A DNA stretch of 64,000 bases, from NCBI GenBank assembly GCA_977017575.1, contig CDRNVI010000020.1, positions 434,001 to 498,000 of the forward strand, read 5' to 3'. Origin of the DNA: Paramoeba atlantica. Taxonomy: Eukaryota > Protista > Discosea. The notes under the pieces are model-generated. The model was not told the origin of the DNA and did not search any database. It was given only the letters and a program-made list of their open reading frames with translations. Positions within the stretch are counted from its first letter, which is position 1; each line of letters begins with the position of its first letter. Shown here piece by piece: positions 1 through 64,000 of this stretch. The translations under genes and the position numbers were made by a program.

Positions 1-152
1 GGGTGCAGTATGACAGATAGGGGTGCAGTATGACAGATAAGGGTGCAGTATGACAGATAAGGGTGCAGTATGACAGATAAGGGTGCAGTATGACAGATAA
101 GGGTGCATTTATGACAGATAAGGGTGCGAGTTTCTATGACAGATAAGGGTGC
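1..152. repeat. 20-bp tandem repeat (gggtgcagtatgacagataa), five near-perfect units then degenerate units; array runs off the window start
   Basis: Units start at 1, 21, 41, 61 and 81; copies from 101 to about 152 accumulate indels. Confidence 0.95.
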
Positions 153-282
153 GGGTGCCGTGACATGTTAACGGCATCCCGAGAGCGTGTTTCGACGGTG
201 GTTACCCCTGCGTTCCTGGATGTGGCTCTTAAGCTTATCGACGAGGGGTATGACCTTGTTTACGGCGTAGATAGCTGGAGCG

Positions 283-477
283 ATCTTCTGGTCTGTGATG
301 GACACAGACAAAAATCTTCTTCGACCCCGAAATCGACAGCAACTGGAAGCCGCTATTGAGGGGTCTTTCCTTAAATTGAAACAGACCCACTCTGCAACGG
401 TTCAGAAAACGTTGAAGAGTTTCAGGAAGCGTTGTGAAATTGTTATTAGTCGGAACGGGGGGCACTGTGGTTACTAA
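283..477 (+). pseudogene. C-terminal fragment of a Tc1/mariner-like transposase
   Basis: Reads IFWSVMDTDKNLLRPRNRQQLEAAIEGSF...LKSFRKRCEIVISRNGGHCGY*, resembling the Tc1 C-terminal W...L..AI...R...VI...GG..Y* pattern. No catalytic core upstream. Confidence 0.5.
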
Positions 478-607
478 TTGTCTTTTGCAATGCAAATTAA
501 AGAAATTATTGACACCACTAAAGTATTGCAATATGTGTTTTTGACCCTTACATGAAAGGGGGGTACCCCCCAAACCCCGGGAGCTACCTATCCTAAAGCA
601 TATAACT

Positions 608-670
608 CTGTGAGAGCTATCCAATGCGCTATTATTTTCCAAAATTGGACAACTTTTACGAATTTTAGAC
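608..670 (+). repeat. Dispersed repeat (gagagct...gctattattttccaaaat...ttttagac); other copies 5724-5785 (-) and 8511-8586 (+)
   Basis: Three recognisable copies in two orientations. Confidence 0.75.
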
Positions 671-2034
671 TTTCTTCCGAATTTCCTCAAGCGCTTGTGC
701 AAATACGCGGCAGTCCCCATGTTGATATCGAATCGTATACACCCCTCAAAGGATAGCAGTCCCCCCCTTAATTTTCGTACAGGTGGAGTTGAGAGCTCAT
801 CTTTTTTTAAGAATGTGCAGAATAAAAAAGTAGAGCGTTTCCCACTATTTTTAGCTCAGTTTAGTTCGCATAAAACCAAACGCCGGGTTGGGGTCAAAAA
901 AAAATATTACATGGATTTTTGACAATTTTTTCTCCAAAAATTGACAATTTTTTCATGAAAGAAACTCTAAAGTGCATCGAAACCGTCAATTTAGTAACCT
1001 GTGTGATCCTTACACTATCTTACACACGTTTTCTACAGAATCTATATTTTCGTAATTTTTCACTTATTTTCACACAGTTTTTTTGTCATTTTTTAGTATT
1101 TTTGCCACTTTGCTGATGAACAGTAACTTATTGCACTCCATAACAATTTTTACACGCATATCATAAGTAATAGGTCCATAGTGAAGGTTCCGAGGCCGAG
1201 AGAAATGTTTTGTCATTGGTTAAAAGGATGAATATCGGGCATAAACTTATTTTTTTAGGAAATAGTATGGTGCTTCGTCAAAATGGCGATTTTCGACCAG
1301 TATTTTTAATCTCTTTTCTTTCTCTTGAGTTTTTTCACGCTGATTCCTTCGGCAAACATACGACAAATTTCGAGATCTATCGAATGCCGAAGGAATTAGG
1401 TTAAAAGCTTGCACGACGCAAAAACGAAGGGGGGGGGGGAGTGTTATCCTTTAAGGGGTGTATGCCACTAATGCCGCAGGGATGTTGTCGCCGACTGCCA
1501 AATTTCCTTCGGATTTCCACAGGACACCCATTTTCATGGAGTTCCGAATCCAATCCAGAAATGCTAACAGCAGATCGTTCTTCCTGTGTTCGTCTTGATG
1601 GTACCGGGGGGCATTCCTCTCGGACGCCCCTACCCCAAAGCAGCGGCAAAGATGAGCGTCAAATTCTAGGAAACTACGATCCCGCGCGCCCACCGGGCCC
1701 TTGATAAAAATACCGTTTGTTCTCAGCTCTAGGGGCTCGAATGTTCCCTTCTCCCTACCTTCCACCCGCTCCATAGCACTTGAATAGGAGTCGAAAGGTA
1801 ACTTCTCTAGGCAATGAACCGTTACGTTCGTCGGAGGAAGAGTGAGCTCGCCGAACTTTCCGTAGTCGAATATCATAGACATCTTTTCTTTTGCACCTTC
1901 TTAACATGTGGTAAACTAACCAATAAACCACCAAATAAACCATTTCACTGAGCGGTAAACCATGTTGGTTCGCCGCTAAACGATGTATGATAATAACAAT
2001 ATTACATGATTTGAATAGCTACGTTGGAAGGTAT

Positions 2035-2200
2035 ACCATAAAACAATATTATGACTCGCATCAGGAGCCGAGAATAACATGCGCACATGCCATAAAAGAA
2101 TATTATGACTCGCATCAGGAGCTGAGAATAACATGCATACAGGACTCGCGTACCGCATGCATACAGGACTCGCATCAGGAGTTGAGAATAACATGCATAG
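2035..2200. repeat. Irregular tandem repeat built on gactcgcatcaggag(c/t)(c/t)gagaataacatgc
   Basis: Three copies of the core at about 2053, 2107 and 2167, separated by variable spacers. Confidence 0.85.
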
Positions 2201-2610
2201 TTTAATTAGTAGAGGTGAAAGGATGCTTATCCTGAGCGAAATTTGAGTCGAGGGGGCGAAAAAGTGAGTTGAGGAGTGGAAGGAGTCGAGATCTCGCATT
2301 CCGCGCATAAATGCTTCCTCACATATTTTTCATTGGTTTATGATGTAAGAAAAGAAACACGAATATACGAATAAAATCTAATAGACTGTAGTGTAACAAA
2401 AAAAATACTAAACGTGGCTATTTTCATCATTATTCTGAATTGACAGAGATACTTGGAGGACAACTTCAAGGACTTACACGACACTGGTTTAAACCACAGA
2501 ACCCAGTTCCGACGTCAATACATAGTGCATAATAGTACAATAAACCGTTGCTGTGGACGAAAAAAGTATTTCACTTGTTGAATGCTGAGAAAAAACCAGA
2601 GAAAAATATC

Positions 2611-3828
2611 TCAGATACGGAGAAGAAATACCATAAATCGGAGCTCTGGACGTACGAATATTACCGCAATATTACCACATATTGTGACTCGCAACTTATC
2701 CTTGGCAATATTGTTGAGTAAGTGACCTACACAAGGAAGGAGCACAATCTGAGGCTGCGTCATTATAAAGCTGGCATAAAAGGCGTTCCAGTCAGAATCG
2801 CCCAGCGGGGTAATGCTTTCAAACGCCTGTCTCAATGCGTCATGTGCTTCTTTTCTAGCTATGTGATTAACGGCGCATCCATCAGCAACCAGGTACGCAA
2901 GCTTCGCTATTCTAGTCCTTTGAAGACATCGCTGAAGCTCTGAAACAAGTATCTCTGCCGTGTCTTTCCCATTAAAGGCGCCAAACTTTGGATGATACAT
3001 TGGTGGAGTCAGCCACCGGTGCGACCCCACATAAATAACAGCAACCAAGACATGTTCGTGCAGCACGGAGTCGATTCCAGCATCAATCGCAAGCCCAAAT
3101 ATCTCGTGATCGTCTATGGTCTCGCGAATGTTTACCCACACACAATGTGCAAGAATTCTCACGTCATGTTGAATAGTGCGCACGTCCTTGGGGAAAACAT
3201 TTATCATTTTTGCCTTTGAAACCTCGGGACGCGCCTCCTCGTACTTGCGGAATTAACGAATACAGACAGAGAGAGGGATAGGAGTTGTAGAAATTAATTG
3301 GGGGAAAATCGTATGCGCAAACTGGGAGGCCGTAATTTCGGTACCTACATCGGGCGTTTCTGACGGCACACGAGCGTCCAGAGCACTACATACTTTTGTG
3401 TGGGTTGTCAGCGCAGATTGCGTTGATGTGTGAGAAGTGTGTCCACATTTCTTGCACTTCAAGTGCACGTGCTGCTGCATTTGGTCTCGCATTGAAACAT
3501 CACTATGATCGTGTTTTTTTGCCATGCACTCGGCATTTTTCATGGAGCATAGTTCGTCTTGCGAGTTGGCAAGGACCGTTGGGCTGGTCAGGAGAGAGTG
3601 GCCTCGACGAATTCGCTGTTTTGGACCTTCTTTGGGTCTACTTCGACTTCTCAGAAGCTCTGTTGCTGCATGAGCAGCTGCTGGAGTCGGCGACGCTGCT
3701 AAAACTTCTTCGAGTCTACTGTCTGCATCACGTCGGTCCTTCCGAGTCGACAGTCGTGATAATTCAGTGACAGGTGTTTCCTCATTACGGGTACTTGAAA
3801 CTGGGGCTTCAAGCTCACCAGGTGTATA
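2611..3828 (-). pseudogene. hAT-superfamily transposase remnant (BED zinc finger plus N-terminal part of the RNase H-like core)
   Basis: CKKC...HTKVC BED-like finger. After one in-frame TAA (3253-3255) the same frame gives LAIDAGID, YLVADGCAVN and LLPCVGHLLNNIAKD (hAT D, D and CxxH motifs). Truncated at the C-terminus. Confidence 0.75.
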
Positions 3829-4466
3829 TTATTGTTTTCTCTTTCTAGCCATAGGAAAGGAAAGAAGGGTAAAAACAATCCGTGTGTGTTGTAATGTGAA
3901 AATATTGTGAAGAAATGATAGAGTATTAAGTGGTTAACGGTAAATAAACCATAGTTTATTGGTTCATTTACCACGTAGGTATGTCTTAACGACTCCCTTC
4001 CACATTTCCCCTCGGGGCACCTTATCCGAAGACCAGAGAACTGCAATCGTGTCACCAACATCTACCTCGACGATAAACTTTCTGATACGGGAGTTTGAAA
4101 GTGCGGTGGGAAGATCGGGCATAGTGCGCTAATTACTCACTGTGTCCCCCCGACACAGTAACTGGTCATGGGCACCTTAAACTGGACAGTGGTTTAGAAA
4201 TAGGATTGTAGTAGAATAAAACTAGCAGTGAATTTCTAAAAATAGATATTTGGTGCACTGGATATGGTATTCAATCAAGTGCAAACAGAGACGTTCTCGA
4301 AACTTTTTATTATTCTCTTTGTATGCTAAGCAGCATGTTATGAGTAAATTGAACCTTTGTCCAAAAAATACATTAAACACGCAAAATGTAGCGTACAGTG
4401 CAGTAGTACGCATTCATTCAAAGGTATGTTTTCAACATAACGTTTTTTCAATACACTAAAATTCAA

Positions 4467-4489
4467 TCCCTTTTTCCCGCCTCTTTTAG
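4467..4489 (+). promoter_or_regulatory. Putative trans-splice acceptor (polypyrimidine tract plus AG)
   Basis: tccctttttcccgcctctttt-AG, 23 nt upstream of ATG 4513. Similar tracts precede ATG 14946 (AG 14943-14944) and ATG 25763 (AG 25761-25762). Confidence 0.45.
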
Positions 4490-4512
4490 TCTCCCTTCCC
4501 TTTCCCTTCCCC

Positions 4513-5358
4513 ATGGCTGGCGGTCCCGGACCCTGTCTCGCTGCCTTAGAACTCCAACTCATTGACGCGAACCTCCGACTCTACCCCCAACGTGTCCATG
4601 AACGCTCCTTCTCCGCTTTCGAAGCCAGTGGTATGATTCTACTCCAAAAAAACGGCAACTATCATCACAATCTCAACAACAACAACAACAACAACCCAGA
4701 AAATCCCTCCCCTCCCCCCATCACCTCCCCGGACCCCACCCTCCACGACCTCCACGTCACCTCCTTCACCCATCTCCAATCCATCCACCCCCTCCCCCCC
4801 TCCGACCCTCCCACCTACCAACTCTACCCCCGACGCACCCGCACCACCCGCGCCTTCGAGGCCGTCCTCTCCCTCTGCGCCCTCCCCCACTCCCCCTTCA
4901 CCCTCTCCGACCGCTACGACCCGGTCGAGTGCAAGTTCCTTCTACGCTCCAAAGAGATGGACACCCTACGGGAGTACAACGCCACCAACCCGTTCGGGTA
5001 CACCCAGCACAACGCGATCCACTTCGACGGCATCCTCACCTCCCCCCACCACAGGGCCGTGGCCTTCGTGATGGGGCTCCTCGGCGGCACGGGGGGGCTC
5101 GCGGGGGTCCAGGCCCTGTGTCTCCCCCACCAGTACGTGGACTTCATCAAGTTCTGGACCACGAAGGTGCACAAGGACAACAGGGGGGCCGCGGGGCGGT
5201 ATGAGGCCATGTTTGCCCTGTGCAGGGACCGCCCCTGGTTGGTGGTGGCCACGGAGGGGGGGGCGACGCGGGAGGTGGTGCGGCAGTGTGGGGAGAGGGG
5301 GGTGGGGGTGATGCAGAGGGTGAGGGGGGGGTGTATGAGGTTTGGGTTTGTGAGGTGA
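4513..5358 (+). CDS. Hypothetical protein, 281 aa, with an Asn-rich linker
   Basis: Long ORF after a polypyrimidine tract, globular-looking C-terminal two-thirds, and the same C-then-G codon skew as recognised core genes. No family recognised. Confidence 0.75.
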   Translation: MAGGPGPCLAALELQLIDANLRLYPQRVHERSFSAFEASGMILLQKNGNYHHNLNNNNNNNPENPSPPPITSPDPTLHDLHVTSFTHLQSIHPLPPSDPPTYQLYPRRTRTTRAFEAVLSLCALPHSPFTLSDRYDPVECKFLLRSKEMDTLREYNATNPFGYTQHNAIHFDGILTSPHHRAVAFVMGLLGGTGGLAGVQALCLPHQYVDFIKFWTTKVHKDNRGAAGRYEAMFALCRDRPWLVVATEGGATREVVRQCGERGVGVMQRVRGGCMRFGFVR

Positions 5359-5984
5359 GAGGGGGGAGGGGGCGGGGGCGGGGGTCGGAAACGTGCGTTG
5401 CGCGCGCTTTGTGACGGAGTAGGATCCGTACGAGGTGGGACGCTACGGTGTATTCACTATGGGTAAAGTAAAATATTGCCGTCGGGTACGAATACAAAAG
5501 GGTGTAGCATAGGTGTTTTTTGTATCCTGACTAGTAACCTGCTTTTTTGACGATTTTTTCTTCCGATCCTGTGCTATTGAAAAGTGAACTGATGTTCCTT
5601 TTTTGCTTTTCATTTCTCCTTCTTTGTGTAATCCTGAACTTTTTTTCCTGATATTAATCCAGGCACAAAGGGGCGAGGGAGGTGCGAAACAACATACAAG
5701 AGTAAAAATTCCATGGTGCGGGGGTCTAAAAATCGTAAAACGGTCCAATTTTGGAAAATAATAGCGCTTTCAAGAGCTCTCGCAACGTTGCATGTTTTAG
5801 GATGGGCAGTTTTCGGTGGGAAAAATCAGGGATTTCAAAAAATGCCGATTTTCGCGTGAAAATGGGGTCATTTTTGCGTATTTTCGCTCAAAAAGCACTG
5901 AGATTTTTTTATCGGAAATCACTTTTAAAACCGTATTTGTCCAGGAGGGGTCTTCCTCACTGCCTTCCACCCTCATCCAAGGGG

Positions 5985-6080
5985 ATCCTCTGGGTAGTGC
6001 TGGGTAACACCGAGTACCACTGGATAACACAGAGTAGCACTATGTAACACTGGGTAGCATCGGGTAGCTGAGTACACCAT
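5985..6080 (-). repeat. Array of (g)ctacccagtg/ttacccag motifs, reverse copy of the family at 45075-45160, 45860-45920, 58102-58180 and 62310-62380
   Basis: ctgggtagtgctgggtaacac...aacactgggtagca is the reverse complement of tgctacccagtgttacccag. Confidence 0.7.
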
Positions 6081-6207
6081 GTGAGTTTCGGGAGCCACTT
6101 AATCTCGCCGAATTAACCTTAGTAAGCGAGTTGGATGCCGTAACTCCCTCAATAAAGTACTAAAAAGGTTCTACTAAAGTCTTTATTAACGTTTTCTTGT
6201 TTTCTAC

Positions 6208-6801
6208 ATGTTCCTTACAAAGTTTTTTTCATCCGACACAAAATACACGGCCTCCCGTTTGGGCAGAGTTCGTGCGTCCCTACCGCAGGAATATCTCTTT
6301 GCGCAGCTCATAGAGAAGATCCGTAATCCTCATCCCAGTTGGGAGACTAACACAGTTGTGTGTGAGTGGCAAGGTGTTGTTTGTGTTGAGGATTCCAAAG
6401 TCGCTGGTATTTATTGGCGCAATAAAGGACTTCTTGGCACTCTTCAATGGAGATGTCTGCCGCCTACCCTCGCGGATTTAAATCTCTCGTGGAACGAGCT
6501 TACGGGTCTTATTCCATTAGACGAACTCCCTCAAGGATTAGTAAAGTTTCGAATTGGGAATAATAAGTTTTACGGCGAGCAAACTTTTCATAGGCTTCCA
6601 TCCATGTTGAGCGAATTTTGTGTGAATGACAACGACTTTGAAGGGGTGGTAGATTTCGCTTCCCTCCCTAAGGACTTGACGTATCTTGACCTAAAGTGGA
6701 ATGCTAGACTTAGAGGTGATCTTGTACGGTCGGATCTGCCACACAACCTGCAAATTACTTTTTGCGTTTTTATTACAGGTACACAGATTCAAGAGCTTTG
6801 A
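6208..6801 (+). CDS. Short LRR protein (family member 1)
   Basis: RLGRVRASLPQE motif, W...CEWQGVVC cap (LRRNT_2-like), about 22-aa LxxLxLxxNxxxG repeats. Confidence 0.85.
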   Translation: MFLTKFFSSDTKYTASRLGRVRASLPQEYLFAQLIEKIRNPHPSWETNTVVCEWQGVVCVEDSKVAGIYWRNKGLLGTLQWRCLPPTLADLNLSWNELTGLIPLDELPQGLVKFRIGNNKFYGEQTFHRLPSMLSEFCVNDNDFEGVVDFASLPKDLTYLDLKWNARLRGDLVRSDLPHNLQITFCVFITGTQIQEL

Positions 6802-7323
6802 TTCTGTTAATTCTCATATTATATCATATAGTGGCGCTATACTATGTCAGTAGTATAGCCCTGTATAGTGCGGGCCAAACGTTTCTTCCCTCTAAAAAAG
6901 TGCGTTTCTTTATCGCTTTTTCGTGATTTTTGTTCTCGTAGTGCGATAAGCATACCTTTTTTATGGCGGGATCTCGATGATTACTCCTGAGAAGCCAAAA
7001 AATGAACAAAATAAACGCAATTTGGTCCTTATAAATAATTAAGGCCTCATATTAATATGAGTGGCTACTTTGTTTATGTATCGTGCTGTTGATTCTTATC
7101 AATTTTTTTATCAATATGAGATTGGTGGCATGAAAGTTAACATACCTGTAACAGGATACATGCCGGGGGTATGTTATCATGTAACACCGTTTACATGCAG
7201 GTGAGACCTCGGTGAAACCTCGCGAAACCTATTACAATAACTTCAATAGTGTGCCACTATAGTGCACCATTGCATACAGACGACCACTTGATTTGAATTT
7301 TTTAAAAAAAGCATTTTCTGCAG

Positions 7324-8007
7324 ATGGACGATACAGTTCCGAATTTGTCATATTCACGTGCCGCAAAGGTAAGAGGAAACTTGCCACAGGAATTCGAACT
7401 GGCACAATTGATCAAGGATATTGAAAATCCGCTTCCCTCATGGAACACCTCTACCCCTGCGTGCAAGTGGAAAGGAGTTGTCTGCACCGATGGCATACAC
7501 ATCTCCAAGATTCGTTGGAGTCGGAGAACAACATTGCCGCCACATCTAAGAACAAGGTCTCTTTGCGGCAACGGTTTTTCCGGTAGGCTTCATTTGCAAC
7601 ATTTGCCGCAATCCTTGGAGACCCTTGATGTTTCTATAAATCGAGCACATGGAAGTGTGGACTTAACTCGTCTTCCGCATGGCTTAACACTCCTTTATCT
7701 CAATAAAAACATGCTTTCGGGAAACGTAGTGTTTGATTGCTTGCCACAGACTATGAAATATCTCAACTTAGGAAACAATCAGTTTACAGGGTGTCTAGAT
7801 TTTCGTCATTTACCATTAACATTGGCAAAGTTATACTGCAACGACAATAAATTTAATGCTATAGTTCGGTTCCATAGCCTTCCCCTGAGTATGGTATTCC
7901 TCCAGCTTCGAAATAATCCTGAGCTGCAGGGTGTTCTTGAGAAATCTAGTTTTCCTGCGACTGGGACTGAGATTAATATCAGTGGTACAAAACTCACAAT
8001 CCGGTAG
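7324..8007 (+). CDS. Short LRR protein (member 2)
   Basis: RAAKVRGNLPQE motif, PACKWKGVVC cap, LRR repeats. Close paralog of 39764 and 41686. Confidence 0.9.
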   Translation: MDDTVPNLSYSRAAKVRGNLPQEFELAQLIKDIENPLPSWNTSTPACKWKGVVCTDGIHISKIRWSRRTTLPPHLRTRSLCGNGFSGRLHLQHLPQSLETLDVSINRAHGSVDLTRLPHGLTLLYLNKNMLSGNVVFDCLPQTMKYLNLGNNQFTGCLDFRHLPLTLAKLYCNDNKFNAIVRFHSLPLSMVFLQLRNNPELQGVLEKSSFPATGTEINISGTKLTIR

Positions 8008-8758
8008 GTATGCTAGACTGAATAATTTACATGCTGATTTACCGTCGAAGTTTTTATCAACAGAATAACAATTAGCGGAATAAAATTTTTCTGATTTATT
8101 TTCCCAAAATCTTTCCAAAACTTTTCATCTTTATACAAAAAAACGAGATAAATAAACGAGAATTTACAAGATAGATGTGGTGAAACGTTTCACCAAAGCG
8201 ATGAATCACGTTTAGCGATGAATCATGTTTAGTTTGTAAATAATTATAAAGTTTTACTGGGTTTTTCCACTACTTCTTTACGTCGCCCTGGTTTTTTTCC
8301 CTTTGTAAACCCATTACTTGGAAGAAGACCGCACAGACGATAGTGTTGGAGGCAATGAAGGGGACGATGAGGCTAACGAGATCAGTTAGAGCTTGAAGTG
8401 AGTTAAAAACGTCAAGTTTTTCTAGAAAGTTGCAAAAATATGCAAAAACATTACTCTAAAATGCGTTGTGTGTAAAAGCACGAGAAACGATATAGATTCC
8501 ACAAAAGGGCTATGTGAGAGCTCTCGAATGGGCTATTATTTTCCAAAATATGTAAAAACGTTTTACATACATGTATTTTAGACCCCACCCCATATTTACA
8601 ACTGTAACTGCAATCGAAAATCAATAACTGCAATCTGTTGTAACTGCAATCGAAAAGCCAAAAAGTGAAAGATAACCAGGGGGTGGTGTAACAGATAACG
8701 AGTGGGGTACCGTACTTTTTGTTCCCTTTTTTTCAATAATTGAGGGTAGAACGGTATA

Positions 8759-8900
8759 CAGTGGTTTCAGTTGATCCTGTCCCCCCTCGGAATTTTGACT
8801 TTTTTTAACTCATCTTTGCAGCATTGGAGATATCTCGTTCCCCTAGCAAAGAGCTTTGCCGCCTTTTTTTTATAGAGACCCCCTGGTGCCCCCTCGGTGA
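8759..8900 (+). mobile_element. Tc1/mariner-like terminal sequence (TA|CAGTGGTTTCAGTTGATC...)
   Basis: TA-preceded CAGTG terminus. Inverted homolog at about 14130-14276; partial third copy at about 32560-32625. Confidence 0.7.
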
Positions 8901-8939
8901 CCCGAAAGTTGACCAAAAAAAATGACATCTTTTTACCTA

Positions 8940-9288
8940 AAGGGGGGGTTCGTCTATTATTAACAACCATCTATTATTAACAATGGTATTATTTCATCTA
9001 TTATTAACATTCATCTATTATGAACAAGAATTAATTTCCTTCACTTTTCGCAGCTTCCTTAAAGGAAAATTCGCTAAAACCAACTTTCACGGAGCGTTTT
9101 TTCGTAAAAGTGGTGTTATTCGTGGGGAAAGGGTAGGAAACAAGCCTAAAACAAGCCTGAAAGGTCGATTGTTAATAATAGATGAAAAGTTGATCTATTA
9201 TTGAAAAGGTGGGTATTATTTCATCTATTATTAACAAATCGTCTATTATTAACAAACAAGTTTGTTAATAATTGACGAACCCCCCCTT
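8940..9288. mobile_element. TA-flanked MITE, 349 bp, with internal tctattattaacaa repeats
   Basis: TIRs aagggggggttcgtc(t/a)attattaacaa, 27 bp with 1 mismatch; TA at 8938-8939 and 9289-9290. Confidence 0.85.
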
Positions 9289-9315
9289 TATGAAAAATAG
9301 AGCAAAAAACGGAAT

Positions 9316-11478
9316 TTGTGTGATAAACTGTCGAACTGGCGCCCTATCAGCCTGACCAGCTGTCTGGGGAAGCTACTCCACTCAATCATAGGACACAAAC
9401 TTCTGAGTCACGCTGACAGCACAGGGATCATCGACACGACCATACAAAAAGGCTTTCTCCCCAATGTCAATGGAACCATTGAACACACGCAAGCGCTTTG
9501 TAAACTGCTGGATTTTCAGAGGCAGCACAAACGGCAATACTGCTTGGGTCAATTCGACCTGAAAAACGCCTTTGGTTCTCTTCCACACTCGATCCTCTTC
9601 CAAGTATTACAATGGGCAAAGGTGTCGCCGATTATCATCGAATATGTTCACTCCCTCTATACCAGTGCTTCTCTCCGAGTCAAGTGTGCTGAGGGGTTGA
9701 CTAACCACATTCCCGTTGAACGAGGCGTTCTTCAAGGCGACACCCTATCTCCTGTGCTATTCAACCTTGCGATGGAGGTAGTTTTAAGGTACCTTCGATC
9801 CAGCTTTCCAGGATATGGCATCACATGGGGCGGGCAAGATTCATTCCTTAAGGCGTTTGCGGACGACCTTGCCGTCATTACCAAATCACCCGAAGAAATG
9901 CAGCATGTTACTAACGCCCTGGTAAAGGTGCTCGCCAGATTAGGCATGCGGCTAAATGTACAGAAATGTCGGCTTCAGTATATGGCTGTAGCGGATGGAG
10001 GATACAAAACCCACAGACCGCACATCCGTGCCGGCGGCGAAAGCATACCCCACGTTTGCGACAAAGGCAGTCAGTTTCTGGGCATGACGCTAGCGCCTGG
10101 AGCCCAACAAGGGAAAGTGTTGTTCAAGAGTCTCCGTACACAACTACGCCACTGGCTTACCAACGTATCTGAAAGTGCCATGGATACGCCCGCCCGCCTC
10201 TGGGTCTACAATAACGTCATTATTTCCCGTCTACGCTACGTTCTGACGGTAAATCCGGGAATCACACTGAATTTCATCCTGCGGCTGCAAAAGCTTGCGA
10301 CTACACACATTCGGAAATGGGTGAATATGGCCAAAACTGCAACCAGCGAACTTCTCTATTCTGAGCGGGGGTGGGCCTTAACTAGTTTCTCAAAGCTGTG
10401 GATACTCTGCAGGAGTACACTGGTCGAGCAAATGCAGAAATCACGTGACCCGGCTGTGCAACAGGCTTTAAGACACCGCATCCGCAGGGAACTGCACAAG
10501 CGCTCAACGGGACACGTCCAACCAGTAGTTGAACTGTACGACCGACGAGAAGACCGTGTGGCGACACGGCGGTTCATTGAGAGTGAATACGAGCGACACC
10601 TTTCCGAATCCCTGCAACGACGGGCTCCCATAGCGGCACAGTGGTTCCGTATGGCCACTGAGGACGAACTTGCGAAAGACTTTGCTGTTGCGGTATGTAA
10701 CATCAACAGTGAGGCACTCTCCCGGTTTACTGCATCTGTGTTGACCCAAACACCACTACCTACTCGTTCAGCACTGCGTCGTTGGGGTCTAAGTACGCAC
10801 ACGGACACAAAGTGTCCCATTTGCAATGAGGAGGTGCAGACAGTTCGACATGTCCTCACAGGGTGCAAGGTGGCCCTTGAACAGGGCCGCTACACGTTCC
10901 GCCATGATCTTATACTCCACGCTATCGCAGATGCCGTAAGAGCATCCCCAGAAACAGCGCAGTACCACTTTGATCTTTCTCTTTACCGAAACCCCCCAAC
11001 ATGGCTAAGTCAACAGGACACGGCCCTTAGACTTGATGGGTGGATCAAGCTACATAATGGTACTGAGTTCATACTTGAGCTCACTTCTCCGTGGGAGGAA
11101 AACTTTTTATCCTCACATGAAAAGTGCGGAAGTACGGGAATCTGTTTCTCGAAAGGAAAATGACTAACCCGGCAACCTTTCTTCTTGTCATCGAAGTGGG
11201 GGCCAGAGGGAAGCTCAACTCCTCTACGCGAGCGCTCAACTCACTTTTCGGAGGTAACAAGGCCACCGCCTCGCAATGTCGACAGAAGCTTGTCAAAAGA
11301 GCAATACGAGGAAGTTTCGCGATTTTTCAAAACCGCGATAACCCGAGCTGGACGGAAGCCAGCATATAGCGATGATGAAAAGCTTAAGGGAAACCCGTTT
11401 TGTGCGGGGTTTATACATGATTTACGTGTATTTTCTTAGGTGACAATCTCTGCAGTCATACTGCATGATAAACAAAAA
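9316..11478 (+). mobile_element. 5'-truncated non-LTR retrotransposon with RT and restriction-like endonuclease (HERO/NeSL/R2-type)
   Basis: RT motifs WRPISL, QKGF, FDLKNAFGS, GVLQGDTLSP, FADD. CPIC...HVLTGC knuckle, RHD, RLD...ELTSPWE. After a frameshift near 11120 continues RKY...VIEVGARG...RGSFAIF to the stop at 11369. 3' end is atgataaacaaaaa. Confidence 0.92.
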
Positions 11479-11721
11479 TTAGCGAATAATTCGTTTTCCG
11501 GTGCGCTCGATCTTTCACAGCTTCCGTTGACGATAGGAGGTATTTGCTTGCAGGAGAATACATTCTCGAGGCATGTGGAATTGACGCGTCTGCCCTGCGG
11601 ACTGAAAACTCTTGTTTTGAGCAACAATACAGGTCTTCACGGAGAGGTCAAGAAATCGCAATTACCAGATTCTGTTCGACATGGTTTGTTTACTTCTGAG
11701 ACGGGAATAAATGTAACTTGA
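11479..11721 (+). pseudogene. 3' fragment of an LRR-family gene (member 3) abutting the retrotransposon 3' end
   Basis: LANNSFSGALDLSQLP...LVLSNNTGLHGEVKKSQLP...GINVT* matches the family C-terminus. The 5' half is not found upstream. Confidence 0.8.
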
Positions 11722-12162
11722 GAAGTTAGGTTACGCGACTAATAATGGGTTATGTGTAATGTGACGAATTGGGATGTGCCTCCCGTTTTCGCGCACTCTC
11801 CGAAAAGTAATGAAGGAAAGTCGGAGATTAAACTTAGTTTGATAAACTGTACCAAAGAGTGGAGATAAAAAGGAACTGAAAAATAATTCAAAAATTTGTA
11901 GTGCAACACGAGTAGTCCGTAGGCAACACGTTTTGTTCAAGACTCAAAAAGAAGTGATTATCATATTGAAGTGAACAACATATTCAGAATATGTGTTTTC
12001 ATTCATTCACACGGTATTATTACCGAAACAGACGTTTGGTATTCTGGATATTGATCAGCACACTTATTTTATCTACTCAAATATAACATACGGATTCATT
12101 AGTTGCTGTTCGTTTCAATCACTGTAGTGAAATTTATATTACGTACTAGTATACTAATCCAC

Positions 12163-12918
12163 ATGTCAGATCCGTTACTTCCACACCCCCGTGTCGGCAA
12201 AGCGCGGGCGAATCTACCAGATGAATACTATTTGGCCCAATTCTTACAAGACATACAGAACGATCATCCCTCTTGGAATACGGATACTCCCGCTTGCGAA
12301 TGGGATAAGGTTGAGTGTAATGAAAAAGGAGAAATTTATGCAATTGGATGGTCTGACCAGTTTCTCACCGGGACTCCTCTTTGGACACATTTATCAAGTA
12401 TAATGTGTACTCATTTAAATCTTAATCTTAATAGGCTAACGGGAGGAATCGATCTACATTTGTTACCGATTAATATTCTGAATTTTGAAAGCAGCTTTAA
12501 CAACTTTGATGGCACTCTAAATTTGGAGGAAATGCCGCCGTCCTTAGGTCATCTCAGTCTTGGTCACTGCAAGTTGCATGGGCCCATCTCGCTACGCATG
12601 CTGCCCCCCGATGTTCAGGTTGTAACCTTAAGTCATAATATGCTCTCGGGAAGTCTGTATTTAGGGGCACTACAGGGCATGTATTATTTGGATTTGTCCC
12701 ACAATCATTTCTCGGGCCCTGTAGATTTGCATCTCTCCCGCCTTATCTCGTTAAGGTTGGACCACAATCAGAATTTAAGTGGTGAATACGATCCGATATG
12801 GTTTCATTCCACACCCGAAGTAGAGGGAACTCAAATTAAGATACTGCCCAAGCGCGGGTCGTACCGGTGCTTTTTGCCTTTACGATACGTCTTTGATTCC
12901 AACGTATGGCATTTTTAA
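12163..12918 (+). CDS. Short LRR protein (member 4)
   Basis: RVGKARANLPDE motif, PACEWDKVEC cap, LRRs. ATG 12163 preferred over TTG 12103. Confidence 0.88.
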   Translation: MSDPLLPHPRVGKARANLPDEYYLAQFLQDIQNDHPSWNTDTPACEWDKVECNEKGEIYAIGWSDQFLTGTPLWTHLSSIMCTHLNLNLNRLTGGIDLHLLPINILNFESSFNNFDGTLNLEEMPPSLGHLSLGHCKLHGPISLRMLPPDVQVVTLSHNMLSGSLYLGALQGMYYLDLSHNHFSGPVDLHLSRLISLRLDHNQNLSGEYDPIWFHSTPEVEGTQIKILPKRGSYRCFLPLRYVFDSNVWHF

Positions 12919-13599
12919 ATACATGTTAGTGTTAGTTTTAAATAAATATTGTGGCGGAGTGGCAAGAACTTAAAGCTTGGAGCACGTGGTTCTCAGAGGG
13001 GTGACTCTGGGTGGGAGCGCCTGGAAGCGCCAAGGACCTTTATCTTGATTTTTTTTTGCTTCAGTTAGAGGATATTATTAGAAGTAACATTTTCACATAG
13101 TAGCAGAATTATAAATAATTTTTTTCTTTAATAATAATCATTATTAAATAATTATTATAGTAGTATAATCAGTAGTATAATAGATTATTACAACTGCTAA
13201 TCCAACTTTCTATACGCATCACGATTCGTATTTTCAGCCATATTATTTTCTATCTTTTCACATGTCAAGAAGCGTTGATGGCGATCAATTAATAGAGTGG
13301 TAGTTTGTGCGTAACCCTGGAAATTCTATTTATTGGTTGTGTACGAAGTGTCCATGATCCAATGAAAGATATGGTTCCAAAGCCACAAGTCTGCAGAGCG
13401 ATCTCATTCGGCGCTTATTGAACACATGAAATCAATGCACGGCAACTGGAAGGACGTTATAGCAACTGCTGCACACAAAGAATGGCGGGGATGGGGGGTG
13501 TAGAGGGCAGCAGGCGCAGCGGCGCGGGGTTCTTCTTCCCCCGGAATGGGTGAACGGGCCATGGGCGACCAAGAACGAAAGAAAATAAGACAACAAGGT

Positions 13600-13900
13600 A
13601 CTGGTACCATGTCCTGGATATCGTTCAGTGTATGCCATCAATTTCTTCTTAGGTTTGGGCAATAAGAAGGCTGTCATCCATATTCTAATCTTGCGACGCG
13701 GAAGTGGTGTCAACACCTGTGCAGCGACCAACAATGTCACATGCTGGATTAGATCCGATTTAAGCAAGCCCGTGAATTGAAAGAAAAATCCGTGTTCTAC
13801 ACTAATACCCATCCAAGCCATTACCCCCTTCCCCCCATACCACCTACGGTTTCTGCAGCTTGGTATTGGGGGATTGTCTTCTCTTGTGTCGTTCCATCCT
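13600..13900 (-). pseudogene. Possible decayed Tc1-like transposase fragment
   Basis: RWYGGKGVMAWMGIS resembles the Tc1 GGGSVMVWGCFS motif; downstream motifs are degenerate. Confidence 0.35.
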
Positions 13901-14129
13901 TGTACGTACCCCCCCTGTTTGGGGTTAGAGGGTCTGGTCTGCATAATGTAGAGGTGTTGACTAAATTAACTTAGGCAATAGAGAGGGTACTAGACATAGA
14001 GCTTTCAAATTATCAATTTAGAACACAATCACTCGTACTTACATGTGCAAAATATACAGAAAATCGGGAAAATGTGGCAAAAAATGTTTGTGTACACATA
14101 ACACGTCCAAAAAACAGTATTTTTTGGAC

Positions 14130-14276
14130 CCCGGGGGCACCAGGGAGTTTGTATGAAAAAATGGCGGCAAAGTGCTTCGCTAGGGGAACGAGATCTCTCC
14201 AATGCTGCAAAGATGATCAAAAACGGATCAAAAAAATCAAAATTCCGAGGGGGGGCAAGATCAACTGAAACCACTG
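14130..14276 (-). mobile_element. Tc1/mariner-like terminal sequence, inverted partner of 8759-8900
   Basis: Ends gatcaactgaaaccactg|TA; roughly 80% identical by eye to 8759-8900 over about 140 bp. Confidence 0.7.
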
Positions 14277-14945
14277 TATACAACCACCGCAATTAATGAC
14301 GGGTTCTGTACCACGTTTGCTCGACGTAAGTTTTAATCTAAACTCAGAATTATATTAATCCAGGTATAAAGAGGCGAGGGAGATACGAAGCAACAGATGT
14401 AGCAGATTCCCACTGAAAAAGAACTGCTATTTTGCATTCTCATTTTTTGGTTGTATTGGAGTTGAACGTTGACATTAAAAGTCAAAGCCCCATTCTCATT
14501 TTACCATTTCATCCTTATTTTTACCAACTGAGCGTTGACAGCCCAATTCTCATTTTTACTCTCAGAATAGTGACTTTTACTGTAAGTGAAGTGAAGGAAG
14601 TGAAGTGAATAAGCCTTCAATCCATAAACATTTTCTGAATTAGGATGTTATACTTAGTAACGTTGGATGAATACCCTAATTGGATGAGTATCCTAATTCG
14701 GCCTTTTTCAGCTTATTATCCTTACTCACCTTCACTATTATCCTAATTCAGCTTAATATCCTAATATCCAAAAATTATAATATCCAAAAAAACGTTTGGT
14801 CCTTTTCTGCTAATTTTTTAATATTCCTATACCTCGTAGTATTCCTTTACCCTCTTAATATTCCTACCAGGAATATTCACCCGGACAGTGTTTTAATTCA
14901 TTAAAATTTTCATAAAGCTGTGTCTTTTTCTACTTCAATCCCAGT

Positions 14946-17900
14946 ATGCAACAAACAACAAATCCTTCGAAGCGCGCACTCGTCGCCACCCGCACCAACA
15001 CCCTATCGCTCCAACACACCACCGACGACGAAAACGTCGAGATCATCATTCCCCAAGGCGACACCCAACCCATCGAGCGTTCCCTCCTCGCCGACCCCCT
15101 CTCCGGGCCCTCCACCATCTTTCACCCCACCAAAACACAACACTGGAGAGCCTCCCTCCCCGAGTCCACCACCACCCCCGGCCCCACCCCCGACACCTTC
15201 CTTGCCGAGTCCCTCCTCGCCCTCCCCTCCCCCTCCTCCCTCCGCGTGTTCTCTCTCGTCGGGGATCTCCACCACGGCAAGACCTCCCTCGGCGACCTCC
15301 TCACCCTCCACCCCTATCTCCACTTCGACCCCGCGCTGCTCTCCCCCCGTTTCCCCCTCCCCCCGACCCGGCCCGGGGCCCAGCGTCACCTGGCCCGGCA
15401 GCACGCCCGGGCGCGCGGGGAGCCCCACTGCCCCCACCGCACGCCCCGGGCGCTGGACATGCGGCTTGAGGAGACCGCTCGAGGGGTCTCCTCAGGCACG
15501 CACTGTCTCACGACGCTGCTCCACAGCGGGCACACGGGGGGCGCCTTCCCGGTCCAGTTTATGGATACCCCGGGGCATGGGGTGTGGGAGGACGCGGGGC
15601 TCGGGGGCGGGGTGGCCGCGGGGGATGGGGTGGTGCTGGTGGTGGATGTCGCGGAGGGGGTGCGGCCGCAAGGGGAGCGGTGGGTGGGGCATGCGGTGGA
15701 GCACGGGCTGCCGCTTTTGGTGGTGGTGAATAAGATGGATAGGTTGGTGCTGGAGCTGCATTTGCCGCCGGTGGATGCGTTTGCGAAGATTCGGTATGTG
15801 GTGAATACGGTGAATGAGATTTTGGGGAAGCAGCCGGGGTGGGAGGCGGAGCGGACGCCGAGGCTGGATCCGGCGGCGGGGAATGTGGTGTTTGGAAGTA
15901 CCTCCCAGCAGTGGTTGTTTACGTTGCCGAGTTTTGCGAAGAAATACTTGAATTCGTTTTCACGCACGCGTCGAAGTGGGTTTTCTGCGGGTGCTGCTCC
16001 CGAGAGTGAAGAAGAAAAAGAAGCCTATGCCAGGGAGTCTCGATTTGGGGCGCTGTCGGCGAAGAAATTTGCCGCTCAGCTCTGGGATCCGTGGTACTAC
16101 AATTCCTCGAAGCACGCGCTGGTGCATTCGGAAGAGGAGTCTGTGCTAACGGATGAAACATTACAACCTTCTTTTGTACGTTTTATACTTGAGCCGATCT
16201 ATAAAATGATGGCTACTGTGGTGGAAACCGACGCTGTGGATTTAACTGCGAAACTGGACCTGCAACCTGCTTTGACGTACGATGAACTACGCATGGAGAC
16301 ACCGGAACTGCTTCGCGCTTGTTTACAGCGATTCTTTTACGGAACGGCCACAACAATAATTGCCAATCTTGAGGATTTAAAATCCAACCGAGCACGCATA
16401 CCGTTTTTAACTTCCGCTCTGGGCGACGCCACGCGTGAGTTCTTTTCCTGTCCATCCAAACGATTGGGTCTACGTGAGTCTGACAATCCCTCTCCTGCGG
16501 TGCTACAGCTAGTGAAGTACACGCACCTCCCGCAGCACAATGCCGCCGTAGATGACAGGTTTTTCTACCCTGTGGTCCGCGTTTTGCGCGGCTCCGTACG
16601 TCTCGGGGACCAGTTGAACGTCTTCTCTGTTCAACAAGTACTGGAGCGGAACAATGAGGAGGCAGAAGGCGCTTGGTCGGGATCACAGTCTAGTGAGGCA
16701 GCTCTCACAATGCTAACTGTCGAGGCTCTCCTCATCACGACCCCCTCTGGGGTAGTGCCCCTACCCGAGGCCAAGTGCGGGGTCCTTGTTCACCTTCAAG
16801 GTCTTACGTCGGATGTACTAAGCTGTTGGCCACATCCGAATGGCATTCTATCTTCCCTCCGCTCTCCTGAAAAACTACGTCAATTCATGTTTGAGAATTT
16901 TGTTGGGTCCCGAAATGGAAACGAGCACTGCGCAAGTGACACGTCAAAACTTGATTCTCTGTTCAACCCTCTACGACACCTGCGCTCGCTGCCTGTGTTT
17001 AAAATTGGTGTTGAGGCCTTGCGTCCGGATGAGCATGCTGAACTGAAGCACGCCCTGCTGTGTGCCTCATTCATGTACCCTTGTCTTCGAATCGAGACCG
17101 AGGACACCGGGGAGATCGTCCTCACGGCACCTGGGGAACTCTACCTGGACACAGTGCTGCGCGACCTCCGCGAATGCTATGGCAAAATTGAGATCAAAGT
17201 CAACTACCCCACCGCTGCGTTTCGAGAAACAATTGAGGTGGCCTCCTCCCGACCCTATACCCACTCTCTTGGGGCTGCTCCCACAGAAAGGAACACGGAA
17301 ACGCTTCCACCCCATTCGCAATCATCACCAACCTCCTCAGCAGGGTCTCTCCCAAAACTCTCCCTCTCCGTATCCCCCCTTCCCTCCGCGTTGCTTGAGG
17401 AGCTCCGCCACAGGCCAATTCCCCGTGAACGTCTCGCGAACACTTACCACTGGGATACCCTCACCCTGGACCACATCTGGACCTGGGCGCCCGACCCCGT
17501 CCATGGCCCCAACGTGTTCATTAACCGGGCGGTCTTTGCCGTCCCAACACCCCCTACCTCCTCATCTTCTAAAGCAGCAAAAACAAAAACAACGAGTACC
17601 TTAGAAAACACCAATGCACCTGCAGAAGTCATGCAGCCCTCCTCTTTTTCATCCCCTTTTTCTACTCTCTCATCTTTCTCTTCCTCTTCTTCCTATGTCT
17701 CCCTCTCCCCCGCACTCGACGCCCACAAACCCCTTCTCACCGAGGGGTTTCTCTGGGCCTGTCGAGAGGGGCCCCTTTGCGGGTCCCCTCTCCATGGGGT
17801 GATGGTATCCCTCCACGGCTTGGAGATGAACGAGGGGAATAACACAACGAGGAGTAGAGGAGGAGCGGGGAGCTCTTCGTTATCCTCTGCCCCTTATTAC

Positions 17901-18512
17901 TCGGGACCTTCCCTTCCCCGGGGTCTACTCCTCCCCGGGACACGGGATGCGATCTGGGGAGCCCTCCTCCGTGCCTCTCCAAGGTTAATGGAACCGATTT
18001 ATCGGTTTGAGGTGATGGGGAATGGGTTAGCCGCCCTGGATTCTTCCACTTCTACTTTACCTAATAAAGGGAGTAGTAGTAGTGGGAGTAGGCATAATCC
18101 AAACACGAATACGGTTCAGGGGGGGTTACCCCAATCGACTCGTGGTAAACAAAACAACCACAACGACACCGAGACGATCCACGCCCTGGTTCGTGCCCGT
18201 CGGGGTAAGGTGCGGGCGGAGGGTCGAGTCCCCGGGACCCCGCTGTGGTGTCTCACGGCGGATGTGCCGGTGATGGAGAGTGTGGGGCTGGAGACGGAGG
18301 TGCGGCTTAAAACGGTCTCCCCTCGAGCGGGGAGTGCGTTTGGGGTCGGGACCTTCTCGCATTGGGATATGGTCCCCGGAGACCCGCTAGAGGCGGGAGG
18401 GGGGACAAAAACACGGCTCGGGGAGCCGGTTCCGGTGTATGGCCTCGAACGGGAGATTGTGCAAAAGACACGGCGAAGGAGAGGGATGAGTGAGGGGATT
18501 GGGTGGGGGTAA
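14946..18512 (+). CDS. EFTUD2: U5 snRNP 116-kDa GTPase (Snu114), intronless
   Basis: GDLHHGKT, DTPGH, NKMDRLVLELHLPP, GELYLDTVLRDLR, REGPLCG, LMEPIY, FSHWDMVPGDPL, KTRRRRG: diagnostic Snu114 motifs in order. Confidence 0.93.
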   Translation: MQQTTNPSKRALVATRTNTLSLQHTTDDENVEIIIPQGDTQPIERSLLADPLSGPSTIFHPTKTQHWRASLPESTTTPGPTPDTFLAESLLALPSPSSLRVFSLVGDLHHGKTSLGDLLTLHPYLHFDPALLSPRFPLPPTRPGAQRHLARQHARARGEPHCPHRTPRALDMRLEETARGVSSGTHCLTTLLHSGHTGGAFPVQFMDTPGHGVWEDAGLGGGVAAGDGVVLVVDVAEGVRPQGERWVGHAVEHGLPLLVVVNKMDRLVLELHLPPVDAFAKIRYVVNTVNEILGKQPGWEAERTPRLDPAAGNVVFGSTSQQWLFTLPSFAKKYLNSFSRTRRSGFSAGAAPESEEEKEAYARESRFGALSAKKFAAQLWDPWYYNSSKHALVHSEEESVLTDETLQPSFVRFILEPIYKMMATVVETDAVDLTAKLDLQPALTYDELRMETPELLRACLQRFFYGTATTIIANLEDLKSNRARIPFLTSALGDATREFFSCPSKRLGLRESDNPSPAVLQLVKYTHLPQHNAAVDDRFFYPVVRVLRGSVRLGDQLNVFSVQQVLERNNEEAEGAWSGSQSSEAALTMLTVEALLITTPSGVVPLPEAKCGVLVHLQGLTSDVLSCWPHPNGILSSLRSPEKLRQFMFENFVGSRNGNEHCASDTSKLDSLFNPLRHLRSLPVFKIGVEALRPDEHAELKHALLCASFMYPCLRIETEDTGEIVLTAPGELYLDTVLRDLRECYGKIEIKVNYPTAAFRETIEVASSRPYTHSLGAAPTERNTETLPPHSQSSPTSSAGSLPKLSLSVSPLPSALLEELRHRPIPRERLANTYHWDTLTLDHIWTWAPDPVHGPNVFINRAVFAVPTPPTSSSSKAAKTKTTSTLENTNAPAEVMQPSSFSSPFSTLSSFSSSSSYVSLSPALDAHKPLLTEGFLWACREGPLCGSPLHGVMVSLHGLEMNEGNNTTRSRGGAGSSSLSSAPYYSGPSLPRGLLLPGTRDAIWGALLRASPRLMEPIYRFEVMGNGLAALDSSTSTLPNKGSSSSGSRHNPNTNTVQGGLPQSTRGKQNNHNDTETIHALVRARRGKVRAEGRVPGTPLWCLTADVPVMESVGLETEVRLKTVSPRAGSAFGVGTFSHWDMVPGDPLEAGGGTKTRLGEPVPVYGLEREIVQKTRRRRGMSEGIGWG

Positions 18513-18998
18513 GGGGGAGAGGGGGGGTTGGGTAGTGGAGGACGAGGAAGAAGGTGTTTTGATTTTTCCAAGAAAGAGACAAGCTTGCTCGTTTTTTGCG
18601 AATAAGGATGGTGTGAGGACTGATTTTGCGGTGATTGGTTTAAAAAAAAAGTATAACGTACGCAAGAGTAAGGAAACAAATGGTGGACGAAGTGCTTCCC
18701 ATCACGAACGATACGAGCGATGCCTTAAGATGAGGCGATCCCCACGGTAATGAGGTATTACACCATTTTATATTGAAAACTTTAGGCATACGAGTTTGAT
18801 ACCTCCTTTACGCACATGTTGCCGAATTCATGCACTTGCTACATCTTGACCCTTATTTCGTAAATTTCGTTTCTTTTCTTCTCAATAAAGCATTCGGAGT
18901 TTCCTTATCCGAATTTGACATGCCTCTTTCTACTACAATCTTACTTATTCTAACGAAATCGTTCTTGCTTTTTTACTCGAAGAATCGCATTGATTCTA

Positions 18999-19874
18999 AT
19001 GCTCTCTCATTGCTCAGATACTCAACAGCTCCCCCACAATAGACTAAAGTCAAACGAAGATGTTCTGCAGCTTACGCGAGCAAATGTACCTAATCCGGGC
19101 GCAATACCCCTGACCACAACGCACTACACACGCGCCGCTAAAGTACGGGGTGTAGGGTTGCCACAAGAGCAGGAACTTGCGCGACTTTTCTCAAATATCA
19201 CGAATTCACTCCTTAATTGGAGCGCGTCCGTACCTGCGTGTAAATGGAAAGGCATAACCTGCAAGAACGGCATCGACGTCTCCGAAATTAGTTGTCGTGA
19301 CATGGCCTTGGAGGGGACCTTGGCGCTGCAATATATGCCCCGAACTGTGAGCAGGTTTTACGCATTGCGTAACAATCTTCAAGGAGTTCTACAGTTGGAT
19401 TTGTTGCCTTCGAAAATCACACATTTTGATGTTTGTAATAACTTATTTCACGGGTCTCTAGATCTCATAGGCATGCCGAATAATTTAATAGACGTATCCG
19501 CGTGCATCAATCAATTTACAGGAAGTGCCGATTTGGTGAATTTGTCGAAATGCCTAGAAGTTATAGAATTACAAGGGAATCTTCTTTCAGGCGATATAAA
19601 CTTAACGGCACTTCCTAGGAAGATGTTTATACTTGATTTATCACGCAATCTGTTTACCGGGTCTCTGAATCTAGACAAGCTGCCGCTTTCATTATTGTCA
19701 TTGCGCTTAAATAACAACATTTTTTCTGGGTGGATTCTACTCAACAATCTGCCAAAACAATTGAATACGTTGCTTTTGAACGGCAATTTGGAACTTTACG
19801 GGGAGGTCAATAGATCAACCCTTCCCGAATCACTTTTTGAATTTAAGCACGATGATAAAATTAGCATATGTTAG
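18999..19874 (+). CDS. Short LRR protein (member 5)
   Basis: RAAKVRGVGLPQE, PACKWKGITC, about 8 LRRs. ATG 18999 chosen over TTG 18990. Confidence 0.88.
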   Translation: MLSHCSDTQQLPHNRLKSNEDVLQLTRANVPNPGAIPLTTTHYTRAAKVRGVGLPQEQELARLFSNITNSLLNWSASVPACKWKGITCKNGIDVSEISCRDMALEGTLALQYMPRTVSRFYALRNNLQGVLQLDLLPSKITHFDVCNNLFHGSLDLIGMPNNLIDVSACINQFTGSADLVNLSKCLEVIELQGNLLSGDINLTALPRKMFILDLSRNLFTGSLNLDKLPLSLLSLRLNNNIFSGWILLNNLPKQLNTLLLNGNLELYGEVNRSTLPESLFEFKHDDKISIC

Positions 19875-19969
19875 CGGAGAAAATATGAACTATGCCTATT
19901 GATGGCGACCTTCTCTCCCCACTCGAAGATGATTGCGGGTTGCAAGATTTTTACTGTTTTTTTAGAATA

Positions 19970-20088
19970 CTGTAGAAACCGAAATTAAGGAAGGTTTCAT
20001 TGTGACACGGAATTTTTTCGGAAGGAAAAGATTTTTTCTTAATTAACATTTTCTAATTTTTAAATTTCCTTAATTTCCGTTTCTACGG
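19970..20088. mobile_element. TA-flanked MITE, 119 bp
   Basis: TIRs c(t/c)gtagaaac(c/g)gaaattaaggaa, 23 bp with 2 mismatches; TA on both sides. Confidence 0.75.
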
Positions 20089-20267
20089 TACAGTTATTTT
20101 TAGCAGAAGAGGGTTGCAGCCTCCTTTGTTTGTTTGCTTATGTAAAAAAAGCATGATGAAAGGGTAAAATAAATTAATTTTTGGCGATATCACAAATGAA
20201 TCAAAAGATATCACAAAGTGTAGCAAAATAATATCATTTTATGCTGAGGTAGCATTTCATATTTAGT

Positions 20268-20699
20268 ATGGACGATCAAGTCGCAAAAACGCATATAAAG
20301 CAGAAAGATGCCGAGAGCTACAGCCGTCGTCGCGGAAAAGTATCTGGTTCATTTCCCCCAGAAATTGAACTTTCTCGATTTACAGAAGGTTTAAAGAACA
20401 TTAATCCAACGTGGAACTCATCAACTCCGGGTTGCATGTGGTCTGGAATTCAGTGTAAAGATTCGACTAGACCAGACGATGTACCGCACATTCAATGGCA
20501 GCGACTTCAACTTCAAGGAACCCCCGGTTGGAAATACATACCTCAGTCGTTGCAGCATCTAAATATGTTTGCCAATTTTTTAACGGGTGAACTTCCACTT
20601 GATTTTCTTCCACATAACCTGAAGTCTATATATCTAGGTTCAAACATGCACAGTGGTCCACTATGTACACATAATCTTCCTGGTGCACTGAGCGAAGCA
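20268..20699 (+). pseudogene. LRR-family gene (member 6) truncated by the SL-fragment/CRE-like insertion
   Basis: RRRGKVSGSFPPE, cap and 2-3 LRRs. Breaks at ...LSEA where paralogs continue YLWGN; remainder not found after the element. Confidence 0.85.
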
Positions 20700-20730
20700 T
20701 AAAGATACAGCTATAAAGATACAGTTTCTG
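20700..20730 (+). other. Spliced-leader exon fragments: taaagatacag plus ctataaagatacagtttctg (not a complete SL RNA gene)
   Basis: Matches the kinetoplastid SL exon pattern GCTAT...GATACAGTTTCTGTAC (T. cruzi SL exon AACTAACGCTATTATTGATACAGTTTCTGTACTATATTG, recalled from established knowledge). Confidence 0.8.
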
Positions 20731-20768
20731 TTTTTTTTTGTTCTTTTTTCCTCCTCACCGTTGCCCAG

Positions 20769-23700
20769 TTAGCGCACGCCCCGCCGGTACCAATTTCGTA
20801 CCGCGGCGTGCGCTATCTGGGCGTTCCCCTTTTGGATGGCTACCCCAATTGCCATGATGAAGTGGCTGAGGCAACCATTCTTTTCTCCGGTGGCCTTTCG
20901 AGCAACCAGTTTAAGAAACTGGAGGGTCTCGGGGCCGGGGACACCGTAAGTGGTGAAGGCCAGCGGGAAGAAGTCCATCTCCCTGGCCCCCGCCATTTCT
21001 TCGTGAGTACGCCTTTTGAGGCGTTCGGCCTGTCTCACGGTGAAGGAGGAGTCTGCTGCCTCCTTGTCCACATAAGACGGTGCCAGTGGGTTCACCACCG
21101 TCACGTCTACGAGGACGAGCTTCCGCCCCAAAAGGAAACAGATGTCCGGTCCCCGCCCGTTGTCGAACCTAGGTTCGACTAGGTCCGGGGAGAATCCGTA
21201 CTGGATCAGTAGGTTCCTGAAGGTTTCCTTAACCCCCTTATGGCGAGAGGCCTGAGTCTTGTTACGAACCTTTTTGCAATCCATGGCATGGACGTAGAAA
21301 TCCTCGTTTTTGAGGGCTGCGCCACACACACATTGGATCTCAGGTTCGGAGGTGGGGGCCACCATGTACCGGAGCCTAGCGGCGGTCTCCCATTCGGGAT
21401 CCCGCATGTAGTACTCCGGCCTGTTCGGCCACGCGTTCATCCACTTGGTGGAGTGGGTGTTCTGAATCTGTCGCATGCAGACCAGATGCGTGGCCGACGG
21501 TGCCTTGTCCATAGCCGCCGCCCCATAAGCACGTCGCTGCTCCCTGGCTGGGGTGCCAGGGGGTCGGCCTTGTAAGGCCTTGACGGCTTTGGCCTGCATG
21601 TCCTCCGCCTTGTCTTCGAAGGGGATGGTGCCCAGGAAGTCCGCCGTAAAAAGTTTGTTTGCGAACGGCGTCGTTCCTATTGCACCCATCCCCCCGATTA
21701 AGGTTTAGGAGCATGCGGTGATGGCCGCGTCTACCTGAAGGTTTGCCTTTTTGGTCACCCCCGGTTCATGCATACGAACTATGTAGTTCCACCGGGGGCT
21801 CCCGAATAGGCGAAGAAGGGGAAGGGCGCACTGTCTGGGTAAGTCCTTCAGCTTACCCAAGAAGTTTGTGACCTTGGGAACCTTCGATAGGACCTATCCC
21901 TCTTCAACTGCTTCCGTGGCGCCAATATACGCCCCCAGAAGCTTGAACCCCCCCGGAGCATGTTGCATCCTGCTCCCCGAGAAGACCGAGTACAAGTCCG
22001 GGTGGCGGGTAGCCACCATGCACTTGGCCGTGTTGACCTTTAAGCCCAAAAACTTGATCTCCGCTTCCATGGAGCCAAGGGCATTTACGCACACCCCGGG
22101 CTCCGCGTCTATGGTTATATCATCCAGATATGCCCATAGCTTTAGACAGCCAGAGTATTTAGCCGCCACGGCCGAGATGGCGCCCTGTATCCCTAAGGCA
22201 AAAAGGATGGGCGCCATCGGGTCCCCTTGTTTCACCCCCCGGGAGCTAGGGACGGCAATCCCCTCCCCCAGGTGGATCTTGCTAGGGGTCCCGTACCCGA
22301 AAAGGGAAATCCCGATCATAGGGAAAAGGTTCTGGTACCTTTTCAAGGCTCGGAAAATGGCCGCGCGGGAAATGCTGTTAAAAGCATTTTCCAGGTCGAC
22401 CGCCACGATCACCTCATCGGGTCTGTCGCGGAAGTGATCTCTCACTTCATACACGACTTGCTCGCATCCTTGAGTGTATTGGGCTCCGAATTGGAGGCCC
22501 TGAAACACAGCTGGGAGGTGGTCTCTGACCTGTTCAAGGGCTAGTAGATCCGCGAGCTTCAGGATGACCTCCCCCATGGCAATGGGCCTGTACGAGGAGT
22601 GATGTCCCACCGGGGCCCCAGGCTTGTTAAAGAGCTTGAGGTTGGCTCCCGCGAGGAAATCCCTCATCGTGGGAGGGAGGGAGTTCGTGAGGATCCCTTG
22701 GATGATCCAAGTGACCACGTCCCTCGGGTCATCCTCCTGGAGGATGGGGACCAGGAGTTCTTTGGTCCATCTGGACGGGCCTGGCGGTCTAAGCGGCGCA
22801 AGGCTAGTTGCCTTACGGACAACATCTGCCGCCGACGGGAGGGGTCCATGACTTTCCTTGTCATGGACGAACTTGGGGGACGAACTTGGGGGACCTCCCG
22901 TAGGGTGGAGGCGTTTCACCTGTTCCCCCGCTGTAGCCGGGTTTGCCGGCGGATCGAGGGGGGCTTCCAAGATTTTAGCCGCCCTCGAGAAAGCCCCCGC
23001 CCGGATCAGCTCGGTAACCCGTTTGATAACAGAACGGGGGAAACTGTTGGTGAGGAGGGGAGTTGGAGCGATGGATTCCGACCCCTCTAGGTGAGCCCGT
23101 TTCCGTAACTCCCTCGCCAACTACCTCTGGGACAGCTTGTCCTCGGGGAAAAACAGGAACCGTTTAACCCCGAGAAGAAGATCCCAGGCGATTTTGGTCT
23201 TCCCTTCCTGCGACTTCCCCAAGAAGTCGCTACAGATAGACTTAATGTAGTCTTTCCACGCGGGGCATTGGATTGCGTACAGTTTACGTAGTGAGCCCCT
23301 ATCGAGGAGCTGGGCTAGGCTGTCCGGGTAAGGCGTGACGTTACCCTGCTCAGTGACCGCGCCTTGGGTATGAGGGGGCGTGGCGCTGGGGGCCATGTCG
23401 GGGGGGTCCGTCCCTGCGCGGTGGGAGTACGGAGGCGGAGAATGGGAGGAAGATGCATGGAAAGGAGGGCGTTGCGGTGAGGTCACAGCCTCGATTCCTT
23501 CCATGATAGTTCCTTCCCTGCTGGGGGAAGGGGTGTCGGGCTCCTGGAGGAGGGCACTCGGAGTCTCGCTCGGTGCCTGCCGGGGCTGGGGGGCGGATGA
23601 GGTCAGCGACTCTCGGTTCTTGTGTCTGGGGCCAGGGTTTGCCCCGATGCATCCCCTGCGTAGATTGCATTTGACAACCCGGGCGGTCCATCCCGTTTCG

Positions 23701-23927
23701 CTGACTAGGGTTTCTGTAGGGAGGAAACACCATAGCACACCCTCCTCGTATTCACGAGGTTTCCAAGCTCCAGCCAGCACTGGGGGAATACCGAGAATCT
23801 CACTCAGACCGGCCGGGATGTTGTGGGCCGCCTGTAGTCCGGGGGCATTAATGAACCCGTGCATGGACCCATCGTACACCCAAATAACGGCCGCCTCGTT
23901 GTTACGGGGGTAGGGACAGGCTGACCG
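20769..23927 (-). pseudogene. pol ORF of the CRE-like element (RT plus REL endonuclease), one frame with three in-frame stops
   Basis: Track ORFs 23121-23879, 21894-23120 and 20769-21689 share one frame. Stops are TAG 23121-23123, TAG 21894-21896 and TAA 21705-21707. Confidence 0.85.
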
Positions 23928-25643
23928 CTACTCGTTGAGCGCGATCTAGGCCCTCCCGATCTGTGATAGGGGTGGTTTCGCCAGCACTGTCTTTGAGGAG
24001 GAGATTTTCCCCAGGGACCCCTAAAGTGTTCCCCACTGTGCCGAGGAAAGCTTGGAAAGAGGAGTCCGGGGGGCAGGGGATAGTGGCATATCCGGCTCGC
24101 TCCGGCCCGAGATCGAGTAGGATCTTGAAGGGTTCTGAAACAGAGTCGACCTGGGGATTGATTGGCGGTGCAGGTGTAGCCTGCGAGGGAATTAGCTTCG
24201 TCGCTATCCCAGGGAAAGGTGTGGGATGAGGGGGAGAACGAAAGGTGGGCTGGGGCCAGGGTGGGCCTCCAGCCATCGCACTCGCCTGTGCCCTTTGGAG
24301 GTGGGCCTCCATCGTGCAGAACTCATATAGAGCCATGAAGGAGGAGAAGCGATCGGCCTTGATCCTGAGGGCTTCCGGGGAGTGTTCCCGAAGCAGGACC
24401 CGTGACGCAGCCCTTAGGCGTTTCGGCCCGTGCACCTTGATGCGATGCGCCTGGAGGGAGACAATATGCGGCTGCGTAATGCCGCATTCGGAGCAAACCA
24501 GACACCCTTCATTAATGAGATAGATACGCTCCTCGATGGACTTGTGGGTGTCGTGCAGCGTCCAAACGGCTTCGAGTGTAAAGGTTTCTGTACCTTGTTG
24601 GTACATTTTGCTAGCCCTTCCTTTCTTTTCCCGGAAACGGGCATACATTTTCCTTTTAAATGCCCGTTTCCGGCTGACGGCTAGCAGGGACTGTCCCTCT
24701 TTGTCGTGGAAGTAGGGGACGTACTTCCGACTTTTCACCCCTCCCCGGCTCACTCCTTGAGTGAGTTTTCTTCCCTCCCCGGCTTTCTTCTTCTCGCGCC
24801 TGTCTCTTCCCGGGAGCTATGCGCCATGGTGGCCTCCCTTGAGGACCACTGGGCGTGACTCTGCCTCGCATTATCGCGAGGCAGCGGTCGGTTGCAGTGC
24901 GCCCCTCCGGCTGCGTAAAGAGGTGGTGAGTTTCCTGGACCACCTCTACCGACTGGGACCGAGTCGGTTGCAGTACGCCCCTCCGGCTGCGTAAAGAGAG
25001 GGCGAGTTGCCTGGACCCCCTCTACCGACCGAGTCCGTGTCGAACCCCCTTTGGCGACATCCATTGTGGGCGGATTATGTGCCGATGATATCGGCCGTCG
25101 CATTAAGAGGATTATCTCTGCGCCAAAGAGCGCATGATAAACAAACCGACGTTCACGGGCCTCTTTCTCCATCATTGATGTTACGTCGTGTTCGGCGCTG
25201 AGGGTCACAGCCAGCCATAAGGTGACTGCGCATCTTCCTGTCTCCGCGGAAAAGCGATTTGAGCCGGTTCGGGCAGGAAGGAGCTTGAGGCGGACAGCGT
25301 CCATGGATTTGAACTGCTGTGCCATTGTGGGTAGGGATAACGACCGCTCACCGGGCGGCGGGCCGTCGCTGTCCATTTCGTCTCGGGCCACAGTGTCACT
25401 ACCGCCCATGCGGGTGACGGTGGAGAAGGGCTTAGAGGAGAGGTTAGCCGGGGGGAAAGGTGCAAAGGAGACGGTTGACGCTTTCTTCAGTATCGGAGCA
25501 GGAGCATTCGCCTGAGGGGTGCGAGCTCTGTTCCGGGAGCGGCTCCGAGGAGAGATGGAACGTGGGGGTCTTCGGGTTACCGACCGGTGTCGAGAGGACC
25601 TAGGAGAAGAAGCAGAGAGGGGAGGAGGGATCCCGGGAGTCAT
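23902..25643 (-). pseudogene. ORF1-like region of the CRE-like element (Arg/Ser-rich N-terminus, about 77-bp tandem duplication, CCHH zinc finger)
   Basis: Duplicated gtcggttgcagt(g/a)cgcccctccggctgcgtaaagag units at about 24887 and 24964. Frameshifts inferred by comparison with the copy at 34793-35350. Confidence 0.7.
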
Positions 25644-25762
25644 TTTTCGAACTGCCTTTTGATTTTAACGTATACTGGTTGGAGGATTAAAAAATATTAC
25701 ACGCGCTGGAACATTCGTTTATTGTTTTTATGAATCTATAAAACTTTAAACTGTTTTTTTAG

Positions 25763-26839
25763 ATGAATCTTCCCCTTCCCTTTAACAGTAGTGTCGCCCT
25801 GGAACGTGAGTTTCGAAACCTACCACCGACCAAAGCCAACGTACACGCAGCCCTTCTCCACCTCGAGGACCTCTGTCTGCAAGGTCACACCCATGCTGTA
25901 CTCCAGACGCTCTCCGGTCTCCTACGACGACCTTCTCGGCCCCCACCTGAGTTTACTCTTCCCTCAAACTGGTTCGGTTGGTGTCTCGTCGATGGTGTTC
26001 TCCGTTCACCATGGCTCCAAACCCTTTCCGAGACGTCTTCCCGGGAAACAGCTCCCCTACCCCTACCCCACGACATGAGGCTCCAAGCTAATCAAACCCT
26101 GCACCACGGGCTCCATGAGCTTCTCCCGGTTCGACTCTACGAGACGCTCACAGCGTTGCTTTCGAGTTTGCCGCTTTCTGGAACACAAAAAGAAACAGCC
26201 ATTTTTTCACCACACTCTCTCTTATTACTTTGTCTTCTCCCTTTTATGGATTTACTCCGTGCGTGGTGGAGTGATGGGATTCTCCCCGGTGAGGTCCGCT
26301 CAAGGCTCTCCGAGGTGTTCCGACAGTGTCTTACGGAGGTGACAAAGAAGACATTGAAACCCTTACAGCAACAACAGCAGCAAGAGAAACTGGAAAAGAC
26401 AGGAGCGGAATCCTCTTCTGTCGTCCGGATAGTGTACGCAAACGAAATCTCCAGGGAGGGGGAAGCGGCTTCCTCGTCAGGGTCAGCCCAGGAGGGAAGA
26501 AAGGGGGACAAATTGACAGACCCGATAAATTTGGATAATTTACTGTCCGAAGGTACGGGAAATACACATTCCCACCCTCTGGAGAAGTTACATGCGACCC
26601 TTTCGCATTTAAACGACAGCCGTGGGATACGATGTTACCACTGTGGAATGCCGTTCCAGAGTGCCTCTGCTCGTGACCGCCATGGGCGGTGTCATTTTGA
26701 GTATCGCGTCTCGGAGCGGAATTATTTCCGTTCTTACAGCCGTACCCCCACACAGTGGATCGAGTCCACCCCAGATGTAGAAAACGGGACCTACGTGTCC
26801 GCACTGCAGACCCCAAGTGGGATGTATCACTTGCGGTGA
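25763..26839 (+). CDS. Pcf11-like protein (CID-like N-terminus plus C2H2 zinc finger)
   Basis: WCLVDGVLRS resembles the CID YLIDSIVKN helix. CYHCGMPF...HGRCHF...RSYSRTPTQWI resembles the Pcf11 zinc finger and following SRxW motif. Confidence 0.55.
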   Translation: MNLPLPFNSSVALEREFRNLPPTKANVHAALLHLEDLCLQGHTHAVLQTLSGLLRRPSRPPPEFTLPSNWFGWCLVDGVLRSPWLQTLSETSSRETAPLPLPHDMRLQANQTLHHGLHELLPVRLYETLTALLSSLPLSGTQKETAIFSPHSLLLLCLLPFMDLLRAWWSDGILPGEVRSRLSEVFRQCLTEVTKKTLKPLQQQQQQEKLEKTGAESSSVVRIVYANEISREGEAASSSGSAQEGRKGDKLTDPINLDNLLSEGTGNTHSHPLEKLHATLSHLNDSRGIRCYHCGMPFQSASARDRHGRCHFEYRVSERNYFRSYSRTPTQWIESTPDVENGTYVSALQTPSGMYHLR

Positions 26840-27072
26840 AATGAAAGACTCGGGGCTTCGTAGAAAGCACTTAGAGTGGGTTGATTGCAAAGGAAAACGT
26901 GGAATTCAACATGCATGCATTTTCAATTGTCTAGCTGATGCATATTTCTTTTGATTCGAAAACATTGTTAAACGAATACATTTGACAACATGTCTGTTTG
27001 TTTCGCAACAAGATGATTTTTAAAGTACTTAAGGTGCGCGAATATGAATCAATCGTTTCTTTTGTAAAACCA

Positions 27073-27924
27073 ATGTCTGACGATCACAGAATGACACAGT
27101 GCCCAGGTTCAAAGCACCCAAAGTGCAGTCAGAGCTACAATGCTCGCCGAGGAAAAGTGTCCAGTTCGCTTCTCCCTCCGGAAATCGAACTGTCTCGATT
27201 TGTAGCAGATTTTAAGAATACAGATCCATCCTGGAGCTCATCAACCCCGGCTTGCAAGTGGTCGGGAATTATTTGTCTAGATTCGACGAGACCAGAGGAA
27301 GTAACAAATATGGAATGGCACCAGTATTCACTTCGAGGAACTCCGAATTGGAAGTACATACCCCATTCGGTTCTGGATTTGAATATGTTCGAAAACTTTT
27401 TGACTGGTGAACTACCTCTTGATGTCCTTCCACTCGAGCTAAAGTTTCTATATCTGGGTTCAAACCAGCTCAACGGCTCCTTACCTACACAAGATCTGCC
27501 TAGTTCTCTAATCGAGGCATATTTATGGGGAAATTCATTTTCCAGCACGCTTGATTTGAGCATTCTTCCTATAACTCTCACTGAGTTTTCGGTTGCTCAC
27601 AACAAATTCTTTGGTTCTCTTAATCTGACTACATTGCCACGCTCAATGACAGAGCTCCAGTTAGAAAACAATGCATTTACGGGAAGTATTGATTTAGGCA
27701 GCCTCCCCCCTTCTATGAACGATCTCAATATAAATATCAATCGTATTGAACATGTATCGGGACTCAACTCATTACCGTTAACGTTACGAGAACTAAATGT
27801 TACCAATAACAACGTACTCACCGGAGAATTTGATAAAGTATTATTTCCTCCTCTCCTTAATTTTGTGTTCGATGAGACTCTTTTGAAGGAAATAGAAAGT
27901 GCGCTGGTGACTGTACACAAGTGA
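27073..27924 (+). CDS. Short LRR protein (member 7)
   Basis: RRGKVSSSLLPPE, PACKWSGIIC, about 8 LRRs. ATG 27073 (MSDDH) aligns with paralog starts. Confidence 0.9.
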   Translation: MSDDHRMTQCPGSKHPKCSQSYNARRGKVSSSLLPPEIELSRFVADFKNTDPSWSSSTPACKWSGIICLDSTRPEEVTNMEWHQYSLRGTPNWKYIPHSVLDLNMFENFLTGELPLDVLPLELKFLYLGSNQLNGSLPTQDLPSSLIEAYLWGNSFSSTLDLSILPITLTEFSVAHNKFFGSLNLTTLPRSMTELQLENNAFTGSIDLGSLPPSMNDLNININRIEHVSGLNSLPLTLRELNVTNNNVLTGEFDKVLFPPLLNFVFDETLLKEIESALVTVHK

Positions 27925-28375
27925 CGCAATCTACAATGTAATTAACTTTGTATGTTAACAATGTTTTATTTAACAAATCGTAAATGAAGAAAGTAATTGG
28001 CAACAATTTGGAAACAATTTCAGAAAAGGTAAACTAGGTGTCGCAGTATAGGAAAATACACTAACCTGCGGAAGTGGTAGACATAGGTTCTCAGTGCACG
28101 ACCCGCGCGCTCCAGCGCGCGGGTCGCCATAAAATATAATTCTGTCCCAGAGCTACGCTCACAGTAGGGCCTCCAGAAGTGGGCTACGCTCACAGTTAGG
28201 CCTTGCCTCCAGACACGTAAACTACAGTGTAGGTGTCGCTTTCGTGGGCTCTGCCATCACACGGGCATCTCCAGACATGTGAACGAGGTATAAATTTTAT
28301 TCTATGTAAATGTTTGTTTTCAAAAGCTGGTCTCGAAACCGTTCGATGAATATTCACCGAAGGTGCTACATAGCC

Positions 28376-28621
28376 AAAAATTGGCCACTGAACTCCCCAG
28401 ATCTTTCATCCATGGAAACCGTATGGAGTATGGTGCAAGAGCTTGTCGATGAGTACACTACTTCAAATAAGGAAGACCTCATAAAAAGCGTTTGTAAAGA
28501 TTGGGCTAAATTATCTCAAGAATATATTTACTGTATATATTTATTGTATGATTCGATCTTGACTTTTTCTCACCTTGAGCCGTGTGTGGCCAACAACGGG
28601 GAAAAGGTGACAAAATGGTAA
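28376..28621 (+). pseudogene. C-terminal fragment of a Tc1/IS630-family transposase
   Basis: WPLNSPDLSSMETVWSMV matches WPxxSPDLNPIExxW; ends CVANNGEKVTKW*. Confidence 0.75.
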
Positions 28622-29028
28622 TTCTTCTTTAAAATGTACGTATTCGTTTCTTTTTGTCTCGTTTCTTCACGCGCAAGATCTTTGTGTTGAGATCTGCGAA
28701 AAGCAAAAAAAATCAACTCAAATGGACACGTGGCATAGGGTGGGGTTCCTTATTGATGAAGGGGGGTTTACATGTACAAGCAAGGATATGTAAGCAAAGA
28801 CTGCTATATCCGTATCTAAAAATGCCCAATCTACTGCCCAATCGTCAGTTCCTTAGAAGAACGTTTGACGGTATGGTTATTTATTCACATACTCTGTCTC
28901 TCATTGATTCTGTCACCTTTTCACGAAAAGTAGTGACAGATAAGTATGGGTGTACAATAAGTGAAAACAGCTATTTATTCAAATATTTATTACACACCTC
29001 GTTCTCACTCACTCGCATCCCACTCAAC

Positions 29029-30345
29029 ATGTTTCACCACGGTTCTTCCTTCACCTCACCCTTCCTTCATCGAGCCCACTCCTCCCCTTCCCGTCACTTC
29101 CACTACCGTCGTTTACGAAAGAAACTCGACCTCCGTGGCACCTCCTTCCGATCCTGGTCGCGACAACACCGAAATACCTCCTCCCCCTTCCCCTCCTCCC
29201 CTCCCCCACCCCTCACCTCCGATCTCGACACCAGCCTCCGCCTTCCCGGCTTTGGTCTTCCAAAACTCGACCGTCAGCTCCAGCAACGCATCCGGGAGCG
29301 TCGTCTACGTTACCCTAACCTCCACACCTCCCACTGGACCCAAACCCCCGCCAAAGTCCTCTCCTCCCCCCACACCCTCCGTACCCCCGAATCCCTCCCC
29401 TTCCACGCGATCCAAGGCAAAGGGGACGATGAGCCCCTGAGTGCCCACCCCAGCGCCTCCCTCGAGGAGCGAGCGCTCCGTCTCCACGGGGACCAGGCCT
29501 GGAAGCACACCCCACCCCCCGTACCCTATACCCCCCTCATGGCGGCTAAACTCCGAAAAGGGGCGTTATGGCCCCAAGCCCCCACAACGGAGGGGCTTTC
29601 CCTAACCAACACCAATACAAACAGCACGGCAAATCGAAACCACAACAGCGTTAACCCCACCAACCTGCAAACCCTCCGCGTGCTTCGACACCCGGACAAC
29701 ATGACCTACAACGCCCGGGAGTACTCCCGTCGCGTGGAGTACTGGCTCCGGCGGGACTGGAAAACCATCCCCGGGGTCCCGGGGGACCACATGGTCTTCT
29801 CCCAGTTCATCCTGGTCCGGGTGATCACCTCCGACACCAACGCGAGGATGTACATCGTGTGGAGCACCGTCCACCCCGGGGCCCGCTCCGATCTCGAGCC
29901 CTGGGTCGCCAACCTCAACTTCTTTGTGTTGCGAAAGATACGGCAACGGATACGGAGGTTTCGACCCCGGCGGCTGCCTCAGATCGTGTGGGTCTATGAG
30001 AGCGGGGCCGCGACCCCTACGGAGCTCCCACGGGGGGTGGTCCGGGAGGTCCGGGCGCTTCACCAGGAGGCGTTCACGCTGGACCTCCAGAGTCGGGTGG
30101 AGGAGATCAAGGCACTGGATAGTGTGGCGGGGCGGTTAAAGGGGGTACCGTGGTACATGCCCTATTTGTGGGCCAAGGAGGAGAGGGTGGGGAGGGAGAA
30201 GGCACGGGGGGAGTACCAGAGGAGGAAGCAAGGGGAGGGGGGGAGGAAGAAAGCGGGGATGGAAAAAGGGGATAGCATCCGGGGGATCCCGGATGCGGGG
30301 AGAGAAACGCGTACGTTGGAGGCGGGGTCGAAGTTTGTGGCATGA
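29029..30345 (+). CDS. Mitochondrial ribosome-binding factor A (RbfA)-like protein
   Basis: Arg/Ser/His-rich presequence-like start MFHHGSS. LVRVITSDTNARMYIVWS...LRKIRQRIRRFRPRRLPQIVWVYE fits the RbfA KH-fold pattern. The upstream ORF extension from 28654 looks non-coding. Confidence 0.62.
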   Translation: MFHHGSSFTSPFLHRAHSSPSRHFHYRRLRKKLDLRGTSFRSWSRQHRNTSSPFPSSPPPPLTSDLDTSLRLPGFGLPKLDRQLQQRIRERRLRYPNLHTSHWTQTPAKVLSSPHTLRTPESLPFHAIQGKGDDEPLSAHPSASLEERALRLHGDQAWKHTPPPVPYTPLMAAKLRKGALWPQAPTTEGLSLTNTNTNSTANRNHNSVNPTNLQTLRVLRHPDNMTYNAREYSRRVEYWLRRDWKTIPGVPGDHMVFSQFILVRVITSDTNARMYIVWSTVHPGARSDLEPWVANLNFFVLRKIRQRIRRFRPRRLPQIVWVYESGAATPTELPRGVVREVRALHQEAFTLDLQSRVEEIKALDSVAGRLKGVPWYMPYLWAKEERVGREKARGEYQRRKQGEGGRKKAGMEKGDSIRGIPDAGRETRTLEAGSKFVA

Positions 30346-30907
30346 AGAAAGGGGTAGAGTTGAGTGGAAGGGTGGGGGGGGGGGCGATACGTCGCTGTAA
30401 AGAACAAAGAGTTGTTCGTATCTGGCTTGTACCATATCTGACGTATGCATGGTAACTCCTATTTTTGACAGGCGGGGTAATACCTGCAAAATTCGAATAT
30501 GGGTATCGAAACGTTTTAGTCACTACAGGTCCTGTGTATACAGTTGAATGCACACTTGACGGATTTTTGCCCCACATCCTTACGTTGCTGAAAAGGTTAT
30601 TATTTGGTGTATACAGGGGGGGCACGAAAACAGTTACACCTGCCAATTTTGGCCTATGCGGCCGTTTTGGCTACTTTTTGTTGCATTTTGCAGATCTCCA
30701 TAGCTATTGGTTCAGCGAGCCACCAGCGAACCAAGCGAACCACTTTTTGTGCTAAACAGTGCCACACAGTAGAAATGTTTTACTCGATTTTACAAAGCAA
30801 TATTCAACTTATCTTTTTTTCCTTATGTATTTAGGGTATTTCATCATGGAACAATCGTCTTTAAAATGTAGACAGTTTCATCTTTCTATCCAAAATTTAA
30901 ATTTCTT

Positions 30908-32013
30908 ATGGGTCGAAGACGTGTTATGTCACAGGAAGAGGTTCCAGAACTGCCACTTATATCTTCCTCCCCGAACAACTCTAATGTACTGTCGCCAGAG
31001 CATTCAAACACACTTTTTGCGACCGCTAGTGCTCGACGAGAAGCGGCGAATACACTGGCAGAGCGTAGGGCGGAAGCTCCGAGTCAGACAACTCTGGATG
31101 TCGCTTTTGTGACCCCCCGTCAAACTTCGAAGAAATGAGGGGAGGGCCCGCCTTGCTCCGGCTCCACTGGATCAAAGAAAACTTTGTTGATGAAGTCTGT
31201 ACGGCGGATGTCATCTGCCTTTCTGCAGAGAAAAGGAACAAGTGTGATGATCTTGCTCTGCGAGATCAATCAAATCATTTTATTCATCTCCGCTGTAGGC
31301 GCTGTGCCGAAGTATTTCACTCACACTCTGAGTCTACTTACAATCGCCACCTGAATCATGTCTGTCCTGGGACTTCGAAAAATTCAGTAACACTAGTGCA
31401 AGAGGAAAAGACTCCATTTGAATTTTGGCGTAGTGATTTCCCCGTCATTACACTTTGCAGAACAAATTGGGCAACGGTGGCCGTACAGCGCGCAGAGAGA
31501 TGATATTCTACGGGCAATGCCAAAGGAGGTGAGCACTTTGGAAACCGACATGTCCGTCTTAGAAGCTAAAATATGGCGTCAAATACATGAGTTAATTGAC
31601 AGCTACGAGTTGTTTGGAATACGAGTGTATTGCTTTGGACGGAGGCACGGATCAGGTTCTCGGTGAACACATCATGGTAACGGTGCTCTATGTAGGTCCT
31701 CATCATTGGGTACTTCCGCCTATGTATCGCGAAAAACATGGCGCATTTAATGGTGCCCAGATCGGTGCACAAATTGTTGATTATCTTCGCCGCCGTTTAG
31801 GGGCGCAACGTCTGCGAAAATGGGCCTACCTCATAGTAGATGGGGCTGCCGTCAATCGTGTGGCCCGGCAGGAGGCTGAGAACGAACTTGGCGAATTGTA
31901 TCGACGATTGGGCATTGTGGGTGAGCGATTTCTCATCAATGAGGAATGCGGTTCAAGGATCAACTATTGCTCAACTACAGGGAGACGTCATATTGATCGA
32001 TGGAAACGTACTG
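30908..32013 (+). pseudogene. hAT-superfamily transposase remnant, divergent homolog of 2611-3828, with frameshifts
   Basis: CRRC...HLNHVC BED finger; MPKEVSTL...YELFG(I)ALDGGTD...PPMY...GAFNG...YLIVDGAAVN aligns with the first hAT copy. 10-nt insertion at about 31621. Cut by a TIR element at 32016. Confidence 0.75.
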
Positions 32014-32015
32014 TA

Positions 32016-32903
32016 AACCACATACCCACATACCCGTTTAACATACCTATACCTTGGATAACATACCGGGGGGTATGTTATTCTGGTCCGCGACACTTAC
32101 ATACTCCCCCTTCCTGTAACATACCCCCCCTTCGTCCCACGGCTCACAGACTCATCCAGATTGGTCCACCACCTTCGAGTACGACTCGCCCTGTGGGCTG
32201 GAGCTCCATCAATCCATCAAAACAGAATTTATTGTGGCAAAAGGCATCCAAGAGCGCTCTAAAATAGCGCGGTGGTAGTAAACCAAGTTTCAAACCTCGG
32301 GGGAATGCTTCCCCCGCTCTCATGTTGCACGTTCGGAGCTTTATTGGGCGGTGACGCCTCTTGATCTTGTATATATCATAAACACAATCATTTTTCATTT
32401 TCTCCAAGAATGTGTGCTGTTCCCATCATTGGTGGATTCTTTGGTGGAGATTACAGCAGGTAAACTACAGTCTCGGAACTTTCCCGCATACGCTGCACAT
32501 ATGAAGTAAAGTTCTCGCCATCTCTAATCGGCTTCCCTCGTAATTCATCGTAAATTGGGAAATTTCGTTCTCCTAGCAAAGAGTTTGCCGCGTTTTTTTC
32601 TATAGGGACCCCTGGTGCTCTCTGTTTCCTAAACAAAAGCTTCGAAAATGAATCGAAAACACAGTCAAAATGGGTAAATGGGGCAAAAATGCATGTAACA
32701 TGTTTCTGTTGTACGCATTACAAATAAAGAGTATCGCAAACTGTTTTTCTGAACTAGTCCCGTATTATGGCATGGCGCACGAAAAAAAATGAGATAAAAC
32801 GGAGCCAGGACAGAGCCTAGAGAACACTTTCATTTTTCCTGAACGAACGTGCACCTATACCTTGATAAAATATCGGGGTGGTATATTAAACGGATATGTG
32901 GTT
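32016..32903. mobile_element. TA-flanked TIR element (888 bp), same termini as MITE 35753-36101, inserted into the hAT remnant
   Basis: Left TA|aaccacataccc...cgtttaacatacctatacc; right ...cggatatgtggtt|TA. Confidence 0.7.
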
Positions 32904-33048
32904 TATATCACCAAGGTAAGCTTCAACTGTCATAGTAGTAACACATGTCCTTCGTTAACATTTTAAGGACACCATTTTCTAAAATATACGCGAAGGTCTA
33001 AATATTTCTTATCAGCTGCTTGTTTTTCAAACACATTTTGTAATACCA

Positions 33049-33876
33049 ATGGCAGACAATCAAGCGGAAGCAAGAAATTTGAGTCAAACAAATGAACAGT
33101 GTTCTAAAGGATACAGTAGTCGTCGAGGAAAAGTGCTTGGAAGTCTTTTTCCTCCGGAAATCGAACTTTCTCGATTTGCAGCTGGCTTAAAGAATACAGA
33201 TCCATCATGGAGCTCGTCAACCCCGGCTTGCATGTGGTCTGGAATTCAGTGTAAAGATTCTACGAGGCCAGAAGAGGTAACAAATATCAAATGGCATCGG
33301 CGTGGACTTCAGGGAGCTCCAAATTGGAAGTACATACCCCAATCGGTGTGTTATCTAAATATATTTAAAAATCTTTTGACTGGTGAATTACCATTCGACC
33401 TTCTTCCACGTGAACTGAAGTTTCTATATCTGGGTTCAAACCAGCTCAACGGTTCTTTAGACATAAAAAATCTGCCTGGTATTCTAACTGAGGTATATTT
33501 GTGGTCAAATTCATTTTCCAGCACGCTTGATTTGAGCATTCTTCCTATTACTCTTACGGAGCTTTCAATTTCTCACAACAAACTCTTTGGTTCTCTTAAT
33601 CTGACTACATTGCCACACTCGATGACGGAGCTCAATTTCGAAGAAAATGCATTTACGGGCAGTATTGATTTAGGCAGCCTCCCCTCTTCTATGAAGGAAC
33701 TCTATATAAATAATAATTGCATTGAACATATATCAGGGCTGAACTCATTGCCGCTAGCGTTACGAGAACTAAATGTTGCCAATAACAACGCACTCACCGG
33801 AGAGTTTGATAGAGCATCATTCCCTACACCCTTGCGCAATTTTGGTTTCAGTATGACACTTTTGAATGAATTGTAA
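33049..33876 (+). CDS. Short LRR protein (member 8)
   Basis: SRRGKVLGSLFPPE, PACMWSGIQC, LRRs. N-terminus nearly identical to 34125 (tandem duplicate). Confidence 0.9.
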   Translation: MADNQAEARNLSQTNEQCSKGYSSRRGKVLGSLFPPEIELSRFAAGLKNTDPSWSSSTPACMWSGIQCKDSTRPEEVTNIKWHRRGLQGAPNWKYIPQSVCYLNIFKNLLTGELPFDLLPRELKFLYLGSNQLNGSLDIKNLPGILTEVYLWSNSFSSTLDLSILPITLTELSISHNKLFGSLNLTTLPHSMTELNFEENAFTGSIDLGSLPSSMKELYINNNCIEHISGLNSLPLALRELNVANNNALTGEFDRASFPTPLRNFGFSMTLLNEL

Positions 33877-34124
33877 ATTGTTTGTGCGATTTTTTAGTTT
33901 GTTCCTTTTTTTGTAAAGGATCTCGAGTGGTCGCTTACTGGACAAGGCTTGTTCGTTGGGATTTTCAATCTTACTACACATGAGACTTATACTTACACGC
34001 TTTGGCCGGCGTCCTAAAACACCAAAGCACTTCAAAAATTATTTTTCCAGGTTAAAGTTTCAAAGTCTTACAATAAGCTGTATTATTAGACTTTTTTACT
34101 TTCTTAACGTATTTTGTAATATCA

Positions 34125-35524
34125 ATGGCAGACAATAAAGCGGAAGCAAGAAATTTGAGTCAAACAAATGTACAGTGTTCTAAAGGATACATTAGTCGTC
34201 GAGGAAAAGTGCTTGGAAGTCTTTTTCCTCCGGAAATCGAACTTTCTCGATTTGCAGCTGGCTTAAAGAATACAGATCCATCATGGAGCTCGTCAACCTC
34301 AGCTTGCATGTGGTCTGGGATTCAGTGTAAAGGTTCGAAAAGACCAGAAGAAGTAACAAATATTGAATGGCAAAGGTGGAGAGTTCGAGGAGCTCCAAAT
34401 TGGAAGTACATGCCCCAATCGGTTCTGGATCTGAATACTTTTGAAAACTTTTTGACCGGTGAACTACCCCTTGATGTCCTTCCACGTGAACTAAAATTTC
34501 TATATCTGGCTGCAAACCAGTTCAATGGTTCCTTAGCTACACAACATCTGCCTAGTTCTCTAATGGAGGCATATTTATGGGGAAATTCATTTTCCAGCAC
34601 GCTTGATTTGAGCATTCTGCCGCTCAATCTCACAGAGTTTTCGGTTTCTCAGAACGAACTCTTTGGTTCTCTTAATCTTTGCTCACTACCACACTCGATG
34701 ACAGAGCTCATGTTGAGTCAGAATGAATTTACTGGTCGCATTGATTTAAGTCGGCTTCCTCCTTCCATGGCAGTGAACTGTATAAAGATACAGTTTCTGT
34801 ACCTTGTTGGTACATTTTGCTAGCCCTTCCTTTCTTTTCCCGGAAACGGCATACATTTTCCTTTTAAATGCCCGTTTCCGGCTGACGGCTAGCAGGGACT
34901 GTCCCTCTTGTCGTGGAAGTAGGGGACGTACCTCCGACTTTTCACCCCTCCCCGGCTCACTCCTTGAGTGAGTTTTCTTCCCTCCCCGGCTTTCTTCTTC
35001 TCGCGCCTGTCTCTTCCCGGGAGCTATGCGCCATGGTGGCCTCCCTTGAGGACCACTGGGCGTGACTCTGCCTCGCATAATCGCGAGGCAGCGGTCGGTT
35101 GCAGTGCGCCCCTCCGGCTGCGTAAAGAGGTGGTGAGTTGCCTGGACCACCTCTACCGACTGGGACCGAGTCGGTTGCAGTACGCCCCTCCGGCTGCGTA
35201 AAGAGAGGGCGAGTTGCCTGGACCCCCTCTACCGACCGAGTCCGTGTCGAACCCCCTTTGGCGACATCCGTTGTGGGCAGATTATGTGCCGATGATATCG
35301 GCCGTCGCATTAAGGGGATTATCTCTGCGCCAAAGAGCGCATGATAAACAACGTTAAACAACAATCGACTTGAGCACATAACAGGGTTAGATTCACTGCC
35401 AACAAGGTTGGTGCGGCTAAGTGTTGCAGAAAACAAGGAGCTTATGGGAGAGTTTAATAAAAATTTATTTACTAGGTGGTTGAGCGAATTTATTTTTCAT
35501 ATGACTCTTTTGAAACAATTGTAA
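34125..35524 (+). pseudogene. LRR-family gene (member 9) split by a 570-bp insertion
   Basis: The 5' part ends ...gaactg (34780). Coding resumes at 35351 as TLNNNRLEHITGLDSLP...MTLLKQL* (stop 35522-35524), matching the C-terminus of paralog 33049. Confidence 0.88.
34781..35350. mobile_element. Chimeric insert: SL-exon fragment fused to an internal piece (about 24584-25143) of the CRE-like element
   Basis: tataaagatacagtttctgt followed by sequence nearly identical to 24592-25143, differing by a few substitutions and 1-nt indels. No target-site duplication. Confidence 0.9.
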
Positions 35525-35752
35525 AGGACTGAAACTCTAACCGTTTCTCACTGGACAAGATTTTTAGGATTTCCACACGGGAAGATTCGGATTTTCAATA
35601 ATACATTACATTCGTATTACGTTATCTAGGTTATTTTTACTGTATCGTACATGAATGGAAAACAAGCGAGGAAGCTTTTGCACTCAAGGCGCGATCTCAC
35701 CCCTTTGCACCCCTTCAAGCCCCCACCTATCACCCGGACCCGATTTTGATTA

Positions 35753-36101
35753 AACCACATACCCGTTTAACATACCTATACCTTGGATAACATACCGGGG
35801 GGGTATGTTATTCTGGCCTGAGACACTTAACATACTCCCCCCTCGTCCCACGGCTTTTTTTGTGCAACTGTACCAAAATCCAACCGTAATGTCACGTACC
35901 TTTTTAACAAAATGTTTCTTTTATGCGTTTTTTGATGTATTTTGATACCTTTTGGCATTTAGTACTACGCGCGGTACATCTTTAGATACAGGTTCTAACT
36001 GTGAAAGTGATTTTCTTATCTTTCTTATTTCATTATCAGTCTACTTAACATACCTATACCTTGATAACATACCGGGGGGTATGTTAAATGGGTATGTGGT
36101 T
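35753..36101. mobile_element. TA-flanked MITE, 349 bp, with subterminal taacatacc-gggg-ggtatgtta hairpins
   Basis: TIRs aaccacataccc(g/a)tttaac, 19 bp with 1 mismatch; TA at 35751-35752 and 36102-36103. Confidence 0.85.
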
Positions 36102-38021
36102 TAAATAAATAAATCACTGTCCAACAACGCATTTCTTAATTAGAACTCATTCTGCACATGAACATGTTTGTCCATAATTTTGTTTTTTTTCAATATTAGT
36201 TATTGTGTCTACTAATCCGCGTCTAAATCATCGGTTTATTATTACGTTCTTATTGGAGAGTTTTGTTGGAGAGTCTGTAGATGACCGGATGTTACGATGA
36301 AAAACTATCCCCAGATGTTTCCAGATACCGTCAGATATCTCCATGTCGTCAAGCCCCCCTCAGTAACAGAGATTTGGCTCGGAACGCTAATCGGCTGGTG
36401 AGGCTGAGCGGGCGGGGTGGTTGGACGGGTAAGGGTGGCTAGTCGTGGTGAGGGTAGTTGGGCGGGTTGTGATGGCTCAGCGTGGGGTTGGTTGGGCAGA
36501 AAATCAACGCGCTCATGAGTAAAAAAGGTCTTTGCCCTCCACAAAAACCTACACTTTCATCTCAATATACAAGGCCTCAGCCTTCAAATGGTCCTACTCA
36601 GCTTTTGTTCACAACATTTGTTTCCTTCACAGGATACATAACCCATAGGGATCAAAGGTTTTTACGGGAAACAGTACAGTATATGTCTCCGTAAATACAG
36701 TATGTTTACCCAAAAGATGAATTATTTTTGATCTTTTGGCGAATTCTTTTTTTTCAGTCGCCTTACACGCGGAGGTAGTTTTCAAAGTGAAGCACCCAGC
36801 AGTGGTGACTTCTATATTGTACTACTATAGTAAACCACCGGATCCCCCTTTTATATTTTTTTCTTTAGTATATTACTGTGTTCCTTTTTATTTTCCCCCT
36901 GTTATTGTTGACTTTTTTCGACAATCGAATGTAGAGAGGGAGTTATACAACCACAGCAGCATTTTATAAGCATTCGCACCACCGCGAGGACAGTCGTATC
37001 GTCGGGTTTCATTAACTTACCAACAATACGATAGATTAGTAGCGATTCAAGTCACGTAAATATTCTAGTTTTCGTAGTAAACGATTCCCATCTGGGATCG
37101 TTCAGAGCTCCCTCCACAGATTCGAACGTCGGCCACCAGCGTGTCGGACAAGGGACTCGCCATTCTGCCTAGGCTTTCCCAAGATCTAGTAATGCGTTTG
37201 TGTTGGCCATACGCATGATCGCTCCCATACAAATCTGCAATGAATGAACGAAGCAAGTGGTGTAGGAAAAACCGATTTAACACTTCCCTACGCTTCAAGA
37301 TTTTGAAATTTTCAAAAAACGCCCCCCCATGCCCCCCCCTAGCATTAGAGGATTGAAACCTGTTAGGTTTTGCCTGGTTTTGCCAGGACACCTATTTTTG
37401 GGGGCGTCATTTTGGGAGACGTGTCACGGCTTCAAGAAGGGGCATCTTGTGAAAACAACGGCGTAGAAAGCTAGTATAGGTCCCAAACTCTCAAACTACT
37501 ATAGGTGAAACGATTTTGAAAAGCTGTTTTTTAAGCCATGTTTTTCGCCAAGTTGACTTTTTTCTCAACTTTCTTTTCAGAAAAACCGAACTTGGCAGCC
37601 CCGTCCTGTTGATACCAGGGGGAGTGTTCCCCGAGTACGGGGGTGGAAAATGTGCGCCAAGACCTCGGCAACCCTTTCTCGGGGTGTATTTCGAAAAATA
37701 TTTTTTTCAAAATTTTCATTTTTTGTGGCGCGAAAATGTTTTGCAGCGCACGATGGAGATCAAGTATGTTCTTCACTGTTTTTGACAAAGTAGTTTCCTT
37801 CGCCACGTCAATGAGGAATATGCGGGTTTTGCCAGGTTTTTCCTTTCATAGGTTTCAACCCTCTTAATAGTAATTGTTGACTTCACGTTTTTTCCCTAAA
37901 CCCTCCACCCCCACGTTTTCACCTCCCTTCCCACCCACCTAACCCTCCTTCCCTCCCCCAGTCCCTTATTTCTATCCCTTTTTCTCACCCTCCCTCCCCT
38001 CCCTCCTCGCCCTCTTCCCCC

Positions 38022-39452
38022 ATGTTCCCCCCACCTCTCCACCCCCCCTACCCCCTCACCTCCCGCTTCTCCCCCCTCAACCGCTTCCTCCTCCCCCTCT
38101 CCTCCCTCACCCCCCTCCCCCCTCCCCGGGCCTATTCCAGTTTCATCGACAGTTTGCCGATTGAGCCCCCAAGTGGTTCTTCTTCTTTATCTTCTGCTGC
38201 TTCCTCTCCCGTCAATCTCTTGTCCTCCCCCCGCTCCAAACCCGAGGCGCCGGAGTTCACCCGGTTCACCGAGTTCGACATGCCGAAGGAGCGCTTCCTT
38301 CGCAGTCTCATGAGTGAGGACCGGGACGAGTGGGTCGCCCAGGAGAAAGTCCACGGGGCTAACTTTGGCCTCCACGCCTATAAGAACACAAAGGAGGTGC
38401 GCTTCGCGAAACGGTCCACCTTTATTCGCGAGGATGAGTTCTTCTTTGGCTACGCCCTGTTAACGGGGAAAATGCGACAGTGGGTGCCGCTGCTGGATCA
38501 GCTCCTCCGGGAGCGGTTCCGGGTGAATATTGAGGGGTTTATTCTGTTTGGGGAGCTCTTTGGGGGCAAGTATACCCACCCGGGGCTTCCCCCCGGGGAG
38601 GATAGATGGCTCGAGTTTAATGGCAAGATGCACCGCATTGCGCCGATTCAGAATGATTTCTTTCCGCAGTACTCCCCGACGTTGCATTTTTTTGCGTTTG
38701 AGTTGAAATACCGCACCTTGCCCACGGAGGGGTGGATTACGTGCTCTATGGATGATTGTTTAAAAATATGGCAACAAATTCCGGGGCTGCTGTATGCGAA
38801 ACCGATGATGCGCGGCACCTTGGAGCACTGCCTCGCGTTTAACATGGACGTGTACCAGACGGTGATTCCCCATCTCGTCGGTCTGGGGGATTATGTGCTC
38901 CCGGGAAATTTTGCGGAGGGTATGGTGCTTCGAAAAGCCAAACGGGAGGGTCCGGAGGCAGCGCTCCCGCCCCATAGCATTTTGAAGTTTAAACACCGAA
39001 TGTTTCAGGAGAACCGACACAGTAATAAGATTGGGGAACGCGACCCGCTGCATATTTTGTACGAGGAGTTGAGTCGGATTCGCGGGGAGACGTTGTTGCA
39101 TCCAGGGAGCTTTATGAGCGAGGAGGAACAGCGTTCATTAGGGAATTTGCTGGATATGGTTTGTGAGAACCGCCTCAGTGCAGTGTTATCGAAGGATGGG
39201 TTGGATGTGTACTGTCCCTCCTCGGATCTCCCTGAGAATTTGAAACGAAGCCCGGCGGATTTAGTAGCGCTTCTTTCCAAGGACGCGTGCAAGGATTGGT
39301 TGAAAACAGCCTCCGACCGGGAGCTGCGCTACTCGAACTTTATCAAACTTATGTTTGCCAATTATTTAAAAAATGAGTGTCAGCGATTTGTAGCTCCAAG
39401 GTGGGGACGCATCTCTGCAGGGGAGAACACCATTACTGTGCCTGACTTGTAA
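38022..39452 (+). CDS. Mitochondrial RNA-editing ligase (REL1/REL2 type, Rnl2 family) with N-terminal presequence
   Basis: EWVAQEKVHGANF (motif I), VRFAKRS, GELFGGKYTHP (III), FPQYSPTLHFFAFE (IIIa), AEGMVLR (IV), ILKFK (V), RLSAVLSK and KDACKDWLK match kinetoplastid REL proteins. REL1 versus REL2 cannot be settled by eye. Confidence 0.93.
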   Translation: MFPPPLHPPYPLTSRFSPLNRFLLPLSSLTPLPPPRAYSSFIDSLPIEPPSGSSSLSSAASSPVNLLSSPRSKPEAPEFTRFTEFDMPKERFLRSLMSEDRDEWVAQEKVHGANFGLHAYKNTKEVRFAKRSTFIREDEFFFGYALLTGKMRQWVPLLDQLLRERFRVNIEGFILFGELFGGKYTHPGLPPGEDRWLEFNGKMHRIAPIQNDFFPQYSPTLHFFAFELKYRTLPTEGWITCSMDDCLKIWQQIPGLLYAKPMMRGTLEHCLAFNMDVYQTVIPHLVGLGDYVLPGNFAEGMVLRKAKREGPEAALPPHSILKFKHRMFQENRHSNKIGERDPLHILYEELSRIRGETLLHPGSFMSEEEQRSLGNLLDMVCENRLSAVLSKDGLDVYCPSSDLPENLKRSPADLVALLSKDACKDWLKTASDRELRYSNFIKLMFANYLKNECQRFVAPRWGRISAGENTITVPDL

Positions 39453-39763
39453 AGAGAAAACAACGATGAGGGGTTGAATTCATATACAAGGGTACGACAC
39501 TTACAACGTTACTATACGTACGAGATTACTATAGAATCTATCACGTAGGGGCTATCTGTGGTACTACTGTACCAGTAGTACTGTATTGCGTTGTATAAAT
39601 AAGCGTTCTAAAAATTTGGAATGAGTTCAAATGCAAATACAGGCCAATTTACCTCATTCCTCCTTAATGTACAGTATACTTCTAAGAACAGTGGCTAATG
39701 AAGTTCACTATCCCCTCCATTCTACAGCATTCAGATAGTAACTTGATTTTTTACATACGGTAC

Positions 39764-40828
39764 ATGGACGGTTCATCATCAAATTTACCATATCGGCGTG
39801 CCGCAAAAGTAAGAGGAAACCTGCCACAGGAATTTGAGCTCGCACAACTTATAAAAGATTTTGAAAATCCGTTCTAAAAAAGTCTCAGTTCCTAAAAAAG
39901 TCTCAGGCGCACGAGGGCAAATCCCGTAAATATAATGCTCTCTTCCATGAACGACGCATTAATCACCCTAGGACGACCCTTGTTGTATTCGAAGTGGGAG
40001 CCCGCGGCTCGTTACTCACATCTTGTCGAAACCTCAATCTCCTCTTTGACGAGGACACAAAGCTTGCGGAAAAATGTCGAGAAAGTCTAATGCAGACCGC
40101 CCTTCGAGGCAGTTTCATTATCTGGCAGAACCGCGAATCTGCCGTTTGGACAGAAGGACGGGTATAACGTCTGTAAAAGATAGGTCTGGGCAGCGTCATA
40201 TGCGCCCCCCAGGCCTATCCGCATATTCTCTGCCTTATAAAGGTATGATAAATTTAACCCACATGGAATACCTCTACCCCTGCATGCGAATGGAGAGGCG
40301 TTACGTGTGTCGATGACATACGTGTCACCGAAATTCGTTGGGATTCCAGGAGAACATCACCACACCTACGAAAATTCGATCCTTGGGGAAGGGGTTTTTC
40401 CGGTAGGCTTCATTGGCAACATTTGCCGCAATCTTTGGAGAAATTTCGCATTGAAAAAAAATAATTTACACGGAATTGTGGACCTAACTCGTCTTCCGCA
40501 GGGCTTAACATCCCTTTCTTTAAATTAAAACAAGTTTTCAGGAAACGTGATACTTGATTGCTTGCCACAGAACATGACATATCTCAACTTTGGAAACAAT
40601 CAGTTTACAGGGTGTCTAGATTTTCGTCATCTGCCATTAACATTGACATCTTTATCCTGTAACGACAATAACTTTGATACTCTAGCTCAGTTTCATGGAC
40701 TTCCCCCGAAACTAGAATTCATCCAGCTTCACATTAATCCTGAACTGCATGGTGTCCTTGAAAAGTCCAGTTTTCCTGCGACTCTGGCATGGGTTGACGT
40801 TAGTGGCACAAAACTCATCATCTTGTGA
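39764..40828 (+). pseudogene. LRR-family gene (member 10) split by a retrotransposon fragment, also with a frameshift and a stop
   Basis: MDGSSSNLPYRRAAKVRGNLPQE...ENPF | insert | PTWNTSTPACEW. Extra A in the run at 40454-40461 and an in-frame TAA near 40526. Confidence 0.88.
39875..40257 (+). mobile_element. Heavily 5'-truncated HERO/NeSL-like retrotransposon (endonuclease tail plus 3' UTR), 383 bp
   Basis: Translates AHEGKSRKYNALFHERRINHPRTTLVVFEVGARG...RGSFIIWQNRESAVWTEGRV*, homologous to 11124-11369. Blunt insertion between LRR codons F and P; tandem duplication taaaaaagtctcag at the 5' junction. Confidence 0.88.
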
Positions 40829-40897
40829 TTTTGGTAGGTATAAACAGGACTTATTAGGTACACAGGTGTATAATAAAATAAAATATATTATTAATTA

Positions 40898-40992
40898 GGC
40901 TCTTCGTTAAACGCGGTGGTTGTTTTCAACTTAGAAGTCACTCATGCCGCGCGCTTCGCATTGAAAACTACCACCGCGTTTAACGAAGAGCC
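40898..40992. mobile_element. TA-flanked mini-MITE, 95 bp; family copies at 63800-63914, about 52046-52125 and about 53510-53575
   Basis: Perfect TIRs ggctcttcgttaaacgcggtggt / accaccgcgtttaacgaagagcc. Confidence 0.85.
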
Positions 40993-41244
40993 TAAAAAAG
41001 AAAAATCTCCAAACGATTACGAATAATCTCCTTTTTCGGGGGTAAATGCTCGATTTTTCGGCAAAAATTGCGAAATTTTACACCGAATGTTGCCGTTTTG
41101 GATGACTTACCAGTAGGGGCAGGAGTCGAATCTGTCGACAAAAACGTCGTAGAATCGTAGCTGTCCCAAACTCCCCCAATACGATTTAGAAGTCGACTTT
41201 GGAAAAATAATATTTTTACTTTTTTTGGGGTCAAAAAAAAAATT

Positions 41245-41580
41245 TTTTGGGTCACCCTAAAACTTTCGGAAATTTTGACCTTGTCGGACCCCTCCTGCGC
41301 GTACCAGGGGGGGTGGAAAATTATCGCCGCGGCCTACTCTACCACTTCCCTGCGCTCGATTTTGAAAAGCAGAAAATTCGAAAAAAAAAATCGCGACGTA
41401 TGCCCCCCCCATGGACCCCTCATTTTTTTGAAATTTTTTTTTCAGTTTTGGACCACCGGGGCCCCCTTTTATATTTTTTTCGTCTATTATATTACTCTGT
41501 TTCTCTTTATATTTTCACTGTTTTTGTTCACTTTTTTTGCAAAAATCGATGGTAGAGCGGTAGTTATACAACCACCGCAA
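41245..41580 (+). repeat. Dispersed repeat; inverted homolog at about 63213-63420, partial homolog at about 36840-36960
   Basis: Shared blocks cccctcctgcgcgtaccagggg, gcggcctactctaccacttccc, cagttttggaccaccggggcccc and ttatacaaccac(c/a)gca. Confidence 0.8.
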
Positions 41581-41685
41581 CGTTTCCTATAACTTTTGTA
41601 TTGCGCATACAGTGGTCGTCGGTAATAAAGTGGTCAGATTAAATTTCAATCAGATTTAAAATTTTTTCTTTTTTGCATACAGTAT

Positions 41686-42387
41686 ATGGACGATTCATCA
41701 TCAAAGTTACCACATCAACGTGCCGCTAAAGTAAGAGGAAACCTGCCACCAGAATTCGAATTAGCACAACTGACCAAAGATATTGAAAATCCGTTCCCCT
41801 CGTGGAATGCCTCTACCCCTGCATGCGAATGGAAAGGCGTTACGTGTGGCGATGGCATACACATCAGCGCAATTTATTGGGATCCCAAGTCACACATACC
41901 ACCACACCTTAGAAGTTTCTATGCTTATGGAAACGGCTTTTCCGGTAGGCTTCATTGGCAACATTTGCCGCAATCTTTGAAGAAGTTTCGTATCGAAAGA
42001 AATAAATTACAGGGAAGTGTGAACCTAACTCGTCTTCCGCAGGGCTTAACATCCCTTTCTCTAAGTAGAAACATGTTTTCAGGAAACGTGGTGCTTGATT
42101 GCTTGCCACAGAACATGACATACCTCAACTTAGGAAACAATCAGTTTACAGGGTGTCTAGATTTTCGTCATCTACCATTAACATTGACATCTTTATCCTG
42201 TAACGACAATAAATTTGATACTCTAGTTCATTTTTATAGCGTTCCCCTGAAACTCAGTCTCCACCTTCAAAATAATCCGGGACTGCAGGGTGTTCTTGAA
42301 AAGCCTAAATTTATTAATCCCGTGGTCGAGAAATATTGCGAGAAATATCAGATTAACGTCAATGGCACAAAACTTATAATCTTGTGA
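41686..42387 (+). CDS. Short LRR protein (member 11)
   Basis: RAAKVRGNLPPE, PACEWKGVTC, LRRs. Intact paralog of 39764 and 7324. Confidence 0.9.
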   Translation: MDDSSSKLPHQRAAKVRGNLPPEFELAQLTKDIENPFPSWNASTPACEWKGVTCGDGIHISAIYWDPKSHIPPHLRSFYAYGNGFSGRLHWQHLPQSLKKFRIERNKLQGSVNLTRLPQGLTSLSLSRNMFSGNVVLDCLPQNMTYLNLGNNQFTGCLDFRHLPLTLTSLSCNDNKFDTLVHFYSVPLKLSLHLQNNPGLQGVLEKPKFINPVVEKYCEKYQINVNGTKLIIL

Positions 42388-42581
42388 CTTTGGTAGGTAC
42401 ACTAAAATTTGTGTCTCCTTTAGCTTTCGCACTGTATATTTCTTTGTTAGTAAAAAACTCTTGTGAGATATTTTTTGGCGCTTTTAAGTCTGTCTTCTGC
42501 AAATAACAATTCTATCTTCTTATCCTGCTACTTTAGGCGTGCTTTGTACTCATATTGGTTTTGCTTCTTTGAGCATTTTGT

Positions 42582-43346
42582 ATGATCCGTCGTACTCCTG
42601 CAAAACATATTCTGCCCATTTTGGGTCGACTCGCCATTACGGCTGCTGGTATTATAGGCAAAGCTTTTGTGGACGCTCATCTGGCAGAAATACAAAAAAC
42701 ACTCCGTAAGGAATTTCAAAAACAGGCTTCCAGCTCTTATCCATATGACGAAAAAGCGTCCAGCTTTAAGGGACGTGAGAAGCGCAAAATTCACGCGTTT
42801 TTCGAAGACTCCTCAAAGGATCACGAGGACGTGCCCTCGCGCGAGCCGGAAACAATTTCTTTTGATGAACATGTGCAAAGCTTAATGTCTTTTGCCGAGG
42901 CATTTCAAATTCTTGGCATTGAATTTGAATCGAATACACAGCGTGATAAATGCAAAGGGGCACAAATTTTACTAGAGGAGAAATACAGGGCCTATTGCTA
43001 TTCTCTAAATGCGGGAGGGGTTTCACAAGACGAATTTTTGCGTCATCGCTATGATTTGCACGAAATTTATATGAAAAATTTTCTCTCAAAGAAGCAACTA
43101 GGCATTGCTGAGGATACCCTAAGACGTTGGCTTCTCTTTTTACGATTTGACACTCATACGACAAACGAAGGTGTCATTACAAAGAGTTCTAAAGAAACGA
43201 TTGTCAAGAATATCGCGTCTGACTCTTCAAAAGACGTGTCACCCGATGTTAATTCTCACACTTCTGCAGCTTTTTCCTCGTACTTACTGGCTAAAATCAT
43301 TACTGCTTACCGAATTCTTATCGACCCTACATTTGATCCAACTTGA
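42582..43346 (+). CDS. PAM16: Pam16/Tim16-like J-like protein with a large internal insertion
   Basis: GIIGKAFVDAH (cf. QVVGRAFARAL), MSFAEAFQILGI (cf. LSLQEAQQILNV) and SSYLLAKIITAYRIL (cf. SFYLQSKVVRAKERL). Confidence 0.68.
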   Translation: MIRRTPAKHILPILGRLAITAAGIIGKAFVDAHLAEIQKTLRKEFQKQASSSYPYDEKASSFKGREKRKIHAFFEDSSKDHEDVPSREPETISFDEHVQSLMSFAEAFQILGIEFESNTQRDKCKGAQILLEEKYRAYCYSLNAGGVSQDEFLRHRYDLHEIYMKNFLSKKQLGIAEDTLRRWLLFLRFDTHTTNEGVITKSSKETIVKNIASDSSKDVSPDVNSHTSAAFSSYLLAKIITAYRILIDPTFDPT

Positions 43347-43531
43347 CGGACATTTCTTTTCAAAAGAATTGACTCAGCTTACACGTTCAACAATTACTTA
43401 TTGCTCAACCGATTGGTAGACATTTTTTTACCTTTTTTTTAATACCATCTTTATTTCTATCCTAGTCAGCAATAAGAAATCTATTCTTGCATCCTAAATC
43501 TTCTTTACTCCCTTATTTTCTTTACTCCTTC

Positions 43532-44839
43532 ATGGACGATGCCATTAAGCAAACCTTGTTATTAATAGAGCGCGCTCGAGAAGTTGGCTGCAATGCGATA
43601 AGAAAATTAAAGACTCGAACCCCCTTATTACCCTCAGGCGCATTAAAAAGCAATCATGAAGAACCGATCGAAGATTTTCCAAAAGAAAATACAATTGAGA
43701 ATAGCGTTTCATCAAAAGCAGAAAATGAACCTGCTCTATCCGTAGCAACTGATGCTGATCTACGAGCGGATGATACTTCTATAAACACACTTTCTGCAAC
43801 CACTATTTTAGAAGAGCACGATCTGCAAGTTCTTTCATCCATGAGTGTCGCTTACTGTCATCTTATGCAGTCCATGGAATCCGAAATAAAAAAATGGCAG
43901 GAAAAGCAAACCCAGGAAGAATCACAGTGTGATCGATCAGAAATGTATCTAACGAGTATTGCACAAACCAGTGATTCATCCTCTGAAATATTTTCAGCAT
44001 CCAACATGTCAAATCCACAACTTAGTCCTCCTTTTAGCGATCCAAATCTAACCAATAATTCTGCTTCCGAAGTAGCTGCTCCTCGCGAATTGCGCGATTC
44101 TTTGAATACAACAGCAGATCGAAGCACAGCATGCGAAATACAACGGGATGAAAAAACATTGGGATCCCTTGAAAGTGTATGCAGTACGGCGAACAGGGAG
44201 AATTTGCAATGTTTCAACGCGTTGCTCCATTTTTTACGCACACAGGATTGCCTGCGTGAGTACAACCGCATGGGCATGCACTCGCTTCCTTGGAAGATTG
44301 CGAGCAAGGCAGCGAAATCCCCGGATGACGCTTTGTGGAACGTCCTGGTTCTCCGTCGTGATATCGACGAGAGCAGTGATCGTAAAGAGAGTCCTCTTCC
44401 GGTCATGTGGCTTACATTAGAGACGCATTCCGATTTTTTGAGGAAAAGTGAATCCTCTCCTTTGAAGGCTCGCGAACATCAGCATTTGGTGACTCCCCAA
44501 AAAGAATTTTATCTGTGGGTCGCTTTTCCGGAAAATAACGCTTTTCTGCACACATTAGTGCAAGGCGTGAATGAGACTTGCAGCAGAGGTGAAGCGATGT
44601 CCCCCAGCGAGATGTGCCAGATTTTTATTGAAGAAAATACTTGCACGTCGTGGGCATATCTTCCTTTTTTGCAGCACGTCGCTCGTTACGTTTGTAGGAA
44701 TTTCGAAATGGTCACTCCCGAACTCTCGGGAGTGGGAAACATCTCGACGCCGGAACTTTCCTCTGAGATTCTCAAGGATAACGCTATGCATGCTTTGGAA
44801 AATTTTGAGTCACTGCTGCTTCACAAATTTCCCATGTAA
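43532..44839 (+). CDS. Hypothetical protein, about 435 aa, with acidic/Ser-rich N-half and globular C-half
   Basis: Long uninterrupted ORF on the gene strand; ATG 43532 preferred over TTG 43487. No family recognised. Confidence 0.75.
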   Translation: MDDAIKQTLLLIERAREVGCNAIRKLKTRTPLLPSGALKSNHEEPIEDFPKENTIENSVSSKAENEPALSVATDADLRADDTSINTLSATTILEEHDLQVLSSMSVAYCHLMQSMESEIKKWQEKQTQEESQCDRSEMYLTSIAQTSDSSSEIFSASNMSNPQLSPPFSDPNLTNNSASEVAAPRELRDSLNTTADRSTACEIQRDEKTLGSLESVCSTANRENLQCFNALLHFLRTQDCLREYNRMGMHSLPWKIASKAAKSPDDALWNVLVLRRDIDESSDRKESPLPVMWLTLETHSDFLRKSESSPLKAREHQHLVTPQKEFYLWVAFPENNAFLHTLVQGVNETCSRGEAMSPSEMCQIFIEENTCTSWAYLPFLQHVARYVCRNFEMVTPELSGVGNISTPELSSEILKDNAMHALENFESLLLHKFPM

Positions 44840-45074
44840 TGAATTATACGTGTAGTACTTCAGATGGGAAGCTTCCCCACAGAAACTTATTTGATTCAGT
44901 CATAATTCGTTCAACACGTCGAGTCTTAGTTTTAGAGAGGTGAAACCTGCTCGGTTCTACAGTAGCGTCTTCGGTCGAGTTCAAAGTAGCATACACCTTT
45001 AACTAGTTGAGAATTCATATTTTCTTGATCGTTTTAATTCCAAGCAATGGCCGTTTTCTATTGCGGGGCTGCTA

Positions 45075-45290
45075 TGGAGATTCTGCAGTTACCCAGTGTG
45101 ATCTTGTGTACGCTGTGCTACCCAGTGCAACCTGTGCTACCCAGTGTTACCCAGAGAAGACTTTTGCAAGGTCACTGGTGGTGGCCTCTCGACCACCACC
45201 TCTGCAGTGGCGGGGATGAAGACAGTACCTGGAGGTTGGCGCCAATAGTCGAAAATAGTGGGCTCGATCTAGGTATTTTTTGAGGTAGTC
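45075..45290. repeat. About 215-bp repeat module, second copy at 58102-58318
   Basis: Shared atggagattctgcagttacccagtgtgatcttgtg...ttttgcaaggtcact...cctggaggttgg...gtcgaaaatagtggg. Confidence 0.85.
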
Positions 45291-45835
45291 GTCAGGATGA
45301 AGAGCCGTTTTGAAATGATAAAGCGCGACGAAACGTGATGCGCGAATGCAGGCATCCCGCGGTACGTAGCTACTTGCCAAAGAATCCGAGCTACATCATC
45401 GGAAGTCAGCTGTTTCATGCACAACCAGTATTTGCTGTATGTGCAGCAAACCCGTTGTGCGCTTTCCACATTGACACCCACGGCACTCAGCGTTTCCTTG
45501 AATGCGCGGGATATCTCTTCAATATTTTTCGGAGCGGTACTTACGGGACATACATGTATGTTGGCGGTGACGGGCACGTTTTTGTAACTACAGCGCAGGT
45601 ATGTCTCCACATCCACAATGGTAGATGCTGCGTCTTCTGTTGCTTGACACACGAGACAACGCCTAGGAGCCAACACCGAAAAAAACGTTTTCTTTCCACA
45701 TTCCGTACAGTAAAGCTGCGGAAGAGAATCTTGCCCAGACATAGCCATACAGGAGGAAATCATGTTAAGGAGTTTGATTGAAAAATTATTTTTTATTCTT
45801 TTGCATTCAGAAATCTCAAAGAGTACTAATTTCAA
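45269..45835 (-). mobile_element. Repeat-embedded Cys-rich ORF (CTEC...CLVC), second copy at 61328-61912
   Basis: Two copies about 90% identical by eye, antisense to host genes, flanked by gctacccagtgttaccca motifs. Confidence 0.6.
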
Positions 45836-46201
45836 AAATATTGATTAATAATTTACCCGGTGCAACCTGTGCTACCCAGTGTTACCCATAGAAACTTCTA
45901 AAAAGGCGGACTTGCAGAAGGTCCTATGGCGAGGTTTCACCGAGGGTTTCATCGAGGTTCCGAAGTTTCACGAAGTTCGACGAGGTTTCACTCGCAGCCC
46001 CTCTATTATTGATCGTAGCAAAATCGCAGTATCGAAAGGGTCACGTGGAATCTAAAAATTCATTTTTTTGTTCTTTATTCTTTTCACATAAAATACTATC
46101 CATTACGGTTTCACACTTACTGGTATGAAGCACCGCATGCCGATTTGCACCACTGAAACGTTCTGTTTACATGATTCATTTGAATATTATCCTGTAGCGC
46201 A

Positions 46202-47215
46202 ATGACACTTCACACATTCATTGAGATAGATCCGTATGCCCCATACACAGTAGACTGGTGGTCTCCTTTAAATTACTCACCCGACATCGATGCCTGCCAC
46301 ATCGATGCGTTCCGTCATGGGAGCTTACGTGGGCGGGAGCTAGACTCCTATGGAATAAAATGCGTCCGTCTAAAACTTTTGCTTCACATCGTACAAGCAC
46401 AGTCGCTTGGCGAAAGTCTTCTTCTATTTTGTAGAACCTCTTTGGAGTGTGAAGCCATCGGTCGCCAGCTACGCACTTTATGCATGCGTCGATCACATGT
46501 TAAGTGGGCAAACCGAAATGGAGAACCGAGGGATAAGGACGAAAGCGCACCATCGAGGCGTACACACACATTAGGTCACTTTGACTTGCCAAAGGAAAAG
46601 CTATCCCGAAACATTAACGCGTTTTTCTCCCAAAAAGTGAAGTGTCTCGTTTGCACGGATTCCGTTCTTCCCTTGCTTTCCTCCTATGAGGGTTCGAGAC
46701 CAAAATTTTTGCTGATACACACGAGTCTACCATACAGTTTAGCCCAATACAATGGGCGACTGCATGCAGTACGAAACACAAAGGAAAGTTTGTGTTTGGT
46801 GTCAACAAAGTTCGTAGAAAAGGTGGATGCTAGCGCGGTAAAGCCCTCTTGTATCTCTACCAGTGCACAGGATAAAGACTCATGTGCCCTTTCGCCTTCC
46901 AATTCAACGAAGTCTGTAGAAGTCGAAACTTTGGATAGTACAACCTTTTCCTGGGTGAATGAGGCAAATCTTTTTATTGAGTTTCAGCAGGAAGTGTGCT
47001 TCACAAATATTACCTCGCAATATGATTTCTGTCGAAGTGCACCAACAGTTGATGCATTATTAGAGGGCAGTAGAGAAAGAAAATTTAAACCTACTTTTAA
47101 GTTAAGCGAACCTACAGATAAGGACAACCTGATTGAATTGTTTATGCGACGAAGCCAGAGATTCTATTTTTCTGTTATCGAATCCCTTAGCATTGGTCCT
47201 GAAACAATCGTATGA
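46202..47215 (+). CDS. Protein with an isolated, degenerate SF2 helicase C-terminal (RecA2)-like domain
   Basis: LLLFCRTSLECEAIGRQL (motif IV-like), HFDLPKEK...FFSQKVKCLVCTD (motif V region), LIHTSLPYSLAQYNGR (motif VI-like, degenerate). No Walker A or DExD/H. Confidence 0.55.
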   Translation: MTLHTFIEIDPYAPYTVDWWSPLNYSPDIDACHIDAFRHGSLRGRELDSYGIKCVRLKLLLHIVQAQSLGESLLLFCRTSLECEAIGRQLRTLCMRRSHVKWANRNGEPRDKDESAPSRRTHTLGHFDLPKEKLSRNINAFFSQKVKCLVCTDSVLPLLSSYEGSRPKFLLIHTSLPYSLAQYNGRLHAVRNTKESLCLVSTKFVEKVDASAVKPSCISTSAQDKDSCALSPSNSTKSVEVETLDSTTFSWVNEANLFIEFQQEVCFTNITSQYDFCRSAPTVDALLEGSRERKFKPTFKLSEPTDKDNLIELFMRRSQRFYFSVIESLSIGPETIV

Positions 47216-48220
47216 AATTGTGTTGCAAATTGTGTTGTTTATAATCTTTATTATTTTCTTCTTAGTCCTCAATAAAAGAAACTTCTTAAACCCCCTGTAC
47301 AGTTATTATTCCACTTTTTTAGTATTCCAATTTCCACTTATTATCCCACTTTTTTTATTATTCCAACATTCAAAATGGAGTCCCCACTCAACGCTGTCCT
47401 TGGATATTCGAAGAATTTTCTCTATTTATGCTTCGGAGGTTGTCGAGGCGAACGTCGAGGACACGGAATGGGAATAGTTGAATTGAGTGACGATGACGTC
47501 GAATGTTCTTGTTCAAGTGAAAAGGGTGTTGATATTGAAACTGTTCCGCACAACGGGTGCATGGAGAACAAAAGAAAGAAGACGAAGAATTTGAAGAGGA
47601 AAATAGTAACAATATGATCTTGGCCTCTTTCGACTTTTATAACGTATCGTCGAACTATCTTGAGTAGAAGAGCAAATTTATAATGTGCTCTTGTCATAAT
47701 CGCTGCGTATACTGGCAGAGAAGAGTGGAAAACTACTCAAACGATACAGGAACCGTTTCTGTAAATGCAATTTTCGTAGAAAGTTTTTGACACCCTCAAA
47801 CTGGGGAATCAAGGTTGGGACCTCCACGCTGTCTTCCCTGGCACTTCCTTGTTGTTGATGGTACCCATGCCGACCGAAAACTACTAAAACTATTCCACTA
47901 AAAAAAGTGGAATAATAACTGTACAGGGGGTTTACATACCACTTGTACCATCTCATTGTATAACTCAGTACTGCATACACTGTATGTTCTGTAAAAATTA
48001 AGCTCTTTATTTCCTTATGACTCCACTAAGCCCACCATTGTCTCCGTCGGGAATGGGAATGACTTTTGTGATTGTGTTCATATCTAAGAGTCCAAGAAAG
48101 AAAGTCGAGTAAGTAATAAAAGTGCAAAATCGTGACGATTTTTTACTTACGAAAACAATATACACCCCCGCCAAAAAGTATTGTTCACAAAAATGGTCGA
48201 CACAAAAAGTATTGTATTTA

Positions 48221-49115
48221 CTGTGCCCCCCCCCCCACTTATAGTACCGTTTTGAAAAAAAATGCCCGAAAAAAATCGACCAATTTTTTTTGACCAAAAA
48301 GGTAGAGTAAATCTGGTGTAAATTTCTAATATTTTCATTTGTGGAAATCATTGAGACATTATTATTAGTTCCCTTCATCCATTTAGTGACTGCTGGTTCT
48401 CACGAAAATGAGGCGCCGGACAAAGCGCACACTCGTGGCCCTTCCATGCAGGGCATTGGACTGCGTATAGTGTACGCGGCGTAGTTCCCTTCATCCATTT
48501 AATGACTGTTGATTCTCACGAAAACGAGGCGCCAGACAAAGCGCACTCTTGTGGATCGGCGATTTCAGGTCCTTGGAACGCTGGTTTACGGTTATTCCAC
48601 CAGTGCCGAGAATAGGTCCCTGTTGGCCACCCGTCCTCCCCCCAACACATTTGATTCTCTTCCCATCAGCACACCTAGGACCTCTAGAGTGTGCTTGACT
48701 ATGCAAGATAAGTTGAATGTGTGTCTAAGCGAATTGGAAACAAAACGGCTGAGCGAAACGTATCGGATCAATTTAGGAACTGTCCGAAGCAACGGTGCCT
48801 CTTTTTAATAAAAAGAGGCACCGCTCGATACAATTTATCGATCATGCATCAATCGCGGTCTCAAAGGAAGAAAGCGCCAGAGAAGCTTTAACAAAGAGCG
48901 AAAGGCAATTTTATGGAAAGTGCACCTTAAATTGCTCCAAGAAATTAATGGTAACACATGATAGAAAGAATTGCGCCGCGAAGCGGCGCGCTTTTTTTTT
49001 TGTGGGTGGAAATTTTTTCACTCTCGACCTGAAACATACTACTCCCCCCCACTTATAATGCCGTTTGGTCGAAAACAGCGGCACTATACATGCTGTACGT
49101 GGGGGGGGGGCACAG
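48221..49115. mobile_element. TA-flanked TIR element, 895 bp, with an internal tandem duplication (about 48367-48550)
   Basis: ctgtgccccccccc... / ...gggggggcacag termini. Empty site seen in the inverted homolog at TA 57059-57060. Confidence 0.85.
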
Positions 49116-49117
49116 TA

Positions 49118-49380
49118 TTAGTATCGACCATTTTTTTGAGTTTTGACCTGAATTTTAGTTGTTTCTTTTTCGAAATTACAGGAAATTAGCATAATGAGTT
49201 CTGATGTACGCGGCCACTTGATCATCTCGAGGGAAGCTGAATGATTTCTCTCCTATTTTTATGCTTCACTATACGTTTACACAGGTCCGATATGATAATG
49301 TCCAACTTTTTGGAGGCCAGTGGCAACTCGTGGAAATCGACAAAAAGTATTGTATTTATTAGTATCGACCAAAAATTCGA
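49118..49380. repeat. Inverted duplicate of about 56829-57058 (with 48160-48220 matching 57059-57118)
   Basis: Long near-identical reverse-complement match. Confidence 0.85.
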
Positions 49381-49652
49381 GGTCGATACTAATAAATTAC
49401 AAAACTTTTTTAGCGGGGGTGTAAGCATTCTTGATTTGCTCTACCGACGTACCACTTTTTTCAAAAAAGGCGAATTTTCCTTTACTTTAACCGATTTATC
49501 AGTTATCATTATCAAATTTAATCGGAGGGGGAGTAATAACCTGGACGGTGGTTTAGCATTTTTTCGTGTATCGTTTGACATGAGAAGACGCCCCTTTTTA
49601 CGATTGTTACGGTACTCGCACAATATCTGCTTCAAAATCTATTTCATAGCAC

Positions 49653-50498
49653 ATGTCCGAAAACCAAACTAGGCAAACGCATTCAAGTGACGCAAATGCA
49701 CCTGGTTCTGCTACTGAAGGCTACAGAACTCGTAGCGGAAAAGTTCGGGGAGCATCCCTGCCTCCGGAATTTCAACTCTCTCAATTTTTAGAGGGCTTAA
49801 AGGATACCCACTCTACTTGGACTACAAAGATTCCGGCTTGCGAATGGTCTGGAATTCGGTGTAAAAATAAAACTAGGCCCTATGATGTCACACACATTGA
49901 GTGGAAGCGACGTCTCCTTCAAGGAACTCCAAATTGGAAACATTTACCTCAATCGGTGACTCGTCTGATTATATACAAAAATCTTTTGACAGGTGAGGTG
50001 CCTTTTAGTTGCCTCCCTGATAAACTTACACATCTGCATTTGGGATCAAACATGCTCAGCGGTCCACTAGATGTGGAGGGTATGCCGGATACTCTGAGTG
50101 AAGTCTACTTGTGGACAAACTCTTTCCATGGTACTCTGAACTTGAGTGCTCTTCCCAAAAGCATAAGCGTGTTTGCAGTTGATAGAAATAGGCTTTTTGG
50201 GTCACTTAATCTGACCTCCTTGCCACAGTCAGTGACAGAGCTCATCCTAAGAGAAAATGCTTTTTCGGGTGATATAGACTTAGGTTACCTTCCTTCATCT
50301 CTTGTGTCACTTGATCTGAGCATGAATCGCCTGGAAAGCATAGCGGGTTTTTACTCATTATCGAACACGCTGATAGACTTGAGTGTCTCAAATAACAAAG
50401 ATCTTGTCGGGAACTTTGATGGGGCGTTGATGCCTTCTCTTATCGAATTCGAGTTTCACAACACACTTATAAAGGAAACGTCGGTGCGTAACGAGTGA
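49653..50498 (+). CDS. Short LRR protein (member 12)
   Basis: TRSGKVRGASLPPE, PACEWSGIRC, about 8 LRRs. Confidence 0.9.
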   Translation: MSENQTRQTHSSDANAPGSATEGYRTRSGKVRGASLPPEFQLSQFLEGLKDTHSTWTTKIPACEWSGIRCKNKTRPYDVTHIEWKRRLLQGTPNWKHLPQSVTRLIIYKNLLTGEVPFSCLPDKLTHLHLGSNMLSGPLDVEGMPDTLSEVYLWTNSFHGTLNLSALPKSISVFAVDRNRLFGSLNLTSLPQSVTELILRENAFSGDIDLGYLPSSLVSLDLSMNRLESIAGFYSLSNTLIDLSVSNNKDLVGNFDGALMPSLIEFEFHNTLIKETSVRNE

Positions 50499-50832
50499 AC
50501 GACTTTTTCTGGTACATGTGTCTTTTTTCGCATGTATTTGCATTCCCACTGCGTTTTTCATTCTTTTGCGACAAAATTGGTGCGCTCTTCCCTAAAATAC
50601 AGGGTTTGTAACGTCATAATCCATTATTTAACGAGCGTCCGTCGTATGTACGTGTAGTACAAGGACGGCTATGTCGAAGTTAAACAATTTCAGAAGTTGT
50701 AAATAATCTCCAATTCTAAAGAAATGCGCAGAAAGCGTTATTTCTGTGCACAAGTAAATAAGAAACAATATTCTCTACAAGCATGGAACACCGTATTCCG
50801 TCAATTTTCAAAATTTATTATTTCCTCACTAG

Positions 50833-51783
50833 ATGAACATTTTCTGCCTTTTCCTCCACCATACGGCGTACTTTTCCGACACATCCGCCTCTGCCTCTCG
50901 TCTTGGTAAGGCTCGCTCTGTGCTTATTCCTCCCGAAGAGCTCCTACTTCGTTTTACGGACAGTCTATCCACTCGTCCACAGAGCTGGGCGCTAAGCAAT
51001 AGCGAATCTTCTTCCATAGAGTCGCGTGCACCATGCAATTGGGAAGGTGTATTTTGCGATTCGATGGGCCGCGTTATAGAACTCAACCTGTTTTCTCGAG
51101 CCTCTAACTTATACGGGCCTCTCAACTGGGAGTTTCTTCCCTGTACCATTACGTACGTCGAGATCAGCGACTGTGATGCCCTGACCGGAACTCTCCCCTT
51201 ACACGCCCTCCCCTCATCTCTCCGTGTGTTATGTGCAATGAGCAACGCAATGTCCGGGAACCTTGACCTCAGTGCTCTCCCATCTTCTCTTCGAGAGTTA
51301 AAACTAGGTCACAACCAGTTCTCCGGTCCTCTCTCTCTCCACGAACTAAGCCCCGTGCTTGAGTGTCTCTCCTTACCCCACAACCGCTTTTCGGAAAATC
51401 TCGAACTTCGGTGCCTCCCTTCTCGATTAGCGTTGTTGGACCTTTCCCATAATGCGTTCGATGGGGACGTGGACCTCACAGCCCTCCCCCCGTCGTTACT
51501 CTCTCTGAGTCTTTCCCACAACGGGTTAACGGGGCACGTTGTGCTGCGTCGCCTCCCGCCTGCTCTCCACACGTTGGATTTATCACATAATCACTTTTCC
51601 GGGGTGGCGGATCTGGGAGAGATTCAATCCCACGCCTTGTGGAGGGAGGCCCCTCCGGTAGGCTCACAGATCACCGGGATGTCTATGCAGGGAAACCGGA
51701 TTGAGGGCCATTTGCCCTCCGGAAAGCTACCATCATGGTTTCGAGGAGTAGGCGAGGATGACTCGAGTTGTGCGTTAATGTAG
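50833..51783 (+). CDS. Short LRR protein (member 13, divergent)
   Basis: SRLGKARSVLIPPE, PCNWEGVFC, LRRs LxxLxLSHNxFSG. Confidence 0.88.
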   Translation: MNIFCLFLHHTAYFSDTSASASRLGKARSVLIPPEELLLRFTDSLSTRPQSWALSNSESSSIESRAPCNWEGVFCDSMGRVIELNLFSRASNLYGPLNWEFLPCTITYVEISDCDALTGTLPLHALPSSLRVLCAMSNAMSGNLDLSALPSSLRELKLGHNQFSGPLSLHELSPVLECLSLPHNRFSENLELRCLPSRLALLDLSHNAFDGDVDLTALPPSLLSLSLSHNGLTGHVVLRRLPPALHTLDLSHNHFSGVADLGEIQSHALWREAPPVGSQITGMSMQGNRIEGHLPSGKLPSWFRGVGEDDSSCALM

Positions 51784-52029
51784 GCAAGAGAACAAGATAC
51801 TAACCATTTTACTAAAATGTTTACAGAAGCTTTTTCTCAACGATGGAGAGTCTGCAAATGACCCTTTGTCACGATGGAAAATTATCTCCAGGGTCTCCTG
51901 TTCTTTGTAGCGCAATGACGTGAATTAAGTAAAAATAATACTCCCCCCTTCATTAGTTTCTATAAATGCCTTAACCAAAAGTATTCAGGGGCCTTGGTGG
52001 TAACCGAAATAAGCGTTTTAACAAATATA

Positions 52030-53591
52030 AGAACGAATATAATATTAGGCGCTTCGTTAAACTCGGTGGTTCTTCTCAAATTAGAAGACACCACTGCTGC
52101 GCGATTCGCTTTGAAAACTACTAGACGGGGGTCCGGTTTAGCATACCTGTGACCTGGTAACATACCGAGGGGGTATGGTATCGTGACCCAGTGTCGATAG
52201 CATACCCCCTCCTGGTTTTTCAGGCAGACAACATGTGATGTCGACTTCTTGTTCGAGGTGGCCCACGTAAATCATAACCCTACAGAGCATTATTCGTTTG
52301 TTTTCTTTACTATTTATCGCATTTTTTTTGAATTCTATGACTTTTACAAGTGGTAATATTAGCATATTTTCCTGGTAATCACTTTTTTACAAATTTAGCC
52401 AAACAACTCAACCCGTGGTGCGGTTTAATATCCAAATGCGCTTTAATATCCAAATAGCACTTTAAAATCCAAATAGGCACTTTAATATATAAATAGGCAC
52501 TTTAATATCCAAATAAGCACTTTAATATCCAAATAGAACTTTAATATCCAAATAGGTTTTTTTACTTCAAAATCACACCATGGAAACTGTCGCATCCGAA
52601 TGCTTGAAGCGCCATTCTGAAGATTTGTCACCCGATATGTGGCCCGACTTCATGCCAGATATCGTTTCAGGTGAGTTTTCGAAAAAACAGTTTACGAAGA
52701 CGTATAAACCCCCTTCCCCCACCCCCTCCCCACCAGGGTGATCATAGCAATCTTCTAGTCTAGACCGTTTTTTGAGAGTTTGGAGCCTGATATACCTGTA
52801 TACCGCCGGCGACGACGACTTCCTCGCGTGGGAAGCTGCAAGGAGTCCTAGGGAGCATGTCCACTTTAGCCTAGGTTCTAGAAAAGTGATTTTCCACGTG
52901 TATTCTAACACTGCATCTTACACTACGTCTCCTTCGCAGCTCTACCAATCAGCACCTTCCCCACCAACCGGAGCCCCGCCATACTTCATTTGGATATTAA
53001 AATGCTTGCGCTTTAATATCCAAATAGAATTTTTTGCACTTTAATATCCAAATAGCACTTTAATATCCAAATCCGTGTTTGGATATTAATCCGCACCCCG
53101 GGTTACCATACCTGTGACCGGCTACCATACCTGTGCCATACCTGTGCTAAACCGGACCCCCGTTTACTGAGTTTAACGAGGTGAATAAGAGGGTCGTGCT
53201 CAGTCGTCGCGGTTTGCCATGTTACATTAAATTCTGGATTCTCACGACCATGCTTCTCTCTAGTCATTGAATAATGTACCTTTCGCTTGCCGTTGTCAAA
53301 ACTGTGTATGACCAGTTGTCGGTGCAAGAAAAATCAGTACACTGCCGACAATTCATGTCCAAAGTAGCCCAAAAAGTGGAAAAGCATCAGATAAAGTGAT
53401 GTATTTGCCTCAAAATGACTCAAAAACACTCTTTAAAATAATTATGACTCTTTTTCAAAAAAAATAGCGGAAAGCGGTTCCCTTTCACCGTAATTTTCAA
53501 CGCGAACCGCGCAGCAATGGTGCCTTCTCACTTCACTTCAGTTGAAAACAACCACCGCGTTTAACGAAGCGACTAATATTGTATTTGTTCT
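52030..53591. mobile_element. Three nested TIR elements (outer 52030-53591, middle 52124-53164, inner 52411-53103)
   Basis: Outer IR agaac(g/a)aata(t/c)aatattag(g/t)cgcttcgttaaac. Middle perfect 19-bp IR acgggggtccggtttagca. Inner IR accc...gtgcgg(t/a)ttaatatccaaa with cactttaatatccaaatag tandem arrays. Confidence 0.78.
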
Positions 53592-53924
53592 AAAAACGCG
53601 TTAAAACGCATATTTGGTTACCCTCGAGGGCCCCGATGTGTGGACCCACCACCTACTCTCTATACGCCTCCTGTGGGGCTCCCGAGCCAAATTTCTCTTA
53701 CTGGGGGTCATCCCAAAAAGGGCTAAATCTTTTGATGGGGGGTGCCATGCTGGGGAGTCTACGGTATTCACAACAACCGACGAAATGTTTGTGAATAATA
53801 CATGGATCCCCCCTTTGTAATACCCTCGTTAATAATACCACGTGCTATTTTCCCGAAATCTTGTTTTCTCGCATCAACAACGCATGGTTTTTACCTCCTG
53901 ATGACTTGAACATCATTCTTTCCC

Positions 53925-55580
53925 ATGAAACACATTCCCCTCCCCTCCCCGGAAACCTTTCGCGCGACATACCCCCTCTCCGAAGCCCAACGCTCTCTTG
54001 TCCTCCGCACGCGAGCTGAAATTCACCACATGATGCGAGAAAATGGTGTACAAAGGCATGAAAACAATTTACAAAGGCATGGCAATGATTTACAAAGGCA
54101 TGACAATGATTTACAAAAGCATGACAATGGCTTACAAAGACATGGCAATGCTTTACAAAGTCATGACAATGGCTTACAAAGTCACGACCCTACTTTACAA
54201 AAACATACCAATGGCTTACAAAGTCATGACCCTACTTTACAAAAACATACCAATGGCCTACAACGTCATGACCCTACTTTACCCAGGCCTCACCCTTCCC
54301 CACCCAACCCCTCCCCTCCCCTCCCTCCCCCTCCCCCCTACCGCCTCCTCCTCCTCCTCGGTCCCTGCAGCATTCACAACCTCCCCGAGGCCCTCACCTA
54401 CGGCACCCAACTCGCCTCTCTTCGATCCCAACTCGCCCCCGAGCTCCTTCTCCTGATGCGGTGCTACTTCTTCAAGCCCCGCACCGGGGGGATGGCGTGG
54501 AAGGGGTTCGTCTCCGACCCCTCGCTCGATGGGAGGTGCGCGATGGGGTCCGGGCTGGTGGGGGCGCGGCAACTGTGTCTGCGGCTGCTCGATCTCGGGC
54601 TTCCGCTCGCGATGGAGTTCGTCGACCCGTTCACCGCGCCCTACTTTGCCGACCTCATGAGCTACGGCGCGATCGGGGCGCGAAGTACGGAGTCGCAAAT
54701 CCATCGGGAGCTCGCGAGTGGGTTGGGGCTCCCGGTGGGGTTGAAGAACACCGTGGATGGGCGGTGGGAGGCGGCGGTGGGGGGGGTCCAGGTCGCGCGC
54801 TGCCCTCAGGTGTATTTCGGTACCGGGGAGGGGGGGAAGGTGGGGGTGCTGAGAAGTGAGGGAAATGAAAATGCGCATGTGGTTTTGCGAGGGGCCTCGG
54901 TGGGTTATGGATCAGGGGATAAAGGGGTAGTGAAGGTGGAGGATGTAAAACAAGGGGAAAGAAATGCGCGGGTGGGATCTGAAGAGGATGCTTTTGGTAT
55001 ACAGACTCAGAGTATGGTCGGAGGAAGCTCAAGAGAACTTGGACGCTTTAATCAAACGAATTTTGATAACGACACCATTTGGATGGTTCATCGCAAACTC
55101 TCGGAATTGCAGATATGTTCAAAGTCCGCAATGCACACAAGAGAGAGTATTTCTCCAACGGTGCTAGATTTGACACGGGACATAGTGGTAGATTGTAGTC
55201 ACGGAAATTCGAGTGGGGACTGGACACAGCAGGTTGGGGTTTGTGAGAAAGTCTGTCAAGAAATGTTAGAACACTCAGTTACGTGTTCCACATCAAATAC
55301 TTCGACTTCTACGTATCCTCTTCTTGGTCTTATGTTAGAGTCGTATCATAAATCCGGAAGGCAATCCTTTTTGTTTACATGTCCTCAGAAAATTATTTCT
55401 AAGTACTACCCTGACACAACAAATCATCTTTGGTCGTTGAAACCCTCTGACAATCTTCTGAAAGAGGGTGTTAGTATTACAGATGCATGTATGGATTGGG
55501 ATACTACTACGAAAGTGGTACATGCCATTGCAGATACAGTTCGTGAAGTAAGAAGAATTTTGGATTCTTTTGCTTCATAA
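53925..55580 (+). CDS. 3-deoxy-D-arabino-heptulosonate 7-phosphate (DAHP) synthase, class I-alpha (AroF/G/H, Aro3/4 type), with insertions
   Basis: GPCSIH, YFFKPRT, WKG, EFVDP, GAIGARSTESQIHRELASGL, GLKN, HVVLRG, DCSHGNS, GLMLES, SITDAC; metal ligands C, H, E and D are present. Confidence 0.93.
   Translation: MKHIPLPSPETFRATYPLSEAQRSLVLRTRAEIHHMMRENGVQRHENNLQRHGNDLQRHDNDLQKHDNGLQRHGNALQSHDNGLQSHDPTLQKHTNGLQSHDPTLQKHTNGLQRHDPTLPRPHPSPPNPSPPLPPPPPYRLLLLLGPCSIHNLPEALTYGTQLASLRSQLAPELLLLMRCYFFKPRTGGMAWKGFVSDPSLDGRCAMGSGLVGARQLCLRLLDLGLPLAMEFVDPFTAPYFADLMSYGAIGARSTESQIHRELASGLGLPVGLKNTVDGRWEAAVGGVQVARCPQVYFGTGEGGKVGVLRSEGNENAHVVLRGASVGYGSGDKGVVKVEDVKQGERNARVGSEEDAFGIQTQSMVGGSSRELGRFNQTNFDNDTIWMVHRKLSELQICSKSAMHTRESISPTVLDLTRDIVVDCSHGNSSGDWTQQVGVCEKVCQEMLEHSVTCSTSNTSTSTYPLLGLMLESYHKSGRQSFLFTCPQKIISKYYPDTTNHLWSLKPSDNLLKEGVSITDACMDWDTTTKVVHAIADTVREVRRILDSFAS
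54051..54281 (+). repeat. In-frame 21-bp tandem repeat, 11 units, encoding Q(R/K/S)HxxxL heptads
   Basis: caaaggcatgaaaacaattta / caaaggcatggcaatgattta / ... / caacgtcatgaccctacttta. Confidence 0.95.
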
Positions 55581-56484
55581 ATCGTTTTTGGCGTGTAACA
55601 TCCATTCTACGCCGATCCAGTGTACGTGGCATACCGGGGGTGCGCTTTTTTACTGGGGATTTCTTTTGTTATAATTCTATTTTGAATACTCCTCCTTTCA
55701 TAATTCTTTATAAGTTCGAGCCCAAAATGATTCATGGTTTTATATAAATTTATATAAAACTTTGAAACGCCTGAAAAACGCTAAAAGAGCAGGGTAAAAA
55801 ACGGAGCTCGCGGCGCTGCGCGCCGCGTATTTCTTATTCTGATTCGCGTATCAAATGCATATTTGGAATTTTCTTTTTTAGACATTAAGCAGTCTAATAG
55901 TTTTAGAAACTTCTTTTTCGGCTCTTTGTTTCGGTCCTCTTTTTTTATCAAATTCATCAATGTGGTCAAATGCATGTGGCTTTACATATCAAATTCGGTC
56001 ACCTATTCATACAAACACCCCATGAAAGCGCATAAGAAAAAGTAGAACTAATGATCATAATTTATATAAATATTTTTATAAGTAAATCCATCTCGGTACC
56101 AAACACCTATAAAACTTTATATTTTTGGGTGTATATTATACACCCAAGCCAAAAATTATTATCGCTAAAATTCATGGCACAAAAAATTTTGTTTTTTTAA
56201 TTAAAAGTTGTCAATTTTTGGCGAGAAACATTTTTATATTTTTTTGGTCAATTTTTGAATTTCTCATGAGGTCTGATCTTGGCAACCACGTTTTAGAGAA
56301 GAGTGCCATAGATTTTACACAAAAATTCAAATTTTGTGAGAGGATTTGACGCAGGAGGATCGAGATTGGCTTTATGTCAACACCCGGTCGTGAGATCATG
56401 CGAGATCACACCCGCATCCCATCATTTAATGACCACTTAATAACCTGCCCTTCGCAACGCATTTGACAAGATTAGAGAGATGCA

Positions 56485-57839
56485 AACCACCGTCCGGGTT
56501 ATACCTAGGGACACTTGTACTTCCTAAGGATAATAATTATTTGGTGATAAGCAACTTTCTTCCTTGGACACTTGTACTTCCTAAGGATAATAATTATTTG
56601 GTGATAAGCAACTTTCTTCCCCGTAAAAATTCTTGAATCTTTTTGGGAGCAAAAAAAACCATTTTGACCTAATTTTGGGGTTTTCGGCCCCTCTACTAAC
56701 AACTTCTATTGTTTGTCGATATGTACAAATTTCTACGAAAATTATTGGCACAAACATTATTGGTTTTTTAATTAAAAGTTGCAGAGCTTCGCCAATAATT
56801 AAAAACTCAATAATATTAGTCGGCAGTGTACTTTTTGTCGACTTCCACTAGTTGCCACTGGCCTCCAAAACGCTGGACATTATCATATCGGATCTGTGTA
56901 AACGTATAGTGAAGCATAAAAATAGGAGAGAAATCATTCAGCTTCCCTCGAGATGATCAAGTGGCCGCGTACATCAGAACTCATTATGCTAATTTCCTGA
57001 AAATTCGAAAACAACAACTAAAATTCAGGTCAAAACTCAAAAAAATGGTCGATACTAATAAATACAATACTTTTTGTGTCGACCATTTTTGTGAACAATA
57101 CTTTTTGCGGGGGTGTATGCCACAAAGACGGAATTACGAACGATCGCCCTAATATACATTAACACCCCGAAAGGGTTAATTAAACCCTAGCACTCCGAAA
57201 GGGTTAATTCTTCGCCTGGACACGTAAAAGCATGCTGGTGCATGCTCTTTGTTGTCGACTACGAAGCAACACAATTTTTTCCCCTCACTGCGCGTAAATT
57301 TCAATGTTGCGTTTGATGAGGAAAACTTACCAAGAAATCAGATTGACATTGTCAAGAATTTTGACCTGTTGGGGTATACATTGGTCGTCACTATTCTCAG
57401 AATCCGTAATTGAACATTGACAGGATTTTTTTATTCTCATTCTCATTTTCGCGACTATTCTCATTTTCGCGGCATTTTCACGCGGCATTTTCAAACAGGC
57501 CATGTGATCTCATCCAGGTTACGGCATCCTCCCCTTGCAGAACACAGCCAATACTTCGCCACCACCGAACACAAATCTGGTACACCCCGAGCAAAGTCGT
57601 CTCGCACGCAAATTTCGCCATACTCTATTTTGAACAACGGGTTGAGTACGAGGTTTCGGATTATTTCCATGCAATGCTGTCTCATGTGGAGCACGCTCTA
57701 TGACACGATCAAACGCCTCAAGGAACACCATCATGAGTCCATCGGCCTCATTAATTTCAGGAGAGTGTCGGTCGTGTTCATTTTGGTCTTCCGGCGGGTA
57801 CAATAGGTGTCCCTAGGTATAATAAACCGGACTGTGGTT
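56485..57839. mobile_element. TIR element with aaccac..tccgg(g/t)ttat(tat)acctagggacac termini; contains a roughly 55-bp tandem duplication (56509-56620); orphan right end at about 63185-63211
   Basis: Inverted termini at 56485-56514 and 57807-57839. Confidence 0.65.
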
Positions 57840-58348
57840 TACAAATTTTTGCCCAGATTGCACAACAGGGTCCCTTTTGATCCATTCTCATCCTCATTTT
57901 CAAGGCCCTTTTTGAGTTGAACGTTGACACGATAATTTGTCATTCTTGAGAGGGTCATTCTCATTTTCGTGGCTCTCAGATTGGTGACGATCACTGTAGT
58001 AACCACGAAATATATGTATTCATGTCATTTCATGTTCTTTTACCCCTGAAAGCCCCAGAAAATAAACTCCCCCATACTCGCGCACGTTTTCCCAGGCGCA
58101 ATGGAGATTCTGCAGTTACCCAGTGTGATCTTGTGTGCTCTGTGTTACCCAGTGCAACCTGTGCTACCCAGTGTTACCCACAGAAGTCTTTTGCAAGGTC
58201 ACTCGTGGTGACCCCCCCGGCCACCCCCTCTGCAATGGCGGGGGTGGCCAACCTGGAGGTTGGTGCCAGGCGGTCGAAAATAGTGGGACCGGTATAGGTC
58301 TTTTTTGAGATAGTCAAAAGTGTAAGTGAGCAATCAAACGAAAAAGGT

Positions 58349-59391
58349 TTAGCGTTCATCGATATCCGTGGCTAAATTGACAATGTAGTCCTCAATCTGG
58401 GTTTGTACAAGTCTATTTTCTGGCGGGCTATTACGTCCCCTCTTTTGGGATGCGCGACAGCCAGGTTTGGGATATCTTGAAGATTGGGCTTTATGTAAAG
58501 CAATTTTTCTTTTAATGGCCTCCTTTTTATCTTCTGACATAGAGGCATACTTTCCGGACCAACTGTGACGAAAAAAAAATCCATGAACTATCGCACAACA
58601 TGCAAAAGAATAGTACAGAAGAGAGTCCGATAGCTTGGTCCAATTTTTGAAAGCAAGCCACCTTCCCATACACGAACGACTAAACACATGCTCAATTCTA
58701 GCCCTAAAATGAACGAGTGATTCATTATAGGAAAGTTTGTCATCAGCTCTTTTTAATTCAATTTCGGAAGGATGATCGGACAGATCTCGTGGCCATATTT
58801 CATGTTTGCTGAACGGAACTATCACGCTTCTGCATTCGAAAAACCCACCATCAGCACGTTCCAATTTTGTAGAAAGTGCAAGATACCACAATCTTGAATG
58901 ACTGAATCTGAAGAAGCTCCTGTATACAATTGCCTACCCAAAAAACATATGTATCCTGTCATGGTGCATCCCACCATAGCCTTTATAACGTGCTCCGCAT
59001 ATTTGGGATTGTAGCAATGCGGGCGCGCATCAACCGAAATAGGTACCGTGTCCATACATATCTTAACATCGTCAGGCCAAAATCCAGATGTAGTATTGTT
59101 ATTGTCATTTATCATTTCTTCCGGAGGATTGGTTAGCCATTCCGAAGAAAGAGAATCAAACATTTGTTTAAAAAAAGCGGGAATCTTATCCTGATATGAC
59201 CGTAAACTCCATCCTCTCTTGTCCATGCGTTTCGCCACAAGTGACCATCGTCCGCCACTGCAGAGCCAACTAAAAGCTGCATCGATAACCTCTCGCTCGA
59301 GTCCATATTCCTGAACAAGATATTGGAACACGGCCAATGTAAGTCCGTTGTCCGTGAGCTCGCTTTCCTTTGATGGCATGTAAAGCACCAA
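58349..59391 (-). pseudogene. PIF/Harbinger/ISL2EU-type (DDE_Tnp_4) transposase with one frameshift
   Basis: ICMDTVPI (D), YNPKYAEHVIK, YTGASSD, then after a frameshift near 58865 RADGGF (D) and RARIEHVF (E). Confidence 0.8.
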
Positions 59392-59534
59392 ATTAAATTT
59401 ATAAAAAGGAAATATGGCAAATATTGGGCAAAAAAATTTAAAATATTAATTCGGAGTTTATACTACCTTAATATATCGATCTCACGCCCCCAAAAGATCA
59501 TTGTAAGTTACACACTTACAAGAATAGGAACGTA

Positions 59535-60793
59535 CTGTGCCCCCCTCCACTTATTTGTCACCCCTTTTTCGAAAAAAGGACAAATAAGTAGGGGGGGTGG
59601 AGCTATGACAATTAAGTGGGGGGGGGTTACAGTTCGTGTATACTTCAAAAATATCTTCTTACGAATGTTCTTCGGTCAGCGTTAGTACCATCAGTAAGAT
59701 AGCAGTGCCAGGGAAGACTACGAGGAGGTCCCGACCTTACTTCCCCATTTTGGGTTGCGCCCAGAAGCAAGCCCACTTTAATTTTGCAATAGTCAAAACT
59801 CTATAGAGAGTCAAAACTCTGCGATAGAGAAAAAAGGTTATGGTAGTAGTATCATACATGAAGCGAGTACGGTACTCGTGCACTCACCGGAGTAAGTACA
59901 GCGAGTAATTACTCGGAGTACCGTACTCGCTGTACTCGCTTCCAGCAGGTATGTACTCGCTATACAAGTGAGTATGTAACAAGTGACGTTATGTTAAGAA
60001 ATTTCTGGTCGAGCAATTGCTGGTCGAGGAGGATGTGGGATGTGATAAGGGATGGAATGCGGGGTGTAAATGCGTTTGCAGTACAATCTTGTCGACGCAA
60101 ACTTGTTACTAATTACAGTAAAGTATTGTTGACTAATTTGACTCAGACGAGACGTAGTGCCTTCTTATTCATTTCCGAAACAGTGTAACTAGAAACTAAA
60201 GCATATGGTAAAAAACACTAAGCAAATTATTGTTTCCATATCATATGACGTGAGATAAATTTAGTTTGGTAAATTTGAAATACCTAGCGAGGGTTTGCGA
60301 GTCACCAAGTAAAACCACAGAATACTTAGATACGACGATTTTCGAGAGTTGATGTAGTGATGGTTTCGTTTGTCATATTGACACAATTTGAGAGAGCGCC
60401 GACTCGTGGGGCAGGGGGGCGTATGGTCACCCAAGCTTCAAGGCGACGAGGACGACACCGCAGGGTTGAGGGGGTTTGTGGGGGAGAACCGTCGGTAGGA
60501 TGAGGCATAGTTGAGGAGAGTTGTGGGGGAGAACCGTTGGGAGAATGTTGTTCTAAAATTGTTGAAAAACGTGTTCAGCTACTATGTTATGGGGTGAAAG
60601 ACTTAGAGTAGTAAATACAAACGGATATTTAACTTTGATGGTTCGGACTTATTCACCAGTCAAGTAAAACATTAGAGTATAACATGAGGAAGAACGACTA
60701 GCCTGTCATGCTCCATTAAAAAAAACTAGGCTTCGTCGAAAAGGACAAATAAGTGGGAGGGATGGAGCTGTGACAAATAAGTGGGGGGCACAG
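59535..60793. mobile_element. TA-flanked element of the ctgtgcccccc family; the right end is present twice (about 59570-59632 and 60735-60793)
   Basis: TA|ctgtgcccccctccacttatttgtcac ... gtgacaaataagtggggggcacag|TA. Confidence 0.72.
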
Positions 60794-61327
60794 TATTTAC
60801 CTACTTTCTTACTTACACTTGGCATTCTCCAGCCTACTTACGTAGGCTTAATTCTAGCGTACCACGTACCTTGGTATTAGCAACAATCTTTGCATGCTTG
60901 CTTGTACGTTCTTCAGGAATATCATCCACTTCCAAAACTTCAACCTCTGCTTGGGATCCGCTACTTCGTTTCACCTTCATCACATAACATTCCGGTATAA
61001 AAGCTGCACCATTTCGTAAGAGAACGTCTAGGGTCTCTTGTGGAGACATACATTGCGGAACTTTATTACGAGACACCTTAATTAAGGGACACCCCCTTTT
61101 TGGTCAAAAGTGTCCCGTAATTAAGTGTCCCTTAGCTTTGACCTGTGAGATGATCCGTGGAATGTAGTGAGTGATTGTACTAAAGGTTCCAAGCCTTTGA
61201 CGCGACCGAGACATGGAATCTTAATCTTTACTTTTTTGTCTATCTGATGAACCTTCTCTCGGAGGACCCTCGCAAATTCTACACGCTCTGCCGATAAGGC
61301 AGACTTTCCTTGTTCATCCAGAGCTCG

Positions 61328-61912
61328 CTACATGTTCTTAATGAGGAGAGACATGGGGCGCTCATCATCAGGATGAAGAGCTGTCTTGAAATGATAAAGC
61401 GCGAGGAAACGTGATGCACGCATATAGGCATCTTGCGGCCCCATTTTTTTGCATGTAGCTACTTGCCAAAGAATTTGGGCGACATCATCGGAAGTCAGCT
61501 GTTTCATGCACAACCAGTATTTGCTGTATGTGCAGCAAACCTGTTGTGCGCTTTCCACATTGATACCCACGGCACTCAGCGTTTCCTTGAATGCACGAGA
61601 TATCTCCTCAATATTTTTAGGAGCGGTACTTACGGGACATATGTTGGCGGTAACGGGCACGTTTTTGTAACTACAGCGCAGGTATGTCTCCACATCCACA
61701 ATGGTAGATGCTGCGTCTTCTGGTGCTTGACACACGAGACAGCGCCTAGGCGCCAACACCGAAAAAAAACGTTTTCTTTTCGCATTCCGTACAATACAGC
61801 TGCGGAAGAGAATCTTGCCCAGACACAGCTACAGAGGAGGAAATCATAATACAGAGTTTGCTTGGTAAATTATTTTCTCTTTTGTATTCAGAAACGTAGT
61901 CTCAAAGAGTAC
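61328..61912 (-). mobile_element. Second copy of the Cys-rich repeat-embedded ORF (45269-45835)
   Basis: LAPRRCLVCQA...CCTYSKYWLCMKQ...FKTALHPDD nearly identical to copy 1; N-terminus frameshifted. Confidence 0.65.
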
Positions 61913-61914
61913 TA

Positions 61915-62264
61915 AACCCTCTTCCGGGTTATTGTGCCCCCCCTGCACAATAACTGGCTCTAGGCACAATAACTAAATATTGGAAAAAACAAAAAAAGGG
62001 TAAAAAGAATTTGGCGCCGCTTCGCGGCGCCTTTTTTACGGACAAACATGTTCATATGCAGAATTAGTTCTATTTAACGAGTGCGTTGTTGAACAAACAC
62101 CGCTAATCTCGAGAAAATGGGAATAAAGAACCCGCAAAAAAATGCGGCGCCGCTTCGCGGCGCCATATTTTGTTGGGGGGGCACAATAACGGTGGTCGTT
62201 TCCACTTATTGTGCCCCCCCCTGCACAATAAGTAGCTCTAGGTAAAATAGCCCGGAACAGGGTT
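61915..62264. mobile_element. TA-flanked MITE, 350 bp, with two GC hairpins and two ttgtgccccccctgcacaa motifs
   Basis: TIRs aaccct(c/g)ttccggg(t/c)tatt. Empty site gagtac-TA-atttc at 45821-45833 in the paralogous copy shows a TA duplication. Confidence 0.92.
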
Positions 62265-62527
62265 TAATTTCAAAATTATTGATTTAAGAAAGATTTTTTT
62301 GTAAAATATTTTACCCAGTACAACCAGTGCTACCCAGTGTTACCCATAGAAACTTCTAAAAAGGCGGACTTGCAGAGGGTCCAATAGTGAAACTTGCAAA
62401 TGGATCATCGCATGTTGTGCGCAATACGAAAAAGAACGCGCCGCGAAGCGGCGCGAAATTTTTTTTACCCTTTTTGCAAAGCAAAGTTATTATACCTAGG
62501 GATACTTATTATACCTAGGGACACTTA

Positions 62528-63173
62528 CAGTGCTCGCAAAACTTAGTAAAACTTTTATTGTAAAATAATAAAAAAGTTTTACTAATTAAAAATTCACTAA
62601 TTTTTGTTTTACTAATTTTTGCACTGCCCCCAAAAAAATTGCCAACTTGATAAAATCAATTTTTACAGAAACGGTATTTCTGTCGTTTGAGTGGGCTGTC
62701 TCCTCTAAGGTCGGCGTTAGTACCATCTGCAAAATGGTAATGCTAAGGCAGACTGCGAGGAGGTCCCGACCATGCTTCATCATGCTGAGTGTGTCAGGCT
62801 TCAGTGAAGCGTATTACAAGGAAAATCCCCCAAAAAGGGATTGACTTCGATGAAATTTCAGCTCAAACTTTCGTCGAACATCTTCGCCCCGAAAAACACC
62901 ACGAGTGTGTTCGAATAACCAATTCTTTTGCTCATCTGTTAAGGAAGTTCTGGGGGGCGTCATGTTAGACGAAGCACTTATCAGTTTGCTGAGCAATATC
63001 ATTTCTCCGATGTCGTGCGACATAGTAATCTGAAAACTTTTCGTAAAAAAAATAGAATTCCGAAAAAAAGAAAGTAAGGTGTAAAACCTGAATTTCGTAA
63101 AATGTTTTACTAATTAAAAATTTACTATTTTTTGTTTTACGAATTAATGTTACACTAATAATTGTGTGCACTG
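62528..63173 (-). mobile_element. Tc1/pogo-like deletion derivative (646 bp) retaining an N-terminal HTH fragment
   Basis: TA|cagtgc(t/a)c(g/a)caa termini; minus-strand MTPPRTSLTDEQKNWLFEH...VRRKFELKF resembles a pogo/CENP-B-type first HTH. Confidence 0.62.
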
Positions 63174-63799
63174 TATTATACCTCCTAGGCATAATAACCC
63201 GGACGGTGGTTTAAAAGGGGGCCCCGGTGGTCCAAAACTGAAAACAAAATTCAAAAAATTCAAAACAAATCGAGCGCGGGGAAGTGGTAGAGTAGGCCGC
63301 GACGATGATTTTCCACCCCCCACCTGGGGGTACCCCCTGGTACGCGCAGGAGGGGTTCGACAAGGTCAAAATTTTCCAAAATTTTAGGATGGCCAAAAAA
63401 ACAATTTGACTCAAAAAAAAGTAAAAAAATATTTTCCAAAATCTACTACAGAAATCTATAGGTGAGATGATAATTCATTTTGTATATCTGCGAAACAAGA
63501 CCAATAAGTTCTTTTTTGAGTGCAGTGTTTTTTGAGTGAAGATTTTAGTGGATATTTTTTTCCTATATCACTATTTTTTCGCTTGTCACTCTTTAAATAG
63601 TATTTTTTTCTTTTGCTGTTTTTTGTTGGAAATTCAACAACTCAGTGGAGAGTCTGCAGATGGGCTAGGTTGGGGTTCCAAAAAAACCTACACGAACCTA
63701 CACGGATCTACGCGAATTCACACAGACTTACACAGAACCACTTTTTTTCCTATTTCTAGTAGTTTTACTTTAGTTCATTTTTAATATTTTTCTTTTTTA

Positions 63800-63914
63800 G
63801 GCTCTTCGGTAAACACGGTGGTTGTTTTCAACTTAGAAGTCACTCATGCTGCGAGCTTCGCGTTGAAAACTACCCCTGCGAAACTAAAACTAAACTTAGG
63901 CCCTGCGAAGAGCC
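63800..63914. mobile_element. Mini-MITE, copy of 40898-40992 with a rearranged right end
   Basis: ggctcttcggtaaacacggtggttgttttcaacttagaagtcactcatg...cgaagagcc|TA. Confidence 0.8.
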
Positions 63915-64000
63915 TAAAAAAGAAAAATTGGTTACGAAAGCCGAAAAAAGGGAAGGATTTGAACCAAAAATCACCTATTTTTAGGTAAAAATGGGGGCGT

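Follow-up and report, generated by a model that had tools for sequence, protein, structure and literature searches.

At one point in the window (the whole 64,000-nucleotide stretch of DNA analysed), spliced leader (SL) sequence lies between an interrupted LRR gene and the poly(A) end of a retroelement, here called E, that points the opposite way. A preliminary description of this locus raised the question of whether retrotransposons specific for SL genes have a previously undescribed way out of their arrays. The evidence speaks against this. Most likely, the SL piece derives from a different element, one with an SL head, that had inserted at an LRR-gene hot spot, and it is not evidence of array escape. 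We assign a probability of roughly 0.6 to our reading as a whole, in which an SL-sense 3′ end at the LRR hot spot primed the copying of E RNA and a young SINE arrived later. The parts of the locus, and one SINE used for comparison, are these:

20268..20699, plus strand: 5′ part of the truncated LRR gene, cut after ...HNLPGALSEA
20700..20710, plus strand: first, abortive SL head piece TAAAGATACAG, which together with the A at 20699 reads ATAAAGATACAG
20711..20712, plus strand: filler CT (CTT in the ENA assembly)
20713..20730, plus strand: second SL head piece ATAAAGATACAGTTTCTG, 18 nt, an exact match to the organism's SL
20731..20739, minus strand: poly(A) tail (A9) of E, seen as T9 on the plus strand; other E copies have A7-A10
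20740..24583, minus strand: 3′ part of E (3′ UTR, C-terminal ORF, RT ORF, middle ORF and part of ORF1)
20769-21689, minus strand: C-terminal ORF of E, with a C-x-C-x12-H-x4-C (CCHC) knuckle and a PD-x12-D motif, both read directly
21894-23120, minus strand: RT ORF of E (RVT_1, 1.5e-19)
23121-23879, minus strand: middle ORF of E
within 20740..24583, minus strand: ORF1 part of E, with a C2H2 finger
24584..25144, plus strand: SINE-B, an SL-headed non-coding retroposon inside E and antisense to it, 561 bp (family ~575 bp)
25145..25640, minus strand: 5′ part of E (start of ORF1); a sister copy on contig C26 has it joined directly, with the frame kept, to the sequence from 24583 downward
25641..26839, plus strand: right flank, an AT-rich spacer and an unrelated 358-aa ORF (25763-26839)
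34773..35351, plus strand: comparison SINE, intact and with its ATAAAG head complete, which occupies the same repeat phase of a paralogous LRR gene

The junction reads as it was first described. LRR coding sequence ending ...gaagca is followed by TAAAGATACAG, CT, the longer SL piece, T9 and, past T9, the reverse-complemented 3′ UTR of E on the minus strand. The same junction is present in the ENA assembly ERZ24900291 (ctg3810l), which is 99.8% identical over 15 kb and has one extra T in the filler. The junction is not peculiar to one assembly, though the two may share underlying reads. Three further statements of the preliminary description are borne out: the SL piece is opposite in orientation to E, it carries a tandem stutter duplication (11 nt, CT, 18 nt), and the locus is not an SL array, as this copy sits in an LRR gene. 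The likeness to SL is not a matter of chance, since the window contains two instances of the 13-mer GATACAGTTTCTG, where 0.09 would be expected.

The LRR gene itself is incomplete. Its reading frame (20268-20702) ends ...HNLPGALSEA, and the TAA stop is contributed by the first SL head piece. By tblastn, 20304-20699 corresponds to residues 42-174 of a 308-aa paralogue at 26998-27924 without continuing further, and the remainder of the gene (paralogue residues 175-308) is absent from the window. Neither this remainder nor SL sequence was found in the right flank (25641-26839). The 358-aa ORF there has a C-x2-C...H-x4-H-like motif near its C-terminus and identical coding in the ENA assembly; it matches no Pfam family and is not repeated elsewhere in the window. 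The assembly holds no empty or alternative allele of the disrupted gene, the paralogues being at most 75% identical. From 6253 to 51594 the window is a cluster of at least 10 LRR paralogues (28-100% identity, tblastn), two of which are disrupted by SL-headed elements. Elsewhere, twin insertions with identical flanks occur on different contigs (L033/L034, L037/L040, L048/L049, L050/L053, L052/L054, L056/L057 and L058/L059), which suggests either that both haplotypes were assembled for parts of the genome or that there were recent segmental duplications. The LRR locus of the window has no such twin.

To interpret the fragment, it is necessary to know where SL sequence normally occurs in this genome. 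The organism's SL, ...AACGATAAAGATACAGTTTCTGTACCTTGTTG, was deduced from ~760 dispersed genomic copies and from regular arrays, and the 18-mer ATAAAGATACAGTTTCTG is an exact part of it. The original identification of the fragment as SL holds for this 18-mer; for the 20-mer it fails at one base (ct versus cg before ATAAAG). A 16-mer derived from the fragment has 760 matches, on both strands, in the 45.7-Mb genome, and at 30 sampled places it belongs to ...(A)n-(T)CTTTAACGATAAAGATACAGTTTCTGTACCTTGTTG. At the sampled loci the usual arrangement is poly(A), SL, 5′ UTR and ATG, in that order. Such a layout is that of trans-spliced and polyadenylated RNAs copied into DNA and linked head to tail. Most SL sequence in this genome is the 5′ head, itself retro-copied, of mRNA retrocopies, LINEs or a ~575-bp SINE. 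A full-text search of the literature found no paper on this SL string.

Full SL exons followed by GTA also recur in regular arrays on C97 (348-28637), C107 (1828-22430), C11 (855-6724) and C74 (104160-121526), with a period of ~2.56 kb on C97 and C107. These arrays are probably the SL RNA genes. The spacing of the C74 array leaps from 2.7 kb to ~7.3 kb, two times, which could reflect 4.6-kb insertions. A genome-wide search for a recurrent antisense poly(A)-in-SL route found an SL head cut short by a T8 run at only 2 sites, this locus and C9:429975, neither of which lies at putative array coordinates. The C9 site (429975-429994) reads ATAAAGATACAG followed by T8 and may be a second antisense poly(A) junction; its break point is unlike that of the window junction. 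At C2:553054-553107 (L028-L030) a head-to-head palindrome runs antisense SL directly into sense SL, and looks as if two retrocopies had met at their 5′ ends or a cDNA had snapped back.

E spans ~25640 to 20731 on the minus strand. It encodes a reverse transcriptase of non-LTR type, whose PDB matches are R2 (3.9e-10, the best solved) and L1 ORF2 (2.7e-8). The C-terminal ORF had no Pfam or PDB sequence match, and an AF2 model of it built without an alignment reached a pLDDT of 36; in the four E ORFs searched at E<=0.01, there was no match to the AP-endonuclease family. The order of domains appears to be that of RLE-type LINEs, R2 and CRE included, with a candidate restriction-like endonuclease (RLE) assigned by motif reading alone. 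A search for homologues of E returned only unnamed proteins. Several stops and frameshifts mark the copy in the window as degenerate, and against its closest relative it shows 2.2% private substitutions.

The preliminary description took E to be specific for SL genes. Its family has 29 other 3′ ends in the genome, with mutually unrelated flanks; antisense SL follows none of them, and in one case a chain continues with the next retrocopy, whose full SL, in sense, comes after. Together with the rarity of SL heads ended by T8 and their absence from the array coordinates, these flanks identify E as dispersed, not SL-specific, in this genome. Nothing at this locus shows an escape from an array, and E has no array to leave. 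Several 5′-truncated relatives of E carry target duplications of 4-9 bp, and 5′ truncation is frequent. At L045 800-900 (C66 ~75290-75390), and also at L047, a complete antisense SL precedes a 5′-truncated relative of E, and is followed by a 10-nt piece of E, a filler, a second antisense SL piece and E again. These are 5′ junction stutters that involve antisense SL.

The statement that SL sequence lies on one side only proved incomplete. A second SL piece, GTTTCTGTACCTTGTTG at 24584-24600, is found 3.85 kb to the right of the junction in the same orientation, where it forms the head of the 561-bp SINE; another 544 bp follow, ending GATAAACAA. In the C26 sister copy of E (L064, L032), the sequence of window positions 25146-25287 (on to ~25640) is joined directly and in frame to that of 24583 downward. 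Thus, E is one element and the SINE was inserted inside it. The C26 copy has an antisense SINE of its own, placed differently. The internal SINE departs from the family majority at 3 of 561 columns (0.5%); set against the private substitutions and many stops of E, this makes the SINE young and E older.

Short, non-coding, high in copy number, fixed at both ends and starting with SL sequence, this element has the features of a SINE. Its family comprises more than 40 copies of 561-575 bp, 92-99% identical and sharing a 3′ end, and has no match among Rfam families. Nearly all copies start ATAAAGATACAGTTTCTGTACCTTGTTG regardless of their flank (at least 46 exact heads). Heads of this SINE/LINE type are intact across the point between ACAG and TTTCTG in 46 of 47 cases genome-wide, and the sole cut one is the copy inside E, which starts at GTTTCTGTACCTTGTTG without ATAAAGATACA. 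The missing ATAAAGATACA, plus a 7-nt overlap, is what sits at the poly(A) end of E, 3.85 kb away. At L089 (C41 ~425320), SL relics starting TTTCTGTACC stand two in a row beside a rearranged SINE, a recurrence of the break between ACAG and TTTCTG. A longer element, seen at L022 and as the second head of L082, is 91% identical to the SINE over its first 274 bp, truncated SL head included, and then diverges. It is probably the LINE partner, with the SINE derived from its 5′ end, and both examples lie at LRR hot spots. The GT that follows TTG prompted the idea that the SINE is the remainder of an SL RNA gene; this was rejected, as the array copies differ downstream and Rfam offers no match. The sequence past TTG in the SINE (GTACATTTTGC...) occurs in dispersed copies only, not at the array coordinates of C97, C107, C11 and C74, and neither the fragment nor the SINE consists of a full exon followed by array intron sequence.

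The position of the fragment in the LRR gene is also characteristic. In a sample of ~21 independent truncated SINE or LINE heads, 5 lie in LRR coding sequence, and those 5 junctions fall 23-27 nt past the first base of the LP codons in LPxxLxxL. The window junction falls at 23-24 nt. At L082 two successive LRR repeats are both occupied, and at the comparison SINE (34773-35351) LRR sequence runs on at either side. At L071 (C23:200687-201300), a SINE sits at an LRR hot spot where another SL-headed copy was already present, and 12 bp of the LRR flank (agagaactttga) are duplicated, which indicates that the position of the plus-strand nick is re-used. The window fragment begins, two times, at the family-typical head start ATAAAG. 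Trans-splicing at an SL-internal AG was considered as the cause of this head start and rejected, as it does not account for the start point. The SL-headed copies L007, L010 and L025 likewise show an incomplete head and a short filler before the head begins again, and SINE 5′ junctions commonly carry duplicated upstream target (L064, L070, L086); the so-called slippage duplication is thus a recurrent junction type here. More generally, multi-template chains and stutters are common in this genome.

From the observed sequence, the copy-number and flank statistics, the phase of the hot spot and the contiguity of E across the SINE, we infer a priming step, an order of events and a deletion. The source of the fragment would be the 5′ head of an SL-headed SINE or of its LINE partner, DNA copies of which begin ATAAAGATACAG..., and not SL-gene DNA. 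A plus-strand 3′ end in the LRR gene would have copied the head of an SL-headed cDNA two times, giving 11 nt, CT and 18 nt; alternatively, the SL-sense 3′ end may have been left by a resident SL-headed element. This end (...CAGTTTCTG-3′) would then have primed synthesis on the poly(A) tail of E RNA, which yields both the direct junction of SL to T9 and the opposite orientation of the two. If all this was one event, it would have been an aborted insertion whose second-strand primer switched to E RNA. If there were two, E would have undergone target-primed reverse transcription from a nick in the head of the resident element, the remainder of which disappeared. In both cases the LRR gene would have lost its 3′ half, in the process or later; the missing LRR residues 175-308 mean that target DNA was lost. 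The last step would be the entry of a young SINE copy into E. No remnant of the postulated SL-headed element was found past the 18 nt, and the fact that only 1 of 47 SINE heads is cut before GTTTCTG counts against this reading, under which it is a coincidence of roughly 1-2%.

Several other explanations must be weighed against priming by an SL-sense end at the hot spot. The preliminary description proposed that E normally sits antisense in SL genes, and that an SL-promoter-driven RNA composed of SL, T9 and antisense element was retro-copied here. Orientation alone favors this, and we give it next to no chance: it has no source copy, the other SL+T8 site (C9:429975) differing in break point and lying outside the arrays; the SL, present in duplicate, is missing the bases that precede ATAAAG; and on the far side, near 25640, there is neither the poly(A) that such a copy needs nor any other 3′ end. 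Its second proposal was that the cut end of an SL RNA gene primed an SL-targeting element and that an unrelated break in the LRR gene took up the tagged cDNA. The core of this idea survives, because priming by an SL-sense DNA 3′ end fits the passage of ...CAGTTTCTG directly into T9. The cut SL-gene end and the unrelated break do not. There are two starts at ATAAAG, with neither SL bases nor gene sequence upstream of them; the fragment lies at the phase of the LRR hot spot; the E family does not target SL genes; and putative array coordinates hold no SL+T8 junction. Given the ATAAAG head start and the hot-spot site, the SL piece is retro-copied head material in situ, not a cut SL-gene end, and the second proposal keeps a small chance. 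Simple nesting, the first model, has a 5′-truncated E (20731-24583) enter the head of a SINE already in place and duplicate 7 bp of target, GTTTCTG. This direct repeat is indeed found at 20724-20730 and 24584-24590, removal of the block gives back a canonical SINE head, and 5′ truncation with short target duplications of 4-9 bp is known from E-family members. However, the supposed insert amounts to only a portion of E. The 5′ part of the same element is found in the 496 bp past the SINE (25145-25640), C26 has those 496 bp joined, in frame and with nothing between, to the sequence that lies left of the SINE in the window, and a truncation point would coincide by chance with the end of an unrelated fragment only about once in 4000. 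Unless the C26 arrangement is an assembly error, the sister copy refutes simple nesting, to which we leave a very slight probability.

What simple nesting cannot explain is the interleaved mosaic at this locus, where the plus strand consists of two templates, each resumed where it was left. A single-template explanation that links the two SL pieces, deriving both from one SINE head, deals with this directly, and comes in two versions. In one, an E transcript that contained a complete antisense SINE was copied at the LRR break: two abortive starts on the internal antisense-SL stretch were followed by a jump to the poly(A) tail and by copying of E as far as the SINE, and a gap made by RNase H was finally bridged by an end-to-end template jump. 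In the other, a SINE was inserting into a resident E, and the 3′ end of its cDNA was also copied at the boundary of LRR and T9 by a second plus-strand 3′ end. The outcome would be a mosaic of head (start to TTTCTG), 3′ part of E, SINE with its head from GTTTCTG on, and 5′ part of E. Such a linked origin would account for the unique head cut (1 of 47), for the missing bases and for the 7-nt overlap at the tail of E, while E stays contiguous across the SINE; it is in keeping with the multi-template chains and stutters of this genome and with a plus-strand nick at the hot spot that can be re-used (L071). Against this, no E copy in the assembly carries the SINE at this point and so qualifies as the source, all other hits stopping at the SINE ends. 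E has about four times the apparent age of the SINE, a poor match for the composite-RNA version, and the two-primer version requires action over 3.85 kb as well as an E tail exactly at the hot-spot nick. Several steps are without direct precedent. We consider a linked origin unlikely. It is also doubtful, although conceivable, that the locus is the in vivo footprint of one reverse transcriptase alternating between two templates at an LRR hot-spot break. Its path, on this tentative account, may have led from two antisense-SL (SINE head) starts to the LINE poly(A), from there to the SINE within 7 nt, and back to the LINE where it had been left.

It is useful to contrast these junctions with known systems. 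The CRE clade of trypanosomatid non-LTR retrotransposons (CRE1, CRE2, SLACS, CZAR) is site-specific (PMC12278014). In contrast, the E family is dispersed among unrelated flanks and does not occupy a fixed SL RNA gene position in arrays. It touches SL just once, in antisense, at a different SL position and not within an SL gene. E resembles R2, the best solved match of its RT, or non-site-specific R2-like LINEs of the RLE type. The junctions described here, with their non-templated fillers, short duplications of upstream target and chains suggestive of template jumping, are also R2-like; non-templated addition, target duplication and template jumping are activities described for the R2 RT. Unlike R2, E has no rDNA target, and here the 3′ end of SL-sense DNA, itself retro-copied, seems to have acted as primer. 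When L1 acts at DNA breaks, a DNA 3′ end primes the cDNA and target DNA is lost. In chimeric retrocopies such as U6/L1, template switching joins two templates in one strand. The parts of those chimeras have the same sense, whereas the SL piece and E are of opposite sense and two templates are interleaved. By extrapolation from trypanosomatids, the cells here probably lack classical end joining. Dinoflagellate relict-SL retrogenes are DNA copies of trans-spliced RNAs that keep the 5′ SL (PMC6050394, PMC5585692). There as here, SL marks retro-copied sequence; the host here differs in being of kinetoplastid type, and the tagged copies include LINEs and a SINE. Our literature search found no paper on SL-headed retroelements in kinetoplastids.

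For this genome, SL sequence in the DNA is a mark of retro-copied RNA, not of SL genes. The locus offers a well-marked compound junction, in which an SL-sense end would have primed on an unrelated poly(A) tail at a hot spot whose use disrupts LRR genes. If the reading with alternating templates were true, the locus would be a base-by-base record of break repair templated by RNA and carried out by an R2-like enzyme. Overall, the locus is relevant to 5′ junction formation and template switching by R2-like enzymes.
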